Positions 1-64,000 are shown, counted from the stretch's first letter. The stretch is 64,000 bases of DNA from Amylibacter sp. (GCA_965261565.1 OZ253460.1:187951-251950); one strand, 5' to 3'. A program made the numbers and translations. The notes: a model not told the origin generated them from the letters alone.

Positions 1-236
1 TCAATCTGGGTTGGCGCGGAATGTTGGGTCAAGGCTTTGCGGTTGGTGTCGGTGAAGTGAAATTTTCCGGAATGGTCACGCCCGAACGCAAAATGATCAC
101 CTATCAGGTTGATTTTACCCGCGTGATCGATCGCCGATTGAAAATGGGTGTTGCAGACGGTAAAATCTTCGCAGACGGCGAGCAGATTTACGCTGTAAAA
201 GATATGAAAGTAGGGTTAGCAGCAGCAGACAGCTAA
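1..236 (+). CDS. fabA: 3-hydroxydecanoyl-ACP dehydratase/isomerase FabA, C-terminal fragment (5' end outside window)
   Basis: Frame is open from the window edge. GVGEVKFSGMV...RRLKMGVADG...DMKVGL resembles the FabA C-terminus, and fabB follows. Confidence 0.85.
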   Translation, partial: NLGWRGMLGQGFAVGVGEVKFSGMVTPERKMITYQVDFTRVIDRRLKMGVADGKIFADGEQIYAVKDMKVGLAAADS

Positions 237-277
237 TCACCTTAGCCAAATAATTCAGTTTATGAAGGAGGCCAGAT

Positions 278-1504
278 ATGCGCCGCGTTGTCATCACGGG
301 TTTGGGGATAATCTCCTCAATCGGAAATAACCAAGAAGAAGTTCTTGCATCTTTGAAGAACAGTACATCGGGCATCAGCTTTGCCGACGATTACAAAGAG
401 CACGGATTTCGCAGCCAAGTGCACGGCATGCCAAAAATCAACCCGGCAGAACATATCGACAAACGCCAGATGCGCTTTATGGGTATGGGTGCGGCTTACA
501 ATTATCTAGCCATGGAACAGGCGATTGCAGACAGCGGACTGGAAGACAGCGATGTTTCAAATGAACGCACGGGTCTGGTCATGGGGTCAGGTGGCCCGTC
601 CACGATAAACCTGTTTCAGGCCCATAAGATCGTCATCGAAAAAGGGGCGCCAAAACGTATGGGGCCATTCATGGTGACGCGCGGCATGTCGTCCACCAAC
701 TCTGCATGTCTGGCTACGCCGTTCAAAATCAAGGGCGTAAATTATTCGATCACAAGCGCCTGCACCACATCTTTGCATTGCATCGGAAACGGCGTTGAGC
801 AAATTCAGTTCGGCAAACAAGATATTGTCTTTGCCGGCGGCGGCGAAGAGTTGGACTGGACTTTGTCCTGCCTGTTTGACGCAATGGGCGCGATGTCGTC
901 AAAGTACAATGACACACCCGAGAAAGCATCCCGCGCATTTGACGCAAACCGTGATGGCTTTGTCATTTCGGGCGGTGCGGGTGTTGTGGTTCTAGAAGAG
1001 CTTGATCACGCTTTGGCACGTGGTGCCAAGATTTACGCCGAAGTCACCGGTTATGGCGCCACATCCGATGGCCACGACATGGTCGCACCTTCAGGTGAAG
1101 GTGCCGAACGGTCTATGAAACTGGTGCTTGACACTCTTGGAGATCGTAAGGTTGACTACATCAATGCCCATGGCACATCCACACCGGCAGGTGACGTGAC
1201 AGAAGTTGAAGCAGTGCGCCGTGTATTTGGTGAGGGCAGCACACCACCCATTACATCAACTAAATCCCTGACAGGCCATTGTCTGGGCGGAGCTGGCGTA
1301 CACGAAGCAATTTATAGCCTGCTGATGTTGGAAAATGATTTCATCGCGCCATCCGCAAATATCGAAACTCTGGATCCTGCGATCAGACCCGGTGAGATTG
1401 CCACTGATTTTGTTGAGAATGCGGGGCTGGACACGGTTATTTCCAACAGCTTCGGCTTTGGCGGCACCAATGGTACGATTGCGATGAGTAAATATCATGG
1501 GTGA
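278..1504 (+). CDS. fabB: 3-oxoacyl-ACP synthase I
   Basis: 408 aa with a KAS fold. Active-site Cys is in [13 protein letters not shown] and the His residues in NAHGTSTP and [21 protein letters not shown] lies upstream, and the gene sits between fabA and fabI. Confidence 0.9.
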
Positions 1505-2285
1505 TCTGATGCGCGGCAAACGCGGACTGGTCATGGGTGTGGCAAATGACAAATCAATCGCTTGGGGCATTGCACGTGAAATGGCTGCCCATGGGGCGGA
1601 ATTGGCATTCACTTATCAGGGCGAAGGTTTTGGTAAGCGAGTGAAACCGCTGGCAGAAAGCCTGGGGTCAAACATTGTCATTGAAGCGGATGTTTGTGAT
1701 GACGCATCACTTGATAATCTGTTTGCGTCTTTGGAAAAAGAGTGGGGTAGCATTGATTTTCTAATCCATGCCATTGCATTTTCTGACAAAAATGAGCTGA
1801 CTGGGCGTGTGGTCAATACCAGCCGCGAAAATTTCAAAAACACACTTGATATCTCTTGCTATTCCCTGATCGAGGTCGCGCGCCGCGCACATCCGTTGAT
1901 GAAAGATGGCGGCACCATTCTAACCCTGACCTATCAAGGCTCAAACCGCGTCACACCATTTTACAACGTTATGGGTATTGCAAAAGCCGCCCTAGAAAGT
2001 GCGGTAAGATATCTTGCAAATGATCTGGGCCCTGACGGTATTCGTGTGAATGCAATCAGCCCTGGCCCTATGCGGACATTGGCAGGGGCCGCGATTGGCG
2101 GCGCACGCAAGACATTCCGCACAACGGAAGCCAATTCACCAATGCGTGCCAATGCAACATTGGAATCTATTGGCGGTACGGCGGTGTACCTTGCTTCTGA
2201 CTATGGCGAGTGTACTACAGGTGAGATTATCTGCGTTGATGGCGGCTATCACGTACTTGGGATGGCCCAGACCGAAAATAGCTGA
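1497..2285 (+). CDS. fabI: enoyl-ACP reductase (NADH), FabI type
   Basis: 262 aa. N-terminal [13 protein letters not shown] and the Y/K motif [11 protein letters not shown] are present. The start overlaps the fabB stop. Confidence 0.9.
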
Positions 2286-2342
2286 TTTTCCAATTCCATT
2301 CAGATTTACCATGTGTAAGACTTTAATAAAGGAGTCTTACAC

Positions 2343-3032
2343 ATGACAATCACAACATGCATTTTTGATGCCTACGGCACGCTTTTTGACGTTGCCGCTG
2401 CCGCAAGACGCACAGCTTCTGAGCCAGGCCGCGAGGTTTTTGCCAAGGTTTGGGTAAAAGTGGCTACGGATTGGCGATTGAAACAACTGCAATACACATG
2501 GCTGCGTGCCATTATGGACGCGCATACGGATTTTTGGGAAGTCACACAAAACGGACTGGATTATGCGCTGGAAGCCAGCGGCCTGTCAGCAGACACCGAC
2601 TTACGAGAGCGCCTACTGGCACTTTACTGGGAACTGGAAGCCTACGAAGAAGTGCCGCAAATGCTAACGGCATTAAAAACTGCAGGATTGAACACCGCGA
2701 TTTTGTCCAACGGATCACCCGACATGCTGAATGGTGCCGTGAAATCCGCAGGGTTAACCACGGTTTTAGATGATGTCTTAAGCGTCGAAGACGTTGGCAT
2801 ATTCAAGCCGGACCCAAGCGTTTATCAAATGGTCTGCGAGCGATTTAATTGCACACCTGCTGAGGTTCTGTTTGTATCATCCAACGGATGGGATGCATCG
2901 GGGGCCACCAAGTTCGGCTTTCAAACCGTATGGGTAAACCGCGCGGGGGAACCGCAAGACCGCTTGCCTTGGGTGCCAAAAAACACATTGAATACGCTTC
3001 ACAACATACCAGACATAGCAAAGGCCATATAA
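2343..3032 (+). CDS. HAD-superfamily hydrolase, type II haloacid dehalogenase-like
   Basis: 229 aa with nucleophile motif FDAYGTLFDV and further HAD motifs SNG and SSNGWDASGA. Confidence 0.8.
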   Translation: MTITTCIFDAYGTLFDVAAAARRTASEPGREVFAKVWVKVATDWRLKQLQYTWLRAIMDAHTDFWEVTQNGLDYALEASGLSADTDLRERLLALYWELEAYEEVPQMLTALKTAGLNTAILSNGSPDMLNGAVKSAGLTTVLDDVLSVEDVGIFKPDPSVYQMVCERFNCTPAEVLFVSSNGWDASGATKFGFQTVWVNRAGEPQDRLPWVPKNTLNTLHNIPDIAKAI

Positions 3033-4015
3033 TGAGTAACTTTGAAATGGTTAATGCAGCTGCCAGACGGCTGGAAAATAAAGCCTTTAGAACACCACTT
3101 CTGTCATCGCCTTTCCTTGATGAGATCGCCGGTCGCCCGCTTTACGTAAAAGCGGAATGCCTGCAACGCACGGGATCGTTCAAATTTCGTGGCGCGTGGT
3201 CAGCCATTTCCGCTTTATCGGAAGAAGAGCGCGCACGTGGCGTGATCGCATTTTCATCTGGTAATCATGCACAGGGCATAGCGCTTGCAGCCAATTTGCA
3301 CGGCATTTCATCCGTGATCATCATGCCTGAAGATGCGCCGCTCGTGAAAATAGAAAACACCAAAGCATTGGGTGCTGAAGTTGTATTGTTCAATCGTGAA
3401 ACGGAAGATCGCGATACCGTCGCTGCCCGCGTGAACCACAACCGCCGTTTGTCTCTGGTAAAACCTTTCGACAATGCGCAAGTCATTGCAGGACAAGGTA
3501 CAATCGGCCTGGAAATCGCGGAGCAAGCCGCAGCGAAAGACATCACTGATGCCGATGTTCTGGTATGTTGCGGTGGTGGCGGACTAACTTCTGGCATTGC
3601 ACTTGCTTTAGAAAAGCAGTCCCCCGATTTCACCGTACGCACTTGCGAGCCCGAAGATTTTGACGATGTTGCACGTTCATTGAAATCAGGAAAAATTGAA
3701 ACCAATACCCGCCGTTCAGGCTCCTTATGCGATGCCATCATCACGCCGTCTCCGGGTGAACTGACATTTCCCATTCTTAAACGCCTGTGTGGGACCGGCT
3801 TGGTTGTCACCGAAAACGAATGCTTACATGCAATGGCTCTGGCCTTTGACCGTTTGAAAATCGTGGTCGAGCCAGGTGGCGCCGCCGCCCTTGCTGCCGC
3901 TTTGTTTCATCAAGATGAAATCCAAACAGGTGCAGTCATAGCCATAGCCACCGGCGGAAACGTGGATGTCTCGGTGTTTCAAATGGCCTTGGAAAGGTTT
4001 GGCGGAAAAGGCTAA
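3032..4015 (+). CDS. PLP-dependent threonine/serine dehydratase family protein
   Basis: PLP-lysine motif SFKFRGA and glycine loop CCGGGGLTSG. ATG 3032 overlaps the upstream stop (TAATG). The tracked start at 2888 would overlap the HAD gene by 145 nt. Confidence 0.8.
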   Translation: MSNFEMVNAAARRLENKAFRTPLLSSPFLDEIAGRPLYVKAECLQRTGSFKFRGAWSAISALSEEERARGVIAFSSGNHAQGIALAANLHGISSVIIMPEDAPLVKIENTKALGAEVVLFNRETEDRDTVAARVNHNRRLSLVKPFDNAQVIAGQGTIGLEIAEQAAAKDITDADVLVCCGGGGLTSGIALALEKQSPDFTVRTCEPEDFDDVARSLKSGKIETNTRRSGSLCDAIITPSPGELTFPILKRLCGTGLVVTENECLHAMALAFDRLKIVVEPGGAAALAAALFHQDEIQTGAVIAIATGGNVDVSVFQMALERFGGKG

Positions 4016-4085
4016 AGGCTACGTCTCTGTGATGCAAACCTATTTGGTCGTACAAACAAAGCCTTGTGCTATTTTAACGTATAAT

Positions 4086-4211
4086 CACCTTGGGAGGCCT
4101 AAGAGATTCCCACTACTGCGAAGAAGCCTAACCGACCTCGGCCCTATCTCTTCCCCTGAATATTACTAAACGGTGGAGGCAGCCTTCGGGAAGGCGGGCT
4201 TCTTCTTTTTT
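4086..4211 (+). repeat. Diverged solo copy of the tRNA-Trp-island junction (core-like 17-mer + arm-A-like sequence), ending in a short hairpin and T-run
   Basis: TTGGGAGGCCTAAGAGA (4090-4106) resembles the core TTGGCAGGGGCTGAGAGA. CCCACTACTGCGAAGAAG (4109-4126) is identical to 12916-12933. Positions 4140-4215 align with the reverse complement of 14671-14745 at about 70-75% by hand. Confidence 0.5.
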
Positions 4212-4421
4212 GATTGGTGCAATCGGCCTGATGATAGCTTGCAATACAAATGGCCAATGGCGGCTGTACAGGACAAAGCCTCTGTTCGTCGAAGCGTTCT
4301 AACTTTGAAAATTAATGATGACAGTATTTGGAAACGTACAACATAGACATACAAAAGGGTTTTACATAGTGTGTCAGGAATGGCACCCCGAATGCCTATG
4401 AAAACCGAAAGCAGGCGCCCA

Positions 4422-5354
4422 ATGGAACTTAAGTGGTTGGAAGATTTCCTAACGCTATGCTCAACAGGAAACTTTCGGCTTGCGGCAGAGCAACGTTGTG
4501 TTTCACAGCCCGCTTTCAGCCGCCGCATTCAAGCCCTTGAAGCCTGGGTCGAAGCCCCACTTATCGACCGCAGCCAACAGCCTTCGCAACTAACCGAAGC
4601 TGGGCGACTATTTCAGCCTGTAGCGCAGGAAATTGTTGATCTCGCCGAAGCTGGTAAAAAAGATATTGAAACGCAGGTTTTGGAAGGCAAAGAAAGAATG
4701 CGATTTTCTACGCTGGGTACTCTTGCGCAGGTATTTATCCCCGGCTGGTTAAAAACTCTTCAACCATTTATTGATGCCAACCAGTTTAGTGTCAAAACAG
4801 AATATGGCACAATCGCAGACTATGTTGCAGCACTCGCAGATAATTCTGTCGATCTATTTATCAGTTACGCTGTTCCCGAAGATAGAATACAGTTTGATAC
4901 AGCATTGTTTGCTTCGTTAAAGCTTGCCGAGGAAACCCTAGTTCCGGTGGCCAGCCCGAATGATGATGGAACGCCAAGATGGTGGTTGCCAGATAACCCC
5001 GCAGAACCAATACCCTGCCTTCACACCCTTTCCAATTCTTCTCCGTGGCCGATCAAAAATTATATGGAAGGCTTGTATAGTAACCTTACTTTCAAATCGG
5101 TTTATGAGTCGTCAATCAGTACAACTTTGAAGGCAATGGCAGTAGAAGGTTTTGGCTTGGCTTGGTTGCCACGCATGCTTGTTGCCAATGAACTGGCAAG
5201 TGGGCAGCTTGTTCGGGCAGCCAAGAAAGCAGATGATATTCGTGTTGAAATCCGAATTTACCGATGCACCAAGTATAATGAGCCACGGGTGGAAAAATTC
5301 TGGAAGGTCTTGCTACAGCAAGAGAAAACCTACCCACCTACCATTGAAACCTGA
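4422..5354 (+). CDS. LysR-family transcriptional regulator
   Basis: HTH GNFRLAAEQRCVSQPAFSRRIQALE followed by a LysR substrate-binding domain. Start placed at MELKWLEDF (M18 of the tracked ORF); upstream GTG 4371 or ATG 4398 remain possible. Confidence 0.85.
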   Translation: MELKWLEDFLTLCSTGNFRLAAEQRCVSQPAFSRRIQALEAWVEAPLIDRSQQPSQLTEAGRLFQPVAQEIVDLAEAGKKDIETQVLEGKERMRFSTLGTLAQVFIPGWLKTLQPFIDANQFSVKTEYGTIADYVAALADNSVDLFISYAVPEDRIQFDTALFASLKLAEETLVPVASPNDDGTPRWWLPDNPAEPIPCLHTLSNSSPWPIKNYMEGLYSNLTFKSVYESSISTTLKAMAVEGFGLAWLPRMLVANELASGQLVRAAKKADDIRVEIRIYRCTKYNEPRVEKFWKVLLQQEKTYPPTIET

Positions 5355-5391
5355 TCTATTACTGATAACGGTTAAGAATGACGTGACGCGA

Positions 5392-5412
5392 CTCATGCAA
5401 TTATTGCATGAG
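5392..5412. promoter_or_regulatory. Perfect 10-bp-arm palindrome CTCATGCAAT-T-ATTGCATGAG (contains T-N11-A), candidate LysR-type operator
   Basis: Read directly from the sequence. It lies between the LysR gene stop (5354) and the aapJ start (5494). Confidence 0.4.
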
Positions 5413-5493
5413 GTATGCTGATAAAAGCATTGGCGAATATACCACCCTGCTCGTAAGCTTCAACTCGAACAAACTGTTCAGGGAGAATAAATA

Positions 5494-6534
5494 ATGAAAT
5501 TAACTTCAATTTTAACGTCACTTACAGCTGCCGCTGTGATGGTGACAACAGGGGCGACTGTCGCTTCTGCTGAAAGCACACTCGACATCGTTAAAAAGCG
5601 CGGACACGTACGTTGCCAAGTTGGCCCGCCTTCACCTGGCTATTACAATCTGGATTCAGAAGGAAATTGGTATGGCCTTGATGTTTCCGTTTGTCAGGCA
5701 GTAGCTGCCGCAGTTTTCGGTGATAAGACAAAACTTGAAATTCAATCCGTCAGTTCACAAGCGCGTTTTACCGCACTTGCAAACGGCGAAAGCGATCTGC
5801 TGTCTCGGACTGCTACTTGGACAATGACACGTGACACCCAACTTGGGATCGATTTTCTGTCACCAAATTTTTATGACGGCCAAGGGTTTACCGTACGCAA
5901 AGACAGCGGCATTACCAGTGCAATGGAACTGAAGGGTGCTAAAGTCTGTGTGACCACAGGTACAACAACGGAACTGAACCTGACCGATTTTAGCCGTCAG
6001 AACGATCTGGGCATCAGCAACGTAACATTCGAAGACTTCAACGTGCGTGATGACACTTATCTGAACAGTGGTTGTGATGCGGTAACGGGTGATAAATCAT
6101 CTATGGCCGGCAATATTTCATCATTCCCTGTGCCAGGCGATCATATGATCCTGCCTGAAACACTGTCAAAAGAGCCTTTGGCATCAGCTGTGCGTCATGG
6201 TGATAACCAATGGGCTGACATCGTACGCTGGAGTGTTTTCGCTTTGATTAATGCAGAAGAGCTGGGTATCACCCAAGCCAATGTTGACGACATGAAGGCT
6301 AGCTCAAAAGACCCTAACGTGCTGCGTATGCTTGGTGCTGAAGGTAATTTGCATGATGGTTTGGGTCTGGACGCAAACTGGGCCTATAACATCATCAAAG
6401 CTGTTGGCAACTACGGCGAGATTTACGAAGCCTATATGGGTCACGGCCCACAAGGTATCGGCATTGACCGCGCTGGTTCGTTGAATGCGCTTTGGACCGA
6501 TGGTGGCCTGATGTATTCCCCGCCAATGCGTTAA
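5494..6534 (+). CDS. aapJ: amino-acid ABC transporter substrate-binding protein (AapJ/BztA-like)
   Basis: 346 aa with signal peptide MKLTSILTSLTAAAVMVTTGATVASA and a family-3 SBP fold. GGGAGA RBS upstream. Two permeases and an ATPase follow. Confidence 0.85.
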   Translation: MKLTSILTSLTAAAVMVTTGATVASAESTLDIVKKRGHVRCQVGPPSPGYYNLDSEGNWYGLDVSVCQAVAAAVFGDKTKLEIQSVSSQARFTALANGESDLLSRTATWTMTRDTQLGIDFLSPNFYDGQGFTVRKDSGITSAMELKGAKVCVTTGTTTELNLTDFSRQNDLGISNVTFEDFNVRDDTYLNSGCDAVTGDKSSMAGNISSFPVPGDHMILPETLSKEPLASAVRHGDNQWADIVRWSVFALINAEELGITQANVDDMKASSKDPNVLRMLGAEGNLHDGLGLDANWAYNIIKAVGNYGEIYEAYMGHGPQGIGIDRAGSLNALWTDGGLMYSPPMR

Positions 6535-6547
6535 ATAAATAATCTGT

Positions 6548-6581
6548 GGTGCCGGACCTTAGGGTTCGGCACCATTGTTTT
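6548..6581 (+). terminator. Intra-operon hairpin + T-rich tail after aapJ (attenuator/terminator)
   Basis: GGTGCCGGACC-TTAG-GGTTCGGCACC followed by ATTGTTTT. Confidence 0.5.
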
Positions 6582-6628
6582 AAGCTGGCACTCAGGTTTG
6601 GCAGAAACAGCAACAACGGGGTATTGAT

Positions 6629-7846
6629 GTGACGGATAAAACCCACCGAAAGGCCGAAGTACGTGTGCGGCCGAAAGAAGAATTCAATTTTTTTCAAGAT
6701 CAAAGGGTGCGCTCTGCGTTCTACCAGATTTTAACCGCAGGCCTTGTGGGCTGGATGGTCTGGTATCTGATCACGAACACTGCCCATAACCTTGAAGTAC
6801 GCGGTATGAACACCGGCTTTAGCTTTATCAATGCAAGCGCCGGTTTTGACACTGATTTCAAATTGATCGAGTATAAACCCGGTGTTGGTACTTATGGCGA
6901 TATTTTCATCATCGGCGCACTTAACACACTGTTAATCTCGTTTTTATCGATCATTTTTAGCACCGTATTTGGCTTCATCATCGGCGTTTTGCGGCTGTCC
7001 TCAAACTGGCTGGTTTCCAAGGTGGCGTTAGCTTATGTTGAGATTTTTCGCAATATCCCACTGCTGATCCAAATTGTATTCTGGTATATAGGTGTTTTCA
7101 GCTTGCTGCCCGTGGTTAAGAAATCCCTTGATCTGTCTTTTGGGGCAGAGCGGGTGATCTTGAATAACCGCGGTCTTTACTTTTCCACACCAATCCCCGG
7201 TGATCTGTTCTGGATGACCCTTACTGCATTGGCTGTGGCTGTTATCGGCGCCGTTATATACCGCCACCGCGCCCGTAAGCGCCAAGATGCGTCTGGTGTA
7301 CAAACCAACACTTTGATCCCGTCTCTTGCTGCAATTATTTTCCTGCCTCTGGCAGTATTTTTCGCCACTGGTATGCCACTGGAATGGGATGTACCTGTTC
7401 TTGATGGTTTTAACTTCGTTGGTGGCACCAGTGTGCCCCCTGCCTTTCTTGCACTGCTTGTGGCCCTTAGCATCTATCACGCCGCTCATATCGCAGAATC
7501 AGTACGGGCTGGTATCCTGTCAGTCAATCGCGGACAAAGTGATGCGGCAATGGCCATTGGCCTGAAGCCGGGCAAGGTTATGGGGCTGGTTATCATCCCC
7601 CAAGCCATGCCCGCGATTGTACCGCCTTTGATCAGTAACTGGATGAACACGGTGAAAAACTCATCCCTAGCGATTGCCATCGGCTATTCCGACATCGTGT
7701 CACTGTTTATGCAAACCGCGCTGAACCAAGCAGGTTATGCGGTGGAAATGGTCGGCATGACCATGGCGTTCTACATGTTCATCAGCCTGACAATTTCGTT
7801 CTTCCTGAACATCTACAATAAACGTGTACAACTGGTGGAGCGGTAA
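6629..7846 (+). CDS. aapQ: amino-acid ABC transporter permease (AapQ/BztB-like)
   Basis: 405 aa, multi-pass. It has the HisMQ-type permease signature region AESVRAGILSVNRGQ. GTG start. Confidence 0.85.
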   Translation: MTDKTHRKAEVRVRPKEEFNFFQDQRVRSAFYQILTAGLVGWMVWYLITNTAHNLEVRGMNTGFSFINASAGFDTDFKLIEYKPGVGTYGDIFIIGALNTLLISFLSIIFSTVFGFIIGVLRLSSNWLVSKVALAYVEIFRNIPLLIQIVFWYIGVFSLLPVVKKSLDLSFGAERVILNNRGLYFSTPIPGDLFWMTLTALAVAVIGAVIYRHRARKRQDASGVQTNTLIPSLAAIIFLPLAVFFATGMPLEWDVPVLDGFNFVGGTSVPPAFLALLVALSIYHAAHIAESVRAGILSVNRGQSDAAMAIGLKPGKVMGLVIIPQAMPAIVPPLISNWMNTVKNSSLAIAIGYSDIVSLFMQTALNQAGYAVEMVGMTMAFYMFISLTISFFLNIYNKRVQLVER

Positions 7847-7847
7847 A

Positions 7848-9176
7848 ATGGCGATTATCAAAACAACAAAAACCCCCGCACGCCCAGCACCAATATCGGA
7901 AACATCTGTATTGGGCTGGTTGCAGAAAAATCTGTTCAGTTCAGCCTTTAATACGGTGCTGACAGTCTTCACCACCTATGTCATTTATCTGACCGTCAAC
8001 AGCGTTTACGTCTGGGGATTTGCTGACGCGACATTCGTCGCCGAGACCCGGCGCGAATGTTATGGCAATAGCCTGACAGGTGCTTGCTGGGCCGGCGTTA
8101 TCGACTGGCTAGATAACATTTTCTACGGCCGTTACCCGCGCGAAGAACTATGGCGGATCAACTTTGGCGGCATCTTATTGGCTTTTTGGATGGCGCCGCT
8201 TTGGATAGCACGTGCTAAAGGTAAAGTCCTTGTCGGTGCGAGCGTGGTGGTATTCTACCCGTTCCTTGCTGGCTACCTCTTCTCAGGCGGCGACAAGGGC
8301 TTGTTCATGCAGGTTATGGTTTCGGGTGCAATCGTTGCATTCGTAATCAACATGGCAAATGTTATTGCAGGCCTGTTAAAACAACAAAGCATTGCACAGT
8401 TTGTTATCGGCAGTCTTGGGCAAACCAATGCATCAGACAAAACCCAACGCAATCTTCTGATCGCACTTGTGGCCGTCGGTTTTGCTGCCGCCTATCTGTG
8501 GCAGTCAAGCTGGATTGTAGAGTTTGTGACCTGGACGAAATGGGGCGGATTGTTCCTGACCCTGGTGATCTCGGGCATCGGCATTGCCTCGGCCCTGCCA
8601 GGGGGCATTATTCTGGCACTGGGGCGGCGTTCTAAACTGCCGGTACTGCGGGTGCTTTCCACCGGTTTTATCGAAATATTCCGTTCTGTTCCGCTAATCA
8701 CCGTGCTGTTCATGGCAACAACCATGTTCCCGCTATTTATGCCTGAAGGTTTCGTACTGAATAAACTGGTGCAGGTGATCATCGCCGTGGTGCTGTTCAA
8801 CGCCTGTTATATGGCCGAAACAGTCCGCGCTGGCCTGCAAGCTATCCCGAAGGGTCAGTTTGAAGGGGCGCACACCATCGGCCTTGGTTATTGGGGTACG
8901 ATGGGGCTGATCATTATGCCGCAAGCCCTAAAACACATGATCCCCAATATCGTGGGCAGTTTCATCGGTTTGCTGAAAGATACCACGCTGGTGTCAATTA
9001 TCGGTCTGTTTGATATTCTGGGAATGCTCCGTTCAATCAGTAAAGACATACCTTGGCTTGGGCTGCACAAGGAACCGTTGATCTTTGGCGCGATCCTATT
9101 CTTTATCATCTGCTTCGCAATGTCCAAATACAGCCGGCATCTTGAAGTAAAACTATCAGCTGGCAACAATCATTGA
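7848..9176 (+). CDS. aapM: amino-acid ABC transporter permease (AapM/BztC-like)
   Basis: Multi-pass with AETVRAGLQAIPKGQ. ATG 7848 (MAIIKTTK) is the first base after the aapQ stop codon (7844-7846). The tracked start 7824 lies inside aapQ. Confidence 0.85.
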   Translation: MAIIKTTKTPARPAPISETSVLGWLQKNLFSSAFNTVLTVFTTYVIYLTVNSVYVWGFADATFVAETRRECYGNSLTGACWAGVIDWLDNIFYGRYPREELWRINFGGILLAFWMAPLWIARAKGKVLVGASVVVFYPFLAGYLFSGGDKGLFMQVMVSGAIVAFVINMANVIAGLLKQQSIAQFVIGSLGQTNASDKTQRNLLIALVAVGFAAAYLWQSSWIVEFVTWTKWGGLFLTLVISGIGIASALPGGIILALGRRSKLPVLRVLSTGFIEIFRSVPLITVLFMATTMFPLFMPEGFVLNKLVQVIIAVVLFNACYMAETVRAGLQAIPKGQFEGAHTIGLGYWGTMGLIIMPQALKHMIPNIVGSFIGLLKDTTLVSIIGLFDILGMLRSISKDIPWLGLHKEPLIFGAILFFIICFAMSKYSRHLEVKLSAGNNH

Positions 9177-9200
9177 CTTGGCACTTGAGGGAGAAAAACT

Positions 9201-9977
9201 ATGAGTAATGCACAAACACAGGGTCAGTTAGCTTCCGCAATTTCAAGCGAAGTGATGATCGAAGTGAACGAGATGAACAAATGGTACGGCTCGTTCCATG
9301 TGCTCAAAGATATCAACCTGACAGTGCACAAAGGCGAACGGCTTGTGGTTTGCGGGCCTTCTGGTTCTGGCAAATCCACCCTGATCCGCTGCATCAATGC
9401 GTTGGAAGAACACCAAGAAGGCGACATTATTGTTGACGGCATCAAGCTGGGTAAGAATCTAAAAAATCTGGATCATATCCGCACCGAAGTCGGTATGGTG
9501 TTTCAGAACTTCAACCTGTTCCCGCACCTGACCATTCTGGAAAATCTGACCCTTGGCCCGATTTGGGTACGCAAGATGGCCAAGGCTGAAGCGATTGAGA
9601 CCGCAATGATGTATCTTGAACGGGTCAAAATACCTGAGCAGGCCGATAAATACCCCGGCCAGATGTCCGGTGGTCAGCAACAGCGTGTGGCGATCGCGCG
9701 TTCACTTTGCATGAGCCCGAAGATTATGCTGTTTGACGAACCCACATCGGCGCTTGACCCTGAAATGATCAAAGAGGTTTTGGACACCATGGTCGATTTG
9801 GCGGAAACAGGTATGACCATGATCGTGGTGACACATGAAATGGGCTTTGCCAAAACTATCGCCGATGAGGTGATATTCATGGATGAAGGCGATATTGTCG
9901 AGCGCAATAAACCCGAAGAATTCTTTGGCAATCCAGAGCATGAGCGCACACAAAAATTCCTGAGCCAAATTTTATGA
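9201..9977 (+). CDS. aapP: amino-acid ABC transporter ATP-binding protein (AapP/BztD-like)
   Basis: Walker [10 protein letters not shown], signature MSGGQQQRV, Walker [22 protein letters not shown] upstream. Confidence 0.92.
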
Positions 9978-10002
9978 TCACAGTTTAACCCAGAGAAATA
10001 TT

Positions 10003-10929
10003 ATGCCTACTAGCTTCTTTACTGCCGCTGGAAAGTTCCATCGTGGCAATCTGCATACCCATTCCACCAATTCCGACGGGGTTCTTTCGCCCGAAGAAGT
10101 CTGTCGGCGTTATCAGGCAGAAGGCTATGATTTTATTGCCCTGACCGATCATTTTGTTGGCCTGTTTGACTATCCGATCACGGATGCAACCGCATTTCAC
10201 AATGACCGTTTCACCACCATTCTGGGTGCCGAACTGCATACCGGCACGATGGAAAACGGCCATTTATGGCATATCGTAGCCGCAGGCCTGCCACGTGACT
10301 TCACTCCGCCTGATGCACCGCATTTTCGGCCCGTTGAAGGATCGGAAACCGCCGCAAGCATTGCTCAACGTGCGCGTGATGCAGGCGCATTCGTAGCCAT
10401 TGCACACCCGCATTGGTCTGGCATGTCCGAAGCAGATGCCCGCACTATTACAGCCGCTCATGCAGTAGAAATTTACAACCACGGTTGCATTGTCGACAAT
10501 GACCGTGGTGAAGGTTTTGTCACACTGGAACATCTCTTGAACGGGGGGCGCAGACTAAACCTGATCGCCACTGATGATGCCCATTTCAACACACCAGATT
10601 TTTTCGGTGGCTGGGTGATGGTCAAGGCGACAGAAAACACTCCCGAAGCTTTGCTTTGTGCTCTAAAGGCTGGAGAGTTTTATTCCAGCACAGGTCCGGA
10701 AATCAACGATATCCGTTTCACGAAAGACGGCATTGAGGTTGATTGCTCCTCTGCTGCAACCATTATCGTTCAAGGTCAGGGCACATCAATGGCAACCCTG
10801 CATGGTAAGACAATGACTACCGGACAGCTTTCACTGGACCGTCTATCCAACTCACCATGGATTCGCGTGACAGTTATAGATCATGCGGGTAAACGCGCAT
10901 GGTCAAACCCGGTTTGGCTTCCGAATTAA
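10003..10929 (+). CDS. PHP-domain metal-dependent phosphoesterase family protein
   Basis: 308 aa with NLHTHSTNSDG, ALTDH and IAHPHW histidine clusters typical of the PHP fold. Confidence 0.75.
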   Translation: MPTSFFTAAGKFHRGNLHTHSTNSDGVLSPEEVCRRYQAEGYDFIALTDHFVGLFDYPITDATAFHNDRFTTILGAELHTGTMENGHLWHIVAAGLPRDFTPPDAPHFRPVEGSETAASIAQRARDAGAFVAIAHPHWSGMSEADARTITAAHAVEIYNHGCIVDNDRGEGFVTLEHLLNGGRRLNLIATDDAHFNTPDFFGGWVMVKATENTPEALLCALKAGEFYSSTGPEINDIRFTKDGIEVDCSSAATIIVQGQGTSMATLHGKTMTTGQLSLDRLSNSPWIRVTVIDHAGKRAWSNPVWLPN

Positions 10930-11260
10930 AGGCAACTAAAATTATAGCGAATGTCAATCCGATACGAACTGGGTAATTAATATCTGTTTAACCAATCAAG
11001 AGCTTTTTGCGGTTATTAGAAGCAATGCTGGCTTCCCACACACAGTTGGCACACCCCACCGCCCTACTGTATCACTATCAGGCGCAAGGTGAAGGTATTC
11101 CACTCTTGGAAACCACGCGAAAGGATAAGTTAGTTGCGTACAGATACGTACCCAACAAAGATCTTATAGCTTTTTCTTTTTTTATTGCTTAGATTGAAAG
11201 ATTGCTAAATTTAGTAACCCAAATTAAGCTAAACTCTAAGTAGAAAATAATGAGGTTGGT

Positions 11261-11620
11261 ATGAAAAATTTATCTATGTCAATTATGGCTGTTTTCGCAC
11301 TTAGTGCGTGTAGTCTCGCATCCAACAGCGGTAGTGATAAAGTCTTAGGGACAGAAAGCCATCCGGTTGTAAAAATAAAAGAGAAATCCGAAGCGGCTGC
11401 GATATTGAGTGGCGGTGGGTTCATTATTCCTAGCCAGTGTTACAAAGAAGATGCTGATGCAGATTGCATTAGAAACTATCAGCGGGATTTAGAAAGAGCT
11501 CTTAGAGACTTTGACCCTAGAGCACTTCCGCCTGAGTGTAAAAACCCCGGGGCACCAAAAGGATGCTTTGATTACGGATTAGAAGGCCCACTTATATACC
11601 CGTTACCTGACAATAATTAA
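11261..11620 (+). CDS. small Cys-rich lipoprotein, function unknown
   Basis: 119 aa. Lipobox LSAC follows a hydrophobic N-terminus, with four further Cys. A GAGG is upstream of the ATG. The gene sits in visibly AT-rich DNA. Confidence 0.55.
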   Translation: MKNLSMSIMAVFALSACSLASNSGSDKVLGTESHPVVKIKEKSEAAAILSGGGFIIPSQCYKEDADADCIRNYQRDLERALRDFDPRALPPECKNPGAPKGCFDYGLEGPLIYPLPDNN

Positions 11621-11844
11621 TTCTTAAGTTTACAATTTACGATGGTAGTTTTTGCAATGCATATATTATTGTGCCAATGTCCTATAGCCTTGAAAAACAT
11701 CTTGTTGCAAATATCCTTATCATTTACTGAAAATGTTTGTTGTGGGTCACGTTATAATTTCCCCCCATATGTCCTCCAAAAGCACAAGGGCTACATATAT
11801 ATTCTGGGATTATTTTCGTAACTAGCTGTTTTTAATTATAAACT

Positions 11845-11862
11845 TTGGCAGGGGCTGAGAGA
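11845..11862. repeat. att core copy 1: exact 18-bp duplicate of the tRNA-Trp 3' end (TTGGCAGGGGCTGAGAGA on + strand)
   Basis: Identical to 12896-12913 and 14973-14990; the latter is part of the intact tRNA. Confidence 0.9.
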
Positions 11863-12012
11863 AACCACTACTTCGAAGAAAGTCATCGAAACCACCGCCC
11901 GATCCCCCACTCCGGGGCAGTTTTTGGGGCCTTTCGGGGTTGGCTGGACAGATGATCCGGGCGGGTGCCGTGGGTGCCAGTGGGTGAGGTCAGGGTGTGG
12001 GTGTGTCAACGG
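11863..12012. repeat. Arm A, copy 1 (~150 bp)
   Basis: Aligns end to end with 12914-13065, about 88% identical by hand alignment. Both copies sit immediately right of a core. Confidence 0.85.
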
Positions 12013-12093
12013 CTGTTTAGAGCTCATATTGACGTTCTATCATTTTTAATACCTACTTAAGTTCATTGAAAAATAGATCGCAGGAGGCACTCG

Positions 12094-12609
12094 ATGGGCG
12101 CGATAGAAGGTCTGCCGTTATTACTAACTGCGGCTGAATCAACAGCGCGGAAGTTCGACGAGAGCGTATCTGAACTACAAAAGCTAATGGAAGAACATGG
12201 CGGGCAAACTGTTTTTGTAAATGGTCTGCGAGTTGCGACCGTTCAGATTGAGATTGCCGTTGTTGGTGTCTTTTCTCTCTTCGAGGCACGGATGCAACAG
12301 CACATCCCAAGCGGTTCGTTCTTTAAAGGGGTTAAGTCTCACTTAATTGACGTGGGTCATCCCAAACTCGCGAATGATGTCTGGCATTATTACTTGGCGG
12401 TGAACGTGCTAAAACACGGGCTGGGTTCAAGTTACGATGAGTTGTGCGCGATCACTGACCTACCATTCGAAGTGAAACAACCAGGCGAGTATTTTTTTAA
12501 TGAGGGCGATATTGCAGAACCTGAAGGCCTGATAAACGTCACTCAGGCGGGTTTCTTTGAAGGGCTCATTCAAACACTAAATCAAACATACTTATCCCTT
12601 GAGGGCTGA
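12094..12609 (+). CDS. hypothetical protein (cassette 1 cargo), no family recognised
   Basis: 171-aa ORF with an AGGAGG RBS 5-6 nt upstream of the ATG. It is the only long ORF in the unit, and I recognise no motif in it. Confidence 0.6.
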   Translation: MGAIEGLPLLLTAAESTARKFDESVSELQKLMEEHGGQTVFVNGLRVATVQIEIAVVGVFSLFEARMQQHIPSGSFFKGVKSHLIDVGHPKLANDVWHYYLAVNVLKHGLGSSYDELCAITDLPFEVKQPGEYFFNEGDIAEPEGLINVTQAGFFEGLIQTLNQTYLSLEG

Positions 12610-12691
12610 TGGATAGTTTTGGATGGAGGACTGCTTTGTCCACACAGCTGTCCTTCAATACAGAAGTGGATAGTAGTAACAACTGTTCTTC

Positions 12692-12895
12692 TTCCCTAGC
12701 TCTTACCCATTACTAGTACCTAACCCCCTAGTCCCCTTATCCCTATCACATGCAAAGAGGCACCAAGACCTTTACTGAGTGACGCTACAGGGTGATAATC
12801 TAGTTGTCGGATATCGGGGCAATTTCCGGGGCAGTTTCGGGCCCAGGGTCACAGCTAGCTCCAAGCAATCAACACTGTACTATCCGGTAAGAACC
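12692..12895. repeat. Arm B, copy 1 (~204 bp)
   Basis: Aligns with 14770-14972, about 96% identical by hand. Both copies sit immediately left of a core. Confidence 0.9.
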
Positions 12896-12913
12896 TTGGC
12901 AGGGGCTGAGAGA
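12896..12913. repeat. att core copy 2
   Basis: TTGGCAGGGGCTGAGAGA, exact. Confidence 0.9.
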
Positions 12914-13065
12914 AACCCACTACTGCGAAGAAGTCTATCGAAACCACCGCCCGATCCCGCGCTCCGGGGCAGTTTTTGGGGCCTTTCGGGACTGGTTGGG
13001 CAGACGATCCGGGCGGGTGTTGCGGGTGCCAGGGGGTGAGGTCAGGGTGTGGGGTGTGTCAACGG
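12914..13065. repeat. Arm A, copy 2 (~152 bp)
   Basis: See arm A copy 1. It contains CCGGGGCAGTTT, an internal inverted repeat and G-tracts. Confidence 0.85.
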
Positions 13066-13340
13066 AGCGACAGCGGAGTGACTAGGAAGTGGAGTGGTTG
13101 TGGCGGTGTGGCGTGGGTGGTTAGGGCGTATTCTTTGACCATACAGGATGACAAGTGAATTTTGGCGAGGGGGGCGGTCAAATTTGACCATCGGTGCCTC
13201 ATGATCGCCTCATCGCGCTTAGCTTATAATTCTACCAGACTTTCACAAACCAGACGGTTTTGCCGGAAAATTGTGTTTTCTGGATCTCCGGGTTTTCAAC
13301 AGAATAAACCCCTAGCGGATATTCACTCGTAACACTTTTA

Positions 13341-13369
13341 TTGACAGCAACCTGAAACGCAAACATATT
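13341..13369 (+). promoter_or_regulatory. candidate sigma70-type promoter for the cassette 2 methyltransferase
   Basis: TTGACA (13341-13346), 17-nt spacer, then CATATT (13364-13369), about 110 nt upstream of ATG 13477. Confidence 0.35.
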
Positions 13370-13476
13370 AGAAACGGAATGCTGTCACTCGTTGACTTTG
13401 AATGGCAACAAAAAATGAACAAGCAAGGCGTCTAGGAAACTAGGGGCTATTCAAAACAAAATAGGAGTTGTTACGC

Positions 13477-14154
13477 ATGTCAGCCATTAGAAAATTTGCA
13501 CGTTCCGTTCTGCCCGAACGTGTTGTTGAATCTGTATTTGTCGCCCGTGCTCGAGCCGAACATGCTGCAAACCTGACCAAAGATCTGAAGCTTGATCAAT
13601 CGCTTTTGGACTCGGCGCAGTTGTTGTCGGATCGGATCGAGATGCTGAAACGTATGCCCAAAGGTGGCGTCGTGGCCGAGATCGGTGTCGCTCAGGGAAA
13701 GTTCTCACAGCTAATTCTGGAGCATTGTGAGCCATCCAAGCTGATCCTGATTGACCCGTGGGACCGCGAGGATATCCGCTATTCCGAAGAAAGCTATCTG
13801 GCGATCCAAAAGAACATGGCTGACGAGATCACTGCCGGCCAAGTCGAATTACGACGTGGGTATTCTTACGATGCGATCCCCGGCATTGACGCGGATTCCG
13901 TCGACTGGGTCTACATTGACGCCGCTCATGACTATCAATCGGTCAAAGATGACTTGGCGATGTGTGCACGTATTGTGAAACATGACGGGATGCTAGCGGG
14001 GCACGATTACATTAAATGGGTGTCCCCAACTTCACGCTACGGTGTTTTGGAAGCCGTGAATGAGTTTTCTGCAGAGACACATTCCCCATTTGTTTTCCTG
14101 ACAAATCAGTTAGACAAACATGACAGCTTTGCGCTACGTAACAATAAGCTCTAG
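13477..14154 (+). CDS. class I SAM-dependent methyltransferase (Methyltransf_24-like)
   Basis: VAEIGVAQG (motif I), LIDPWD, YIDAAHDY and AGHDY. An AGGAG RBS lies about 10 nt upstream of ATG 13477. The tracked ORF starts at TTG 13468. Confidence 0.8.
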   Translation: MSAIRKFARSVLPERVVESVFVARARAEHAANLTKDLKLDQSLLDSAQLLSDRIEMLKRMPKGGVVAEIGVAQGKFSQLILEHCEPSKLILIDPWDREDIRYSEESYLAIQKNMADEITAGQVELRRGYSYDAIPGIDADSVDWVYIDAAHDYQSVKDDLAMCARIVKHDGMLAGHDYIKWVSPTSRYGVLEAVNEFSAETHSPFVFLTNQLDKHDSFALRNNKL

Positions 14155-14670
14155 CAGCCTCGAGACGCGTCAAGTTTGAACGGGCTGTGTCACCAGAATT
14201 GCGCCGCCGATAGGCTTAAAGCGGCCCAAATCCGCTCCGGAAATTCAGCTAGAGTTAGACTTTTCTGGTGGGGATGGGTTGGATCGAGAGAGGTTTCATG
14301 CATGTCATGGTGCGGCATGCTACTGGAAGTCATCACGGCTGGGTAGAGCTGATCTCTTTTCATCAACAGAGTTTTCATGGAAAACACTTGAAAAATTAGT
14401 CATATGTGTTTTCTTATAAGACTTATTATGTTAACGAGCGATTTTCTACTGTCGTGCGTCCCAAGGGATAATTTGGAGTTACGGAGCTATCTTGAGATAA
14501 AAAGCCCACAGGGGGAGCGTATTATAGATCACATGAACGGGGGCGCATCAACTCTTGATAATTTGGAATCATTTTAAAATGCCCTATCCACTTGCCTAAA
14601 ATACTGAGGCTGTTTGTTGCCAACATAACTTGATCATTTTTTCTTGAATTGCGCAAACTCTAAAACAACC

Positions 14671-14769
14671 CCAACAAAAAAAGAGCAGACCCCCATCCCG
14701 AAAGCCCCACCACCGTCTAACTAGATTCAGGGTAGAGATAGGGCTAGGGATAAGAAGAGGATATCTCTA
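14671..14769 (-). repeat. Inverted arm-A-like module inside cassette 2, abutting arm B
   Basis: The reverse complement of 14671-14745 aligns with 4140-4215 at about 70-75% by hand, including the GGGGCTTTCGGG-type motif and a terminal T-run. Confidence 0.45.
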
Positions 14770-14972
14770 TTCCCTAGCTCTTACCCATTACTAGTACCTA
14801 ACCCCCACTCCCTTTATCCCTATCCCATGCAAAGAGGCACCAAGACCTTTACTGAGTGACGCTACAGGGTGATAATCTAGTTGTCGGATATCGGGGCAAT
14901 TTCCGGGGCAGTTTCGGGCCCAGGGTCACGGCTAGCTCCAAGCAATCAACACTGTACTATCCGGTAAACACC
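14770..14972. repeat. Arm B, copy 2
   Basis: See arm B copy 1. Confidence 0.9.
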
Positions 14973-14973
14973 T

Positions 14974-15049
14974 TGGCAGGGGCTGAGAGACTCGAACTCA
15001 CGACCCTCGGTTTTGGAGACCGATGCTCTACCAACTGAGCTAAACCCCT
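14974..15049 (-). tRNA. trnW: tRNA-Trp (anticodon CCA)
   Basis: 76 nt on the minus strand: AGGGGTT-TA-GCTC-AGTTGGTA-GAGC-A-TCGGT-CTCCAAA-ACCGA-GGGTC-GTGAG-TTCGAGT-CTCTC-AGCCCCT-G-CCA. The cloverleaf folds with one U-U in the T stem, and CCA is encoded. Confidence 0.95.
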
Positions 15050-15069
15050 AGAAAACCAAAGTGTGCTTC

Positions 15070-15097
15070 AATTAAGCAAGCTTTATAAGTTTTGCAA
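15070..15097 (-). promoter_or_regulatory. candidate promoter of tRNA-Trp
   Basis: On the minus strand: TTGCAA, 16-nt spacer, TTAATT, about 20 nt upstream of the tRNA 5' end. Confidence 0.3.
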
Positions 15098-15197
15098 GCG
15101 GCAACTTAAGCCTGTCGACAATAAAACCCAGGGGACTCGCATGTAGGGCGTTATGCGGTATAGTTAACATGGCCGCAAATTACCGGAGTTTCCAGCA

Positions 15198-16562
15198 ATG
15201 ACCAATGTTTTACGATCTGGTGCAGAGCCGCCCAAGGTCAAACTGGTCACCGAAGTGTGGGGTCCAATTCAATCTCTTATGGCGGCCCGACGCAATATCC
15301 TAGAGATCATTCCTGAGGTGGCTACAAAACAGCCGATCATTACGGGGCGCACGGGCGGCGTGCGCTGGCACATGGTCATGGAACCAAAGGCCATTGGGCG
15401 CATCCTTAAGGAAAATCTGGATATTTACCCCAAATCCGATGTCACCAAGAACCTACTAAAGCCCGCAATCGGTGATAGCATGTTCATTGCCGAAGGGGCG
15501 CACTGGCGTTGGCAACGGCGGGCGGCTTCGCCGGTTTTCACCCATCGTAATATTGCAAACCTCGCCCCGATAATGTCCATAGCGGCCGATGCAACATGTG
15601 AACGATTGGATAAGGCCGGTGATATTGCAGACCTATATGAGGAAATGGTTGCGGCAACTTTTGAAGTGATCTCGAACGTCACCTTCAGTGGATCCGGCAC
15701 GATGGGTAGTGCCGAGGTACACCACGCCATCAACAAGTACATTGACCAGACTGCGCGGGTTTCACTGTTTGACATCCTTGGTCTGCCTAGCTGGATACCA
15801 CGACCGTCGCGTATATTTCAGCCCAATGCCCTGAAACAGATGAAACGGATTGCCGACAATGCGATTGAAAGTCGCAAAGAAAACGGCGCCAAACCTGTAC
15901 CCGACCTGCTGGATTTATTGCTAGAAGGCGAAGACCCCGAGACAAAGCGGCAGATGAACATGGCCGAACTGCGAGATAATCTACTGACCTTCATCGTGGC
16001 CGGCCACGAAACCACGGCACTGACCCTGTCATGGGCACTATATCTGTGTGCTTTCGACCCACAGGTTCAGGATAAGCTGCGCACCGAGGTCTGTGCGGTT
16101 TTGCAGGGCCGTGTGGCCACAGCAGATGATTGTGCGGCACTGCCCTATACCGAACAGGTCATTAAAGAAGCCTTACGGCTATACCCACCAGCCGCTTTCA
16201 TTTCGCGAACCTCAAAGGCAAACGATACGCTTTGCGGGCGTGATATCAGGCGCAAAGACACGGTGATGTTGCCGATTTACGCATTGCACAGACATCATGA
16301 CCTATGGGATAGACCTGACCAGTTTGATCCAGAGCGTTTTGCCGATGACCATCGGCCCGAACGGTATTCTTATCTGCCGTTTGGTGACGGGCCTCGGATT
16401 TGTATCGGCGCACAATTTGCAATGATCGAGGCCAAGATTATTCTAGCCACACTGATTTCGCGGTTCCGGTTTGAACGGATTGCTGGGCGTGATCCAAAGC
16501 CTGTCATGGTTCTGACTTTGCGTCCCGAAGGCGGGGTTCCGCTGAAAATTACTCGCCTTTAG
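15198..16562 (+). CDS. cytochrome P450
   Basis: 454 aa with heme-thiolate motif FGDGPRICIGAQFA, I-helix AGHETTA and ExxR (EALRLYPP). Confidence 0.92.
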   Translation: MTNVLRSGAEPPKVKLVTEVWGPIQSLMAARRNILEIIPEVATKQPIITGRTGGVRWHMVMEPKAIGRILKENLDIYPKSDVTKNLLKPAIGDSMFIAEGAHWRWQRRAASPVFTHRNIANLAPIMSIAADATCERLDKAGDIADLYEEMVAATFEVISNVTFSGSGTMGSAEVHHAINKYIDQTARVSLFDILGLPSWIPRPSRIFQPNALKQMKRIADNAIESRKENGAKPVPDLLDLLLEGEDPETKRQMNMAELRDNLLTFIVAGHETTALTLSWALYLCAFDPQVQDKLRTEVCAVLQGRVATADDCAALPYTEQVIKEALRLYPPAAFISRTSKANDTLCGRDIRRKDTVMLPIYALHRHHDLWDRPDQFDPERFADDHRPERYSYLPFGDGPRICIGAQFAMIEAKIILATLISRFRFERIAGRDPKPVMVLTLRPEGGVPLKITRL

Positions 16563-17673
16563 CTGTGTCTGCACACATCTTCCGCAGGTCCTTCCACTCG
16601 GACGGCGATAATATCGCCTCAAATGGTTTATCTCCGATTGTATCCGCATTATTGGCAGCTTTCGCACGCCCTGCTAAATCCGGGTGGCTTGCCAGATGTG
16701 ACAGAAGTTCAGGCCCGTCACCATATTTATCATTTAGCTTGTCAAAGAAATCCGCCATTGGTTTTAACGGCAATTCCGCATCCGCCATAAGTTCATGGGC
16801 GAATAGATCCGCGTTGGCTTCGGCATCCCGGCTATAGTCCGCCGCGATCAATTGTTCCGCAATCACCAAGGCAACGGCACCGCCGGCAAAATCACCGAAA
16901 ACCATACCCAAAATCCCGACCGAGCCGGCGGAACGCAGTGCCAGACGCGTGGGATCACGGTTAATCACATGCCCCATTTCATGGCCCAGAACAGCGGCCA
17001 CTTCCTGCGGGCTATCAGCCGCCTGTATCAGACCATCAAACAGAACAATATGACCGCCCGGAACCGCGAATGCATTTGGCATTTCATGGTTGAATACTTT
17101 GATGTCCAACGGATAGGGGCTGTCGGTGAACGCTTCCAGCCGTGAAGTCATCTTTTCAAGTGCCGCCTGGCCTTTCTGCCCGGTACACGCCAAGTTCGCA
17201 TCATTCCCGTAATTCAATAAACGCTCGATCTGGTTCAGACTGACCTGGCCCAAAGCAATCTCTCGTTCGACAGGGATCATCGTGGCCAATTGGTTAGCAA
17301 GCGACGGTATAACGACAAACATGATCACAACGACCGATGCCACGGCACCCGTACCCCAGATGCCAATACGTTTCCACATCGCGGCGGGAATGTCCGATTT
17401 GTTCAGGTTCTGCGCGAGCTTCTTAAGACGTATGATTAGAGCTTCGTCTGTAATATCAAGCCGTCCAGGATCACCCATCACCCGATAGGAAGCCCCCTTC
17501 TGGCTAGCCACATCCGAAACTTTTCTTATTTCTGCATAGGCCCATTCAACCGGCCCGTTCAGTGTAGAACACTGAATAACCAGACCTTGCTCTTCGCAGT
17601 TAATATCAACATCATGTGCACGCGCGGATTTTCCGTCATAAAAAACACCACTTTGGCTTTGAATATCATCCAT
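16549..17673 (-). CDS. M48-family zinc metallopeptidase, membrane-anchored
   Basis: HEMGHVINRD zincin motif and a TM segment (IWGTGAVASVVVIMFVVIPSL). ATG 17673 lies 1 nt after the upstream gene's stop. Confidence 0.85.
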   Translation of the reverse strand: MDDIQSQSGVFYDGKSARAHDVDINCEEQGLVIQCSTLNGPVEWAYAEIRKVSDVASQKGASYRVMGDPGRLDITDEALIIRLKKLAQNLNKSDIPAAMWKRIGIWGTGAVASVVVIMFVVIPSLANQLATMIPVEREIALGQVSLNQIERLLNYGNDANLACTGQKGQAALEKMTSRLEAFTDSPYPLDIKVFNHEMPNAFAVPGGHIVLFDGLIQAADSPQEVAAVLGHEMGHVINRDPTRLALRSAGSVGILGMVFGDFAGGAVALVIAEQLIAADYSRDAEANADLFAHELMADAELPLKPMADFFDKLNDKYGDGPELLSHLASHPDLAGRAKAANNADTIGDKPFEAILSPSEWKDLRKMCADTAKGE

Positions 17674-17674
17674 C

Positions 17675-18928
17675 TTAGAACCCGGCTCCGACATCCAATG
17701 CATCCGCGAAACCTTCGGCTTCAATCATCTGGTCGCCTTCACGTTGCACAACATGCTCCAGTTCTTCCGCGTTATGTACCGTTGTAACTATGGCATAATG
17801 TTCCAGAATTGGCTGTTTGATGAAAATCAGGCTTAGCACACCGAAGACAACAAACAAGGCAACATAGCCCAGAGCGGCGCCGACAACGAAGCCTGTCGGT
17901 GTGTCACCGATCCCCAAATCAACACCGCTAAGCGCCTGATTTGAAATAATCCCCAATATACCGGCAATCAGCCCAGCAATGATCGGGGCCAGCATTGAAA
18001 TAATGAAGCCGCCAAGCAGATATATACCGATGATGCGTGCGGTTCTGGGCTCGCTGGTAAATTGGATATTCTCACCCAGTTTTTTGGTTCTGGTCAGGAT
18101 GCGGTGGCTGTGGACACTATAATAGGCAAAGCCGATGTAGAACCAGACAATGCCGATGAAGATCATCGATCCGGCCAAAACGGCAAGAGCAATATCAACA
18201 CCAGCTGCATCATCTTCTAGGGATCCCCTCCAGGTCAGTATCGCCAATAACCCGCCACCAACAATAGCAATCAACAGTCCCATACCAATGTGCTTCATAG
18301 CGGGGTAAAGTGACTGCCAGCGGCCCTCTTGCGTGAATTGTGCATTCCCGAACCATGTACGGTCAGTTCTGTATTTTTCCAGATAGAATGTTTGGCGCGG
18401 CAACAATATTCCCAATGTCGCAATGGTCAGCATATAATGACCAATAGCGCGGATCGCGTAACCCCATGCCGCCTGATCAGCACCGAAACGGATACCCTTC
18501 CAATTGGTGCGTGACAGCATATAGCGGCGTGCGCGGTACTGCGCATAAAAGATCAGCGGCGCAAGCGCAATGAAGGTCGCATAGGTTAACAACAACCCAC
18601 GTATTTCATCGCCATTCGGGTCAACGGTTTCAAACAAGGACATACCGGCGAAACTGAGCGCAATTTGAAAGACGCCAAGATAAATTGCGAGGACCGCGAC
18701 TGCAATCAGAAAACCGATCAGTTTCTCGATACCTTTGCCGGTATATTCAAACCCGTGGCCGCCCAAAGTGAACGCGGACCAAAAATATCTGCGAAGCCGT
18801 GTCCGCGCCCAAAAACGATAGATACCCAAGGTCACAAGTGTCAGCAATGTCGTGACAACGGCAAGCCCACGAAGTTGGGGCGTATTTCCGTTAAATTCAA
18901 CCGTGCCTGCTTTTATCTCTTCAGTCAT
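17675..18928 (-). CDS. DUF898/YjgN-family multi-pass membrane protein
   Basis: 417 aa with repeated TM hairpins and a YjgN-like N-terminus (FWARTRLRRYFWS). It is tightly coupled to the M48 gene. Confidence 0.75.
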   Translation of the reverse strand: MTEEIKAGTVEFNGNTPQLRGLAVVTTLLTLVTLGIYRFWARTRLRRYFWSAFTLGGHGFEYTGKGIEKLIGFLIAVAVLAIYLGVFQIALSFAGMSLFETVDPNGDEIRGLLLTYATFIALAPLIFYAQYRARRYMLSRTNWKGIRFGADQAAWGYAIRAIGHYMLTIATLGILLPRQTFYLEKYRTDRTWFGNAQFTQEGRWQSLYPAMKHIGMGLLIAIVGGGLLAILTWRGSLEDDAAGVDIALAVLAGSMIFIGIVWFYIGFAYYSVHSHRILTRTKKLGENIQFTSEPRTARIIGIYLLGGFIISMLAPIIAGLIAGILGIISNQALSGVDLGIGDTPTGFVVGAALGYVALFVVFGVLSLIFIKQPILEHYAIVTTVHNAEELEHVVQREGDQMIEAEGFADALDVGAGF

Positions 18929-18951
18929 CTCAAATCCCGTAAACCCGCAAC

Positions 18952-21222
18952 TTAGATATTGAACTTATTATCCCTTGGAAAACCGCGCGGTGCCATACGG
19001 CCGGCAGAGGCCCGTTTACCGGTCCATTCCGCCAATTCCGTTTCAGTGCGCACACGCCCCGCAGGATCAAGCCAACTTAGGCCCACCGAATAGGTAAACG
19101 TTGTGGCATCATTAAGGCCGCCGTCCTTGTACTTTTGTAGCCTCACACCTTTACCGCGCCCCATTTCCGGCAATTCATCCATCGGGAAGATCAACACCTT
19201 GCGGTTTTCACCGACACAAGCGATATAATCGCCCTGCACAACATGGCAGACATGCGCTTTAACATCACTCCTGACGTTCAACACCTGTTTGCCGCTGCGG
19301 GTTTGGGCGACAACCTCGTCCTCATTCACAACAAAGCCATCACCGGCAGAAGAAGCGACCAGCAGCTTGCGCCCTGGGTTATGAATGAACAGATCGACCA
19401 TTTCCGCGTCATTCGGCAAATCAACGATCAGGCGAATGGGTTCTCCCATACCACGCCCGCCCGGCAGTTGGCTGCACGGCAATGTGTAAAACCGCCCGTT
19501 CCCGCCAAGCAACAACAGTTTATCCGTGGTTTCAGCATGAAAGATAAAGCGGCTTTCGTCGCCATCCTTGAATTTCAGATCTTGCGCCAGATCGATATGG
19601 CCTTTCATAGCCCTGATCCAACCCATCGCAGAACAGACCACTGTGATCGGTTCTTTTTCGATCATCGCCTCGATCGGCACTTCTTCCACATCCGGCGCAT
19701 CAGCCAGTTCAGTACGCCGCTCACCACCTTCGGAACCTTTGCCGAACTTCTTGCGGGTTTCGCGCAACTGATCGGTGATACGGCCCCATTGCAAGTTTTC
19801 ATCTGCCAGCAAATCCTCAAGATCAGCACGTTCAACCAGCAGATCGTCGCGTTCGCGGCGCAGTTCTATTTCCTCAAGCTTGCGCAAATTGCGCAGGCGC
19901 ATGTTCAAAATCGCTTCTGCCTGCACATCGGTCAGTTCAAATTCCGCGATCAGAACAGATTTAGGTTCATCCTCATAACGAATGATTTCAATCACGCGGT
20001 CAAGATTGAGGAAGGCAATGATATAGCCTTCCAGAACTTCCAGACGGCGATCAATCTTATCAAGGCGAAATTTGGATCGTCTTTGCAGAACCTCGCGTCG
20101 GTGATCAAGAAAAGCGCGTAGAATTTCCTTCATCGAACAAACCTTGGGCGTACGCCCGTCGATCAATACATTCATGTTCAGGCTGAAACGGATTTCCAGA
20201 TCGCAAAGCTTGAACAGGGTTTCCATCAGAACCGCAGGATCAACGGTCTTGGCACGCGGCTCCAGTACAAGACGCACATCTTCAGCACTTTCATCTCGAA
20301 CATCCGCGAGGATCGGAATGCGTTTGGCTTGAATAAGTTCCGCAATTTTCTCGATCAATTTCGATTTTTGTACTTGATAGGGAATTTCCGTGACAACAAT
20401 TTGCCATTGCCCCCGCCCCAGTTCCTCTAATTCCCATCGCGCCCGCAATCGGAACGCGCCACGCCCAGTTTTATAGGCCTGTAAAATATTTTCGCGCGGC
20501 TCAACCAATATACCACCAGTAGGAAAGTCTGGCCCCGGTACATAATCCATCAGGGTTTCATCGCGTGCATTTGGCGCTTTGACCAGATGGATTGCAGCAT
20601 CACAAAGCTCGCCGATGTTATGCGGCGCAATGTTCGTCGCCATTCCCACCGCGATACCGGACGAGCCGTTGGCAAGCAGGTTCGGATATGTGGCGGGCAA
20701 AACCTCGGGTTCGGTTTCAGAACCGTCATAGTTCGGATTAAAGTTGACGGCATCTTCGGACAGACCGACCATCAGGGCCTGCGCCGCTTCGGTCATCCGC
20801 GCTTCGGTATAGCGCGGTGCGGCCGGATTATCACCGTCGATATTGCCGAAGTTACCCTGCCCGTCGACCAGCGGATAGCGCACACTAAAATCCTGCGCCA
20901 GTCGCGCCAGTGCGTCATAAATTGCCTGATCGCCGTGAGGGTGATAGTTACCCATCACCTCACCCACAATTTTCGCACATTTCTTATAGGCACCGGCCGG
21001 ATCCAGTTTTAGACCACGCATCGCGTAAAGTATACGCCGATGCACTGGTTTCAATCCGTCACGCGCATCAGGTAGAGCGCGGCCCATGATGGTGGACAGC
21101 GCATATGTCAGATAACGATCCCCGATTGCACGGCGCAGCGGTTCTGTAGTGGTCAGGCCACCATTGTCGGGTATGTTGTTGTCGTCAGTTAAATCAGCCA
21201 TAGATGATGTGTAATCGGTCAA
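18952..21222 (-). CDS. parC: DNA topoisomerase IV subunit A
   Basis: 756 aa. Type IIA subunit A with HPHGD and the catalytic Tyr in [10 protein letters not shown]. The length fits ParC rather than GyrA. Confidence 0.88.
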
Positions 21223-21353
21223 CAGGATAGGGTCTAGAGCTTAGACCGATTTTCAGGGTTTTTATTGCGGGACGTAAGGTTTTTCTCGCCTCGCCAAGAA
21301 TGCTAAACTAGTTTACTGATTTAGTTTATATTAACAACAACAGGCCCCTGTAA

Positions 21354-22187
21354 ATGACTCAAAAATCCGTCCTTATCACCGGTTGCTCATCTGGTATCGG
21401 TTATGACGCTGCCCACACTTTGCACAAACGCGGATGGCGGGTATTCGCGACCTGCCGTAATCTGAAAGATTGTAAGCGGCTGCGGGATGAAGGTCTGGAA
21501 AGTTTCAGACTGGATTATGAAGATGAGGTCAGCATCAAACGGGCAGTTAAAGAAACACTGAAACGCACAGGCGGCACGCTGGATGCGCTATATAATAATG
21601 GAGCCTATGCGATACCTGCTTTTACACAAGATTACCCACGTGATGCTTTACGGGCCATTTTTGAAGCCAATTTCTTTGGCTATTTCGATCTGATCAATCA
21701 GGTTTTGCCTGTAATGCTGAAACAGGGTCATGGACGGATTATAAATTGTTCCTCTGTGCTGGGACTTACAGCTATGAAGGGGCGCGGCGCGTATAATGCC
21801 ACCAAGTTCGCGATGGAGGGGTTGACCGATACGTTGCGCTTGGAAATGCGCAATCAACCCGTTGATATTATTCTGGTAGAGCCAGGGCCGATCACAACGG
21901 ACATTCGTCAAAATGCGCAAAAGCAATTTGAAAAATGGATCGACTGGGAACAATCTCTGGGGCGTAAAGTTTATGAAAACACACTTATCCCACGGCTTTA
22001 CGCCAAGGACACGAAACCTGATGCAGGCGAGCTACCCTCCTCTGCTGTAACCAAAAAGCTGATCCATGCGCTGGAAAGCCCGCGCCCGCGCCCGCGTTAT
22101 TATGTCACCACGCCAACATATGTCGCAGGCTTCCTCAAGCGCATCTTGTCGACACGGGCCATGGATTACCTTTATAGTCGTGTATAG
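21354..22187 (+). CDS. SDR-family oxidoreductase
   Basis: TGCSSGIGYDAA cofactor motif and YNATKFAMEG (YxxxK). Confidence 0.85.
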   Translation: MTQKSVLITGCSSGIGYDAAHTLHKRGWRVFATCRNLKDCKRLRDEGLESFRLDYEDEVSIKRAVKETLKRTGGTLDALYNNGAYAIPAFTQDYPRDALRAIFEANFFGYFDLINQVLPVMLKQGHGRIINCSSVLGLTAMKGRGAYNATKFAMEGLTDTLRLEMRNQPVDIILVEPGPITTDIRQNAQKQFEKWIDWEQSLGRKVYENTLIPRLYAKDTKPDAGELPSSAVTKKLIHALESPRPRPRYYVTTPTYVAGFLKRILSTRAMDYLYSRV

Positions 22188-22209
22188 TTAAGCTCGAAAG
22201 GCAAGCCCC

Positions 22210-22416
22210 ATGTCACAAGCCCCGCTTTATTTTCTTGCCGTTGCAGCGGTACTGGTTGTGTTGGTCATTTTAATGATGGGCCTTGGCAGCTTTACAAAGG
22301 GCGGCGAGTTTAGCCGCAAATATTCCAATAAGCTAATGCGCATGCGGATTATCGCGCAGGCCGTCGCGGTTGGGTTGATCCTACTTTATGCAATACTACG
22401 CGGAAACGGTGGCTGA
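22210..22416 (+). CDS. twin transmembrane helix small protein (HIG1-domain)
   Basis: 68 aa with two TM helices and the RMRIIAQ motif. Confidence 0.7.
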   Translation: MSQAPLYFLAVAAVLVVLVILMMGLGSFTKGGEFSRKYSNKLMRMRIIAQAVAVGLILLYAILRGNGG

Positions 22417-22418
22417 TT

Positions 22419-22991
22419 ATGGTTGTTCTGAACAAGATATATACCCGCACCGGCGACAAAGGCGAAACCGCACTGGGTAATGGTGTGCGTGTGGCCAAAG
22501 ACAGTGCGCGCGTAGATGCTTACGGTACGGTTGATGAGGTCAATGCAACCGTCGGACTGGCTCGTCTTCATGCAAATGACGATATGGATTTGGCCCTTGC
22601 ACGCATTCAAAACGATCTGTTTGATCTGGGTGCTGACCTGTGTCGCCCCGATATGGCCAAAGATAGCGATGCGCAATATGCCCCTTTGCGAATAATCGCA
22701 GCTCAAGTGGATCGGCTTGAGGCAGAAATTGATGCGATGAACGCAAATATCGCTCCTTTGCGTAGTTTCGTTTTACCGGGTGGTTCTGGTTTGGCCGCGC
22801 ACTTACATCTTTGCCGCACAGTTGCACGCCGTGCAGAGCGATTGGCTGTAACGCTTTCTGGACAGGAAGATGTTAACGCCTCCGCAGTTAAGTATCTGAA
22901 CCGCTTATCCGACTGGTTTTTTGTCGCCTCACGCGCCGCTAATGAAAACGGCACAAAGGATGTGCTTTGGGTGCCAGGTGGGAATCAATAG
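22419..22991 (+). CDS. ATP:cob(I)alamin adenosyltransferase, PduO type
   Basis: 190 aa with IYTRTGDKGET at the N-terminus, and FVLPGG. Confidence 0.88.
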   Translation: MVVLNKIYTRTGDKGETALGNGVRVAKDSARVDAYGTVDEVNATVGLARLHANDDMDLALARIQNDLFDLGADLCRPDMAKDSDAQYAPLRIIAAQVDRLEAEIDAMNANIAPLRSFVLPGGSGLAAHLHLCRTVARRAERLAVTLSGQEDVNASAVKYLNRLSDWFFVASRAANENGTKDVLWVPGGNQ

Positions 22992-23163
22992 CTTTGCAAA
23001 CCTCGTGAAATTCTGATTTCATTTTTCATACTGCCAAACGCGACGTTATTTCCCCTTCAGGTGTCGAAAAGTCGCTTTATTTACCATTGCACCTATCGTA
23101 CACGGGTTTTGGAATATTATGCTGTCCCCATAAAGGGGATGTAATTAACTTGGAGTGTCGCAT

Positions 23164-23925
23164 ATGAAGGTGCTAGTCCCCGTCAAACGCGTGATCGATT
23201 ACAACGTGAAAGTTCGTGTCAAAGCGGACGGCAGCGGTGTTGATCTTGCGAATGTCAAAATGTCCATGAACCCGTTCGATGAAATCGCTGTCGAAGAAGC
23301 CATTCGTCTGCGGGAAGCTGGCAAAGCTGAAGAAATCATTGCCGTATCTATTGGCGTGAAACAATCACAAGAAACGCTACGTACAGCTTTGGCCATGGGT
23401 GCGGACCGCGCCATCTTGATCGAAGCGGTTGACGATGTTCACACCGACATCGAACCTTTGTCGGTTGCCAAACTGCTAAAAGCCGTAATCGACGAAGAGC
23501 AGCCCGGTCTGGTGCTTTGCGGCAAACAGGCGATTGACAATGATATGAACGCCACGGGCCAAATGCTGGCAGCCCTATTGGGCTGGTCACAAGGCACGTT
23601 TGCCTCTGAACTGTCTGTTGATGGCGACAGTGCTACAGTCACTCGCGAAGTTGACGGCGGCTTGCAAACCATCAAGGTAAAAATGCCGGCAATCGTTTCC
23701 GTTGACCTGCGCTTGAACGAGCCACGCTATGCGTCGTTGCCAAACATCATGAAGGCCAAGAAAAAGCCGATGGATATGAAAACACCCGGCGATTACGGTG
23801 TTGACGTTTCTCCACGCTTAGAAATTGTCAGCACAACGGAACCGTCCGAGCGCGCCGCAGGTGTGATCGTGGCAGATGTCGCTGAACTGGTTGCGAAACT
23901 TAAAGACGAAGCAGGAGTGATATAA
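23164..23925 (+). CDS. etfB: electron transfer flavoprotein beta subunit
   Basis: [20 protein letters not shown]-terminus. A GGAG lies 8 nt upstream of ATG 23164. The tracked ORF starts at GTG 23155. Confidence 0.92.
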
Positions 23926-24851
23926 TGGCTGTTCTTCTATTAGCTGAAATCGTGGCTGGTGAAATTTCACTAGACCAAACCGGTAAAGCCGTAACTGCGG
24001 CAGCCGCTTTAGGCGACATCACTGTTCTTTGCGCCTCTGCCAGCTGTGGCGACGCAGCAAATGCTGCCGCCAAACTGGACGGTATTGCAAAAGTACTTTG
24101 CGCAGACGATGCCGCTTACGGCAACGGTCTGGCCGAGCCAGTGGCCGATTTGATTGTGTCACTTGCAGGTGACTATGATCACATCGTGGCCCCTGCCACA
24201 TCTAATGCCAAAAATATCCTGCCGCGCGTTGCCGCATTGTTGGACGTGATGGTCATTTCTGACATCACAGGCATTGTGGATGGCGATACATTTGAGCGCC
24301 CAATTTATGCGGGCAATGCTATTCAAACTGTGAAATCTTCTGACAGCAAAAAGGTGATTTCAATCCGGACTGCTGGCTTTGATGCAGCGGCTGAAAGCGG
24401 TTCTGCAACTGTTGAAAGTATCGCAGCGGTTGGAGACTCTGGTTTATCAACATGGGTCGAAGACAAGGTACAAACCTCTGACCGCCCTGAATTGACATCT
24501 GCCAAGATCGTTGTATCAGGCGGCCGTGGTGTTGGCTCTGAAGAAAGCTTTGCGATTATTGAAGCTTTGGCCGACAAACTGAATGCCGCCGTTGGCGCAT
24601 CGCGCGCGGCCGTTGACAGTGGCTACGCACCAAACGATTGGCAGGTCGGCCAAACCGGTAAAGTGGTTGCACCGGATTTGTATATCGCATGTGGTATTTC
24701 AGGAGCGATCCAGCACTTGGCCGGCATGAAAGACAGTAAGGTTATTGTCGCGATCAACAAAGACGAAGAAGCACCTATCTTCCAGGTGGCTGATTACGGT
24801 CTGGTGGCAGATTTATTTGATGCAGTTCCGGAATTGACCGACGCGCTTTAA
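23925..24851 (+). CDS. etfA: electron transfer flavoprotein alpha subunit
   Basis: 308 aa with the C-terminal FAD-binding region [12 protein letters not shown]. The start overlaps the etfB stop. Confidence 0.92.
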
Positions 24852-24879
24852 ACCTTCAGCAGATACAATACATTTAAAA

Positions 24880-24905
24880 GGCTTGCTTCGTGCAGGCCTT
24901 TTTTT
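24880..24905. terminator. bidirectional rho-independent terminator between etfA and the convergent acyltransferase
   Basis: GGCTTGC-TTCGT-GCAGGCC, flanked by AAAA on the left and TTTTTTT on the right. Confidence 0.65.
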
Positions 24906-25785
24906 ATTCTAAATTTGGGTTAAGCTTAAGGGTTTCCGCCCGCAAAAATGCCATCAACCCTACGGGATCAGTCTTGTACTTATCCAAAACATCACGCTCA
25001 ATTGGCTTACCAATAACAGGTGATTGAGGCTTATGAAACGCATGCTTTATTTCATACATCAACAGGCTTTGACGGCATGTGTCCGAAATCCTGTTGGCGA
25101 TTTGAAACCAGCGTGAATTTGATCCTTGAAAAAAGATAGGTACGACACGCGCGTTGGATTGCAAGACCAGCTTAGAGGTAAACTTACCCCAATCCGCTTC
25201 AGTCACCGGGCCAAAAGCAGTTTCACTGGTTGAAACAGTTCCCGCCGGGAAAACACCGATACAATGCCCATCCCTGACATCTGTCAGTGCCTCTTTACGG
25301 GTTTGCAGATTTTTATTTACGGCATTTTCCTCATGAGGGAAACTAATCGATAAAAGGTTCTTTTCGGCAACAGCAACGCCGTTTAACAATGCCCGTGTGA
25401 TTATCTTGAAATCTTCACGGCGTTTGGACAAAACCCACGCCAGCACCACACCGTCAACCAACCCATGTGGATGATTGCAAACCACAACGATTGACCCGGT
25501 TGCGGGAATATTTTCCAACTGTTCAAGTGGGGTTTTAATCTCAATGCTCATCTCATTCAGCACTGACGTCCAGAAGTGCGAATCTTTCTTGGGATTGTTT
25601 TCCCAATGGCGCATGTGGAATAATAACTGGAATCGCGCAGTCAACGTTTCAACTGTTTTGATGAAAAGCCGTTTCCAGAAACTGGGAAAAGAATTGGCAT
25701 AAGTCAATTCTGATCGATCATATAGCATGACCTTTTCAGCTTCTGCCTGTGTTTCGATCTCAGTCACTTTACTTAACCTCACCAA
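24904..25785 (-). CDS. lysophospholipid acyltransferase family protein (PlsC-like)
   Basis: NHPHGLVDG (HX4D) and FPAGTVS. The start is uncertain: 25785 overlaps the upstream gene by 17 nt, and the alternative is ATG 25728. Confidence 0.75.
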   Translation of the reverse strand: MVRLSKVTEIETQAEAEKVMLYDRSELTYANSFPSFWKRLFIKTVETLTARFQLLFHMRHWENNPKKDSHFWTSVLNEMSIEIKTPLEQLENIPATGSIVVVCNHPHGLVDGVVLAWVLSKRREDFKIITRALLNGVAVAEKNLLSISFPHEENAVNKNLQTRKEALTDVRDGHCIGVFPAGTVSTSETAFGPVTEADWGKFTSKLVLQSNARVVPIFFQGSNSRWFQIANRISDTCRQSLLMYEIKHAFHKPQSPVIGKPIERDVLDKYKTDPVGLMAFLRAETLKLNPNLE

Positions 25786-26038
25786 AATAATCCGCCAAAA
25801 GGGCTTTTATTGCAGCCGCAAGGGATTCTTCTTGTGCACCTGTTGTTTTAATTTCAATCAGGCACCCTTTTGACGCCCCCAGCATCATAAGCCCCATAAT
25901 GGAACTGCCAGACACGGCCATACCGTCTTTTGAGACTGTGACTTCCGCATCGAAACCTTCAACAGTCTCTACAAACTTCGCTGAAGCACGGGCATGAAGC
26001 CCCTTTTCATTCTCAATCGTAAGGATTTGGATCATCAA
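25769..26038 (-). CDS. HPr-family phosphocarrier protein (NPr-like)
   Basis: 89 aa with the His-15 region NEKGLHARASAKF. Confidence 0.88.
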   Translation of the reverse strand: MMIQILTIENEKGLHARASAKFVETVEGFDAEVTVSKDGMAVSGSSIMGLMMLGASKGCLIEIKTTGAQEESLAAAIKALLADYFGEVK

Positions 26039-26053
26039 AGCTGCCTTTATATT

Positions 26054-26437
26054 TTAGCTGTTACAGCAATTCATATACTTTTTACCAGCGGCCATACTTG
26101 CTTCGATGGCATGATCCACAGTCATATTACGTGATTTCGCAAGCTTTATCAGCATTGGCAGGTTCGCACCATAAAGGATTTTTCTTTTTGTTTCCGCACA
26201 AGCCATCATCGACAAATTAGCAGGGGACCCGCCAAACATATCAACGACAACAATAACTCCGCCACCCGTATCAACGCTATTGGCTGTTTCGTAAATTTCA
26301 ACCTGCTTCGCTGCTCGGTCACATTCCGCGGCAATGGAAATGGCTTTGATACCTTCCTGTTTACCCACGACATGCTCAATGGCAGCCAAATACTCATTGG
26401 CTAAACCACCATGCGCGACAATAATTACTCCGATCAA
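26054..26437 (-). CDS. PTS EIIA component, mannose family
   Basis: 127 aa with [13 protein letters not shown] (phosphorylatable His) and VDMFGGSP. Confidence 0.85.
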
Positions 26438-26465
26438 ACCGCTACACTCCTAAATGCACCCGACA

Positions 26466-27332
26466 TCATTGTTCTTCCAGCTCTCGATGGCGTATAGACA
26501 CATGCCAGCCTGAGTCTGCAAGGCTTTTCCCCAAGGTTTCTGCTACGCAAACTGACCGGTGTTGTCCACCCGTGCAGCCAATACCTAATGAAAAGTGTGC
26601 TTTTCCTTCATCTATATAGGCAGGCAAAAGAAATTCGCACATGTCCATTAAGCGCTCGAAAAACTCATCAAACCTTACGTCAGCCTTTACATATTCGGCC
26701 ACTTTTTGATCTGTTCCGTTCTTACTACGTAAGGATTTCTCCCAATAAGGGTTGTTTAAAAAACGGCAATCATAGACCATATCAATGCCTCTGGGTACGC
26801 CGCGTTTGTAAGAAAAAGAATGCAGCGCTATCGCCAGTTGCCCATCATCGTTATCACCATACAAAGTCTTCAATTCCAGCTTCAGTTCATGCGGTGATAA
26901 TTTTGTTGTATCAATAAGCACATCCGCCCTTAAGCGCAGTGTTGAAAGTAATTTCTTTTCCTGCTCGATACCCAGTTCCGGCGTATCTTCCGGTGTCAAA
27001 GGATGGCGGCGGCGGGTTTCACTGTAGCGCCGAACCAATACATCAGAGTTGCAATCCAGAAACAGGATTATGCTGTCAAAACCTATTGTGCGTTTAATCT
27101 CTTCATGAATATCCAGCACAGCGCCAACACTGAAATCGCGGGTCCTGATATCAACACCCAGTGCAATCTGACGGCCATTCAGTGGCCCGGTTAACAATTT
27201 CGGCAGCAGTGATAATGGCATATTGTTAATGGTTTCGTAGCCAATATCTTCAAATACATTTATTGCAGTACTGCGACCCGCACCCGATGGTCCGGTAACC
27301 AATATGATGTTTGAATTTGTTTTCTCACCCAC
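26466..27332 (-). CDS. rapZ: RNase adapter protein RapZ (YhbJ family)
   Basis: 288 aa with Walker [10 protein letters not shown] and C-terminal [10 protein letters not shown]. Confidence 0.88.
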
Positions 27333-27333
27333 G

Positions 27334-27777
27334 TCACTGATCCAAGTGCTTAATCCGTCCGAACAGATTTAACAGTTTTACCGCTATTGGCAAGTTTGTG
27401 ACACTTGCCCCCGCGATGACTTCCACCTGATGAGAGCATATTTTAACATAGCTTATTTCCGGCATGCGGCATTGTGATGCCACAGTTAAATCAACCACAA
27501 GATTCAACCGTGATGTATTTATTTTAGGGCAACATAATATACCTATATTACGGGCTTCTATTTTCCCTGCTATGGCTTTAGGGGCCGAAACATTAACCCC
27601 ACTTCCACTGTTTGACAAAACAACCTGATCGTCAGCAACCAACAAGCCACCCAATGCAATTAAATTTAATGCCAATGTAGATTTACCAGAGCCCGGCGGG
27701 CCAATTGCCAATATGCTTTTCCCGTCAAAATCAACACAAGACCCGTGTACCGCGCCAAGTTTGATTTCCGAGATCAC
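27334..27777 (-). CDS. hprK: HPr kinase/phosphorylase, short alphaproteobacterial form
   Basis: 147 aa with P-loop GPPGSGKST. The N-terminal domain is absent, as is known for alphaproteobacterial HprK. Confidence 0.8.
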   Translation of the reverse strand: MISEIKLGAVHGSCVDFDGKSILAIGPPGSGKSTLALNLIALGGLLVADDQVVLSNSGSGVNVSAPKAIAGKIEARNIGILCCPKINTSRLNLVVDLTVASQCRMPEISYVKICSHQVEVIAGASVTNLPIAVKLLNLFGRIKHLDQ

Positions 27778-29438
27778 CCCGGCAATCCGACAACAAACCG
27801 TGCACCAAGCGGTGAAGAACCTGCAGGCGCACCTTTTATAGGAATATTTTCAGCCCAGATAACACCACCATGCGCTTCAACAATTTGTTTGGAGATTGAA
27901 AGGCCAAGCCCGGAATTATTACCGAAATTCTCAACAGGACGGCTTGAATAGAAACGCTTGAAAACTTTAATTAGGCTGTCTTCCGGAATACCTAGGCCAG
28001 TATCCTCGACAACAATCAATACGCGGTTTTCAACATGCCGGGCCCACAATCTGACGGCATCGCCCTTTTCACAAAATGACACCGCATTAGAAATCAGATT
28101 CACAAACACCTGCGCCAGACGCTCTTCCAGCCCATCAATAAATATAGCCTCTTCAGGCGCGTCAAATAGCATTTCGACCCCAAGCTCTTTGGCTTCAAGA
28201 CCGTGGAAATCCACAATGCGTGTCAACATACGGATCAGGTCAAAACGTTCTTCTTCTTCTTTAACCAACTCTGAATCAAGACGCGATGCATTCGAAATAT
28301 CAGAGACAAGGCGATCAAGCCGCCTTACGTCATGTTCCACCACATCCAACAACTTATTGCGTTTGTCCCCTTCAGGCGCAATGCGCAATGTCTCAATAGC
28401 AGACCGTAGTGATGCAAGTGGATTTTTAATCTCGTGGGCAACATCTGCCGCGAACTGTTCGTTGGCATCAACCCGGTGGTATAAGGCCGATGTCATATTG
28501 CGCATCGCATTTGACAGATGGCCAATTTCATCAGCCCTGCCTGTCATATCTGGGATGCGTACACGATCGGGGTTATCTTTACGTAATTTAGAGGTAGTTC
28601 CCGCATCCATAGCAGCAGCAAGGTCATAAATCGGGTTGGCGATAGTATTTGCTAAAACCAGCGATAGAATAATGGACAAGCCTGCGGCAAGCGCGAACAA
28701 CCGCAAAATATTATTGCGTTCCTGCTTGCGCAACCCATCCACTAAACCTGCCGGTGTTGATGTTACCACTGAACCAATTATGGCGTTGTTTACTACAATG
28801 GGGTGCCCTACAGCGATAATAATCTCACCTGATTGTATCGTGTCATTTATGCTTAGGTTGCCGCCATCAATAATACTGGCAGAAAGGTTATGCGCAATCT
28901 CGTTTGCATTCACCGCCTGGGTAGGTGTGGACGAGCCTCTGAATCTACCGACAACTTTGTCTAAAAATCCGTCCCAAAAATAACTAAAATTCTTGGTATT
29001 CCCTGAATTCTGCACTTTTTCACTATAATCTTCGTTGGCTGGCAAAGCAACAAGTGACATGTTTTTCGCATCATATACGCGAACTTCAGATGACTTAGAG
29101 CCTGGCAGCCTTTCTGCCACAGCACTCAACAATGCATTAACTGGTGTTGCCTGGCTTTGGTCTCTTGAAACACGTTCTTGCAAAAGTTGCGCATATAACG
29201 TGGATTCCGATTGTAATGCCGCCAATTGACCAGCGGCAACAGAATTTCGGAACTGACTTAAATACAGCATGCCCAACAACAATACGCAAAGTGCTATCAG
29301 GTTAAATGCAATGATCCTACGAGCAAGTGCAGATGACCAGAAATACCGCTTGATAGCGATTACCTTCTGTTTGGAATCAAAATTTTGGCTTTCAGATATT
29401 TTCATATCTGAAGCCATATTGGTATCTACATTTGCCAT
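27774..29438 (-). CDS. chvG: sensor histidine kinase, ChvG/ExoS/BvrS type
   Basis: 554 aa with two TM segments, a HAMP domain, H-box FAADVAHEIKNPL and an HATPase domain (GLGLSISKQIV). It lies downstream of chvI and upstream of hprK. Confidence 0.85.
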   Translation of the reverse strand: MANVDTNMASDMKISESQNFDSKQKVIAIKRYFWSSALARRIIAFNLIALCVLLLGMLYLSQFRNSVAAGQLAALQSESTLYAQLLQERVSRDQSQATPVNALLSAVAERLPGSKSSEVRVYDAKNMSLVALPANEDYSEKVQNSGNTKNFSYFWDGFLDKVVGRFRGSSTPTQAVNANEIAHNLSASIIDGGNLSINDTIQSGEIIIAVGHPIVVNNAIIGSVVTSTPAGLVDGLRKQERNNILRLFALAAGLSIILSLVLANTIANPIYDLAAAMDAGTTSKLRKDNPDRVRIPDMTGRADEIGHLSNAMRNMTSALYHRVDANEQFAADVAHEIKNPLASLRSAIETLRIAPEGDKRNKLLDVVEHDVRRLDRLVSDISNASRLDSELVKEEEERFDLIRMLTRIVDFHGLEAKELGVEMLFDAPEEAIFIDGLEERLAQVFVNLISNAVSFCEKGDAVRLWARHVENRVLIVVEDTGLGIPEDSLIKVFKRFYSSRPVENFGNNSGLGLSISKQIVEAHGGVIWAENIPIKGAPAGSSPLGARFVVGLPG

Positions 29439-29443
29439 GGTTC

Positions 29444-30154
29444 TTACTGTTCGTTGTAACGATAACCGATGCCATAGAGCGTTTCGATAGCACTGAAATC
29501 ATCATCAACAGACCGCATCTTTTTACGCAGTCGTTTGATGTGGCTATCAATGGTGCGATCATCGACATAAACCTGATCATCATAGGCCACATCCATTAAT
29601 TGGTCCCGGCTTTTCACAAAGCCTGGCCGTGTTGCAAGCGCTTGTAATAAAAGAAATTCTGTAACCGTAAGTGAAACACTCAAGCCTTTCCATGTAACCG
29701 CATGGCGCATTGGGTCCATAGTCAGTTCACCACGTTCAATCAGGCTTTCATTGGCTTCTTCTGCAATCGGCGACCCGACATCGGAATTGCGTACTTCCTG
29801 ACGGCGCAAGATTGCGCGGATACGTTCAACCAACAGACGTTGTGAAAACGGCTTGCGCACATAATCATCCGCCCCCATCCGAAGTCCAAGTACTTCGTCG
29901 ATTTCATCATCTTTGGATGTTAGAAAGATAACCGGCATATCTGTTTTCTGGCGCAAGCGGCCCAACAAATCCATACCGTCCATACGCGGCATTTTAATGT
30001 CCAGCACTGCCATATCCGGCATGCTTTCGTTGAAAGCATTAAGTGCCTGCAACCCGTCATTAAACGTATCAACCTCATAACCTTCGGCCTCTAGCGTCAT
30101 AGAAACTGAAGTAAGAATATTACGGTCGTCATCAACCAATGCTATTTTAGCCAT
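29444..30154 (-). CDS. chvI: OmpR-family response regulator, ChvI/BvrR type
   Basis: [17 protein letters not shown], receiver Asp in [12 protein letters not shown], and a winged-helix C-terminus. The tracked ORF extends 20 codons further upstream. Confidence 0.88.
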
Positions 30155-30477
30155 GCTGCCCTCTGAATATGTGCTCATATTTTTATTATTTTTATTCCTC
30201 TTACAATCTGCCACCTGAGTCGCAGAATCAACTTAAATCTGCTAAATACGGCGAAAGCGTGTCTTTTTTTCATCACAATTCGTCCCCATATCGCACAAAC
30301 GTTAACGTTAACTGCGCGATATTGACCTAAAAACGGACGTTTCATTCAAATAACGACATGCTATATAGCCACCACTATCCTCAAGGAAGTATCAAAATTC
30401 TACTTGTTTGATATTAATCAAACCTGATCACGAGTGGCAAAACAGTTACAATTTTGCCTAAAGGAGTACCGAATAAT

Positions 30478-32079
30478 ATGAAGAATGGTCGTGTAAACCC
30501 AACCCAACGGTTGGAAGATGCCGGAATTTCTGGTCTAAAATCCGTCCATTACAACCTGCTGGAACCGGCTTTGGTAGCCAAAGCTTTGAAAAAAGGCGAA
30601 GGCGAGCTAGGGCAAGGCGGTGCTTTCCTAGTTTCCACTGGTGAATATACAGGTCGTTCCCCCGAAGATAAGTTCGTGGTTGATGAACCGTCTGTCAAAA
30701 ACAGCATTTGGTGGGAAAACAATCCGCCATTGGCTATAGGGGCATTCGAGCAACTGAAAAAGGACATGTTCGCCCATATGGAAGGTGGCGAATATTTCGT
30801 GCAAGATTTGTTTGGCGGCTCTGATCCCGCTTACCGTCTGAATACCCGTGTGATTACAGAATTGGCTTGGCACAGCTTATTCATCCGCACTATGCTGCGC
30901 CGTCCGGAAGCGTCTGAACTGGATAGTTTCATACCGGAATTTACCGTTGTGAACTGCCCGACATTTCAGGCTGACCCAACCAAACACGGCTGCCGATCTG
31001 AAGTAATCATTGCAATTTCATTCGAACAAAAGTTGGTTTTGATCGGCGGAACTGAATATGCTGGTGAAAATAAGAAATCAATTTTCTCTATCCTAAATTA
31101 CCTGCTACCGGATCAAGGTGTGATGCCTATGCATTGCTCGGCCAATCACGCGATTGGCGACCCAGGTGATACGGCTATATTTTTTGGCCTATCCGGGACC
31201 GGAAAAACCACGTTATCAGCCGATCCGAACCGCGTTTTGATCGGGGATGATGAACATGGTTGGTCTGACACCACCACCTTTAACTTCGAAGGCGGTTGCT
31301 ATGCCAAAACAATCAACTTGTCGGCCAAAGCCGAACCAGAAATCTATGCGACAACACAGAAATTCGGCACAGTGATCGAAAACATGGTCTATGACGATTA
31401 TACTAAAGAGCTTGATTTCAAGGACGATAGCCTGACCGCCAACATGCGTTGTGCTTATCCGCTGCATTATATTTCCAATGCATCCGACGATTCCATTGGC
31501 GGCCAACCCAAAAACATCATCATGCTGACATGCGATGCGTTTGGCGTGCTTCCCCCAATTGCACGTCTGACACCCGCACAGGCAATGTACCACTTCTTGT
31601 CCGGATTCACATCCAAAGTAGCGGGTACAGAACGCGGTATCACCGAACCACAGCCGACATTTTCCACATGCTTCGGCGCACCTTTCATGCCGCGTCGTCC
31701 GGAAATTTATGGCGCCTTACTGCGTGACAAGATCGCATCCACAGGCGCTACATGCTGGCTGGTAAATACTGGCTGGACCGGTGGTGCTTATGGTACAGGT
31801 GTGCGCATGCCGATCAAAGCCACTCGTGGCTTGTTGACCGCTGCCCTGGACGGATCGCTAAATGATGCAAAATTCCGTCACGATGCAAACTTTGGTTTTG
31901 ACGTTCCTGTTTCAGTTCCCGGTGTGGATGACACATTATTAGATCCACGCGGCACTTGGAAAGATAAAACAGCATATGATGCAAACACAACCAGATTGAT
32001 TGCCATGTTCTCGGATAATTTCGCGCAATATGAAAAGCACGTCAGCGAAGATGTGTTAGCGGTTAAAATCTGCGCGTAG
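30478..32079 (+). CDS. pckA: phosphoenolpyruvate carboxykinase (ATP)
   Basis: GLSGTGKTT kinase motif and full-length PEPCK-ATP similarity. ATG 30478 follows an AAGGAG RBS. The gene is divergent from chvI. Confidence 0.93.
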
Positions 32080-32105
32080 TATAAAAAACCACACCTGAAA
32101 CAATG

Positions 32106-32139
32106 AAAATCGCGCCGTTATCTGCGCGATTTTTATTTT
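32106..32139 (+). terminator. rho-independent terminator of pckA
   Basis: AAAATCGCGC, 8-nt loop, GCGCGATTTT, then a T-rich tail. Confidence 0.7.
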
Positions 32140-32175
32140 CTTGATATAATATATGCAAACTGTAATTCTTGGCAC

Positions 32176-32562
32176 ATGATACGGATTTCATTAATTGCTC
32201 TTTCCATCCTGACCACCTGTTTCAAAGATGAAACTGTATCCGGGCAAACCGATAGTAGGGCCATATGGCAATTAACTGCCATGAACGAAACGCCTATAGA
32301 TATAAATGTCACCATCACATTCCCGGAAGAAGGTAAAATCTCTGGGCAGGCCCCATGTAACCGTTATTTCGGCAACCAGACCGTGCCGTTTCCCTGGTTC
32401 GAAGTTTCAGGACTTGGGTCAACTCGAATGGCTTGCCAGAATATGGAATTGGAAGGGCAGTATTTTGCACTGCTGCAAAAAATGACAACCGCAGAGATCG
32501 CTGAGGATACGTTGGTTCTACGCAATGATGCAGGTGACGCATTGATGTTCAAAAAGAACTAA
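32176..32562 (+). CDS. META-domain (HslJ-like) lipoprotein
   Basis: 128 aa with lipobox LTTC and META-domain motifs (GQAPCNRYFG, MACQ). Confidence 0.75.
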   Translation: MIRISLIALSILTTCFKDETVSGQTDSRAIWQLTAMNETPIDINVTITFPEEGKISGQAPCNRYFGNQTVPFPWFEVSGLGSTRMACQNMELEGQYFALLQKMTTAEIAEDTLVLRNDAGDALMFKKN

Positions 32563-33230
32563 ATACCCACAGACATCGCCAAAATACGGCTTATACGCGT
32601 GTAACTTTCTCCGCTTTCGTCATGCCACGCATTAAACGCATCCTGAATTTTCCGCTGAGCAGTTTTCGATGTAACCGGCCCATCCACTACACCCGCTTGC
32701 GCAAGTGCAGATGCCACGCCGCGACTAAGGATAAAGCAATCCTTGCCCAAAAACCGTAACGCATACTGACCTGTAACACCCCCCAGTCTGGAACCACGTT
32801 TTTTCATCACATCCCACAATCCCACCAAATCAGACGATGGCCAGTCGTTGAAAAATTTAGCGGCCGATCCGTGTTCCTGGGCCAGATCAGACATAAAAAT
32901 CGCATTGTCTCGTACAGATAATATTTTCTTGGCGTGGCGGATAATAGCCTTGTTTTTCAAGTGCGCATCAAAATCATCATCGAACATCATCGCGTTGCGC
33001 CCGATGTCAAATTGGTGGAACGCCACTTCAAACCCGTCCCATTTATTTTCTACAACACTCCAGTTAAATCCGGCTTGAAACACCCGTTTTGAAAATTCCG
33101 ACAAGATACGATCATCCGAAAGACCTGAAATATCAGATTTCTGGACACTATCTCCTAAAAGAACTTCCAATTCATCCGCACCACCTTTGCGATCTTCTGA
33201 TCTTTTTTTAATGGCTTCAAAGTTTTGCAT
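32559..33230 (-). CDS. tag: DNA-3-methyladenine glycosylase I
   Basis: 223 aa with the Tag-like core FQAGFNWSVVENKWDGFEVAFHQFD. Confidence 0.82.
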   Translation of the reverse strand: MQNFEAIKKRSEDRKGGADELEVLLGDSVQKSDISGLSDDRILSEFSKRVFQAGFNWSVVENKWDGFEVAFHQFDIGRNAMMFDDDFDAHLKNKAIIRHAKKILSVRDNAIFMSDLAQEHGSAAKFFNDWPSSDLVGLWDVMKKRGSRLGGVTGQYALRFLGKDCFILSRGVASALAQAGVVDGPVTSKTAQRKIQDAFNAWHDESGESYTRISRILAMSVGI

Positions 33231-33968
33231 TTATGCCCCTTTCATTGCAGTTTTGGTCAGCACCGCCAAGAAACGCGCACGTGCATCCGGTAATGTGCGA
33301 TTACCCAACGCAGAAGCCAGACGGTTTTCCAGAAAATACCCCGTAGTTTTCAACGCATCCAACACCTCTGTTGCTTCTTTTGTTGCCGTTTGCGCTCGCA
33401 AAAACCTGGGCAACGGCAACAAACGATCTGACCACTCTGCCCCTGCTGATGCGCTCACCGCACGTCCGGATTTTGGCGATACATATATCAGATCCTGTTG
33501 CACACCTGTAGCCGCACAACTATCCAGATCCAAACCGTAACCAAGTTCCTCTAGTACGGCGTGTTCCCACAACGCATAATCCGACAACCATGCGCCACCC
33601 ACCGCCATCTGATCTAATAAAGCAACGGTTACAGCGTATAAGCGCGGCAAAGCCATACGTTCCGGAAAAGCAAAATTGATCAATGCACAAACCGATCCCA
33701 TAGCGGACAGGGCCAGGCGATCTGACAGAATTGTTGCGCGTGATTTTATGGGTTCCAGGGTATAACTGCCCAAATGTTCTTCCAGACGCGCCCGCCATTC
33801 GGCATCAACCTGTGTACCGGGCTGTAATATCGGGGCTAGTTTTCGCCCTGCCCCACCACGTACAAGCCCCGCATGACGGCCGTGGTTTTCGGTTAGCACA
33901 TCAACAATCGTAGACGTTTCGCCATGCTTGCGAACCGAAATAATTACACCTGTGCCTTGCCATTCCAT
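33231..33968 (-). CDS. recO: DNA repair protein RecO
   Basis: 245 aa with a RecO N-terminal OB region (GVIISVRKHGETS). It sits in the conserved position downstream of era. Confidence 0.85.
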   Translation of the reverse strand: MEWQGTGVIISVRKHGETSTIVDVLTENHGRHAGLVRGGAGRKLAPILQPGTQVDAEWRARLEEHLGSYTLEPIKSRATILSDRLALSAMGSVCALINFAFPERMALPRLYAVTVALLDQMAVGGAWLSDYALWEHAVLEELGYGLDLDSCAATGVQQDLIYVSPKSGRAVSASAGAEWSDRLLPLPRFLRAQTATKEATEVLDALKTTGYFLENRLASALGNRTLPDARARFLAVLTKTAMKGA

Positions 33969-33977
33969 GACGTGAAT

Positions 33978-34310
33978 CTAACCGCTTAATCCATCTTCGT
34001 CGAGCAAATGCCGACCTTGCCTGTCTTCAACTTCAATCACCCATATATCGGGGTCAAACGAGCGTTGTTTCATAAGGCTCGCGTCCACATCGCGTTCCGC
34101 ACCTTCCACAAGCGTTGCCCAAACACGGTTACCATCCAGATCATAACTGCGATGATAGGCACATGCGTTCCCGTCCAGCGTATTCAGCTTCACGATAACC
34201 GCCCCCGCAGTAGCATCGCCTTTCGAGGTGATAAATGCAGGAATATTCACCAGTTGCAATCGCCGCCGATACGCACTGACCCACAGATCGCTGGTCAGGC
34301 GCGGGGTCAT
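33978..34310 (-). CDS. DUF1491-family protein
   Basis: 110 aa with LTSDLWVSAYRRR...AGAVIVKLNTLDG, typical of DUF1491. It lies between era and recO. Confidence 0.7.
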   Translation of the reverse strand: MTPRLTSDLWVSAYRRRLQLVNIPAFITSKGDATAGAVIVKLNTLDGNACAYHRSYDLDGNRVWATLVEGAERDVDASLMKQRSFDPDIWVIEVEDRQGRHLLDEDGLSG

Positions 34311-35221
34311 TTTTTGGTGTCTGAAAAGTCCAGACCCATTTCCGTAAAGCGTTCCGCTTCATTTTCCCATTTTGGGCGTACCTTGACCTGAATGAACAAA
34401 TGCACTTCTGCCCCCACAAGGTTTTTCAACTCAGTGCGTGAAGCAATACTGACCGCTTTGATAGTTTGCCCCTTTGGCCCTAGTGCAATACCTTTATGGC
34501 GTTCACGGATCACATAAACCATCTGTTCAATACGCACAGAACCGTCTTTTTTCTGCTCCCAGCCCGTGGTTTCCACCGTTAGGAAATAGGGTAGTTCCTG
34601 ATGCAAACGCAGCATCAGTTTCTCACGCGTTGTTTCGGCGGCAATCATGCGCATCGGTACATCGGCGATTTGATCTTCAGGGTACAGCCACGGGCCTTTG
34701 GGCATGTTGTCAACAAAATATGCCCGCAGTTCCTTTATACCAAAACCCTTTTCAGCTGAAATCATAAATGTTTCGTCAAAATTGAACATTTCATTGATCT
34801 GTTTTGTCAGGGCCAGCAATTTTTCCGACTTGACCATGTCAATTTTATTGATTGCCAGAACAACTTTTTGTTTGGTACGAAGGCGTTTACTTAAACCTTC
34901 CAAGATCATTTCGACACCTTTGGTGACACCACGATGCGCCTCGATCAACAGCACGACCACATCACCGTCATTGGCACCCGACCAAGCCGCTGCAACCATA
35001 GCTTTATCCAGATTACGCCGCGTCTGAAACAGGCCTGGCGTGTCAATAAATATCAGCTGCGCGTCACCCTCAATCGCAATGCCGCGAATACGCGCGCGTG
35101 TGGTTTGCACCTTGTGTGTCACAATCGAAACCTTGGCTCCGACCATGTAATTCATCAGTGTCGATTTGCCTGCATTGGGTTCGCCGATCAGGGCAACATA
35201 TCCGCATTTTGTATCCGTCAT
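34307..35221 (-). CDS. era: GTPase Era
   Basis: G1 [10 protein letters not shown]3 DTPG, G4 NKID, and a C-terminal KH domain. Confidence 0.93.
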
Positions 35222-35898
35222 GGATCCACCTGTTCCAGTAATTTAGCCGCAGCCATTTGCTGCGCCTGTCGTTTTGAAGGCGCACTGGCTTTCGCCGACA
35301 CGCCATTTGGCAACTGCGCTTCTATTTCAAAAACAGGCGCATGATCAGGGCCGGTGCGGCCAATTTCTACATACTTGGGCGGCGCCATCTTCTGGCCCTG
35401 CGCCCACTCCTGCAAAGTTGTTTTCGGGTCGCGGGCATCCTCTTCAGCCGTATTGATCCGATCACCCCACAACCGCAATATCAGTTTTTCAGCCGCACCA
35501 AAACCCGCATCCAGATACACAGCGGCAATCACCGCTTCCATCGCGTCCCCTAGAATGGCAGTTTTTTTGCGTCCGCCTGATAACATTTCAGAACGGCCCA
35601 GCTTCAAAGCCGCCCCAAGATCGATTTGCAGGGCTACGTCGGCACAAGCCTCTTTGCGTACCAAAGCATTAAAACGCGGGGCCAGCATGCCTTCTGATGC
35701 TTGTTTGTCTTTTTCCAGCAACGCCTGTGCAATCACAAGCGCCAACACACGGTCGCCCAGAAACTCCAACCTTTGGTTATCAGTCCGTGTGGGTGAACTC
35801 AGTGAGGAATGCGTAGTGGCTTCAATCAGCAGCTCAGGCTTGGCAAACTGATATCCCAAGCGTATGCAAAAATCTTTCAGCTCACCCGCGAGTTTCAC
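35218..35898 (-). CDS. rnc: ribonuclease III
   Basis: Signature [12 protein letters not shown] and a dsRBD at the C-terminus. Confidence 0.93.
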
Positions 35899-36674
35899 TC
35901 AAGCCCCTTGAAAAAACGATCCGAACGCCATGTCCAGAAGGCCAGCATTGATTTGCCGGCTGATGAAAAAACAACACGGTCGGCGCGACCAACAAGGTTT
36001 TCGAACGGAACGTAACCCACTCCGCCCACGCTACGTGGATAGCGGCTATCTTGGGAATTGTCGCGATTATCCCCCATAAAGAAGTAATGTTCAGCCGGAA
36101 CCGTATAAACACCCGTTTCATCTGCAAAGTCAGCGCCAATATTCAGAACTGCATGTTCGACACCGTTCGGCAGGGTTTCTTTATATAACTCTTTCTCGCA
36201 TGTCTCACCCAGCGCGACTGGACTGTTCGAACACCGCGGTGTTCGCTCCATAGGGCCCTGTTTTTCTTTCGTCTCCATAAACGCGCCCATTGGCTCCAGT
36301 GGAGCCGCTACATCATTGATGTACAATTGTCCGGTTTTCATCTGAATGCGGTCACCGGGCAGGCCGATAAGACGTTTGATATAATCCACTTGGCTGACAG
36401 GGTGCTTGAAGACAACAATATCACCACGTTCCGGGTCACTTGCCAGAATACGCCCGTCAAAAGGGCACATTGAAAATGGACAGGAATGCTTCGAATAACC
36501 GTAAGCCATCTTATTAACAAACAGAAAATCCCCAACCAAAAGCGTTGACTTCATTGAACCTGACGGGATCCAGAACGGTTGGAAAAACAGGGTTCGAATG
36601 ACACCTGCAATCAGCAATGCATAGACGATTGTTTTGATCGTTTCGCCAATGCCGTCTGCTTTATTATTTGCCAT
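35895..36674 (-). CDS. lepB: signal peptidase I
   Basis: Ser box [10 protein letters not shown] and Lys box [13 protein letters not shown]. Confidence 0.92.
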
Positions 36675-36726
36675 TATTCACATTCCTTTAAGCTTGATCG
36701 CTACATGGCGTGTGCTTGCACTTTAG

Positions 36727-37128
36727 TCAAGCGATGGGGCGCGCCTCAATCACCACAAAGGCCTGCGCCCAGGGGTGATCATCAGTCAAAGTTACGTGAA
36801 CAAAGGCTTCATGGCCTTTCGGGGTCAAATTGGCCAAGCGTTCAGCCGCCCAGCCCGTCAGTTCCATAGTCGGTTGGCCTGTATGCAAATTCTTCACGCC
36901 CATATCTTTCCACGCAATCCCCATTGCAAGCCCCGTGCCCAAAGCTTTTGAACAAGCTTCTTTTGCAGCCCAACGCTTGGCGTAAGTCCCTGCCACATCT
37001 TTGCGACGTTCCGATTTCGCTTGTTCTATTTTGGTGAACACGCGGTTTTTAAACCGTTCGCCAAAGCGATCAAGTGTACCTTGGATACGTTCAATATTTG
37101 CAAGGTCTGTGCCAATACCGATGATCAT
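36727..37128 (-). CDS. acpS: holo-ACP synthase
   Basis: 133 aa with MIIGIGTDL at the N-terminus and [12 protein letters not shown]. Confidence 0.9.
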
Positions 37129-37748
37129 AATAATCGTGTCGTTAGTATCTTTAGGCTGGCAAATCCAAAGAGTGCTGCAAAACCCAATTCAAATCCTTTA
37201 CGCATCCTCTGATATCCGGCAACCACCCATTCAGTTGAAAACAACAAAGCGTAACCTATGAAAATCAGGATTGAACCACTGAATAAAAATCCAAACATCC
37301 ACAAAAGGTCAGCCGTTTTAGCATCAGGCGAAACTGCAATTGCATATACTGCCCCCCAACTTAGTATTGCCTTCGGATTTGTTAAATGTATCAACATACC
37401 CCGCATAAATATCTGTTTTAAACTTCCCGAGAACGCCTTTTGCACTAGGGTCTTCTGAGGTGTCAAAGCAGAACGTAAGGATTTAAACGCCAAAAACAGT
37501 AAATAGGCCGCAGCCACATACCTTAATGTTTCAAAAACCCATGCGTTAGCCAACATTATCGCGCTCATACCAAAGGCCGCAGCCAAACCCCATGAAGCCG
37601 ATCCTGCAAGAATGCCCAATGACATCAACAAACCGGAACGTCTGCCACATTCCATAGAAGTACCTGCGATAGATAAAGTGGCTGGCCCCGGACTGCCGCC
37701 TGCCACGATCCATGCAAACCACAATACTATCAGTTCATAGCCACTCAT
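37125..37748 (-). CDS. LysE-family amino-acid translocator
   Basis: 207 aa, about 6 TM, with the LysE/RhtB-like N-terminus GGSPGPATL. Overlaps the acpS start by 4 nt. Confidence 0.8.
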
Positions 37749-37773
37749 TTTGTAACCGCTGACCGCAACTCAA

Positions 37774-38526
37774 TCATGACCGCGCCTCATTCATCAGTTT
37801 GCGCATCTTCACAATGGCATTCTCCAGCCCGTCAAAGATCGCTTCTCCGATTAGGAAATGCCCGATGTTCAGTTCCATCACTTCCGGAAACGCCGCGATG
37901 GGTTTGACCGTATCGTAGGTAATCCCGTGGCCCGCATGCACTTCCAATCCCAATTCATGGGCAAAAGTTGACATTTCACGCAGACGTTCCAGTTCCACAT
38001 CGCTTTTGTCAAAGTGCCCTTCGGTGAACGCATCGCAATGAGCCCCGACATGCAGCTCGATAATATCGGCACCAATGCGGTGGGCGGCTTCAACCTGCTT
38101 CATTTCTGCGGCAATAAAGATCGACACACGGCACCCTGCATCGCGCAAAGGGGCGATAAAATGTGCCAACTTATTATCATCACGCGCCACATCCAGCCCG
38201 CCTTCGGTGGTGCGTTCTTCACGTTTTTCAGGCACGATACAAACCGCGTGCGGCTTATGGCGCAAAGCAATTTTCTGCATCTCGTCGGTTGCGGCCATCT
38301 CAAAGTTCAGCGGTACAGACAAACCCTCCATAAGCGCTTCGATATCCGGATCGGTTATATGACGGCGGTCTTCACGCAGATGCGCGGTAATCCCGTCTGC
38401 CCCGGCTTTTTCCGCCAATAATGCTGCACGTAAAGGATCCGGGTACGAGCCGCCACGCGCATTACGCACCGTAGCAACATGATCAATATTCACGCCTAAG
38501 CGAAGTTTATTCTGTTTATTTACCAT
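37774..38526 (-). CDS. pdxJ: pyridoxine 5'-phosphate synthase
   Basis: LGVNIDHVATVRNARG and HLREDRRHI. Start taken at MVNKQNK; the tracked ORF begins 7 codons upstream. Confidence 0.9.
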   Translation of the reverse strand: MVNKQNKLRLGVNIDHVATVRNARGGSYPDPLRAALLAEKAGADGITAHLREDRRHITDPDIEALMEGLSVPLNFEMAATDEMQKIALRHKPHAVCIVPEKREERTTEGGLDVARDDNKLAHFIAPLRDAGCRVSIFIAAEMKQVEAAHRIGADIIELHVGAHCDAFTEGHFDKSDVELERLREMSTFAHELGLEVHAGHGITYDTVKPIAAFPEVMELNIGHFLIGEAIFDGLENAIVKMRKLMNEARS

Positions 38527-38568
38527 ACCGGATACAGCCTTTTCCAACAGTCACAAGCTGCAATATGC

Positions 38569-39210
38569 TTATGACGATTCCTTCTTTGCCGCTTTGCGTT
38601 TTTGGCGCACACGACGTTCTGCCAGTTTCAGTTTACGCCGTTTTTGATGGCCTGCAATAAGTGGTTTCGAAAATGCGTAAAAAATCCCAGCAGTGATCAA
38701 ACCCGGAATGATGCCGCCCACAAGGTAGGGCAAAAATACCTCTTGGGTAAACTCCCAGAACCCATCCCACGAGCTTGGATCTGGCCCAAAAACAGATTTA
38801 ATATTATCCCACAACGTTGAAAACGCATGGTCAAAGCTATCCCGTATTTTCGACCAGACCGTTTTTTCATGCCCCAGCCCCAGTATCCACAGACCCAACT
38901 GATAGCTTGTTGCTGCAATAACCGGAAAGGTGATCGGATTGCCGACAAAAGTTGCCAATATGGCAGCAAAAATATTACCGCGGAAAATCGCCGCCAAAAT
39001 CCAAGCCAGCAAAAAATGCAACCCGAACAGGGGTGTGAAAGTGACGAACACGCCACAGGCAATACCCATCGCTATTTTATGCGGGGTATCAGGCAGGCGT
39101 TTGATGCGGTGGCCGATATAGTCCATGCCCCGGCTCCAGCCTTTGCGCGGGTACACGAACTCTACGATCCACTGCCAGTAAGTTTGTTTATTTCTGCGCT
39201 TGAACACCAC
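38569..39210 (-). CDS. DUF2062-family membrane protein
   Basis: 213 aa with TM helices and a basic C-terminal tail. It lies between spoT and pdxJ. Confidence 0.7.
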   Translation of the reverse strand: MVFKRRNKQTYWQWIVEFVYPRKGWSRGMDYIGHRIKRLPDTPHKIAMGIACGVFVTFTPLFGLHFLLAWILAAIFRGNIFAAILATFVGNPITFPVIAATSYQLGLWILGLGHEKTVWSKIRDSFDHAFSTLWDNIKSVFGPDPSSWDGFWEFTQEVFLPYLVGGIIPGLITAGIFYAFSKPLIAGHQKRRKLKLAERRVRQKRKAAKKESS

Positions 39211-39215
39211 GCCTT

Positions 39216-41345
39216 TTACTCTCCATTCGGCCTTTGCCGTTTACGGCTGACATACGCTACATCCGAATCAGCTTCAACCGCAGTCATCACATTGTGCAAA
39301 TGTTCCACATCCCGCACCTGAATTTCAATCGCCATCAGGTAAAAATCAGGTTTTCTTTCGGTGAATTGTAAATCTGCAATATTTGCATTCTGTTCACCGA
39401 TCAAAGTACAAATCCGCCCAAGAACACCAGGGTCATTTGCCATGGTAACCTGTATTGTCACGTTGTTATTCGGATCATTGCGGCCTTGCGTCCAGCGCAG
39501 ATCTATCCAGCGGTTTGACTGATCTTCATACTCCGCCAATTTCTCACAATGAATCGTATGAAAAACAACGCCCTTGCCACGCGTTGCAATTCCGACAATC
39601 CGTTCACCCGGTAAAGGTTGGCAACACTTACTTGGCTGGGCATATTGGCCGGGGTTAAGCCCTACTATTTCGGAAACAGGCAGGCTTTCGTCAGTTTCGC
39701 CTGCGGTCAATAGCTCTGGGTATAGTGCGCCGACCAAATCAGAGCCTGTCATTTCCGCACTGCCCAAGCGGGCAAGTAGAGCCTCTTTATTTTTCAGGCC
39801 AAGTTTTTTGGCCGCTGTCATCAACGCCTTATCAGTAGATTTTTTTCCCACATGTTCTAAGGCAACCCGGGCAAGCTCAGTTCCAAGACGGACGTAGCCA
39901 TCACGATGCTCTTCACGCAATGCCCGCCTGATTGCTGATTTAGCGCGCCCGGTTACCGCAATATCAATCCAGCTGGATTGTGGTCGTTGACCTTCGGCCG
40001 TCGTAATTTCCACCGATTGGCCATTGCGAAGCCGTGTCCATAATGGCACGCGTCTGCCATCAACTTTCGCACCGACACAAGCTGCACCGATACGGGTATG
40101 AATTGCATAGGCAAAGTCAATTAGCGTTGCACCGCGCGGCAATTGGATCACATCTCCCTTGGGTGTAAAGCAAAACACCTGGTCTGCGAACATATCCAGT
40201 TTCACATGCTCCAGAAACTCTTCGTGATCCTGATCATCGTTACTGCCTAAACGTTCGGTAAGTGACGCCAACCATGCAAACGGATCAACTGCGAACGGGT
40301 TTTCCACCCTGTGCCCGTCTTTATACGACCAGTGCGCAGCCACACCGGTTTCGGCAACATCATGCATCTGGCGCGTGCGTATCTGAATTTCCACGCGCTT
40401 ACCATCACGCCCTGAAACCGTAGTATGAACTGATCGATACCCATTTGATTTAGGCTGGCTTAAATAATCTTTGAACCGGCCCGGAACTGCTGTCCACCGA
40501 TTATGAACCGCGCCTAGCGCTTTGTAGATGTCTTCTTCGTTCTCGGTTAAAATCCGGAACGCATATATATCACTTAACCGCGAAAAACCTTCGCCTTTTT
40601 CCTGCATTTTACGCCAAACGGAATATGGTTTTTTCTCACGCCCGACCACTTCGGCTTCGATACCGGATTTTTCCAGAACACCCCTGATATCTTGTGTGAT
40701 CTTTGGAATTACATCTTCGGTTTGGTTCCGCAATGTAAGGAAACGGCGCAAGATAGAATTGCGCCCTTCAGGGTTCAGAACTCGAAACGATAGATCCTCT
40801 AATTCATCGCGCATCCACTGCATACCCATACGGCCTGATAACGGTGCAAAAATATCCATTGTTTCATGGGCTTTTTGCACCTGTTTTTCGGGCCGCATGT
40901 GCTTGATCGTGCGCATGTTGTGCAAACGATCACCTAGCTTCACCAAAATCACCCGCACATCTTTTGACATAGCCAATAGCAATTTTCGTACATTTTCGGC
41001 TTGTTTTGCATCGTTCGATGACAATTCCAGATTTGTTAGCTTGGTCACACCGTCAACCAGCTGCGCCACATCAACGCCAAACCCCTTGGCAACTTCCTTA
41101 TAGGTCGATTGGGTATCCTCGATCACATCATGCAAGAGCGCTGTGATAATCGTGGAATCGTCCAGATTCTGCTGCGCAAGCAACATCGCCACTTCAACAG
41201 GATGTGAAAAATAAGGCTCGCCCGAATGCCGGGTCTGGCCTTCATGCATCAATTTCCCGTACTCATATGCTTCAGATATAAGTTTGGTATTGGAATTAGG
41301 ATTGTAGGCGCGGACTTGATCTACAAGTTTCTCAACGGGGATCAT
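39216..41345 (-). CDS. spoT: bifunctional (p)ppGpp synthetase/hydrolase (RelA/SpoT homologue)
   Basis: 709 aa with an HD hydrolase domain (HDVIEDT), a RelA/SpoT synthetase domain, and TGS and ACT regions. Confidence 0.93.
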   Translation of the reverse strand: MIPVEKLVDQVRAYNPNSNTKLISEAYEYGKLMHEGQTRHSGEPYFSHPVEVAMLLAQQNLDDSTIITALLHDVIEDTQSTYKEVAKGFGVDVAQLVDGVTKLTNLELSSNDAKQAENVRKLLLAMSKDVRVILVKLGDRLHNMRTIKHMRPEKQVQKAHETMDIFAPLSGRMGMQWMRDELEDLSFRVLNPEGRNSILRRFLTLRNQTEDVIPKITQDIRGVLEKSGIEAEVVGREKKPYSVWRKMQEKGEGFSRLSDIYAFRILTENEEDIYKALGAVHNRWTAVPGRFKDYLSQPKSNGYRSVHTTVSGRDGKRVEIQIRTRQMHDVAETGVAAHWSYKDGHRVENPFAVDPFAWLASLTERLGSNDDQDHEEFLEHVKLDMFADQVFCFTPKGDVIQLPRGATLIDFAYAIHTRIGAACVGAKVDGRRVPLWTRLRNGQSVEITTAEGQRPQSSWIDIAVTGRAKSAIRRALREEHRDGYVRLGTELARVALEHVGKKSTDKALMTAAKKLGLKNKEALLARLGSAEMTGSDLVGALYPELLTAGETDESLPVSEIVGLNPGQYAQPSKCCQPLPGERIVGIATRGKGVVFHTIHCEKLAEYEDQSNRWIDLRWTQGRNDPNNNVTIQVTMANDPGVLGRICTLIGEQNANIADLQFTERKPDFYLMAIEIQVRDVEHLHNVMTAVEADSDVAYVSRKRQRPNGE

Positions 41346-41399
41346 TTCGGCTGCTCCTTATCTGGGCGCCGTGCCGAAGTTTCCCTCGACAGGTTGTCC

Positions 41400-41750
41400 T
41401 TATTTCATTTCCTGTGCTTCCATCAGGGCGCGCAACAGATTTTCTTCAGACATATCGTCTTCGGCTTTATCCGGTTCCTCACCCATCAGAAGGGCCATTT
41501 GATCTTCTTCCGGCTCATCAACCTCGATTTGGGTTTGGAAGCTTTCAATAGCTGCTTCCATCAAAGAATCCGCGGTCAATGTTTCTTCAGCGATTTCGCG
41601 AAGTGCGACAACAGGGTTTTTATCATTATCGCGCGGTATAGTGATTTCCGCACCTGTTGATAATTCGCGTGCCCGATGTGCGGCCAGTAGAATCAGATCA
41701 AAATGGTTGTCGACCTTGTCTACGCAATCTTCAACTGTGACACGTGCCAT
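41400..41750 (-). CDS. rpoZ: DNA-directed RNA polymerase omega subunit
   Basis: [30 protein letters not shown]. The tracked ORF has a 29-codon upstream extension, which I rejected. Confidence 0.9.
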
Positions 41751-41833
41751 GAGGAAACTCCGAAAATGGTGTGAATGAAACGGCTGCATACGCCTTTTCC
41801 ACAGTGTTGGCAAGGGCAATAGATGCAAGATTA

Positions 41834-42427
41834 TCAACCGGGAATTTGTAGAATTCCCTCTAGTTCATTGGGGTCAATCTGCTCTATCAAAACATCAATA
41901 CTTTCAAGTGTGACCGGATGAACCCAATCTGGGGCGACCGCTTTTAGCGGCACCAGAACAAATCCACGATCCTGAATGCGTGGATGAGGTAATATAAGAT
42001 TGTCAGGCCATGTGGTTTTTTGCAAATTCAGCTCCATATCGCGCCAATAATGGTATATTTCCGGTGTCGGCAGTATGCAGCCTTGATAATCCAGTAAATC
42101 AATATCAATAACCCTTGTCCCCCACCGCTGTTTTCGCTTCCGCCCCAATTTGGCTTCGACACCATGTAAAACAGATAACAGACTATGCGGATCCAATTTT
42201 GTTTCCGCACGCACAACAGAATTCACATAGTCAGGGCCACTCCCTGTCGGAAACGCCGGTGTTTGAAAAAATGGGCTGATTGTGGTAATATTAACGGAAT
42301 CATCATTTAGTAACTCATAGGATGATTGAATTATTTCGACAGATTGTTTTAGTTGATCTGCCTGATTTGAACCAAATGCAAGATAGACTATCTTTTGGTT
42401 AGCTCTGTTATTTTCTACTTGATCCAA
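41834..42427 (-). CDS. folK: 2-amino-4-hydroxy-6-hydroxymethyldihydropteridine diphosphokinase
   Basis: 197 aa with [19 protein letters not shown] and [18 protein letters not shown]. Confidence 0.85.
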
Positions 42428-42533
42428 GTAAATATGCCTCTATGTTCATCCGCATTCAGTCTAAGACACACGCAAATACTTTAGTCCATTGATTGAGTGC
42501 AAAGTACGAGATTAATTTAAAAAGGAAAACATT

Positions 42534-43112
42534 ATGTTTTACCGTGACGAGCGTCTTGCGCTTTTTATCGACGGATCAAATCTTTACGCCGCCGCAAAAT
42601 CGCTTGGTTTTGATATAGATTACAAACTATTGCGAACAGAGTTTATGCGCCGTGGCAAGCTACTGCGTGCGTTTTATTACACTGCACTTTTAGAAAATGA
42701 CGACTATTCTCCTATCCGCCCTTTGGTTGATTGGCTGAATTACAACGGCTTCACTATGGTTACCAAGCCCGCCAAAGAATACACTGATTCTATGGGCCGC
42801 AAGAAAGTCAAAGGCAACATGGACATTGAATTGGCGGTCAATGCGATGGAATTAGCTCCCCATGTGGATCATATGGTGATCTTTTCCGGTGACGGCGATT
42901 ACCGTCCCTTGGTCGAATCACTACAACGTCAGGGCGTTCGGGTATCTGTTGTATCAACAATCCGTTCGCAACCGCCGATGATTTCAGATGATTTACGCCG
43001 TCAGGCTGACAATTTCATCGAACTCGATGAATTACGTGAGGTGGTAGGCCGCCCGATGCGACCAGAGGAAACATCAGCGGCACCGGCTTTCGAAGCTGAA
43101 CCAACCGATTAA
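42534..43112 (+). CDS. NYN-domain (LabA-like) protein
   Basis: 192 aa with LFIDGSNLY and [12 protein letters not shown], typical of the NYN/LabA fold. Confidence 0.78.
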
Positions 43113-43179
43113 AATCATTAAGCCTCAAGCATTCGTTTGGGGCTTAAAACATCTTGGGAATTGTGCCATATCACATCCC

Positions 43180-44127
43180 ATGAAACAAAAACTCACCCTT
43201 TACCTTGCCGCCCCGCGCGGATTTTGCGCCGGTGTTGACCGTGCGATCAAGATTGTCGAGATGGCGATCGAGAAATGGGGCGCACCCGTCTATGTGCGAC
43301 ATGAAATTGTGCACAATAAATATGTTGTCGACGGCCTGCGTTCCAAGGGGGCAGTGTTCGTTGAAAACCTGGATGAATGCCCAACCGACCGCCCTGTCAT
43401 CTTCTCAGCCCACGGGGTACCAAAATCCGTGCCTGCAAAAGCCGAAGCGCGGAACATGATCTATGTCGACGCCACTTGCCCACTTGTCTCCAAAGTTCAT
43501 ATCGAAGCCGACCGTCATCATTTGAATGGCTTGCAAATGATTATGATCGGTCACGCGGGACATCCCGAAACCATCGGCACGATGGGGCAATTACCCGAAG
43601 GCGAAGTCTTATTGGTCGAAACCCCGGATGATGTTGCCAAACTGACAACGCGCGATGCAAGCAAACTTGCCTATATCACGCAAACCACATTAAGCGTGGA
43701 CGATACGATTGAAATTGTAAAAGCCCTGCAAAAAAGGTTCCCGAATATCATTGGCCCACATAAAGAAGATATTTGTTACGCCACCACCAACCGGCAGGAA
43801 GCTGTCAAAGCTGTAGCCCCCCAAATAGACGCACTGTTGGTCATTGGTGCACCCAATTCGTCCAATTCAAAACGATTGGTAGAGGTTGGTGCCAACGCTG
43901 GGTGCAAGTATTCGCAACTGGTTCAGCGCGCCAAAGATATTGACTGGCGTGCAATGGACGGGGCAAAAGCTGTTGGTATCACTGCAGGCGCCTCGGCCCC
44001 TGAAATACTGATAAATGAGGTTATTAATGCCTTTAAAGACCGCTACGAAATCACAACAGAAATCGTTGAAACCGCTGTAGAGAATATCGAATTCAAAGTG
44101 CCGCGTATTTTACGGGAAACAGGATAA
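43180..44127 (+). CDS. ispH: 4-hydroxy-3-methylbut-2-enyl diphosphate reductase
   Basis: 315 aa with conserved Cys in GFCAGV, ATCPLV and ICYATTNRQ. Confidence 0.93.
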
Positions 44128-44129
44128 CA

Positions 44130-44720
44130 ATGGCAGATCAAAGAACCATCGAAACCTATAATGAAACTGCTGCTGATTACGTAAAATTCGTCAGCCGCAC
44201 GACACCTGATCAGGATTTACGCAGGTTTATCGACGCCATCCCAAAAGGTGGCCTGGTTCTAGATTGGGGCTGCGGCCCCGGCAATTCGGCCGCAATGATG
44301 CAAACCGCAGGGCTGGTGGCAGAGGCGATTGATGCCTCCGAAAAAATGGTGGCACTGGCCCAATCAAACCATGGGTTGAACGCCAAACAGGCAACATTCG
44401 ATGCGCTGGATGAAACCGCCCGTTATGACGGTCTTTGGGCAAACTTCAGCCTGTTGCATGCCCCAAAGTCTAGCATGCCCAAGCATTTACAAGCTGCCCA
44501 TACTGCCCTCAGAAAAAACGGGTATTTTCATATCGGCATGAAACTTGGGACAGGTGAAAAACGCGATAAGCTGGCACGTATGTATACCTATTACGAAGAA
44601 GCCGAATTAAAAAACCTGATTGAAACCGCTGGCTTTACCATAGCAACCTCTCGCACCGATGCGATGGAAGGCATGGCCGGCAATGTCGAACCCTTTATCA
44701 TCATAACCGCTCATGCCTGA
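44130..44720 (+). CDS. class I SAM-dependent methyltransferase
   Basis: 196 aa with motif [10 protein letters not shown]. Confidence 0.8.
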
Positions 44721-45165
44721 TTTATACGCGTACACTGACGGAGCCTGCTCGGGCAATCCCGGTCCCGGCGGCTGGGGGGTTCTGCTTCAGGCCCACAATG
44801 GTGGTAAAATCGCCAAAGAGCGCGAATTGAACGGCGGGGCAGCGGACACCACCAATAACCAGATGGAACTGATGGCCGCGATCTGCGCACTTGAAACCCT
44901 GGGAAAACCCAGCACGATCACCATCGTCACTGATAGTTCCTACGTCAAAGACGGCATCACCAAATGGATACATGGCTGGAAGAAAAACGGCTGGCGCAAT
45001 GCCTCGAAAAAGCCCGTGAAAAACACCGAGCTGTGGCAAAGGCTTGATGAAGCTACCAAGCGGCACCAGATCACTTGGGAATGGGTCAAAGGCCATGCGG
45101 GACACCCCGAAAACGAACGCGCCGATGAATTGGCACGTATGGGTATGGAACCCTTTAAAGGTTAA
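44713..45165 (+). CDS. rnhA: ribonuclease HI
   Basis: [41 protein letters not shown]. Confidence 0.93.
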
Positions 45166-45255
45166 ATAACATATCTTTTTTGTCGTGTTCTTACTAGTCG
45201 TGGCAATATTATTAAGCATAGTGAACGAAATACATCTAATTCACGGACACCCAAT

Positions 45256-46449
45256 ATGCTTGCCACCGCCATTAGTAAAATCCAAGGCTCTGCCATTTCC
45301 GCTATTTTCGATCAGGCAATCAAGTTGCGCGCTGAGGGTCGCGACCTGATTGATTTCTCGACCGGAGAACCTGATTTCGATACACCTGAACATATCTGCA
45401 ACGCTGGTATAGACGCTATAAATCAAGGTGTTACACGCTACACGGCCGTTGATGGCACAGCTGATCTGAAAGCCGCGATAGTGCGGAAATTCAAGGTTGA
45501 TAATGATCTTGAATACAGCCCCGCAGAAATTGTTATCAGCGCAGGTGCCAAGCCGCTTCTGGCAACTGCCATACAGGCAGTCCTCAACCCGAATGATGAG
45601 GTGATCATCCCCACCCCCGCATGGCCTTCGCACATCGGAATGGTTGAAGTTTGCAATGCTACCCCCGTGATGCTGTCCACTACCTATGAAGAAGGCTTCA
45701 AGCTAAGTGCCAAAAAATTGCAAGCCGCGATCACGCCCAAAACCAAAATGCTGCTTTTATGCTCGCCCTCCAACCCCACAGGGGCGGTTTATTCTGCCCA
45801 GGCATTGGCCGAACTTGCCAAAGTTCTACGCCGTCATCCCAATATCCTTGTCATATCCGATGACCTTTATGAACATATAATCTTCGACGATAACCGCTTT
45901 GCCACATTGGCCGCTGTTGCCCCTGACCTGCGTGACCGCATCTTGACTGTGAACGGCGTGTCCAAAGCCTATGCCATGACAGGCTGGCGCATCGGTTATG
46001 CAGGCGGGCCGGAATGGTGGATGAATGGCATCCGAAAAATATCATCGCAGATCAACGGTGGCCCGTGTTCAATCAGCCAAGCTGCCAGCATCGCCGCGCT
46101 GGATGGCCCGCAGGATTTTCTAACGACTTGGCGCGAAACATACCAAGACAGACGCGATATTGCCCTTGAAGCGTTTGCCAAAATCGACGAACTTACGGTG
46201 AGCAAGCCTGAAGGTGCGTTTTATATGATGCCCCATTGTGGTAGGCTGCTGGGGCGCAAACGACCCGATGGTAAAATAATTGAAACCTCAACTGATCTGG
46301 CCTCTTACCTGTTGAATGAAGGCGTTGTTATCGTGCCAGGTGCAGGTTTTTTCTGCGATCCATATTTTCGCATGTCCATTGCCACATCAACAGCGAATAT
46401 CGTTGAGGGTCTGAAACGCATGACCGCAGCGTGTAACGCTTTAAAATAG
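45256..46449 (+). CDS. class I/II PLP-dependent aminotransferase (aspartate aminotransferase-like)
   Basis: 397 aa with NPTG and the PLP-Lys region NGVSKAYAMTGWRIGY. Confidence 0.85.
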   Translation: MLATAISKIQGSAISAIFDQAIKLRAEGRDLIDFSTGEPDFDTPEHICNAGIDAINQGVTRYTAVDGTADLKAAIVRKFKVDNDLEYSPAEIVISAGAKPLLATAIQAVLNPNDEVIIPTPAWPSHIGMVEVCNATPVMLSTTYEEGFKLSAKKLQAAITPKTKMLLLCSPSNPTGAVYSAQALAELAKVLRRHPNILVISDDLYEHIIFDDNRFATLAAVAPDLRDRILTVNGVSKAYAMTGWRIGYAGGPEWWMNGIRKISSQINGGPCSISQAASIAALDGPQDFLTTWRETYQDRRDIALEAFAKIDELTVSKPEGAFYMMPHCGRLLGRKRPDGKIIETSTDLASYLLNEGVVIVPGAGFFCDPYFRMSIATSTANIVEGLKRMTAACNALK

Positions 46450-46457
46450 GAAATTCC

Positions 46458-47810
46458 ATGACCCTTTCAATGTCCGCATTCGCTGAAAACCTGACCTATG
46501 ATGACCTGCCCGAACCCTTGTTGCAAGTTCTGCGGCGCAGCTTTTTAGATACGATAGGCGTGGCTGCAATCGGTTCCACAACGGAACTGTCAGATCTCGC
46601 CCGCAAAGGTGCATTGGCGGTTTTTGGCACCGGCAACGCTGGCAGCGCACGTATGTTGATGGATGGTCGCGCACTTAGCCCTGCTGGAGCAGCAATGGCG
46701 GGTGCCTTTACCGTAGACAGTATCGACGCCCATGACGGCACATCCCCCAATAAAGGCCACGCGGGATCAGCAATCTTCCCCGCTCTTTTGGCTGTCGCCG
46801 ACGCAATGCGCGCAAACGGCACGCCGATTGCGGGAAAAGCTTTCGCAACGTGGCTGGCAATCGCTTATGAGGTCAGCTACCGCGCAGGTCAGGTGCAACA
46901 TGCGACTTGCGCTGATTATCACACCTCAGGCGCGTGGACTGCCGTTGGCGTTGCCGCCGCTTGTGCAAAAATGCTGGGTTGCGATCGCGAGGCTATCCGT
47001 CATGCTGCTGGTATCGGCGAATATCACGGACCGCGCAGTCAAATGATGCGCTGTATTGATTTCCCAACCATGGTTCGTGATGGCGTTGGCTGGGGCGCAC
47101 CCTCTGGTGTAACTGCCGCATACCTCGCACGCGAAGGCTTTACTGGCGCACCAGCCCTTACTTGCGAAGGCAAGGATGCAAACCCTTTTTGGAATGATCT
47201 TGGCGACACTTGGCGCACTGTCGAGCATACCCATTATAAACCATATCCATGCTGTCGCTGGGCACACCCAGCACTAGATGCAGTGCAAGAATTGATGACC
47301 GAAAATAACTTAACGCATAACCGTGTCAAAGCCGTGAAAATCAAGACATTTCACAATGCCACACGTCTGGCAGGTCAAGAACCACAATCACTCGATGAAT
47401 TCACTTACGCCATCGCCTTTCCAGTGGCTGCAATGATTGTTCGCGGACAAGTCGGTGTTGATGAGTTGACGCCAGAAACACTGACCGATCCCGATATCCT
47501 GCGCATAAGCCGTGCCATAGAATTGATTGACGACCCACATCTGACCGAAATAAGCACCGACAAACGCTGGGCGCAAGTTACGATAATTGACACAGACGGG
47601 GTCGCTTATATCGACGCACCTCGCACACCGCGTGGCGACACGGATTTACCGCTAAGTGATGCCGAGATCAGTGCGAAATACCACAGCTTCGCAGATCCTA
47701 TTTTGGGGCTGGAACGGGCGAAAGAAATTGAAAGGTTATGCGAAAATTTTGACATATTGGATGAAACTGGCTTTGCACGTTTGATGGACTTGTGTCTTTC
47801 AGCACCCTAA
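46458..47810 (+). CDS. MmgE/PrpD-family protein
   Basis: 450 aa with PrpD-like N- and C-domains (YKPYPCCRWAH). Confidence 0.8.
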   Translation: MTLSMSAFAENLTYDDLPEPLLQVLRRSFLDTIGVAAIGSTTELSDLARKGALAVFGTGNAGSARMLMDGRALSPAGAAMAGAFTVDSIDAHDGTSPNKGHAGSAIFPALLAVADAMRANGTPIAGKAFATWLAIAYEVSYRAGQVQHATCADYHTSGAWTAVGVAAACAKMLGCDREAIRHAAGIGEYHGPRSQMMRCIDFPTMVRDGVGWGAPSGVTAAYLAREGFTGAPALTCEGKDANPFWNDLGDTWRTVEHTHYKPYPCCRWAHPALDAVQELMTENNLTHNRVKAVKIKTFHNATRLAGQEPQSLDEFTYAIAFPVAAMIVRGQVGVDELTPETLTDPDILRISRAIELIDDPHLTEISTDKRWAQVTIIDTDGVAYIDAPRTPRGDTDLPLSDAEISAKYHSFADPILGLERAKEIERLCENFDILDETGFARLMDLCLSAP

Positions 47811-47815
47811 ATGCA

Positions 47816-47850
47816 AATAAGGGCCAGCACCGCCAGCCCTTATTATTTAT
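47816..47850. terminator. bidirectional terminator between the PrpD-like gene and thiC
   Basis: AATAAGGGC, loop, GCCCTTATT, followed by ATTTATTTTT. Confidence 0.55.
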
Positions 47851-47852
47851 TT

Positions 47853-49718
<1,866 letters not shown>

Positions 49719-49754
49719 TTACCGGATAAGATACACCCATGGCGACCCAATCAC

Positions 49755-49858
49755 TTGCTTCCTACGCCAGTATAAACTGGGTCAGGTTCAAAGGGTCGCG
49801 TCACTGCACATCGTTGTGCGGTCAGCCTCTCAGTTCCCAAAGCGGAACCCCCCTGCGT
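49755..49858 (-). ncRNA. TPP (THI-box) riboswitch
   Basis: The minus strand reads ...GGGGTTCCGCTTTGGGAACTGAGAGG...ACCCTTTGAACCTGACCCAGTTTATACTGGCGTAGGAAGC, matching the THI-element consensus. It lies directly upstream of thiC. Confidence 0.88.
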
Positions 49859-49944
49859 AATGCTTGGGTAGAATACTCGATCAGTGGTGTCAATTGAAAC
49901 CAAAGTGTTTTGTTATTGTTTAAATGCTCATGGATTTTATTGTG

Positions 49945-50199
49945 CTATCCGCCAAAAAACCGCCGGTAAATCCAGATCAGGGCTATCGCACCCAGCAGCC
50001 CACCGATGAACATACTCAGCACGCTTGAAGCGCCGACAAACAGGATAAACAACCCCCGCAGAATGATACTGCCGAAAATCGCACCCAACACGCCAATGGC
50101 CACGGCAACCAGAGCGTTAACCTGCAATCCCATGAAGCGCACCGCCAGAAAACCGGCGGCGGCACCAATAATAAGCGTTAAGATAAATGGCATAAACAA
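49945..50199 (-). CDS. GlsB/YeaQ/YmgE-family small membrane protein
   Basis: 84 aa, Gly-rich, with three TM helices. Confidence 0.75.
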   Translation of the reverse strand: MFMPFILTLIIGAAAGFLAVRFMGLQVNALVAVAIGVLGAIFGSIILRGLFILFVGASSVLSMFIGGLLGAIALIWIYRRFFGG

Positions 50200-50250
50200 C
50201 CTCCTGTTCTTATCCCTATATATAGGGTGTTTTTCTGAAATTTTAAGAGG

Positions 50251-51156
50251 TTATAGCTGTTTTCCCTTGCGTAACGGCATACCACGCAAAAGATCCTGTG
50301 CTACCATCGCGCCTTTGCCTGCGCGTTGTAACCGCAACAATTGAACCGCGCCTTCACCGCAGGCAATTGTCAACTTGTCATCCAATATATCGCCCGCCTG
50401 CCCTTGCGCATCCACAACTGTACTATCAAGAACCTTCACCCGCTGGCCATCCGCCTCAAACCATGCACCCGGAAAGGGTGACAGACCACGGATTAAACGG
50501 TCAACCTCTGTTGCTGACCTTGACCAGTCTACTCTGGCTTCTGATTTGTCGATTTTTGTAGCATAGGTCACACCATCCGCTGATTGCACTTCTGGTGCCA
50601 AATCCGGCAAATCCGCCAAAGCCCGCACAATCAGGTTCGCGCCCATACCGGACAAACGGTCATGCAGTACGGCAGTGGTATCCGTTGCCAGAATATCGGT
50701 TTCATCGCGCAGCAACACCGGCCCGGTATCCAGCCCTTTTTCCATCTGCATGATGCATACACCCGTTTGTGCATCACCTGCCATAATCGCGCGATGAATT
50801 GGGGCAGCACCTCGCCAGCGGGGCAATAAGGATGCGTGGATGTTCAAGCACCCCAACCTCGGCGCATCCAACACCACTTGCGGCAAGATCAGCCCATAAG
50901 CCACAACCACAGCAATATCGGCATGCAGATCAGCAAAAGACTTTATCTCGGCAGGGTCTTGAAAGTTCACAGGGTAGCGCACAGATAGATTAAGATGCTC
51001 TGCTAACAACTGAACCGCAGAGGGTCGTTCTTTTTTCCCGCGACCGGCAGGGCGCGGGGGCTGGCAGTAAGTGGCCACCACCTCATGCCCTGCAGTCACC
51101 AAAGCTTCCAAAATCGGTACGGAAAAATCAGGCGTTCCCATAAAAATAATACGCAT
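50251..51156 (-). CDS. fmt: methionyl-tRNA formyltransferase
   Basis: [14 protein letters not shown] and [14 protein letters not shown]. Confidence 0.93.
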
Positions 51157-51159
51157 GAA

Positions 51160-51666
51160 CTAACCCTTCCGCTTGGCAAGTTTGGCCGCTTTCGCCAGCA
51201 GCATCTTGCGTTTTACAGGGCCAAGATGATCAAAAAACATCTTGCCGTTCAAATGGTCGATCTGGTGCTGCACCGATGTGGCCCAAAGCCCGACAAAATC
51301 GCGCTCGATCATGTCACCCATCTCGTCCATATACTCTACTGTAACCGCGCGCGGGCGTTCAATCTTAGCCCAGACATTCGGCAGATTAGGGCTACCCTCT
51401 TCATGTTCGCGCAGCTTGGCGGACGCATGTAAAACCTTCGGGTTTGCCATGCGCACGGGCTGATCGTGCGTGTCCGAGCAATCCACTACTGCCAATCGCA
51501 AGCTTTCACCAATCTGGTTTGCCCCCAGCCCAACACCAGGCATCGCATACATACTGTCCAGCATATCTTGCCAAATCTGTTTTACATCATCGGTAATTGT
51601 ATCAACAGGCGTACAAACCACGCGCAACCGCTTGTCGGGATATGGAATAAACCGACGCGCCGCCAT
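51160..51666 (-). CDS. peptide deformylase paralogue with substituted catalytic motifs (probably non-catalytic)
   Basis: 168 aa with a PDF fold. Motif 1 is GVGLGANQ, motif 2 is EGSPN (canonical EGCLS) and motif 3 is QHQIDH (canonical HEXXH). The ATG overlaps the upstream def stop (ATGA). Confidence 0.8.
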   Translation of the reverse strand: MAARRFIPYPDKRLRVVCTPVDTITDDVKQIWQDMLDSMYAMPGVGLGANQIGESLRLAVVDCSDTHDQPVRMANPKVLHASAKLREHEEGSPNLPNVWAKIERPRAVTVEYMDEMGDMIERDFVGLWATSVQHQIDHLNGKMFFDHLGPVKRKMLLAKAAKLAKRKG

Positions 51667-52184
51667 CAGGCCGATGCCCGCTCTTTTTTCAGCTTTTGCA
51701 TTTTCTTGGTGATCATCGATTTCTTCATCCGACTAAGATAGTCGATAAATAGTACGCCGTTCAGATGATCAATTTCGTGTTGCGCACAGCGTGACCATAG
51801 ACCGATGAAATGCTCTTCACGTTCTTTACCGGCGACGTCCCAAAACGCAACTTTCACCTCGGAAGGCCGTGTCACATCTTCGTACATGCCCGGAATAGAC
51901 AAACAGCCCTCTTCATGGGTGCTTTCCTCTTCGCTTGACCATACAACTGACGGGTTGATCAAAACCATTGGTTCGGGATCTTCTTCCTTATCCGCACAAT
52001 CCATCACGAACATGCGCTTTAGCTTACCCACTTGCGGTGCTGCTAACCCAACACCAGGCGCATCATACATCGTGGCCAACATGGAATTACCCAAAGCGCG
52101 TGTATCATCATCAACCACTTCAAACGGGCTGCACAGTTTTTTCAGGCGTGGGTCGGGGTGAATAAGGATCGGTAAAACTATCAT
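51666..52184 (-). CDS. def: peptide deformylase (canonical)
   Basis: GVGLAAPQ, EGCLSIPG and QHEIDHLNG are all intact. Confidence 0.93.
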   Translation of the reverse strand: MIVLPILIHPDPRLKKLCSPFEVVDDDTRALGNSMLATMYDAPGVGLAAPQVGKLKRMFVMDCADKEEDPEPMVLINPSVVWSSEEESTHEEGCLSIPGMYEDVTRPSEVKVAFWDVAGKEREEHFIGLWSRCAQHEIDHLNGVLFIDYLSRMKKSMITKKMQKLKKERASA

Positions 52185-52307
52185 AGCAGCGATTTAGGCG
52201 AAAGCGATGTCAGGTTCAAGGTGCATCATTGTATCATCCTAACGGGTACAAAAATCCCCTTGCCCCTACGCGCACAATAAGTAGTCTGCCCCGCGAAGGA
52301 GAACCGC

Positions 52308-53477
52308 ATGAGCTTTGACGACATCATCGACCGCCGCAACACCCATTCCACCAAGTGGGACATGATGGAACCCATCTACGGCGTCAGCCCCGATGACGGT
52401 ATCGCCATGTGGGTAGCCGACATGGATTTCAAACCACCCCAATGCGTGACTGATGCGCTTACAGCCATGACCGACCACGGCATCTATGGTTATTACAGCA
52501 ATGATGCATCCTACAGGGATGCAATTTGTGGCTGGATGTCGCGCCGCCACGATTGGGCGATAGATCCCGCGTCGATTTTCACCACTCACGGTCTGGTCAA
52601 CGGAACCGGGCTTTGCGTGCAAGCCTTCACAAACCCCGGTGATGCGGTTGTCCTGTTTACGCCTGTCTATCACGCCTTTGCCCGTGTGATTAAAGCCGCA
52701 GGACGCACCGTTACCGAATGTGCTCTGGCCAATAATAACGGCCATTACACAATGGATTTCGACGCCTATGAAGCCTGTCTGACAGGCCGCGAAACCATGC
52801 TGGTGTTTTGCTCACCACATAACCCTAGCGGTCGTGTCTGGACACAATCCGAACTACAACAAGTGGCTGATTTCTGTGTCAAACATAACCTGATCCTTGT
52901 TTCTGACGAAATCCATCATGATCTGGTCTATGCAGGCCAGAAACATATCCCGATGACCAATGCAGCCCCCGAAATCAGCGACCGTCTGGTAATGCTGACC
53001 GCCCCCAGCAAGACCTTCAATGTCGCGGGCCTGCACACTGGGAACGTTATCATTGAAGATATCGCATTACGTCGGAAGTTTGCCGGCACCATGGCCGCGT
53101 TCGGTATATCAGGCAACAATGCTGGCCTGATTGCAGCCAAGGCCGCTTACAATGGCGGCGACGCATGGGTCGACGCATTGGTCGCTTATCTGGCAGAAAA
53201 CAAACGCGTGTTTGACGCAGGCATAAACGCCATCCCCGGCCTGCAATCGATGGAGCTGCAAGCCACCTTTCTGGCATGGGTCGACTTTTCAGGCACAGGC
53301 ATGTCACGCGAAGAATTCACAGCCCGCGTGCAAGGTACAGCCAAAATCGCCGCCAATCACGGCCCAACCTTCGGCGCAGGTGGTGAGAATTTCATGCGCT
53401 TCAATCTGGGCTGTCCGCGCAGCGTTGTGCAAGATGCCGTGGCACGGATGCAAATGGCATTTGGGGATTTACAGTAA
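52308..53477 (+). CDS. MalY/PatB-family PLP-dependent C-S lyase (cystathionine beta-lyase-like)
   Basis: 389 aa with HNPSGRVW and the PLP-Lys region APSKTFNVAGL. Confidence 0.85.
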   Translation: MSFDDIIDRRNTHSTKWDMMEPIYGVSPDDGIAMWVADMDFKPPQCVTDALTAMTDHGIYGYYSNDASYRDAICGWMSRRHDWAIDPASIFTTHGLVNGTGLCVQAFTNPGDAVVLFTPVYHAFARVIKAAGRTVTECALANNNGHYTMDFDAYEACLTGRETMLVFCSPHNPSGRVWTQSELQQVADFCVKHNLILVSDEIHHDLVYAGQKHIPMTNAAPEISDRLVMLTAPSKTFNVAGLHTGNVIIEDIALRRKFAGTMAAFGISGNNAGLIAAKAAYNGGDAWVDALVAYLAENKRVFDAGINAIPGLQSMELQATFLAWVDFSGTGMSREEFTARVQGTAKIAANHGPTFGAGGENFMRFNLGCPRSVVQDAVARMQMAFGDLQ

Positions 53478-53682
53478 AACCATACGAATTCAGCAACGGC
53501 ACATTTCTGTGACGTTCCCGTATCCAGTAATGTTGCTGAGAAACACAAATAATTTACCTGTTTTTATATCCATATAACAATCCGTTAGCATAATCTGCCA
53601 AAACGCGGGTAGTTTATGGAACAAATAGCAAATAATGCCTCTCGTTTCCTGCTATACAATCCTTGAAAAGCTCGGAGAAACA

Positions 53683-55095
53683 ATGAACGCCGTGAAACCC
53701 CACTCGCAAAAAACGCTGCATGACTGTCGCGGCATCCCCGTGTCTTGTACGAACAATGACGCCATTGAAGGGCTGGAACGTGCGATTATCATGTCCTTGT
53801 CATTTCGCGGTGATCCCGTGGCTGAAATCGACAAAACCCTGGCCGAACACCCCGATTTCATCATGGGGTGGATATTCAAAGCGGCGTGGATGACCCAATA
53901 TATGGAAACCCGCATATACGACCAGATGGTCGCGGCCCTTGCAGAGGCGGAAAAACGCGTGAGTCAGGCCAATGATCGCGAGGTTGGCCATATCGAAGCG
54001 CTTAGGGCGTGGATGCATGGCGATTTCTATGGTGCGGTTCAGAAATGGGAAGCGGTTTTATTTCAATATCCGATGGATCTGTTAGCGCTGGAACTGGTGC
54101 ATTACACGATGGTTCTTTTGGGTGATGTAGTTGGCCAACGGGATGTAATTGCACGTGTGTCCAACCTTTGGAATGAAAGCGTCCCGGGCTATGAATTCGT
54201 CCTTGGGTTCTATGCATTCGGCCTAGAGGAAAATCGCGATTTTTCAATGGCCGAAGATCACGCGCGGCGCGCATTGGCAATCCGCCCCGACAATCCTTAT
54301 GCAATCCACGCGGTGGCCCATGTTATGGAAATGCGCGGGCGACAAGCCGGCGGTATCCGATTCATGAATGAACGCGCAGCTGTCTGGGGCACATCGAATT
54401 TCGCCAGCCATCTATGGTGGCACACGGCACTATATCATCTGGATATTGAACAATACGATCAAGCGTTCGACATTTTTGACAACCATCTGGATTCGCGCCG
54501 CAAAGGCGGCACTAAATACGAAGAGCTGGATGCAGCTGCGCTGTTATGGCGGTTAAACCTGACGGGACAAGTATCCGGTGATCGCTGGACACATCTGGCG
54601 GATAAATGGGAACCTGCGGCACAGGACACGCTTTATGCCTTCAATGATGTGCATGCGATGATGACATTTGTGTCCGACGGGCGCAAGGATGCCCAAAACG
54701 CCCTGCTTTCCGCCAATGAACGTTATGTTGAAAACGCATCAGACGCCAATGTCGCGATGAGCCGCGAAATCGGCCTGCCTTTCTGCTTGGCCATGCAGGA
54801 TTTCAAAAACGAAAATTACGGTAGTTGCGTCGACCGGTTGTTCCCCGTTCGCTACATGACCCACCGCTTGGGCGGCAGCTTTGCCCAACGCGACATCATC
54901 GGCTGGACATTGCTCGAAGCCGCCTTGCGTTCAAAACGCTATGATTTGGCCCTTGGTCTGGCAAATGAACGTACCGCACTAAAACCTGCGTCAGTACAAA
55001 ACTGGCGTGCTGTTGCCCGCGCCTTCAAAGGTTTGGGCGACAAAGACAATGCCGCACGCGCCGATGCAAAAGCCCAATCGTTGATTGTTGCCTGA
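53683..55095 (+). CDS. tetratricopeptide-repeat protein, TTC38-like
   Basis: About 470 aa, all-helical TPR-like repeats. Start taken at MNAVKPHSQ. Confidence 0.65.
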   Translation: MNAVKPHSQKTLHDCRGIPVSCTNNDAIEGLERAIIMSLSFRGDPVAEIDKTLAEHPDFIMGWIFKAAWMTQYMETRIYDQMVAALAEAEKRVSQANDREVGHIEALRAWMHGDFYGAVQKWEAVLFQYPMDLLALELVHYTMVLLGDVVGQRDVIARVSNLWNESVPGYEFVLGFYAFGLEENRDFSMAEDHARRALAIRPDNPYAIHAVAHVMEMRGRQAGGIRFMNERAAVWGTSNFASHLWWHTALYHLDIEQYDQAFDIFDNHLDSRRKGGTKYEELDAAALLWRLNLTGQVSGDRWTHLADKWEPAAQDTLYAFNDVHAMMTFVSDGRKDAQNALLSANERYVENASDANVAMSREIGLPFCLAMQDFKNENYGSCVDRLFPVRYMTHRLGGSFAQRDIIGWTLLEAALRSKRYDLALGLANERTALKPASVQNWRAVARAFKGLGDKDNAARADAKAQSLIVA

Positions 55096-55205
55096 TCGGC
55101 GTTCCTGACATCCATCTGAAGTGTTTTTCCAATCACCCATAAACCGTTGCATCCCTCGCACAGGAACGCCATAAAGGGCCTTAAGCGCAATATCAGGATA
55201 CCCCC

Positions 55206-56171
55206 ATGAAGAATTATCTGGAATTTGAAAAACCATTGGCCGAAATTGAAGGCAAAGCTGCTGAACTCAGGGCAATGGCACACAAAAGCGAAGATGATGT
55301 CGATGTGGAAAAAGAAGCGGCTGCCTTGGATAAAAAGGCCGAAAAGCTGCTGGTGAAAATGTACAAAGACCTGTCCCCATGGCGTAAATGCCAAGTGGCG
55401 CGCCACGCGGATCGCCCGCACTGTTCCGATTATATCAACGCAATATTCACAGAATACACCCCGCTGGCAGGCGACCGTAACTTTGCCGATGACAGCGCAA
55501 TTATGGGTGGCCTCGCGCGGTTCAACGACCAGCCTGTGATCGTGATCGGTCATGAAAAAGGCAACGATACCGCATCACGCCTGCACCACAATTTTGGTAT
55601 GTCACGCCCCGAAGGCTACCGCAAAGCCATCCGCCTGATGGATATGGCTGATCGTTTCGGCTTGCCTATTATTACCCTGATCGACACACCGGGTGCATTC
55701 CCCGGCAAAGGCGCCGAAGAACGCGGGCAATCCGAAGCAATAGCACGTTCCACCGAAAAATGCCTGCAAGTCGGCGTGCCGGTTATTTCAGTCATCATCG
55801 GCGAAGGCGGCTCCGGCGGGGCAGTTGCCTTGGCATCTGCCGATAGGTTGGCGATGCTGGAACACTCGGTTTACTCCGTCATATCACCCGAAGGCTGTGC
55901 ATCTATTCTGTGGAAAGACGCCGAAAAAATGCGCGAAGCCGCCGAAGCCCTACGCCTGACCGCACAGGATTTAAAAAACCTCGGCGTGGCCGATGTGATC
56001 ATCCCCGAACCGATGGGCGGTGCCCAGCGCGACAAGGTTGGGGCAATGGAAAATGTGCGCATAGAAATCACCAAGATGCTGAAAAGCCTAAACGGAAAAC
56101 CCCGCAAGAAGTTAATCGCAGACCGTCGCAAAAAGTTTCTTGATATGGGCAGCAAGGCGTTGGTGGCTTAG
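55206..56171 (+). CDS. accA: acetyl-CoA carboxylase carboxyltransferase alpha subunit
   Basis: 321 aa with [15 protein letters not shown] at the N-terminus and [11 protein letters not shown]. Confidence 0.93.
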
Positions 56172-56172
56172 G

Positions 56173-56730
56173 GTGGGTGATCGCACTCTTAAACAAATTT
56201 TATTAGTAACTTTAGCTTCACTTGTGCCGAGTACTGTTTCGGCAGATGCGCATTCAATGCAAAAACAAAGAGCTGAGCACATCTATAAGCTGTCAACAGA
56301 AGTAACGCCCGTTAAGGATGGCAAACGTAAAGTCATGATATTTCCGGTTCAAGGTTATTTCAGCAATCCAGTGCGGATTTCCGGTTGCTTGGTCACGATG
56401 GAAACATGGGTTGGCGGGTACAATGGTAAGGAATCGCAACTTGGTGGTGAGACTAAATTTAATCTACGGAATGTTGATCTTCCTAACCCAAACACAAAAA
56501 GATTTCAGAATGATATCTTTGCCCACAAGAAGTGGGGCGGTGCTGTAAATGTGACCGCACATGAAGGGCACTATATCAAACACATTTCTTTACTTACCAA
56601 ACCGCAAAAAATATATACGATAACTCGATGGACTCTGATAACTAGAAGTTTTGCCGCTGAAACTAATAGATTTTTGGATTTTTTAAAAACACTTTGGGCT
56701 TATCAGCTCGATTATTGCAGCAAGCCGTAG
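56173..56730 (+). CDS. hypothetical secreted protein
   Basis: Signal-peptide-like N-terminus (LKQILLVTLASLVPSTVSADA) from GTG 56173. The tracked start 56140 lies inside accA. No family recognised. Confidence 0.5.
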   Translation: MGDRTLKQILLVTLASLVPSTVSADAHSMQKQRAEHIYKLSTEVTPVKDGKRKVMIFPVQGYFSNPVRISGCLVTMETWVGGYNGKESQLGGETKFNLRNVDLPNPNTKRFQNDIFAHKKWGGAVNVTAHEGHYIKHISLLTKPQKIYTITRWTLITRSFAAETNRFLDFLKTLWAYQLDYCSKP

Positions 56731-56982
56731 AGTGGGCTTCAGCCCACATATTCAAAAAATCCAACCAAACGTACCGTAACATATTCCCACCCATAAAACC
56801 TCCCTTTGTGTTTGGTGTAATCGTGGTAACGCGTGGGCTGATGCCCACCCTACAGGTTAGTCCAAGATTTGAAGTGAATATTTTTGAAAAATCCATAAAA
56901 CAAATAATTTCAATTACTTAACCCCCTGTCCCAACTGGGACATCCTCAAAACCCCTACAATCAGCCTGCGTTTAAACCCACC

Positions 56983-57594
56983 TCACCACATCGATTTCTT
57001 GGCTCGTTCCGGCCATTCTTCATCGTAAGCCACCGCATCCATTTCACCCGCCGTTTGTGCCTTTAATATCTGCCCCGCAGATGGCAGCGCGCTGATGTCC
57101 GGCCGGTTTTCCACATCCCATAATCCTGCCCGCATCACGGCCCGCGCACATTGGAAATATATCTCCTTAACGTGGATCACAATCACCGAGCGCGGCGGTT
57201 TTCCATTCACTGCAAACCGTTCCAACAGATCAGGCGCGACCGATACCTCTGCCCGCCCATTCACCCGCGTCACAGTGTCGGACCCTTTAGTCAGCAACAT
57301 CAAAGCCACCCGCCCGTCACGCACGATATTGCGCAGGCTATCCATACGGTTGTTGCCACGCCGATCCGGCATCGCCAACGTGTGTTCGTCCAACTCGAAT
57401 ACAACTTCACCAATATCCCCACGCGGGGATGCATCCACCCCTTCGGGCCCAACCGTCGCCAACGTACAAAAACTGCTCGACGCGATCCAAGCGCGGTATT
57501 CAGGTGTGATATGATCCGCGACCTTAACCGTGGCGGCCTTTCCGGGCTTGCCGTATATTTCTTCTAATCCAGTCAACGCGGTGATGATTGTCAT
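56983..57594 (-). CDS. PPOX-class FMN-dependent flavoprotein (pyridoxamine 5'-phosphate oxidase family)
   Basis: 203 aa with split-barrel family features (ASPRGD..., RRGNNRMDSLRNI). Confidence 0.75.
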   Translation of the reverse strand: MTIITALTGLEEIYGKPGKAATVKVADHITPEYRAWIASSSFCTLATVGPEGVDASPRGDIGEVVFELDEHTLAMPDRRGNNRMDSLRNIVRDGRVALMLLTKGSDTVTRVNGRAEVSVAPDLLERFAVNGKPPRSVIVIHVKEIYFQCARAVMRAGLWDVENRPDISALPSAGQILKAQTAGEMDAVAYDEEWPERAKKSMW

Positions 57595-58334
57595 CTACTT
57601 AGCCCTTTAGGTTCAAAGCCCGCTTCGATTGCTAACCGCTCAGATGCAGGCTCAATACGGGCTTCCAGCTCTTTGGTGAATTTTCCCAATTTCAACCCTT
57701 CAGGCATTGGCGCCATATATTCAAACACCACAACGCCGGGGTGGCGCAAAAGCCCGCGTTTGGGCCACATAATACCTGCATTTGTGGCAACGGGAATACA
57801 CGGTTTACCCATACGCTCACAAATCACAGCTGCACCAATCTTGTAGGGCTTGAACGTACCTGGCGGCACACGGGTGCCTTGTGGGTAGATCACCAATTGC
57901 GAGGCTTCGCTGTCTTTGCTTGCAATCCCCTTCATCATTTGGCTGACCGCTTTTGACTTGTCACCGCGTTTAACCGGGGCCGCCCCGATACGCATGGCAT
58001 AAAATCCCAAAATAGGAGCCCATTTCAGTTCGCGTTTCATCACATAATTCGCACGCGGCAACAGATACATATGTAAGATAACATCCAGAAATGACTGGTG
58101 TTTGGACGCTATAACAACATCACCGGTCGGAACTTCACCGCGTGTTTCGTAAGTAATTCCACACAGCACCCTTGCCAGCCAAAGTGTGACTGCACAGAAC
58201 CATTTCATGATTTTATAAGCCCAGTTACGCGACAGGCCTGCGGGAATTGCACCAATTACGCCCAGAACGAGCATCGCAAGATACATCAAAAAGATAAACA
58301 ATATCGAACGGAAGTAATGGAATATTATCGCCAT
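57591..58334 (-). CDS. plsC: 1-acyl-sn-glycerol-3-phosphate acyltransferase
   Basis: 247 aa with HX4D in ASKHQSFLDV, and YPQGTR. Confidence 0.85.
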   Translation of the reverse strand: MAIIFHYFRSILFIFLMYLAMLVLGVIGAIPAGLSRNWAYKIMKWFCAVTLWLARVLCGITYETRGEVPTGDVVIASKHQSFLDVILHMYLLPRANYVMKRELKWAPILGFYAMRIGAAPVKRGDKSKAVSQMMKGIASKDSEASQLVIYPQGTRVPPGTFKPYKIGAAVICERMGKPCIPVATNAGIMWPKRGLLRHPGVVVFEYMAPMPEGLKLGKFTKELEARIEPASERLAIEAGFEPKGLSR

Positions 58335-59249
58335 CTAGGAAATCCTTTCCAATGCACGAAATGCAGCCGCCCGCGTTGCCCAGAAAGCCACGAAAGCTGC
58401 AAGCAAAGGTATCAAGATCGGTAAAAGCCAGTGCCAACCTCTGAAACCCAGTCCTGTCAGAAATGCACCTTCTTCGGCAGCCGACGGTAAAAAGAAGACC
58501 GCCAGCATAGCTAAAGCCGCCCCGATGACCGCTCCGATTAAAGCCCGCAGGGTAAAGCGGCGCACAAATGCGCGCGCGATATACGTATCACTCGCCCCAA
58601 CAAGGCGCAAAACCGAAATGACTTGCCCGTTTGCGGCCAGCGCCGACTGCGCCGCCAGTGTGATCATCGCAGCAGTAGAGCCGGCAATCAGTAAAATGGA
58701 AACCGTCCCCAAAAAACGCAACCGTTTGGCTGCATCCACTAACGGTCTTCGCCAGCGCGTATGATCGTCCAAGATCGCTCCGGGGGCTTCGGCACTCAGG
58801 CGGAACCGCAAGCCTTGCATATCAGGTCCGTCGGCATCCTCGATCACCTCGACAAGACGCGGAATAGGCAGGTTTTCCAACGGCAAGTCGGGCCCGAACC
58901 AAGGTTCCAGCAAGCGGCGTTGTTCTTCGTCTGTCATCACGCGGGATGACGTTATGCCCGATGTTGTATCCAGTATATTGATCACCGCATCCAATTGCGC
59001 CTGCATCTGGCCTTCGGGGGCGGAAATACGCACCGTTGTTGTCCGTGACAGCTCTGCCGACCAACGATCGGCCAAACGTCCTGTCGCCAGCGATAAAGCC
59101 ATGGCAAAGACTGCCAGAAACGCCATTGCACCTGCGGCAAAGCCGGTCAGGTTCGCAGTGTAACCCGAGGGTGGCACAACATTGTCCGCTTTGGTGTCCC
59201 CCACCAACAGACCAGCCAGACTGTTCAGCAATTCCCGCAATTTATTCAT
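58335..59249 (-). CDS. ftsX: cell-division ABC transporter permease-like protein FtsX
   Basis: 304 aa with four TM segments and a large periplasmic loop. It lies immediately downstream of ftsE. Confidence 0.82.
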   Translation of the reverse strand: MNKLRELLNSLAGLLVGDTKADNVVPPSGYTANLTGFAAGAMAFLAVFAMALSLATGRLADRWSAELSRTTTVRISAPEGQMQAQLDAVINILDTTSGITSSRVMTDEEQRRLLEPWFGPDLPLENLPIPRLVEVIEDADGPDMQGLRFRLSAEAPGAILDDHTRWRRPLVDAAKRLRFLGTVSILLIAGSTAAMITLAAQSALAANGQVISVLRLVGASDTYIARAFVRRFTLRALIGAVIGAALAMLAVFFLPSAAEEGAFLTGLGFRGWHWLLPILIPLLAAFVAFWATRAAAFRALERIS

Positions 59250-59923
59250 AGATCAGCACCCGCCAATTGCACTTTCATGTCAGCTATCCGCAAAACCCGT
59301 GTTGATACTTGCGATTTTGCGGCGCGGATCAGTTGCAGGTCATGGGTCGCTATAATCACGGTTTTACCCATTTTATTCAGCTCAATTAAAAGTGTCAGGA
59401 TTTTCTGGGCCATTTCCCAATCCAAATTCCCCGTAGGCTCATCCGCCAGGATCAAATCGGGTGACATCACAACCGCACGTGCCAATGCTGCACGCTGGCG
59501 TTCACCGCTTGATAGTTCTGGTGGAAACGCACCCATATGTGCTGACAAGCCTACCCATGCGATCAAACCCTCAAAACTACTATCGTCCAGTTCGCCGGAA
59601 CGTCCGGATACCTGCAATGGCATCCGAATATTCTCGGCCATCGATAAATGATCAACAAACTTACAATCCTGATGCACAACGCCAATTCTGCGACGGATTT
59701 GTGCAATATCTTCTCTTTGCAAACCCCGTACATCGCGATCCAATATCCGCACAATGCCACTCGTCGGCATTAAAGCCTGATAACAAAGGCGTAAAAATGT
59801 GGTTTTTCCGGTCCCCGACGTGCCAGTCAGAAAATAAAAACTACCAGGTGCCACATCCAGATCAACATTTGTTAGAATGTCTCTGTCGCCATAGCTAAAA
59901 CCTGCGTCTTTTAATTGCAGCAC
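59246..59923 (-). CDS. ftsE: cell-division ATP-binding protein FtsE
   Basis: Walker A GTSGTGKTT, signature LSSGERQR, Walker B LILADEPTGNLD. Confidence 0.9.
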   Translation of the reverse strand: MLQLKDAGFSYGDRDILTNVDLDVAPGSFYFLTGTSGTGKTTFLRLCYQALMPTSGIVRILDRDVRGLQREDIAQIRRRIGVVHQDCKFVDHLSMAENIRMPLQVSGRSGELDDSSFEGLIAWVGLSAHMGAFPPELSSGERQRAALARAVVMSPDLILADEPTGNLDWEMAQKILTLLIELNKMGKTVIIATHDLQLIRAAKSQVSTRVLRIADMKVQLAGADL

Positions 59924-60084
59924 TGCCCACTCCGAATCCTGTTTTGCTTATCATCTATTACCTTGACAGTTGTTGCAATCGCAACAAATTCAACTGATGC
60001 TTGGAAAAACTGATTTTTGTGGCTACAAAGGCTATGAGGACTCATTCGGTCAGCAAATGATCGAGCAGCAAGAACGGGGATTAT

Positions 60085-61449
60085 ATGCGGCTAATATGCC
60101 CAAACTGCGTTGCGCAGTACGAAGTAGACGAAGACGTCATCCCAAGTGAAGGACGTGATGTTCAATGTGCTAACTGCGGCCACAACTGGTTTCAGGATTC
60201 TGTTCAGATGCTTTCAGCAGAGGCCGAAATGACCGCTGGATCCGGCGATCCGGACAGCGATGTCCCTCCTGAGTTGTTCAATGACCTGGAAGGTAAGCTG
60301 GATACGGAGTTTACCAGCGCCCGCACTAATATGGCCCCAAACCCCAACGATATGGAGCCCGTAGAAGCGCGTGATGATTTCCAGATAGAGCAAGAGCCTG
60401 AAGCACCATCTGCAAGATTGGGTAAAGATGCTTTGGACATCCTTCACGAAGAAGCCGAGTATTTCAGCGGGGAAAAACCACCCGCCGCATCTATTGAGGA
60501 AACCGAAACATTAGAGACCGCCACAGCGGACGTGGTCATTGAAGACGATCAAGCTTTGCCAGATGAAATCGCTGACAATTCTTCTGACAGCACTGATGAA
60601 GTTATCACTACGGAAACAGAACAGCCTGCTGAATCTGAACCAAAAGATGATCTGGATGAAATTCGCCAACGTATCCAAGATTTGGAAGTTGCGGATGATC
60701 ACACCGACGTATCGGATGTAACGCCTGAAGCAAAGATTGAGAGCCAACAGGCAGATGCGCTTGATGATTTGATTGCGGCAGAATTTGACAACTCGGGATT
60801 GAATGCGCAGCAAGATGATCAAGATATAATTACGCCACAAATAGATGATGTTGATGCACCAATTGAAGACATCAAAGACAGTGCAGCAGATGATACAGAA
60901 CAATCCGAGCCCGCTGCTGATGACCTGTACGAAGAAAATATTCCCGTAGAAGAGTTTGAAGAGACGGTTCCAGAAACACCCGTTAAGGATAGTTCAATCG
61001 AAGACGCTATTGATACGCTTGTTGCGGAACAGGTCAGTGCGGCAACCAACGAAAGTCGCCCACGGCGCAAGGTTTCTGCGCGTCGTTTTCCAAACATAGA
61101 CGATACAAGCAATGAATTATATGGCGCGTCCCAAGACCACAGTGAAGCGCTGAAAAGCATGCTTCCTGATGTTGATGAATTAAGCTCGGAAATTGCACAT
61201 GACGCAGAGCACGGTACGCTTACACATGTGCCGGAAGCTAATAAAAAAGCCACGAGCGGCTTCATGAAAGGATTTAAATACGCAATCCTTCTTTATATAG
61301 TCATTGGCATTCTATATTTCTTGCAGCCGTTTATCGTGGAATATATTCCACAAGCTGAAGGTTTCCTGAATTTGATTGCGAAATTGGTGGATGCTGTATC
61401 TGGCTTTATTGCCTTGATGTTTGATAAAATCAGCGGCCTGATCGGTTAA
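60085..61449 (+). CDS. MJ0042-type zinc-ribbon protein with long acidic disordered region and C-terminal TM anchor
   Basis: N-terminus is CPNC...CANCGH. About 300 aa are D/E-rich low complexity. The C-terminus is hydrophobic (YAILLYIVIGILYFL). Confidence 0.75.
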   Translation: MRLICPNCVAQYEVDEDVIPSEGRDVQCANCGHNWFQDSVQMLSAEAEMTAGSGDPDSDVPPELFNDLEGKLDTEFTSARTNMAPNPNDMEPVEARDDFQIEQEPEAPSARLGKDALDILHEEAEYFSGEKPPAASIEETETLETATADVVIEDDQALPDEIADNSSDSTDEVITTETEQPAESEPKDDLDEIRQRIQDLEVADDHTDVSDVTPEAKIESQQADALDDLIAAEFDNSGLNAQQDDQDIITPQIDDVDAPIEDIKDSAADDTEQSEPAADDLYEENIPVEEFEETVPETPVKDSSIEDAIDTLVAEQVSAATNESRPRRKVSARRFPNIDDTSNELYGASQDHSEALKSMLPDVDELSSEIAHDAEHGTLTHVPEANKKATSGFMKGFKYAILLYIVIGILYFLQPFIVEYIPQAEGFLNLIAKLVDAVSGFIALMFDKISGLIG

Positions 61450-61454
61450 AATAT

Positions 61455-61487
61455 TCGGCACTTGATGTATAATACATGAAGTGCCGA
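61455..61487. terminator. long hairpin between convergent genes (bidirectional terminator candidate)
   Basis: TCGGCACTTGATGTAT / ATACATGAAGTGCCGA, 16-bp arms with one mismatch. Confidence 0.5.
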
Positions 61488-61492
61488 GTTCT

Positions 61493-63988
61493 TTAGAACC
61501 TGTCCAGCAAGCGATCCAGATAATCCAGTTCCAGTTGTGGCCGGCTGCGTTCGCCTGATCTGCGGCGAATTTCCTCTAATATCTCTTTTGATCGGCGCAA
61601 CTGATCACCTGAATGCAAACGTTCTCCGTCGGTTTTTGTATTTCCGGCCGATCTGCCAAGTGGATCTTGTGTATCCGGCCCAGCGGTATCACTATCCTGT
61701 TGCCCATCGTTATTTTGGCCACGGTTCGCCTGTTGATTAGCCTCGTTCAACTGCCGCATGCCCTGTCGCAAGGCTTCAACCGCATCGGCCTGATTATCCA
61801 ATGCTTCCGAACCACGACCCTGTTCCAGATTATCCCGTGCCTGGCCCATTTGACGTTCAGCCTCTCGAAGTGCTTCACGTGCGGCTTGCCCGGCCTGACT
61901 GTCATCAGGGCCCAATTCGCCCAATTGTTTCTGCATCAAACCGCGCAAAGCCTCTTGCCGTTGCGCAAGATCACTTTGATTGTCATTTTGTGAATTTCCC
62001 TGTTTGCCGCCTTCTTTCTGGCCCTCTTGCTGTCCTTGTTGCTGTTGTCCCTGACCTTGCTGATCTTCACTATCTTCGTTGCGATTAAACTCTTCTTGCA
62101 TTTGCTGAAAATTTTCATCCGCCAAGTCCTGTTGCTCGCGCAATGTATCTTGCAAGCCTTCCGCAGAACTCTGGTTCTGCCCTTCGCCGCTTGAACCATT
62201 ATTGGTCACTTGCATATTTTCAAGCAGTTGTTGCAGTTGATCCATCAACGCCTGAGCCTCGTCCATACGGCCTTGTTCCATTAACTCCTGTATTTGATCC
62301 ATCATCTCTTGCAGCATATCGGGCGAAACTTGTTGTGCGTTTTCATTTTCTGCCTGTTGATCTTGCGGCTTTGCATTCTCGGCTAATTGGCGCAAATACT
62401 CATCCGTAGCTTTACGCAATTCGTCCATTAATTCAGCTATTTCATCTTTTGTGGCGCCGTTTTTCATGGCTTCTGACAAACGTTCCTGTGCCCGCTTAAG
62501 ACGCGCTGCTGCATCGGATAAATCACCGTCTTCGATCAACAAAGCCGCGCGCCATAGCTTCTCGGCCACATCGTTTTGCAAGACATCATCTATCGGGCGC
62601 ATTTGCGTATAGCCAATGCGCCGAATTACCGAACGCACTAATAAATAGGCCCGTAGATTTGAAAACCCATCCTTAGGTAAGTAAGTCAATGTGCGCAAGA
62701 TCATCTCTGCACGATCTATATTCACGCGATTCCATAAAATATCACGCCGTTGTTCGGCTAGGGCACCTGCAAGCGTGTCAAAAAAACGCTTGCCCGGCAT
62801 CGCCATATAAACCGGTTCAATCGCAGCCATATTTCCAGCGGCATCCACCACATTTAAGTTTATTATCACCGGCAAACCTGCCCAAGGGTGTTTTGCCAAA
62901 TCTTCAATAACCGTTTCTTCAAAATCTGTGCCATCCGTATTGAACGGAACAGGAAGATCAAATGTAATGGGGTCAACGTTTTCAGGTTCAGAAACCAAAC
63001 CATAACGACGATCCAGATTATCTGTATCAAGCGTTATTTCAACTGTACCGCCAATGATCCCATAATCATCTTTTGCGGTATACGGTATTTGAACCGACCC
63101 TTGTATCGTGCGCGAAATTTCATCCGTTAGCGCAACACTGGGCGGCATATCGGGGATCATAACAATTTCCCATTGCGCCACAGTACGGTAGCCTTTTTTC
63201 AATATAAGTGTACCGCTATTGCTGACCTTTAAAGTAGCCTCTTCAGAAAATTTTGCATTATCTTCTTCCAATGTTGCTATGTCACTAACAATTTCCAGTT
63301 CTGATCCACCATAGCTGCGTAATATAAGCCGGGTACCTTCCGGTAATTCCAGTGCGGTTCCGTCTTCAAGCGCATTCAGGTAAATCGATGGAAACCCAGT
63401 ATAGCCGGGTGGATCCGCCCAGGCTTCAAAGCTGGCAACAGTTTGCGTTGTACCACTTGCCAGATCCTGTAGTGTTTCCATCAAAGATTGTTCTGTGCTG
63501 GCTCGCCCGAATAAGATCGCGCTGCTAAAGAACAGTAAAACGATCAGGCGTATTGCCCAAGGGTCGAATTTTGCCAAACGGATATGCGGCGCCGTCACGT
63601 TTGCATTGTCAGCTTCTATTGCCATGTGGTGTTGATGAAGCTGCCAAAGTTCCTGCGATGCTTTATCTTCCGCGCCAATAAACTGTTTATCAACCAAAGA
63701 TGCCACAGGGTTACCATTCGCATTGGCATCCAGTCGCGTAATAGCTTCATTCCGGTCCGCATGCGAAAACTTGCGCAGCCCTTTCCAGAAATAAACCGCA
63801 AAGCCTGCAAGCAAGGTAAAATACAGACCCAAGCTTACAAAATATGGAAAAACGACATGAACCTGCCAGATCAAAAGACTGAACAGTAACAATATAACAA
63901 TGGTACAAGGCCAGAACGCCAGTGCAAAACGTTCAAAATTTAAAGCCAGACCGGACAAACCTATCTTGGCCCTCAATGATTTACTCAA
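61493..63988 (-). CDS. TIGR02302/DUF4175-family large membrane protein
   Basis: 831 aa with N-terminal TM helices and a C-terminal Q/E/D-rich coiled/low-complexity region (QGQGQQQQGQQEGQKEGGKQGNSQ). Confidence 0.7.
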   Translation of the reverse strand: MSKSLRAKIGLSGLALNFERFALAFWPCTIVILLLFSLLIWQVHVVFPYFVSLGLYFTLLAGFAVYFWKGLRKFSHADRNEAITRLDANANGNPVASLVDKQFIGAEDKASQELWQLHQHHMAIEADNANVTAPHIRLAKFDPWAIRLIVLLFFSSAILFGRASTEQSLMETLQDLASGTTQTVASFEAWADPPGYTGFPSIYLNALEDGTALELPEGTRLILRSYGGSELEIVSDIATLEEDNAKFSEEATLKVSNSGTLILKKGYRTVAQWEIVMIPDMPPSVALTDEISRTIQGSVQIPYTAKDDYGIIGGTVEITLDTDNLDRRYGLVSEPENVDPITFDLPVPFNTDGTDFEETVIEDLAKHPWAGLPVIINLNVVDAAGNMAAIEPVYMAMPGKRFFDTLAGALAEQRRDILWNRVNIDRAEMILRTLTYLPKDGFSNLRAYLLVRSVIRRIGYTQMRPIDDVLQNDVAEKLWRAALLIEDGDLSDAAARLKRAQERLSEAMKNGATKDEIAELMDELRKATDEYLRQLAENAKPQDQQAENENAQQVSPDMLQEMMDQIQELMEQGRMDEAQALMDQLQQLLENMQVTNNGSSGEGQNQSSAEGLQDTLREQQDLADENFQQMQEEFNRNEDSEDQQGQGQQQQGQQEGQKEGGKQGNSQNDNQSDLAQRQEALRGLMQKQLGELGPDDSQAGQAAREALREAERQMGQARDNLEQGRGSEALDNQADAVEALRQGMRQLNEANQQANRGQNNDGQQDSDTAGPDTQDPLGRSAGNTKTDGERLHSGDQLRRSKEILEEIRRRSGERSRPQLELDYLDRLLDRF

Positions 63989-64000
63989 TGAGGCAATTGA

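Follow-up and report, generated by a model that had tools for sequence, protein, structure and literature searches.

Two tandem integrase-less, single-gene units at the 3' end of tRNA-Trp in a marine roseobacter

The locus described here lies in a 64-kb window (64,000 nucleotides, the whole stretch of DNA that was analysed) from a marine roseobacter of the Rhodobacteraceae, near Neptunicoccus. It is anchored by an intact tRNA-Trp gene with a CCA anticodon on the minus strand (14974-15049), identified by ARAGORN and by Rfam (RF00005, 67 bits). The final 17 nt of this tRNA, plus one base, form an 18-nt core, TTGGCAGGGGCTGAGAGA, of which the window holds exactly three copies, at 11845, 12896 and 14973, when up to two mismatches are allowed. 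Zero copies were expected by chance, as determined from 100 shuffles, and a search at up to four mismatches added one unrelated site at 2079. The three exact cores, and the placement of the third in tRNA-Trp by ARAGORN and Rfam, are as the original prediction had it. Core 1 (11845-11862) is a distal partial copy of the tRNA 3' end and forms an attR-type junction between the left chromosomal flank and the first arm; core 2 (12896-12913) is a second partial copy in the middle; core 3 (14973-14990) is the copy within the intact tRNA and forms the attL-type junction with the last arm. Both units are bounded by these direct repeats. Measured from core start to core start, unit 1 is 1051 bp and unit 2 is 2077 bp, and the whole insertion is 3.1 kb, with one cargo gene per unit. 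The left flank (11762-11844) is AT-rich, with a GC content of 32% over 11621-11844. The neighbouring genes of the array encode a cytochrome P450 and either a small lipoprotein or a PHP-domain protein.

Arm A, ~150 bp in length, lies directly 3' of cores 1 and 2, and arm B, ~204 bp in length, directly precedes cores 2 and 3. The resulting order of parts is flank, core, A-gene 1-B, core, A-gene 2-B, core-tRNA, and the proposed sharing of arms in this layout was upheld by alignment. The two A copies on the plus strand (11863-12012 in unit 1, a P'-type att arm with 62% GC, and 12914-13065 in unit 2, with 64.5% GC) are identical at 137 of 153 positions (89.5%). The two B copies, also on the plus strand (12692-12895 in unit 1, a P-type att arm, and 14770-14972 in unit 2), are identical at 197 of 204 (96.6%). 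No further copy of either arm was found in the 64 kb beyond those at the cores. Every arm copy carries one tandem motif of the form YGGGGC-N5-7-YGGGGC, namely CGGGGCAGTTTTTGGGGC at 11913-11930 in A1, CGGGGCAATTTCCGGGGC at 12815-12832 in B1, and the sites at 12965-12982 in A2 and 14892-14909 in B2; these four sites are the only ones in the window. The motifs sit 50-80 nt from the core (81 nt in B2), and the segment common to arms A and B gave a local score of 27 compared to 15.3 ± 2.1 for shuffles. The tandem YGGGGC repeats are likely to be arm-type protein-binding sites. The stretch from B1 through core 2 to A2 (12692-13065) is a contiguous attP-like junction and displays the predicted attP form. 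Two further arm candidates were set aside: a 23-nt stretch at 14223-14245 that repeats the arm motif in inverted orientation, considered as a third arm, was not significant (score 26, shuffle maximum 27), and the left flank, considered as a diverged third B arm, aligned locally at shuffle level.

Conserved, non-coding sequence of this kind, with consensus promoter-like hexamers in arm B, could in principle represent a structured RNA or a regulatory module, or belong to a generic REP- or MITE-type dispersed repeat that happens to lie near a tRNA. This reading is very improbable. The Rfam scan matched tRNA as its sole family, leaving the arms without an RNA family, and both strands of both arms folded worse than dinucleotide shuffles (z +1.5 to +2.9); the arms therefore look like duplex attP arms and not like RNA or integron attC sites. 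No terminal inverted repeats were found, the comparison of arm A with the reverse complement of arm B was at chance level, and REP and MITE repeats differ in having many dispersed copies, terminal inverted repeats and a target-site duplication, whereas the arms occur at the cores alone. B-like arms in relatives, described below, lie solely right after tRNA-Trp. The earlier position that the arms are not a generic dispersed repeat is accordingly retained.

Gene 1 (12094-12609, plus strand) encodes a 171-aa, all-helical protein of unknown function that belongs to a scattered Rhodobacteraceae family. No Pfam, PHROG or PADLOC matches were obtained; 46 homologs were identified in other sequences, and the earlier description of the gene as an orphan no longer applies. 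Relatives in Ruegeria lie on a 6.9-kb element with an integrase and tRNA-Arg direct repeats, and relatives in Rhodovulum lie at one edge of an island with an integrase 10 kb away. Homologs also stand as single genes, free of the arms, in unrelated chromosomal contexts. The idea that gene 1 travels with the arms was rejected, as in ten other contigs its homologs stand in varied contexts and without the arms. The AlphaFold model is confident (pLDDT 89), and its best PDB matches are HEPN toxins (E 0.09-0.8, TM 0.4-0.5); an R-x4-6-H motif was not evident in gene 1. A HEPN-like function, as suggested by the model, is a lead only. Unit 1 is very compact, with just 82 nt on either side of the gene and no pseudogene debris.

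Gene 2 (13477-14154, plus strand) encodes a 225-aa class I SAM-dependent methyltransferase, and its predicted Methyltransf_24-like character was confirmed by Pfam (E 1.6e-16). The start codon is likely to be the ATG at 13477, which would give 225 aa as in P0048. A methyltransferase family was the only PHROGs match in either unit. The idea that gene 2 has close relatives in similar cassettes was rejected: identity to its best homolog is only 58-62%, and nothing unusual marks the single genomic context that was retrieved. Both cargo genes point from arm A toward arm B, in a sample of only two, and both have promoter-like hexamers upstream. Unit 2 also contains the 3'-end remnant of an IS3-family element (13348-13459, plus strand), comprising a transposase C-terminus and an IS end and stopping 17 nt short of the start codon of gene 2. 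By blastn, the remnant matched 90 alphaproteobacterial plasmid records. Ten listed matches were 77-81% identical, with E-values down to 2e-19, and four of these ten are annotated as 'IS3 family transposase' while the other six are unannotated. It also shares 78% identity with the beginning of L034, a related metagenome contig in which the end of an ORF matches rve_2 (E 0.0025). The remnant is a sign of decay in unit 2. The remaining spacers of this unit (13066-13347 and 14155-14769) gave no plasmid matches and no Pfam domains.

No integrase was detected among all window ORFs of at least 80 aa at E ≤ 10 by phmmer with two tyrosine integrases as queries, a search directed at tyrosine and not at serine recombinases. 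Neither the small ORFs nor the translated reading frames of the spacers in the units contained a recombinase domain, no Pfam recombinase, relaxase or T4SS domain was found in the units, and the gene inventory of the window is housekeeping. These results agree with the claim that neither the units nor the 64 kb encode a detectable recombinase. Arm B was also considered as the 5' end of a deleted integrase gene, a possibility that was dropped because all minus-strand frames contain stops.

Searches beyond the window were directed at the recombinase-bearing element with a matching B-core-A junction on which the original prediction had placed weight. Of the source genome of 3.74 Mb, the analysis covered the 64-kb window. 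In the collections searched (GTDB representative genomes, JGI metagenomes, IMG/VR, phages and plasmids), B-core-A was never seen as a contiguous junction in an element that carries an integrase. Five DNA patterns of the arms gave zero matches in IMG/VR, the arm-B pattern gave zero matches in JGI metagenomes, and B-core-A gave zero blastn matches in the phage and plasmid collections. A spurious 86-aa ORF that runs across B-core-A, used as a protein query for miscalled ORFs in other assemblies, also had no match. The shared arm motif matched GTDB representative genomes 23 times; 22 were chance singles in unrelated phyla, and the sole real match was L021, where the motif lies beside tRNA-Trp. The cognate enzyme for B-core-A is hypothetical.

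Comparison with relatives demonstrated that the array is an insertion. In L034, the sequence homologous to the left flank is joined directly to an intact tRNA-Trp, equivalent to an empty site: window positions 11762-11862 align to L034 positions 4405-4505 with 82% identity over 101 nt, ending at the core (blastn), and the L034 P450 is 90% identical to that of the window. This empty-site evidence comes from one contig of a related, not the same, species. Because the flank directly abuts the tRNA in L034, the 3.1 kb must have been inserted precisely at the core, as is characteristic of site-specific integration. The expected presence/absence difference at the core boundary was therefore observed, and it supports the proposal that two successive integrations of B-core-A circles explain the layout. 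Synteny with every close relative extends over the genes on the right-hand side of the tRNA and never over those on the left. An assembly artefact, in which a unit was wrongly duplicated or joined chimerically, is scarcely credible: repeats of 150-220 bp can mislead short-read assemblers, but the copies differ from each other (89.5% and 96.6% identity for A and B), the unit interiors are unrelated, the source contig is 3.74 Mb long, and the flank junction is matched by the independent contig L034.

B-like arms with the same tandem motif were found directly after tRNA-Trp in L021, L040 and L036, and none were found away from tRNA-Trp in relatives. In L036, the one relative in which the inner neighbour of the arm is visible, the arm abuts an HNH endonuclease gene that reads toward the tRNA, with no integrase between. 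The metagenome contigs L021, L039 and L040 break inside arm B or at the core. A tyrosine integrase (Pfam 2.4e-31) lies beside the same tRNA core in L035, within an unrelated element whose own tandem hexamer lies 84 nt away from that core, which shows that elements with tyrosine integrases use this site in the clade. A distant relative, L093, contains a 1245-bp single-gene unit that has a 35-nt partial tRNA-Trp copy as its boundary and no integrase, and the unrelated ends and decayed repeat of this unit are as expected for a fossil.

Local duplication was considered as a source of the tandem arrangement. An ancestral A-X-B unit could have been doubled by unequal homologous recombination between cores or arms, with one cargo later replaced, since tandem direct repeats of ~370 bp are good substrates for unequal crossing-over and the arm B copies are 96.6% identical. 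The arm A copies, however, have diverged by 10.5% compared to 3.4% for arm B, the unit interiors have no detectable similarity, and swapping an entire interior exactly between the arm boundaries would need an extra unexplained event, all of which makes local duplication quite improbable.

The array is probably a set of CIME-like integrase-less mini-islands of one family that accreted in tandem at the tRNA-Trp 3' end. Each unit would have arrived as a circle carrying an attP composed of arm B, the 18-nt core and arm A. An integrase, presumably of the tyrosine type, would have recombined the attP core with the identical tRNA 3' end, regenerating the tRNA, of which a partial copy would remain at the distal end. 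In this putative order, the second circle, carrying the methyltransferase of gene 2, would then have entered the tRNA-proximal core and pushed unit 1 outward. Either unit, or both, could be excised only if a complete relative supplied the cognate integrase, whether located elsewhere in the genome or arriving and integrating alongside. The units may still be mobile today. Most likely, they descend by reduction from larger elements that had an integrase, and were kept for their cargo.

The units may alternatively be purpose-built integrase-free single-gene cassettes, each consisting of cargo and B-core-A. A tyrosine integrase specific for tRNA-Trp, with its gene on a helper element or elsewhere on the chromosome, would routinely insert, excise and reshuffle them in trans. 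Such a system would be an integron-like or hitchhiker platform with lambda-type duplex attP arms. Both units are minimal and co-oriented with complete arms, unit 1 is free of any debris, the B-like arm of L036 adjoins different cargo with no intervening integrase, and L093 provides another single-gene integrase-less unit. The contig breaks in arm B or at the core are also what repeated or population-variable arms would be expected to cause. Against this, neither a helper integrase nor a free attP was found in the collections searched, a single complete array is known, unit 2 bears an IS3 scar, and the relatives of gene 1 are ordinary cargo of an integrase-bearing element or lone chromosomal genes without arms. 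The ends of the L093 unit are unrelated and its repeat is decayed, and the arms are not attC-like. The cassette reading is judged unlikely on this balance.

The same evidence bears on the origin of the units. Descent by decay from an ICE or IME is favoured by the IS3 scar and by the gene 1 relatives beside an integrase, whereas the debris-free unit 1 and the failure to find a parent weigh on the other side. The IS3 remnant and the gene 1 relatives on an integrase-bearing tRNA element make a reduced, CIME-like origin at least as likely as purpose-built cassettes. Since unit 1 has no debris and arm B has no 5' integrase remnant, a unit that never had an integrase fits as well as clean deletion. 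Given the non-integrase cargo of L036, the integrase-less condition could be the normal state of this arm family.

The locus is unusually clean, with single cargo genes in complete att arms at one tRNA and a relative with an empty site. If the units are still serviced in trans, they would be the smallest self-contained currency of island growth. If they are fossils only, the locus documents a path of accretion and reduction in roseobacters, where it is hardly described. The origin of most DNA in marine tRNA-linked flexible islands, which lies outside recognisable mobile elements, is an open question (10.1101/2020.12.28.424599), and the cassette reading, if true, could explain the build-up of cargo-only material there.

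Integrase-less att-flanked elements were correctly regarded by the original prediction as established, and tandem stacking between partial tRNA copies has likewise been published. CIMEs and accretion at att sites have been reviewed for the ICESt1/ICESt3 family of Streptococcus (PMC5704250). Like both units, CIMEs keep attL and attR, lack integration and transfer genes, and form tandem arrays behind a conserved gene, at its 3' end, with an att repeat between them (PMC5704250). To move, they need the recombinase that a complete relative provides (PMC5704250), as is proposed here. CIMEs differ in being larger decayed ICEs or IMEs of Firmicutes, usually beside a functional or decayed ICE; the present units are 1-2 kb, single-gene and alphaproteobacterial, with no integrase-bearing partner in the array, and their ICE or IME descent is putative.

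Tandem elements separated by partial tRNAs have also been described for tycheposons in Prochlorococcus genomic islands (10.1101/2020.12.28.424599). As in the present array, the host is a marine bacterium, the target is a tRNA 3' end, and stacked elements are split solely by a partial tRNA copy. Older tycheposons are pushed into the island, and degenerate remnants and stray partial tRNAs are common (10.1101/2020.12.28.424599). The defining feature of tycheposons is a tyrosine or large serine recombinase that they encode themselves, usually alongside a replication module; the units have neither, and tycheposons occupy another host and another tRNA. The pseudo-SCC elements of staphylococcal SCC composite islands are similarly recombinase-less, bounded by direct repeats and stacked one after another where a single conserved gene ends (its 3' end) (10.1101/336396), and they are moved only by recombinases of a neighbouring or incoming element (10.1101/336396). 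They differ in their rlmH target, serine (Ccr) recombinases, short att sites without long arms, sizes from kb to tens of kb, and Firmicutes hosts.

Integron cassettes are small and mostly single-gene, are stacked at one site and have no integrase of their own, as observed here. They are also co-oriented and mostly promoterless; the two genes of the present array are co-oriented but have promoter-like hexamers upstream. The integron-like behaviour that had been suggested was nevertheless not borne out: the array has no adjacent integrase and no intI/attI/Pc platform, and integrons use folded single-stranded attC hairpins, whereas the present units have ~370-bp duplex-type attP arms around a tRNA core that lack attC-like hairpins. 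PICI/PICMI-like phage satellites carry integrase, regulator, primase/replication, and capsid or packaging interference genes, none of which are among the unit genes. Classical tRNA islands and prophages with a lambda-type attP resemble the array in several ways: the core is identical to the tRNA 3' end, the arms are long, asymmetric and furnished with repeated motifs, the tRNA is regenerated, and a relative has the empty site. They differ in that the units contain no integrase, excisionase or other mobility gene. The locus does not yet amount to a new gene-shuffling system; it illustrates, cleanly and on a small scale, a known route of island growth.

The window contains exactly three copies of the 18-mer TTGGCAGGGGCTGAGAGA, starting at 11845, 12896 and 14973 and referred to here as cores 1-3. 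The count remained at three when up to two mismatches were allowed, with none expected in shuffled sequence. Core 3 coincides with the final 17 nt of an intact tRNA-Trp(cca) gene on the minus strand (14974-15049) and extends one base beyond it. Arm A lies to the right of cores 1 and 2 (11863-12012 and 12914-13065; 137/153 = 89.5% identical, GC 62-64%) and arm B to the left of cores 2 and 3 (12692-12895 and 14770-14972; 197/204 = 96.6% identical), with no further copies of either arm elsewhere in the 64-kb window. The resulting order is flank, core 1, A1-gene 1-B1, core 2, A2-gene 2-B2 and core 3-tRNA, which gives units of 1051 bp (unit 1) and 2077 bp (unit 2). The structure set out in the original prediction was correct in every coordinate. 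An imperfect palindrome around GATATC (CTAGGGATAAGAAGAG-GATATC-TCTATTCCCTAG; 14725-14797) crosses the inner boundary of arm B2; unit 1 has no counterpart, and the palindrome gave a meaningless sub-threshold Rfam match to MIR408.

The window belongs to a 3.74-Mb contig of a Rhodobacteraceae bacterium, and its closest match in the genome collection is a Neptunicoccus MAG (L021), whose cytochrome P450 is 83% identical. With the P450 gene beside tRNA-Trp as an anchor, 80 related metagenome loci were retrieved. To the right of tRNA-Trp, the P450, M48 peptidase, DUF898 and ParC genes and those beyond are syntenic in all close relatives, whereas no gene to the left is common to these relatives and the window; a variable region in this clade is thus bounded by the tRNA-Trp 3' end. 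Many contigs carrying more distant P450 relatives, among L034-L113, begin 0.9-1.2 kb upstream of the P450 gene, which suggests that in those lineages too a repeat or population variability makes assemblies break recurrently at one fixed position.

One relative, L034, whose P450 is 90% identical to that of the window, provides the empty-site equivalent. Window positions 11762-11862 align with L034 4405-4505 (82% over 101 nt), the alignment ends in the core, and the homolog of the window's left flank adjoins an intact tRNA-Trp directly. Compared with L034, the window carries 3.1 kb extra precisely between flank and tRNA, together with a duplicated core, which by sequence comparison is the classical signature of site-specific integration. 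The presence/absence variation at the core boundary on which the original prediction depended thus exists in L034. The segment from the PHP-domain gene to core 1 (10930-11844) has a GC content of 38.7% (window, 49%) and contains a lipoprotein-like ORF of 119 aa without a family match. Its similarity to L034 is limited to the last ~85 nt, and it may represent an older island layer, now eroded, in which no distal tRNA repeat survives.

Homologs of the core-proximal 85-125 nt of arm B directly follow tRNA-Trp in L021 (76-78% identity), in L040 and, more weakly, in L036, so the arms are not a generic repeat unrelated to tRNA genes. In L036, a 124-aa HNH endonuclease gene and a 73-aa ORF come before the B-like arm and read toward the tRNA in the orientation of the window cargo, with no integrase in between. 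In L042, an HNH fragment lies 122 nt from the tRNA, and a 39%-identical gene 1 relative and another methyltransferase are found further left in the same island. The L021 and L040 contigs break off within the B-like arm, and that of L039 stops exactly at the tRNA 3' end; such ends fit assembler behaviour at repeated or population-variable sequence and are suggestive only.

Four instances of a tandem motif, YGGGGC-N5-7-YGGGGC, are present in the 64 kb, one per arm copy and all on the plus strand; they start 81 nt left of the core in arm B and 51 nt right of it in arm A. The 27-nt motif segment common to arms A and B gave a local score of 27, compared with 15.3 +/- 2.1 (maximum 24) for shuffles, and L021 conserves the motif, which can also be recognised in L036 and L040. 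Both arms fold worse than dinucleotide shuffles on both strands (z +1.5 to +2.9), neither matches Rfam, and arm A does not correspond to arm B in inverted complement. All of this speaks against an RNA, integron attC-like hairpins and a MITE; judged by sequence, the arms resemble attP arms of the duplex type. At 14223-14245, 70 nt downstream of gene 2, lies a 23-nt inverted near-copy of the arm-B motif (19/23), which was rejected as its score lay within the shuffled range.

The layout probably arose by a tyrosine integrase recombining the attP core of a B-core-A circle with the tRNA 3' end. Unit 1 would have entered first, and unit 2 would then have entered the tRNA-proximal core, displacing unit 1 outward. 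The unequal divergence of the two arm pairs fits two related, distinct incoming elements better than local duplication. Recombination between any two of the direct cores would now excise either unit, or both, in circular form, presumably only with a cognate integrase acting in trans or supplied by an incoming complete relative.

A tyrosine integrase (Phage_integrase, E 2.4e-31, plus Int_N) lies 134 nt from the tRNA-Trp core in L035, a relative whose P450 is 84% identical; tyrosine-integrase elements therefore use the same core in this clade. In the L035 element (968-4346), the integrase is followed by two small ORFs and then by a 304-aa protein that weakly matches Rep_trans/Phage_CRI, and the contig stops before the element's far end. 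Its arm shows no sequence relationship to arm B, and at 84 nt from the core it bears a tandem hexamer of its own (TTGCAC x2). The L035 element is thus similar to the array in arm layout but different in arm specificity.

No integrase was detected in the array itself or in the rest of the window. Searches of all window ORFs of at least 80 aa by phmmer with the L035 and Ruegeria integrases returned nothing at E<=10, and no recombinase domain was found in small ORFs or frame translations of the unit spacers. An integrase 5' end hidden in arm B was ruled out by stops in all minus-strand frames. We take ~65 non-overlapping window ORFs to be housekeeping genes, some by Pfam and others recognised from N-terminal sequences; an ordinary TPP riboswitch (Rfam RF00059, 57 bits; 49742-49864, minus strand) lies upstream of a ThiC-like gene. 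An integrase-bearing element with contiguous B-core-A was not found in IMG/VR, JGI metagenomes, or phage or plasmid collections, nor in GTDB representative genomes, where 22 of 23 matches were by chance. A junction-spanning spurious ORF, used as a query against the protein database, also recovered no B-core-A element. Since close relatives of even the cargo genes are missing from these collections, such an absence carries little weight.

Gene 1 (12094-12609, 171 aa) matched no Pfam, PHROG or PADLOC family. It had been labelled an orphan, wrongly, as 46 homologs (33-81% identity) were found in other sequences, including Roseobacter, Ruegeria, Rhodovulum, Roseovarius, Thioclava, Zavarzinia and many metagenome contigs; four IMG/VR contigs encode relatives that are 38-39% identical. 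The AlphaFold model (38 homologs) is all-helical and confident (pLDDT 89), and its best PDB matches are HepT/SO_3166-type HEPN toxins at only E 0.09-0.8 and TM 0.4-0.5, so that a HEPN-like fold is a lead and not an assignment. Genes for HNH or McrA-type endonucleases, GmrSD_C and PIN-TPR proteins often lie near gene 1 homologs (loci L001, L002, L030 and L042). These neighbours and the weak HEPN-like model fold hint at a link between the gene 1 family and defence islands. Gene 2 (ATG at 13477, 225 aa) encodes a Methyltransf_24 class I methyltransferase whose nearest homolog is just 58-62% identical.

On balance, the units are fairly probably reduced islands. One point counted in support of reduction is found in unit 2, where 13348-13459 is what remains of the right (3') end of an IS3-family insertion sequence; this remnant stops 17 nt short of the gene 2 start codon. 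It matches 90 alphaproteobacterial plasmid records; the ten matches listed are 77-81% identical (E down to 2e-19), and four of them lie under a gene annotated as 'IS3 family transposase', the others being unannotated. The same IS end is present at the L034 contig start, where an ORF end matches rve_2 (E 0.0025). Unit 2 thus received an IS, most of which was later lost together with whatever adjoined it. An IS3 OrfA-like fragment was also seen left of tRNA-Trp in another relative, L037.

Two gene 1 relatives were likewise counted for reduction. In Ruegeria sp. Ofav3-42 (L005 8384-15393), the relative lies right after a tyrosine integrase in a 6.9-kb element whose limits are tRNA-Arg(cct) and a 17-nt repeat of the tRNA-Arg 3' end. 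This element also carries a serine-recombinase C-terminal fragment, a 700-aa T7_gp14-domain protein and RNase H. In Rhodovulum, the relative lies at one island edge with an integrase ~10 kb away; if that edge is the distal end of an integrative element, a single internal deletion in such an element would yield something like unit 1. It is unlikely that the units are instead purpose-built cassettes, made as cargo without an integrase. Consistent with that alternative, gene 1 is flanked by just 82 nt on either side in unit 1, which contains no debris, non-integrase cargo also adjoins the B-like arm in L036, and L093, a more distant Rhodobacteraceae contig, holds a complete 1245-bp single-gene unit without an integrase (579-1899). 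The L093 unit encodes a 258-aa secreted protein without Pfam matches, between an intact tRNA-Trp and a 35-nt partial copy (86% identical). However, its ends show no relationship to arm A or arm B and the repeat is decayed, so it looks fossil-like.

The original prediction of an undescribed integron-like shuffling system was not supported by the tests applied and is considered improbable. Of three features that define integron arrays, the locus lacks two, an adjacent integrase platform and attC-like sites. Specialists would recognise its pattern. In the CIME/accretion model of streptococcal ICEs, elements keep att sites, have lost integration genes, stack in tandem and need the recombinase of a related element (PMC5704250). 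The locus behaves alike, retaining att sites and carrying no mobility genes. The array also resembles the tandem tycheposon arrays of Prochlorococcus, in which successive integrations are split only by partial tRNAs and older elements are pushed into the island (10.1101/2020.12.28.424599), while lacking the recombinase that defines tycheposons and classical islands. A further resemblance is to the recombinase-less pseudo-SCC elements contained in staphylococcal composite islands (10.1101/336396). As a compact locus open to direct testing, the array lends itself to the question of how tRNA-linked islands of marine bacteria are built from cargo-only DNA. It is filed among integrase-less, att-bounded elements, from which it stands out by its minimal size, complete arms and host lineage.
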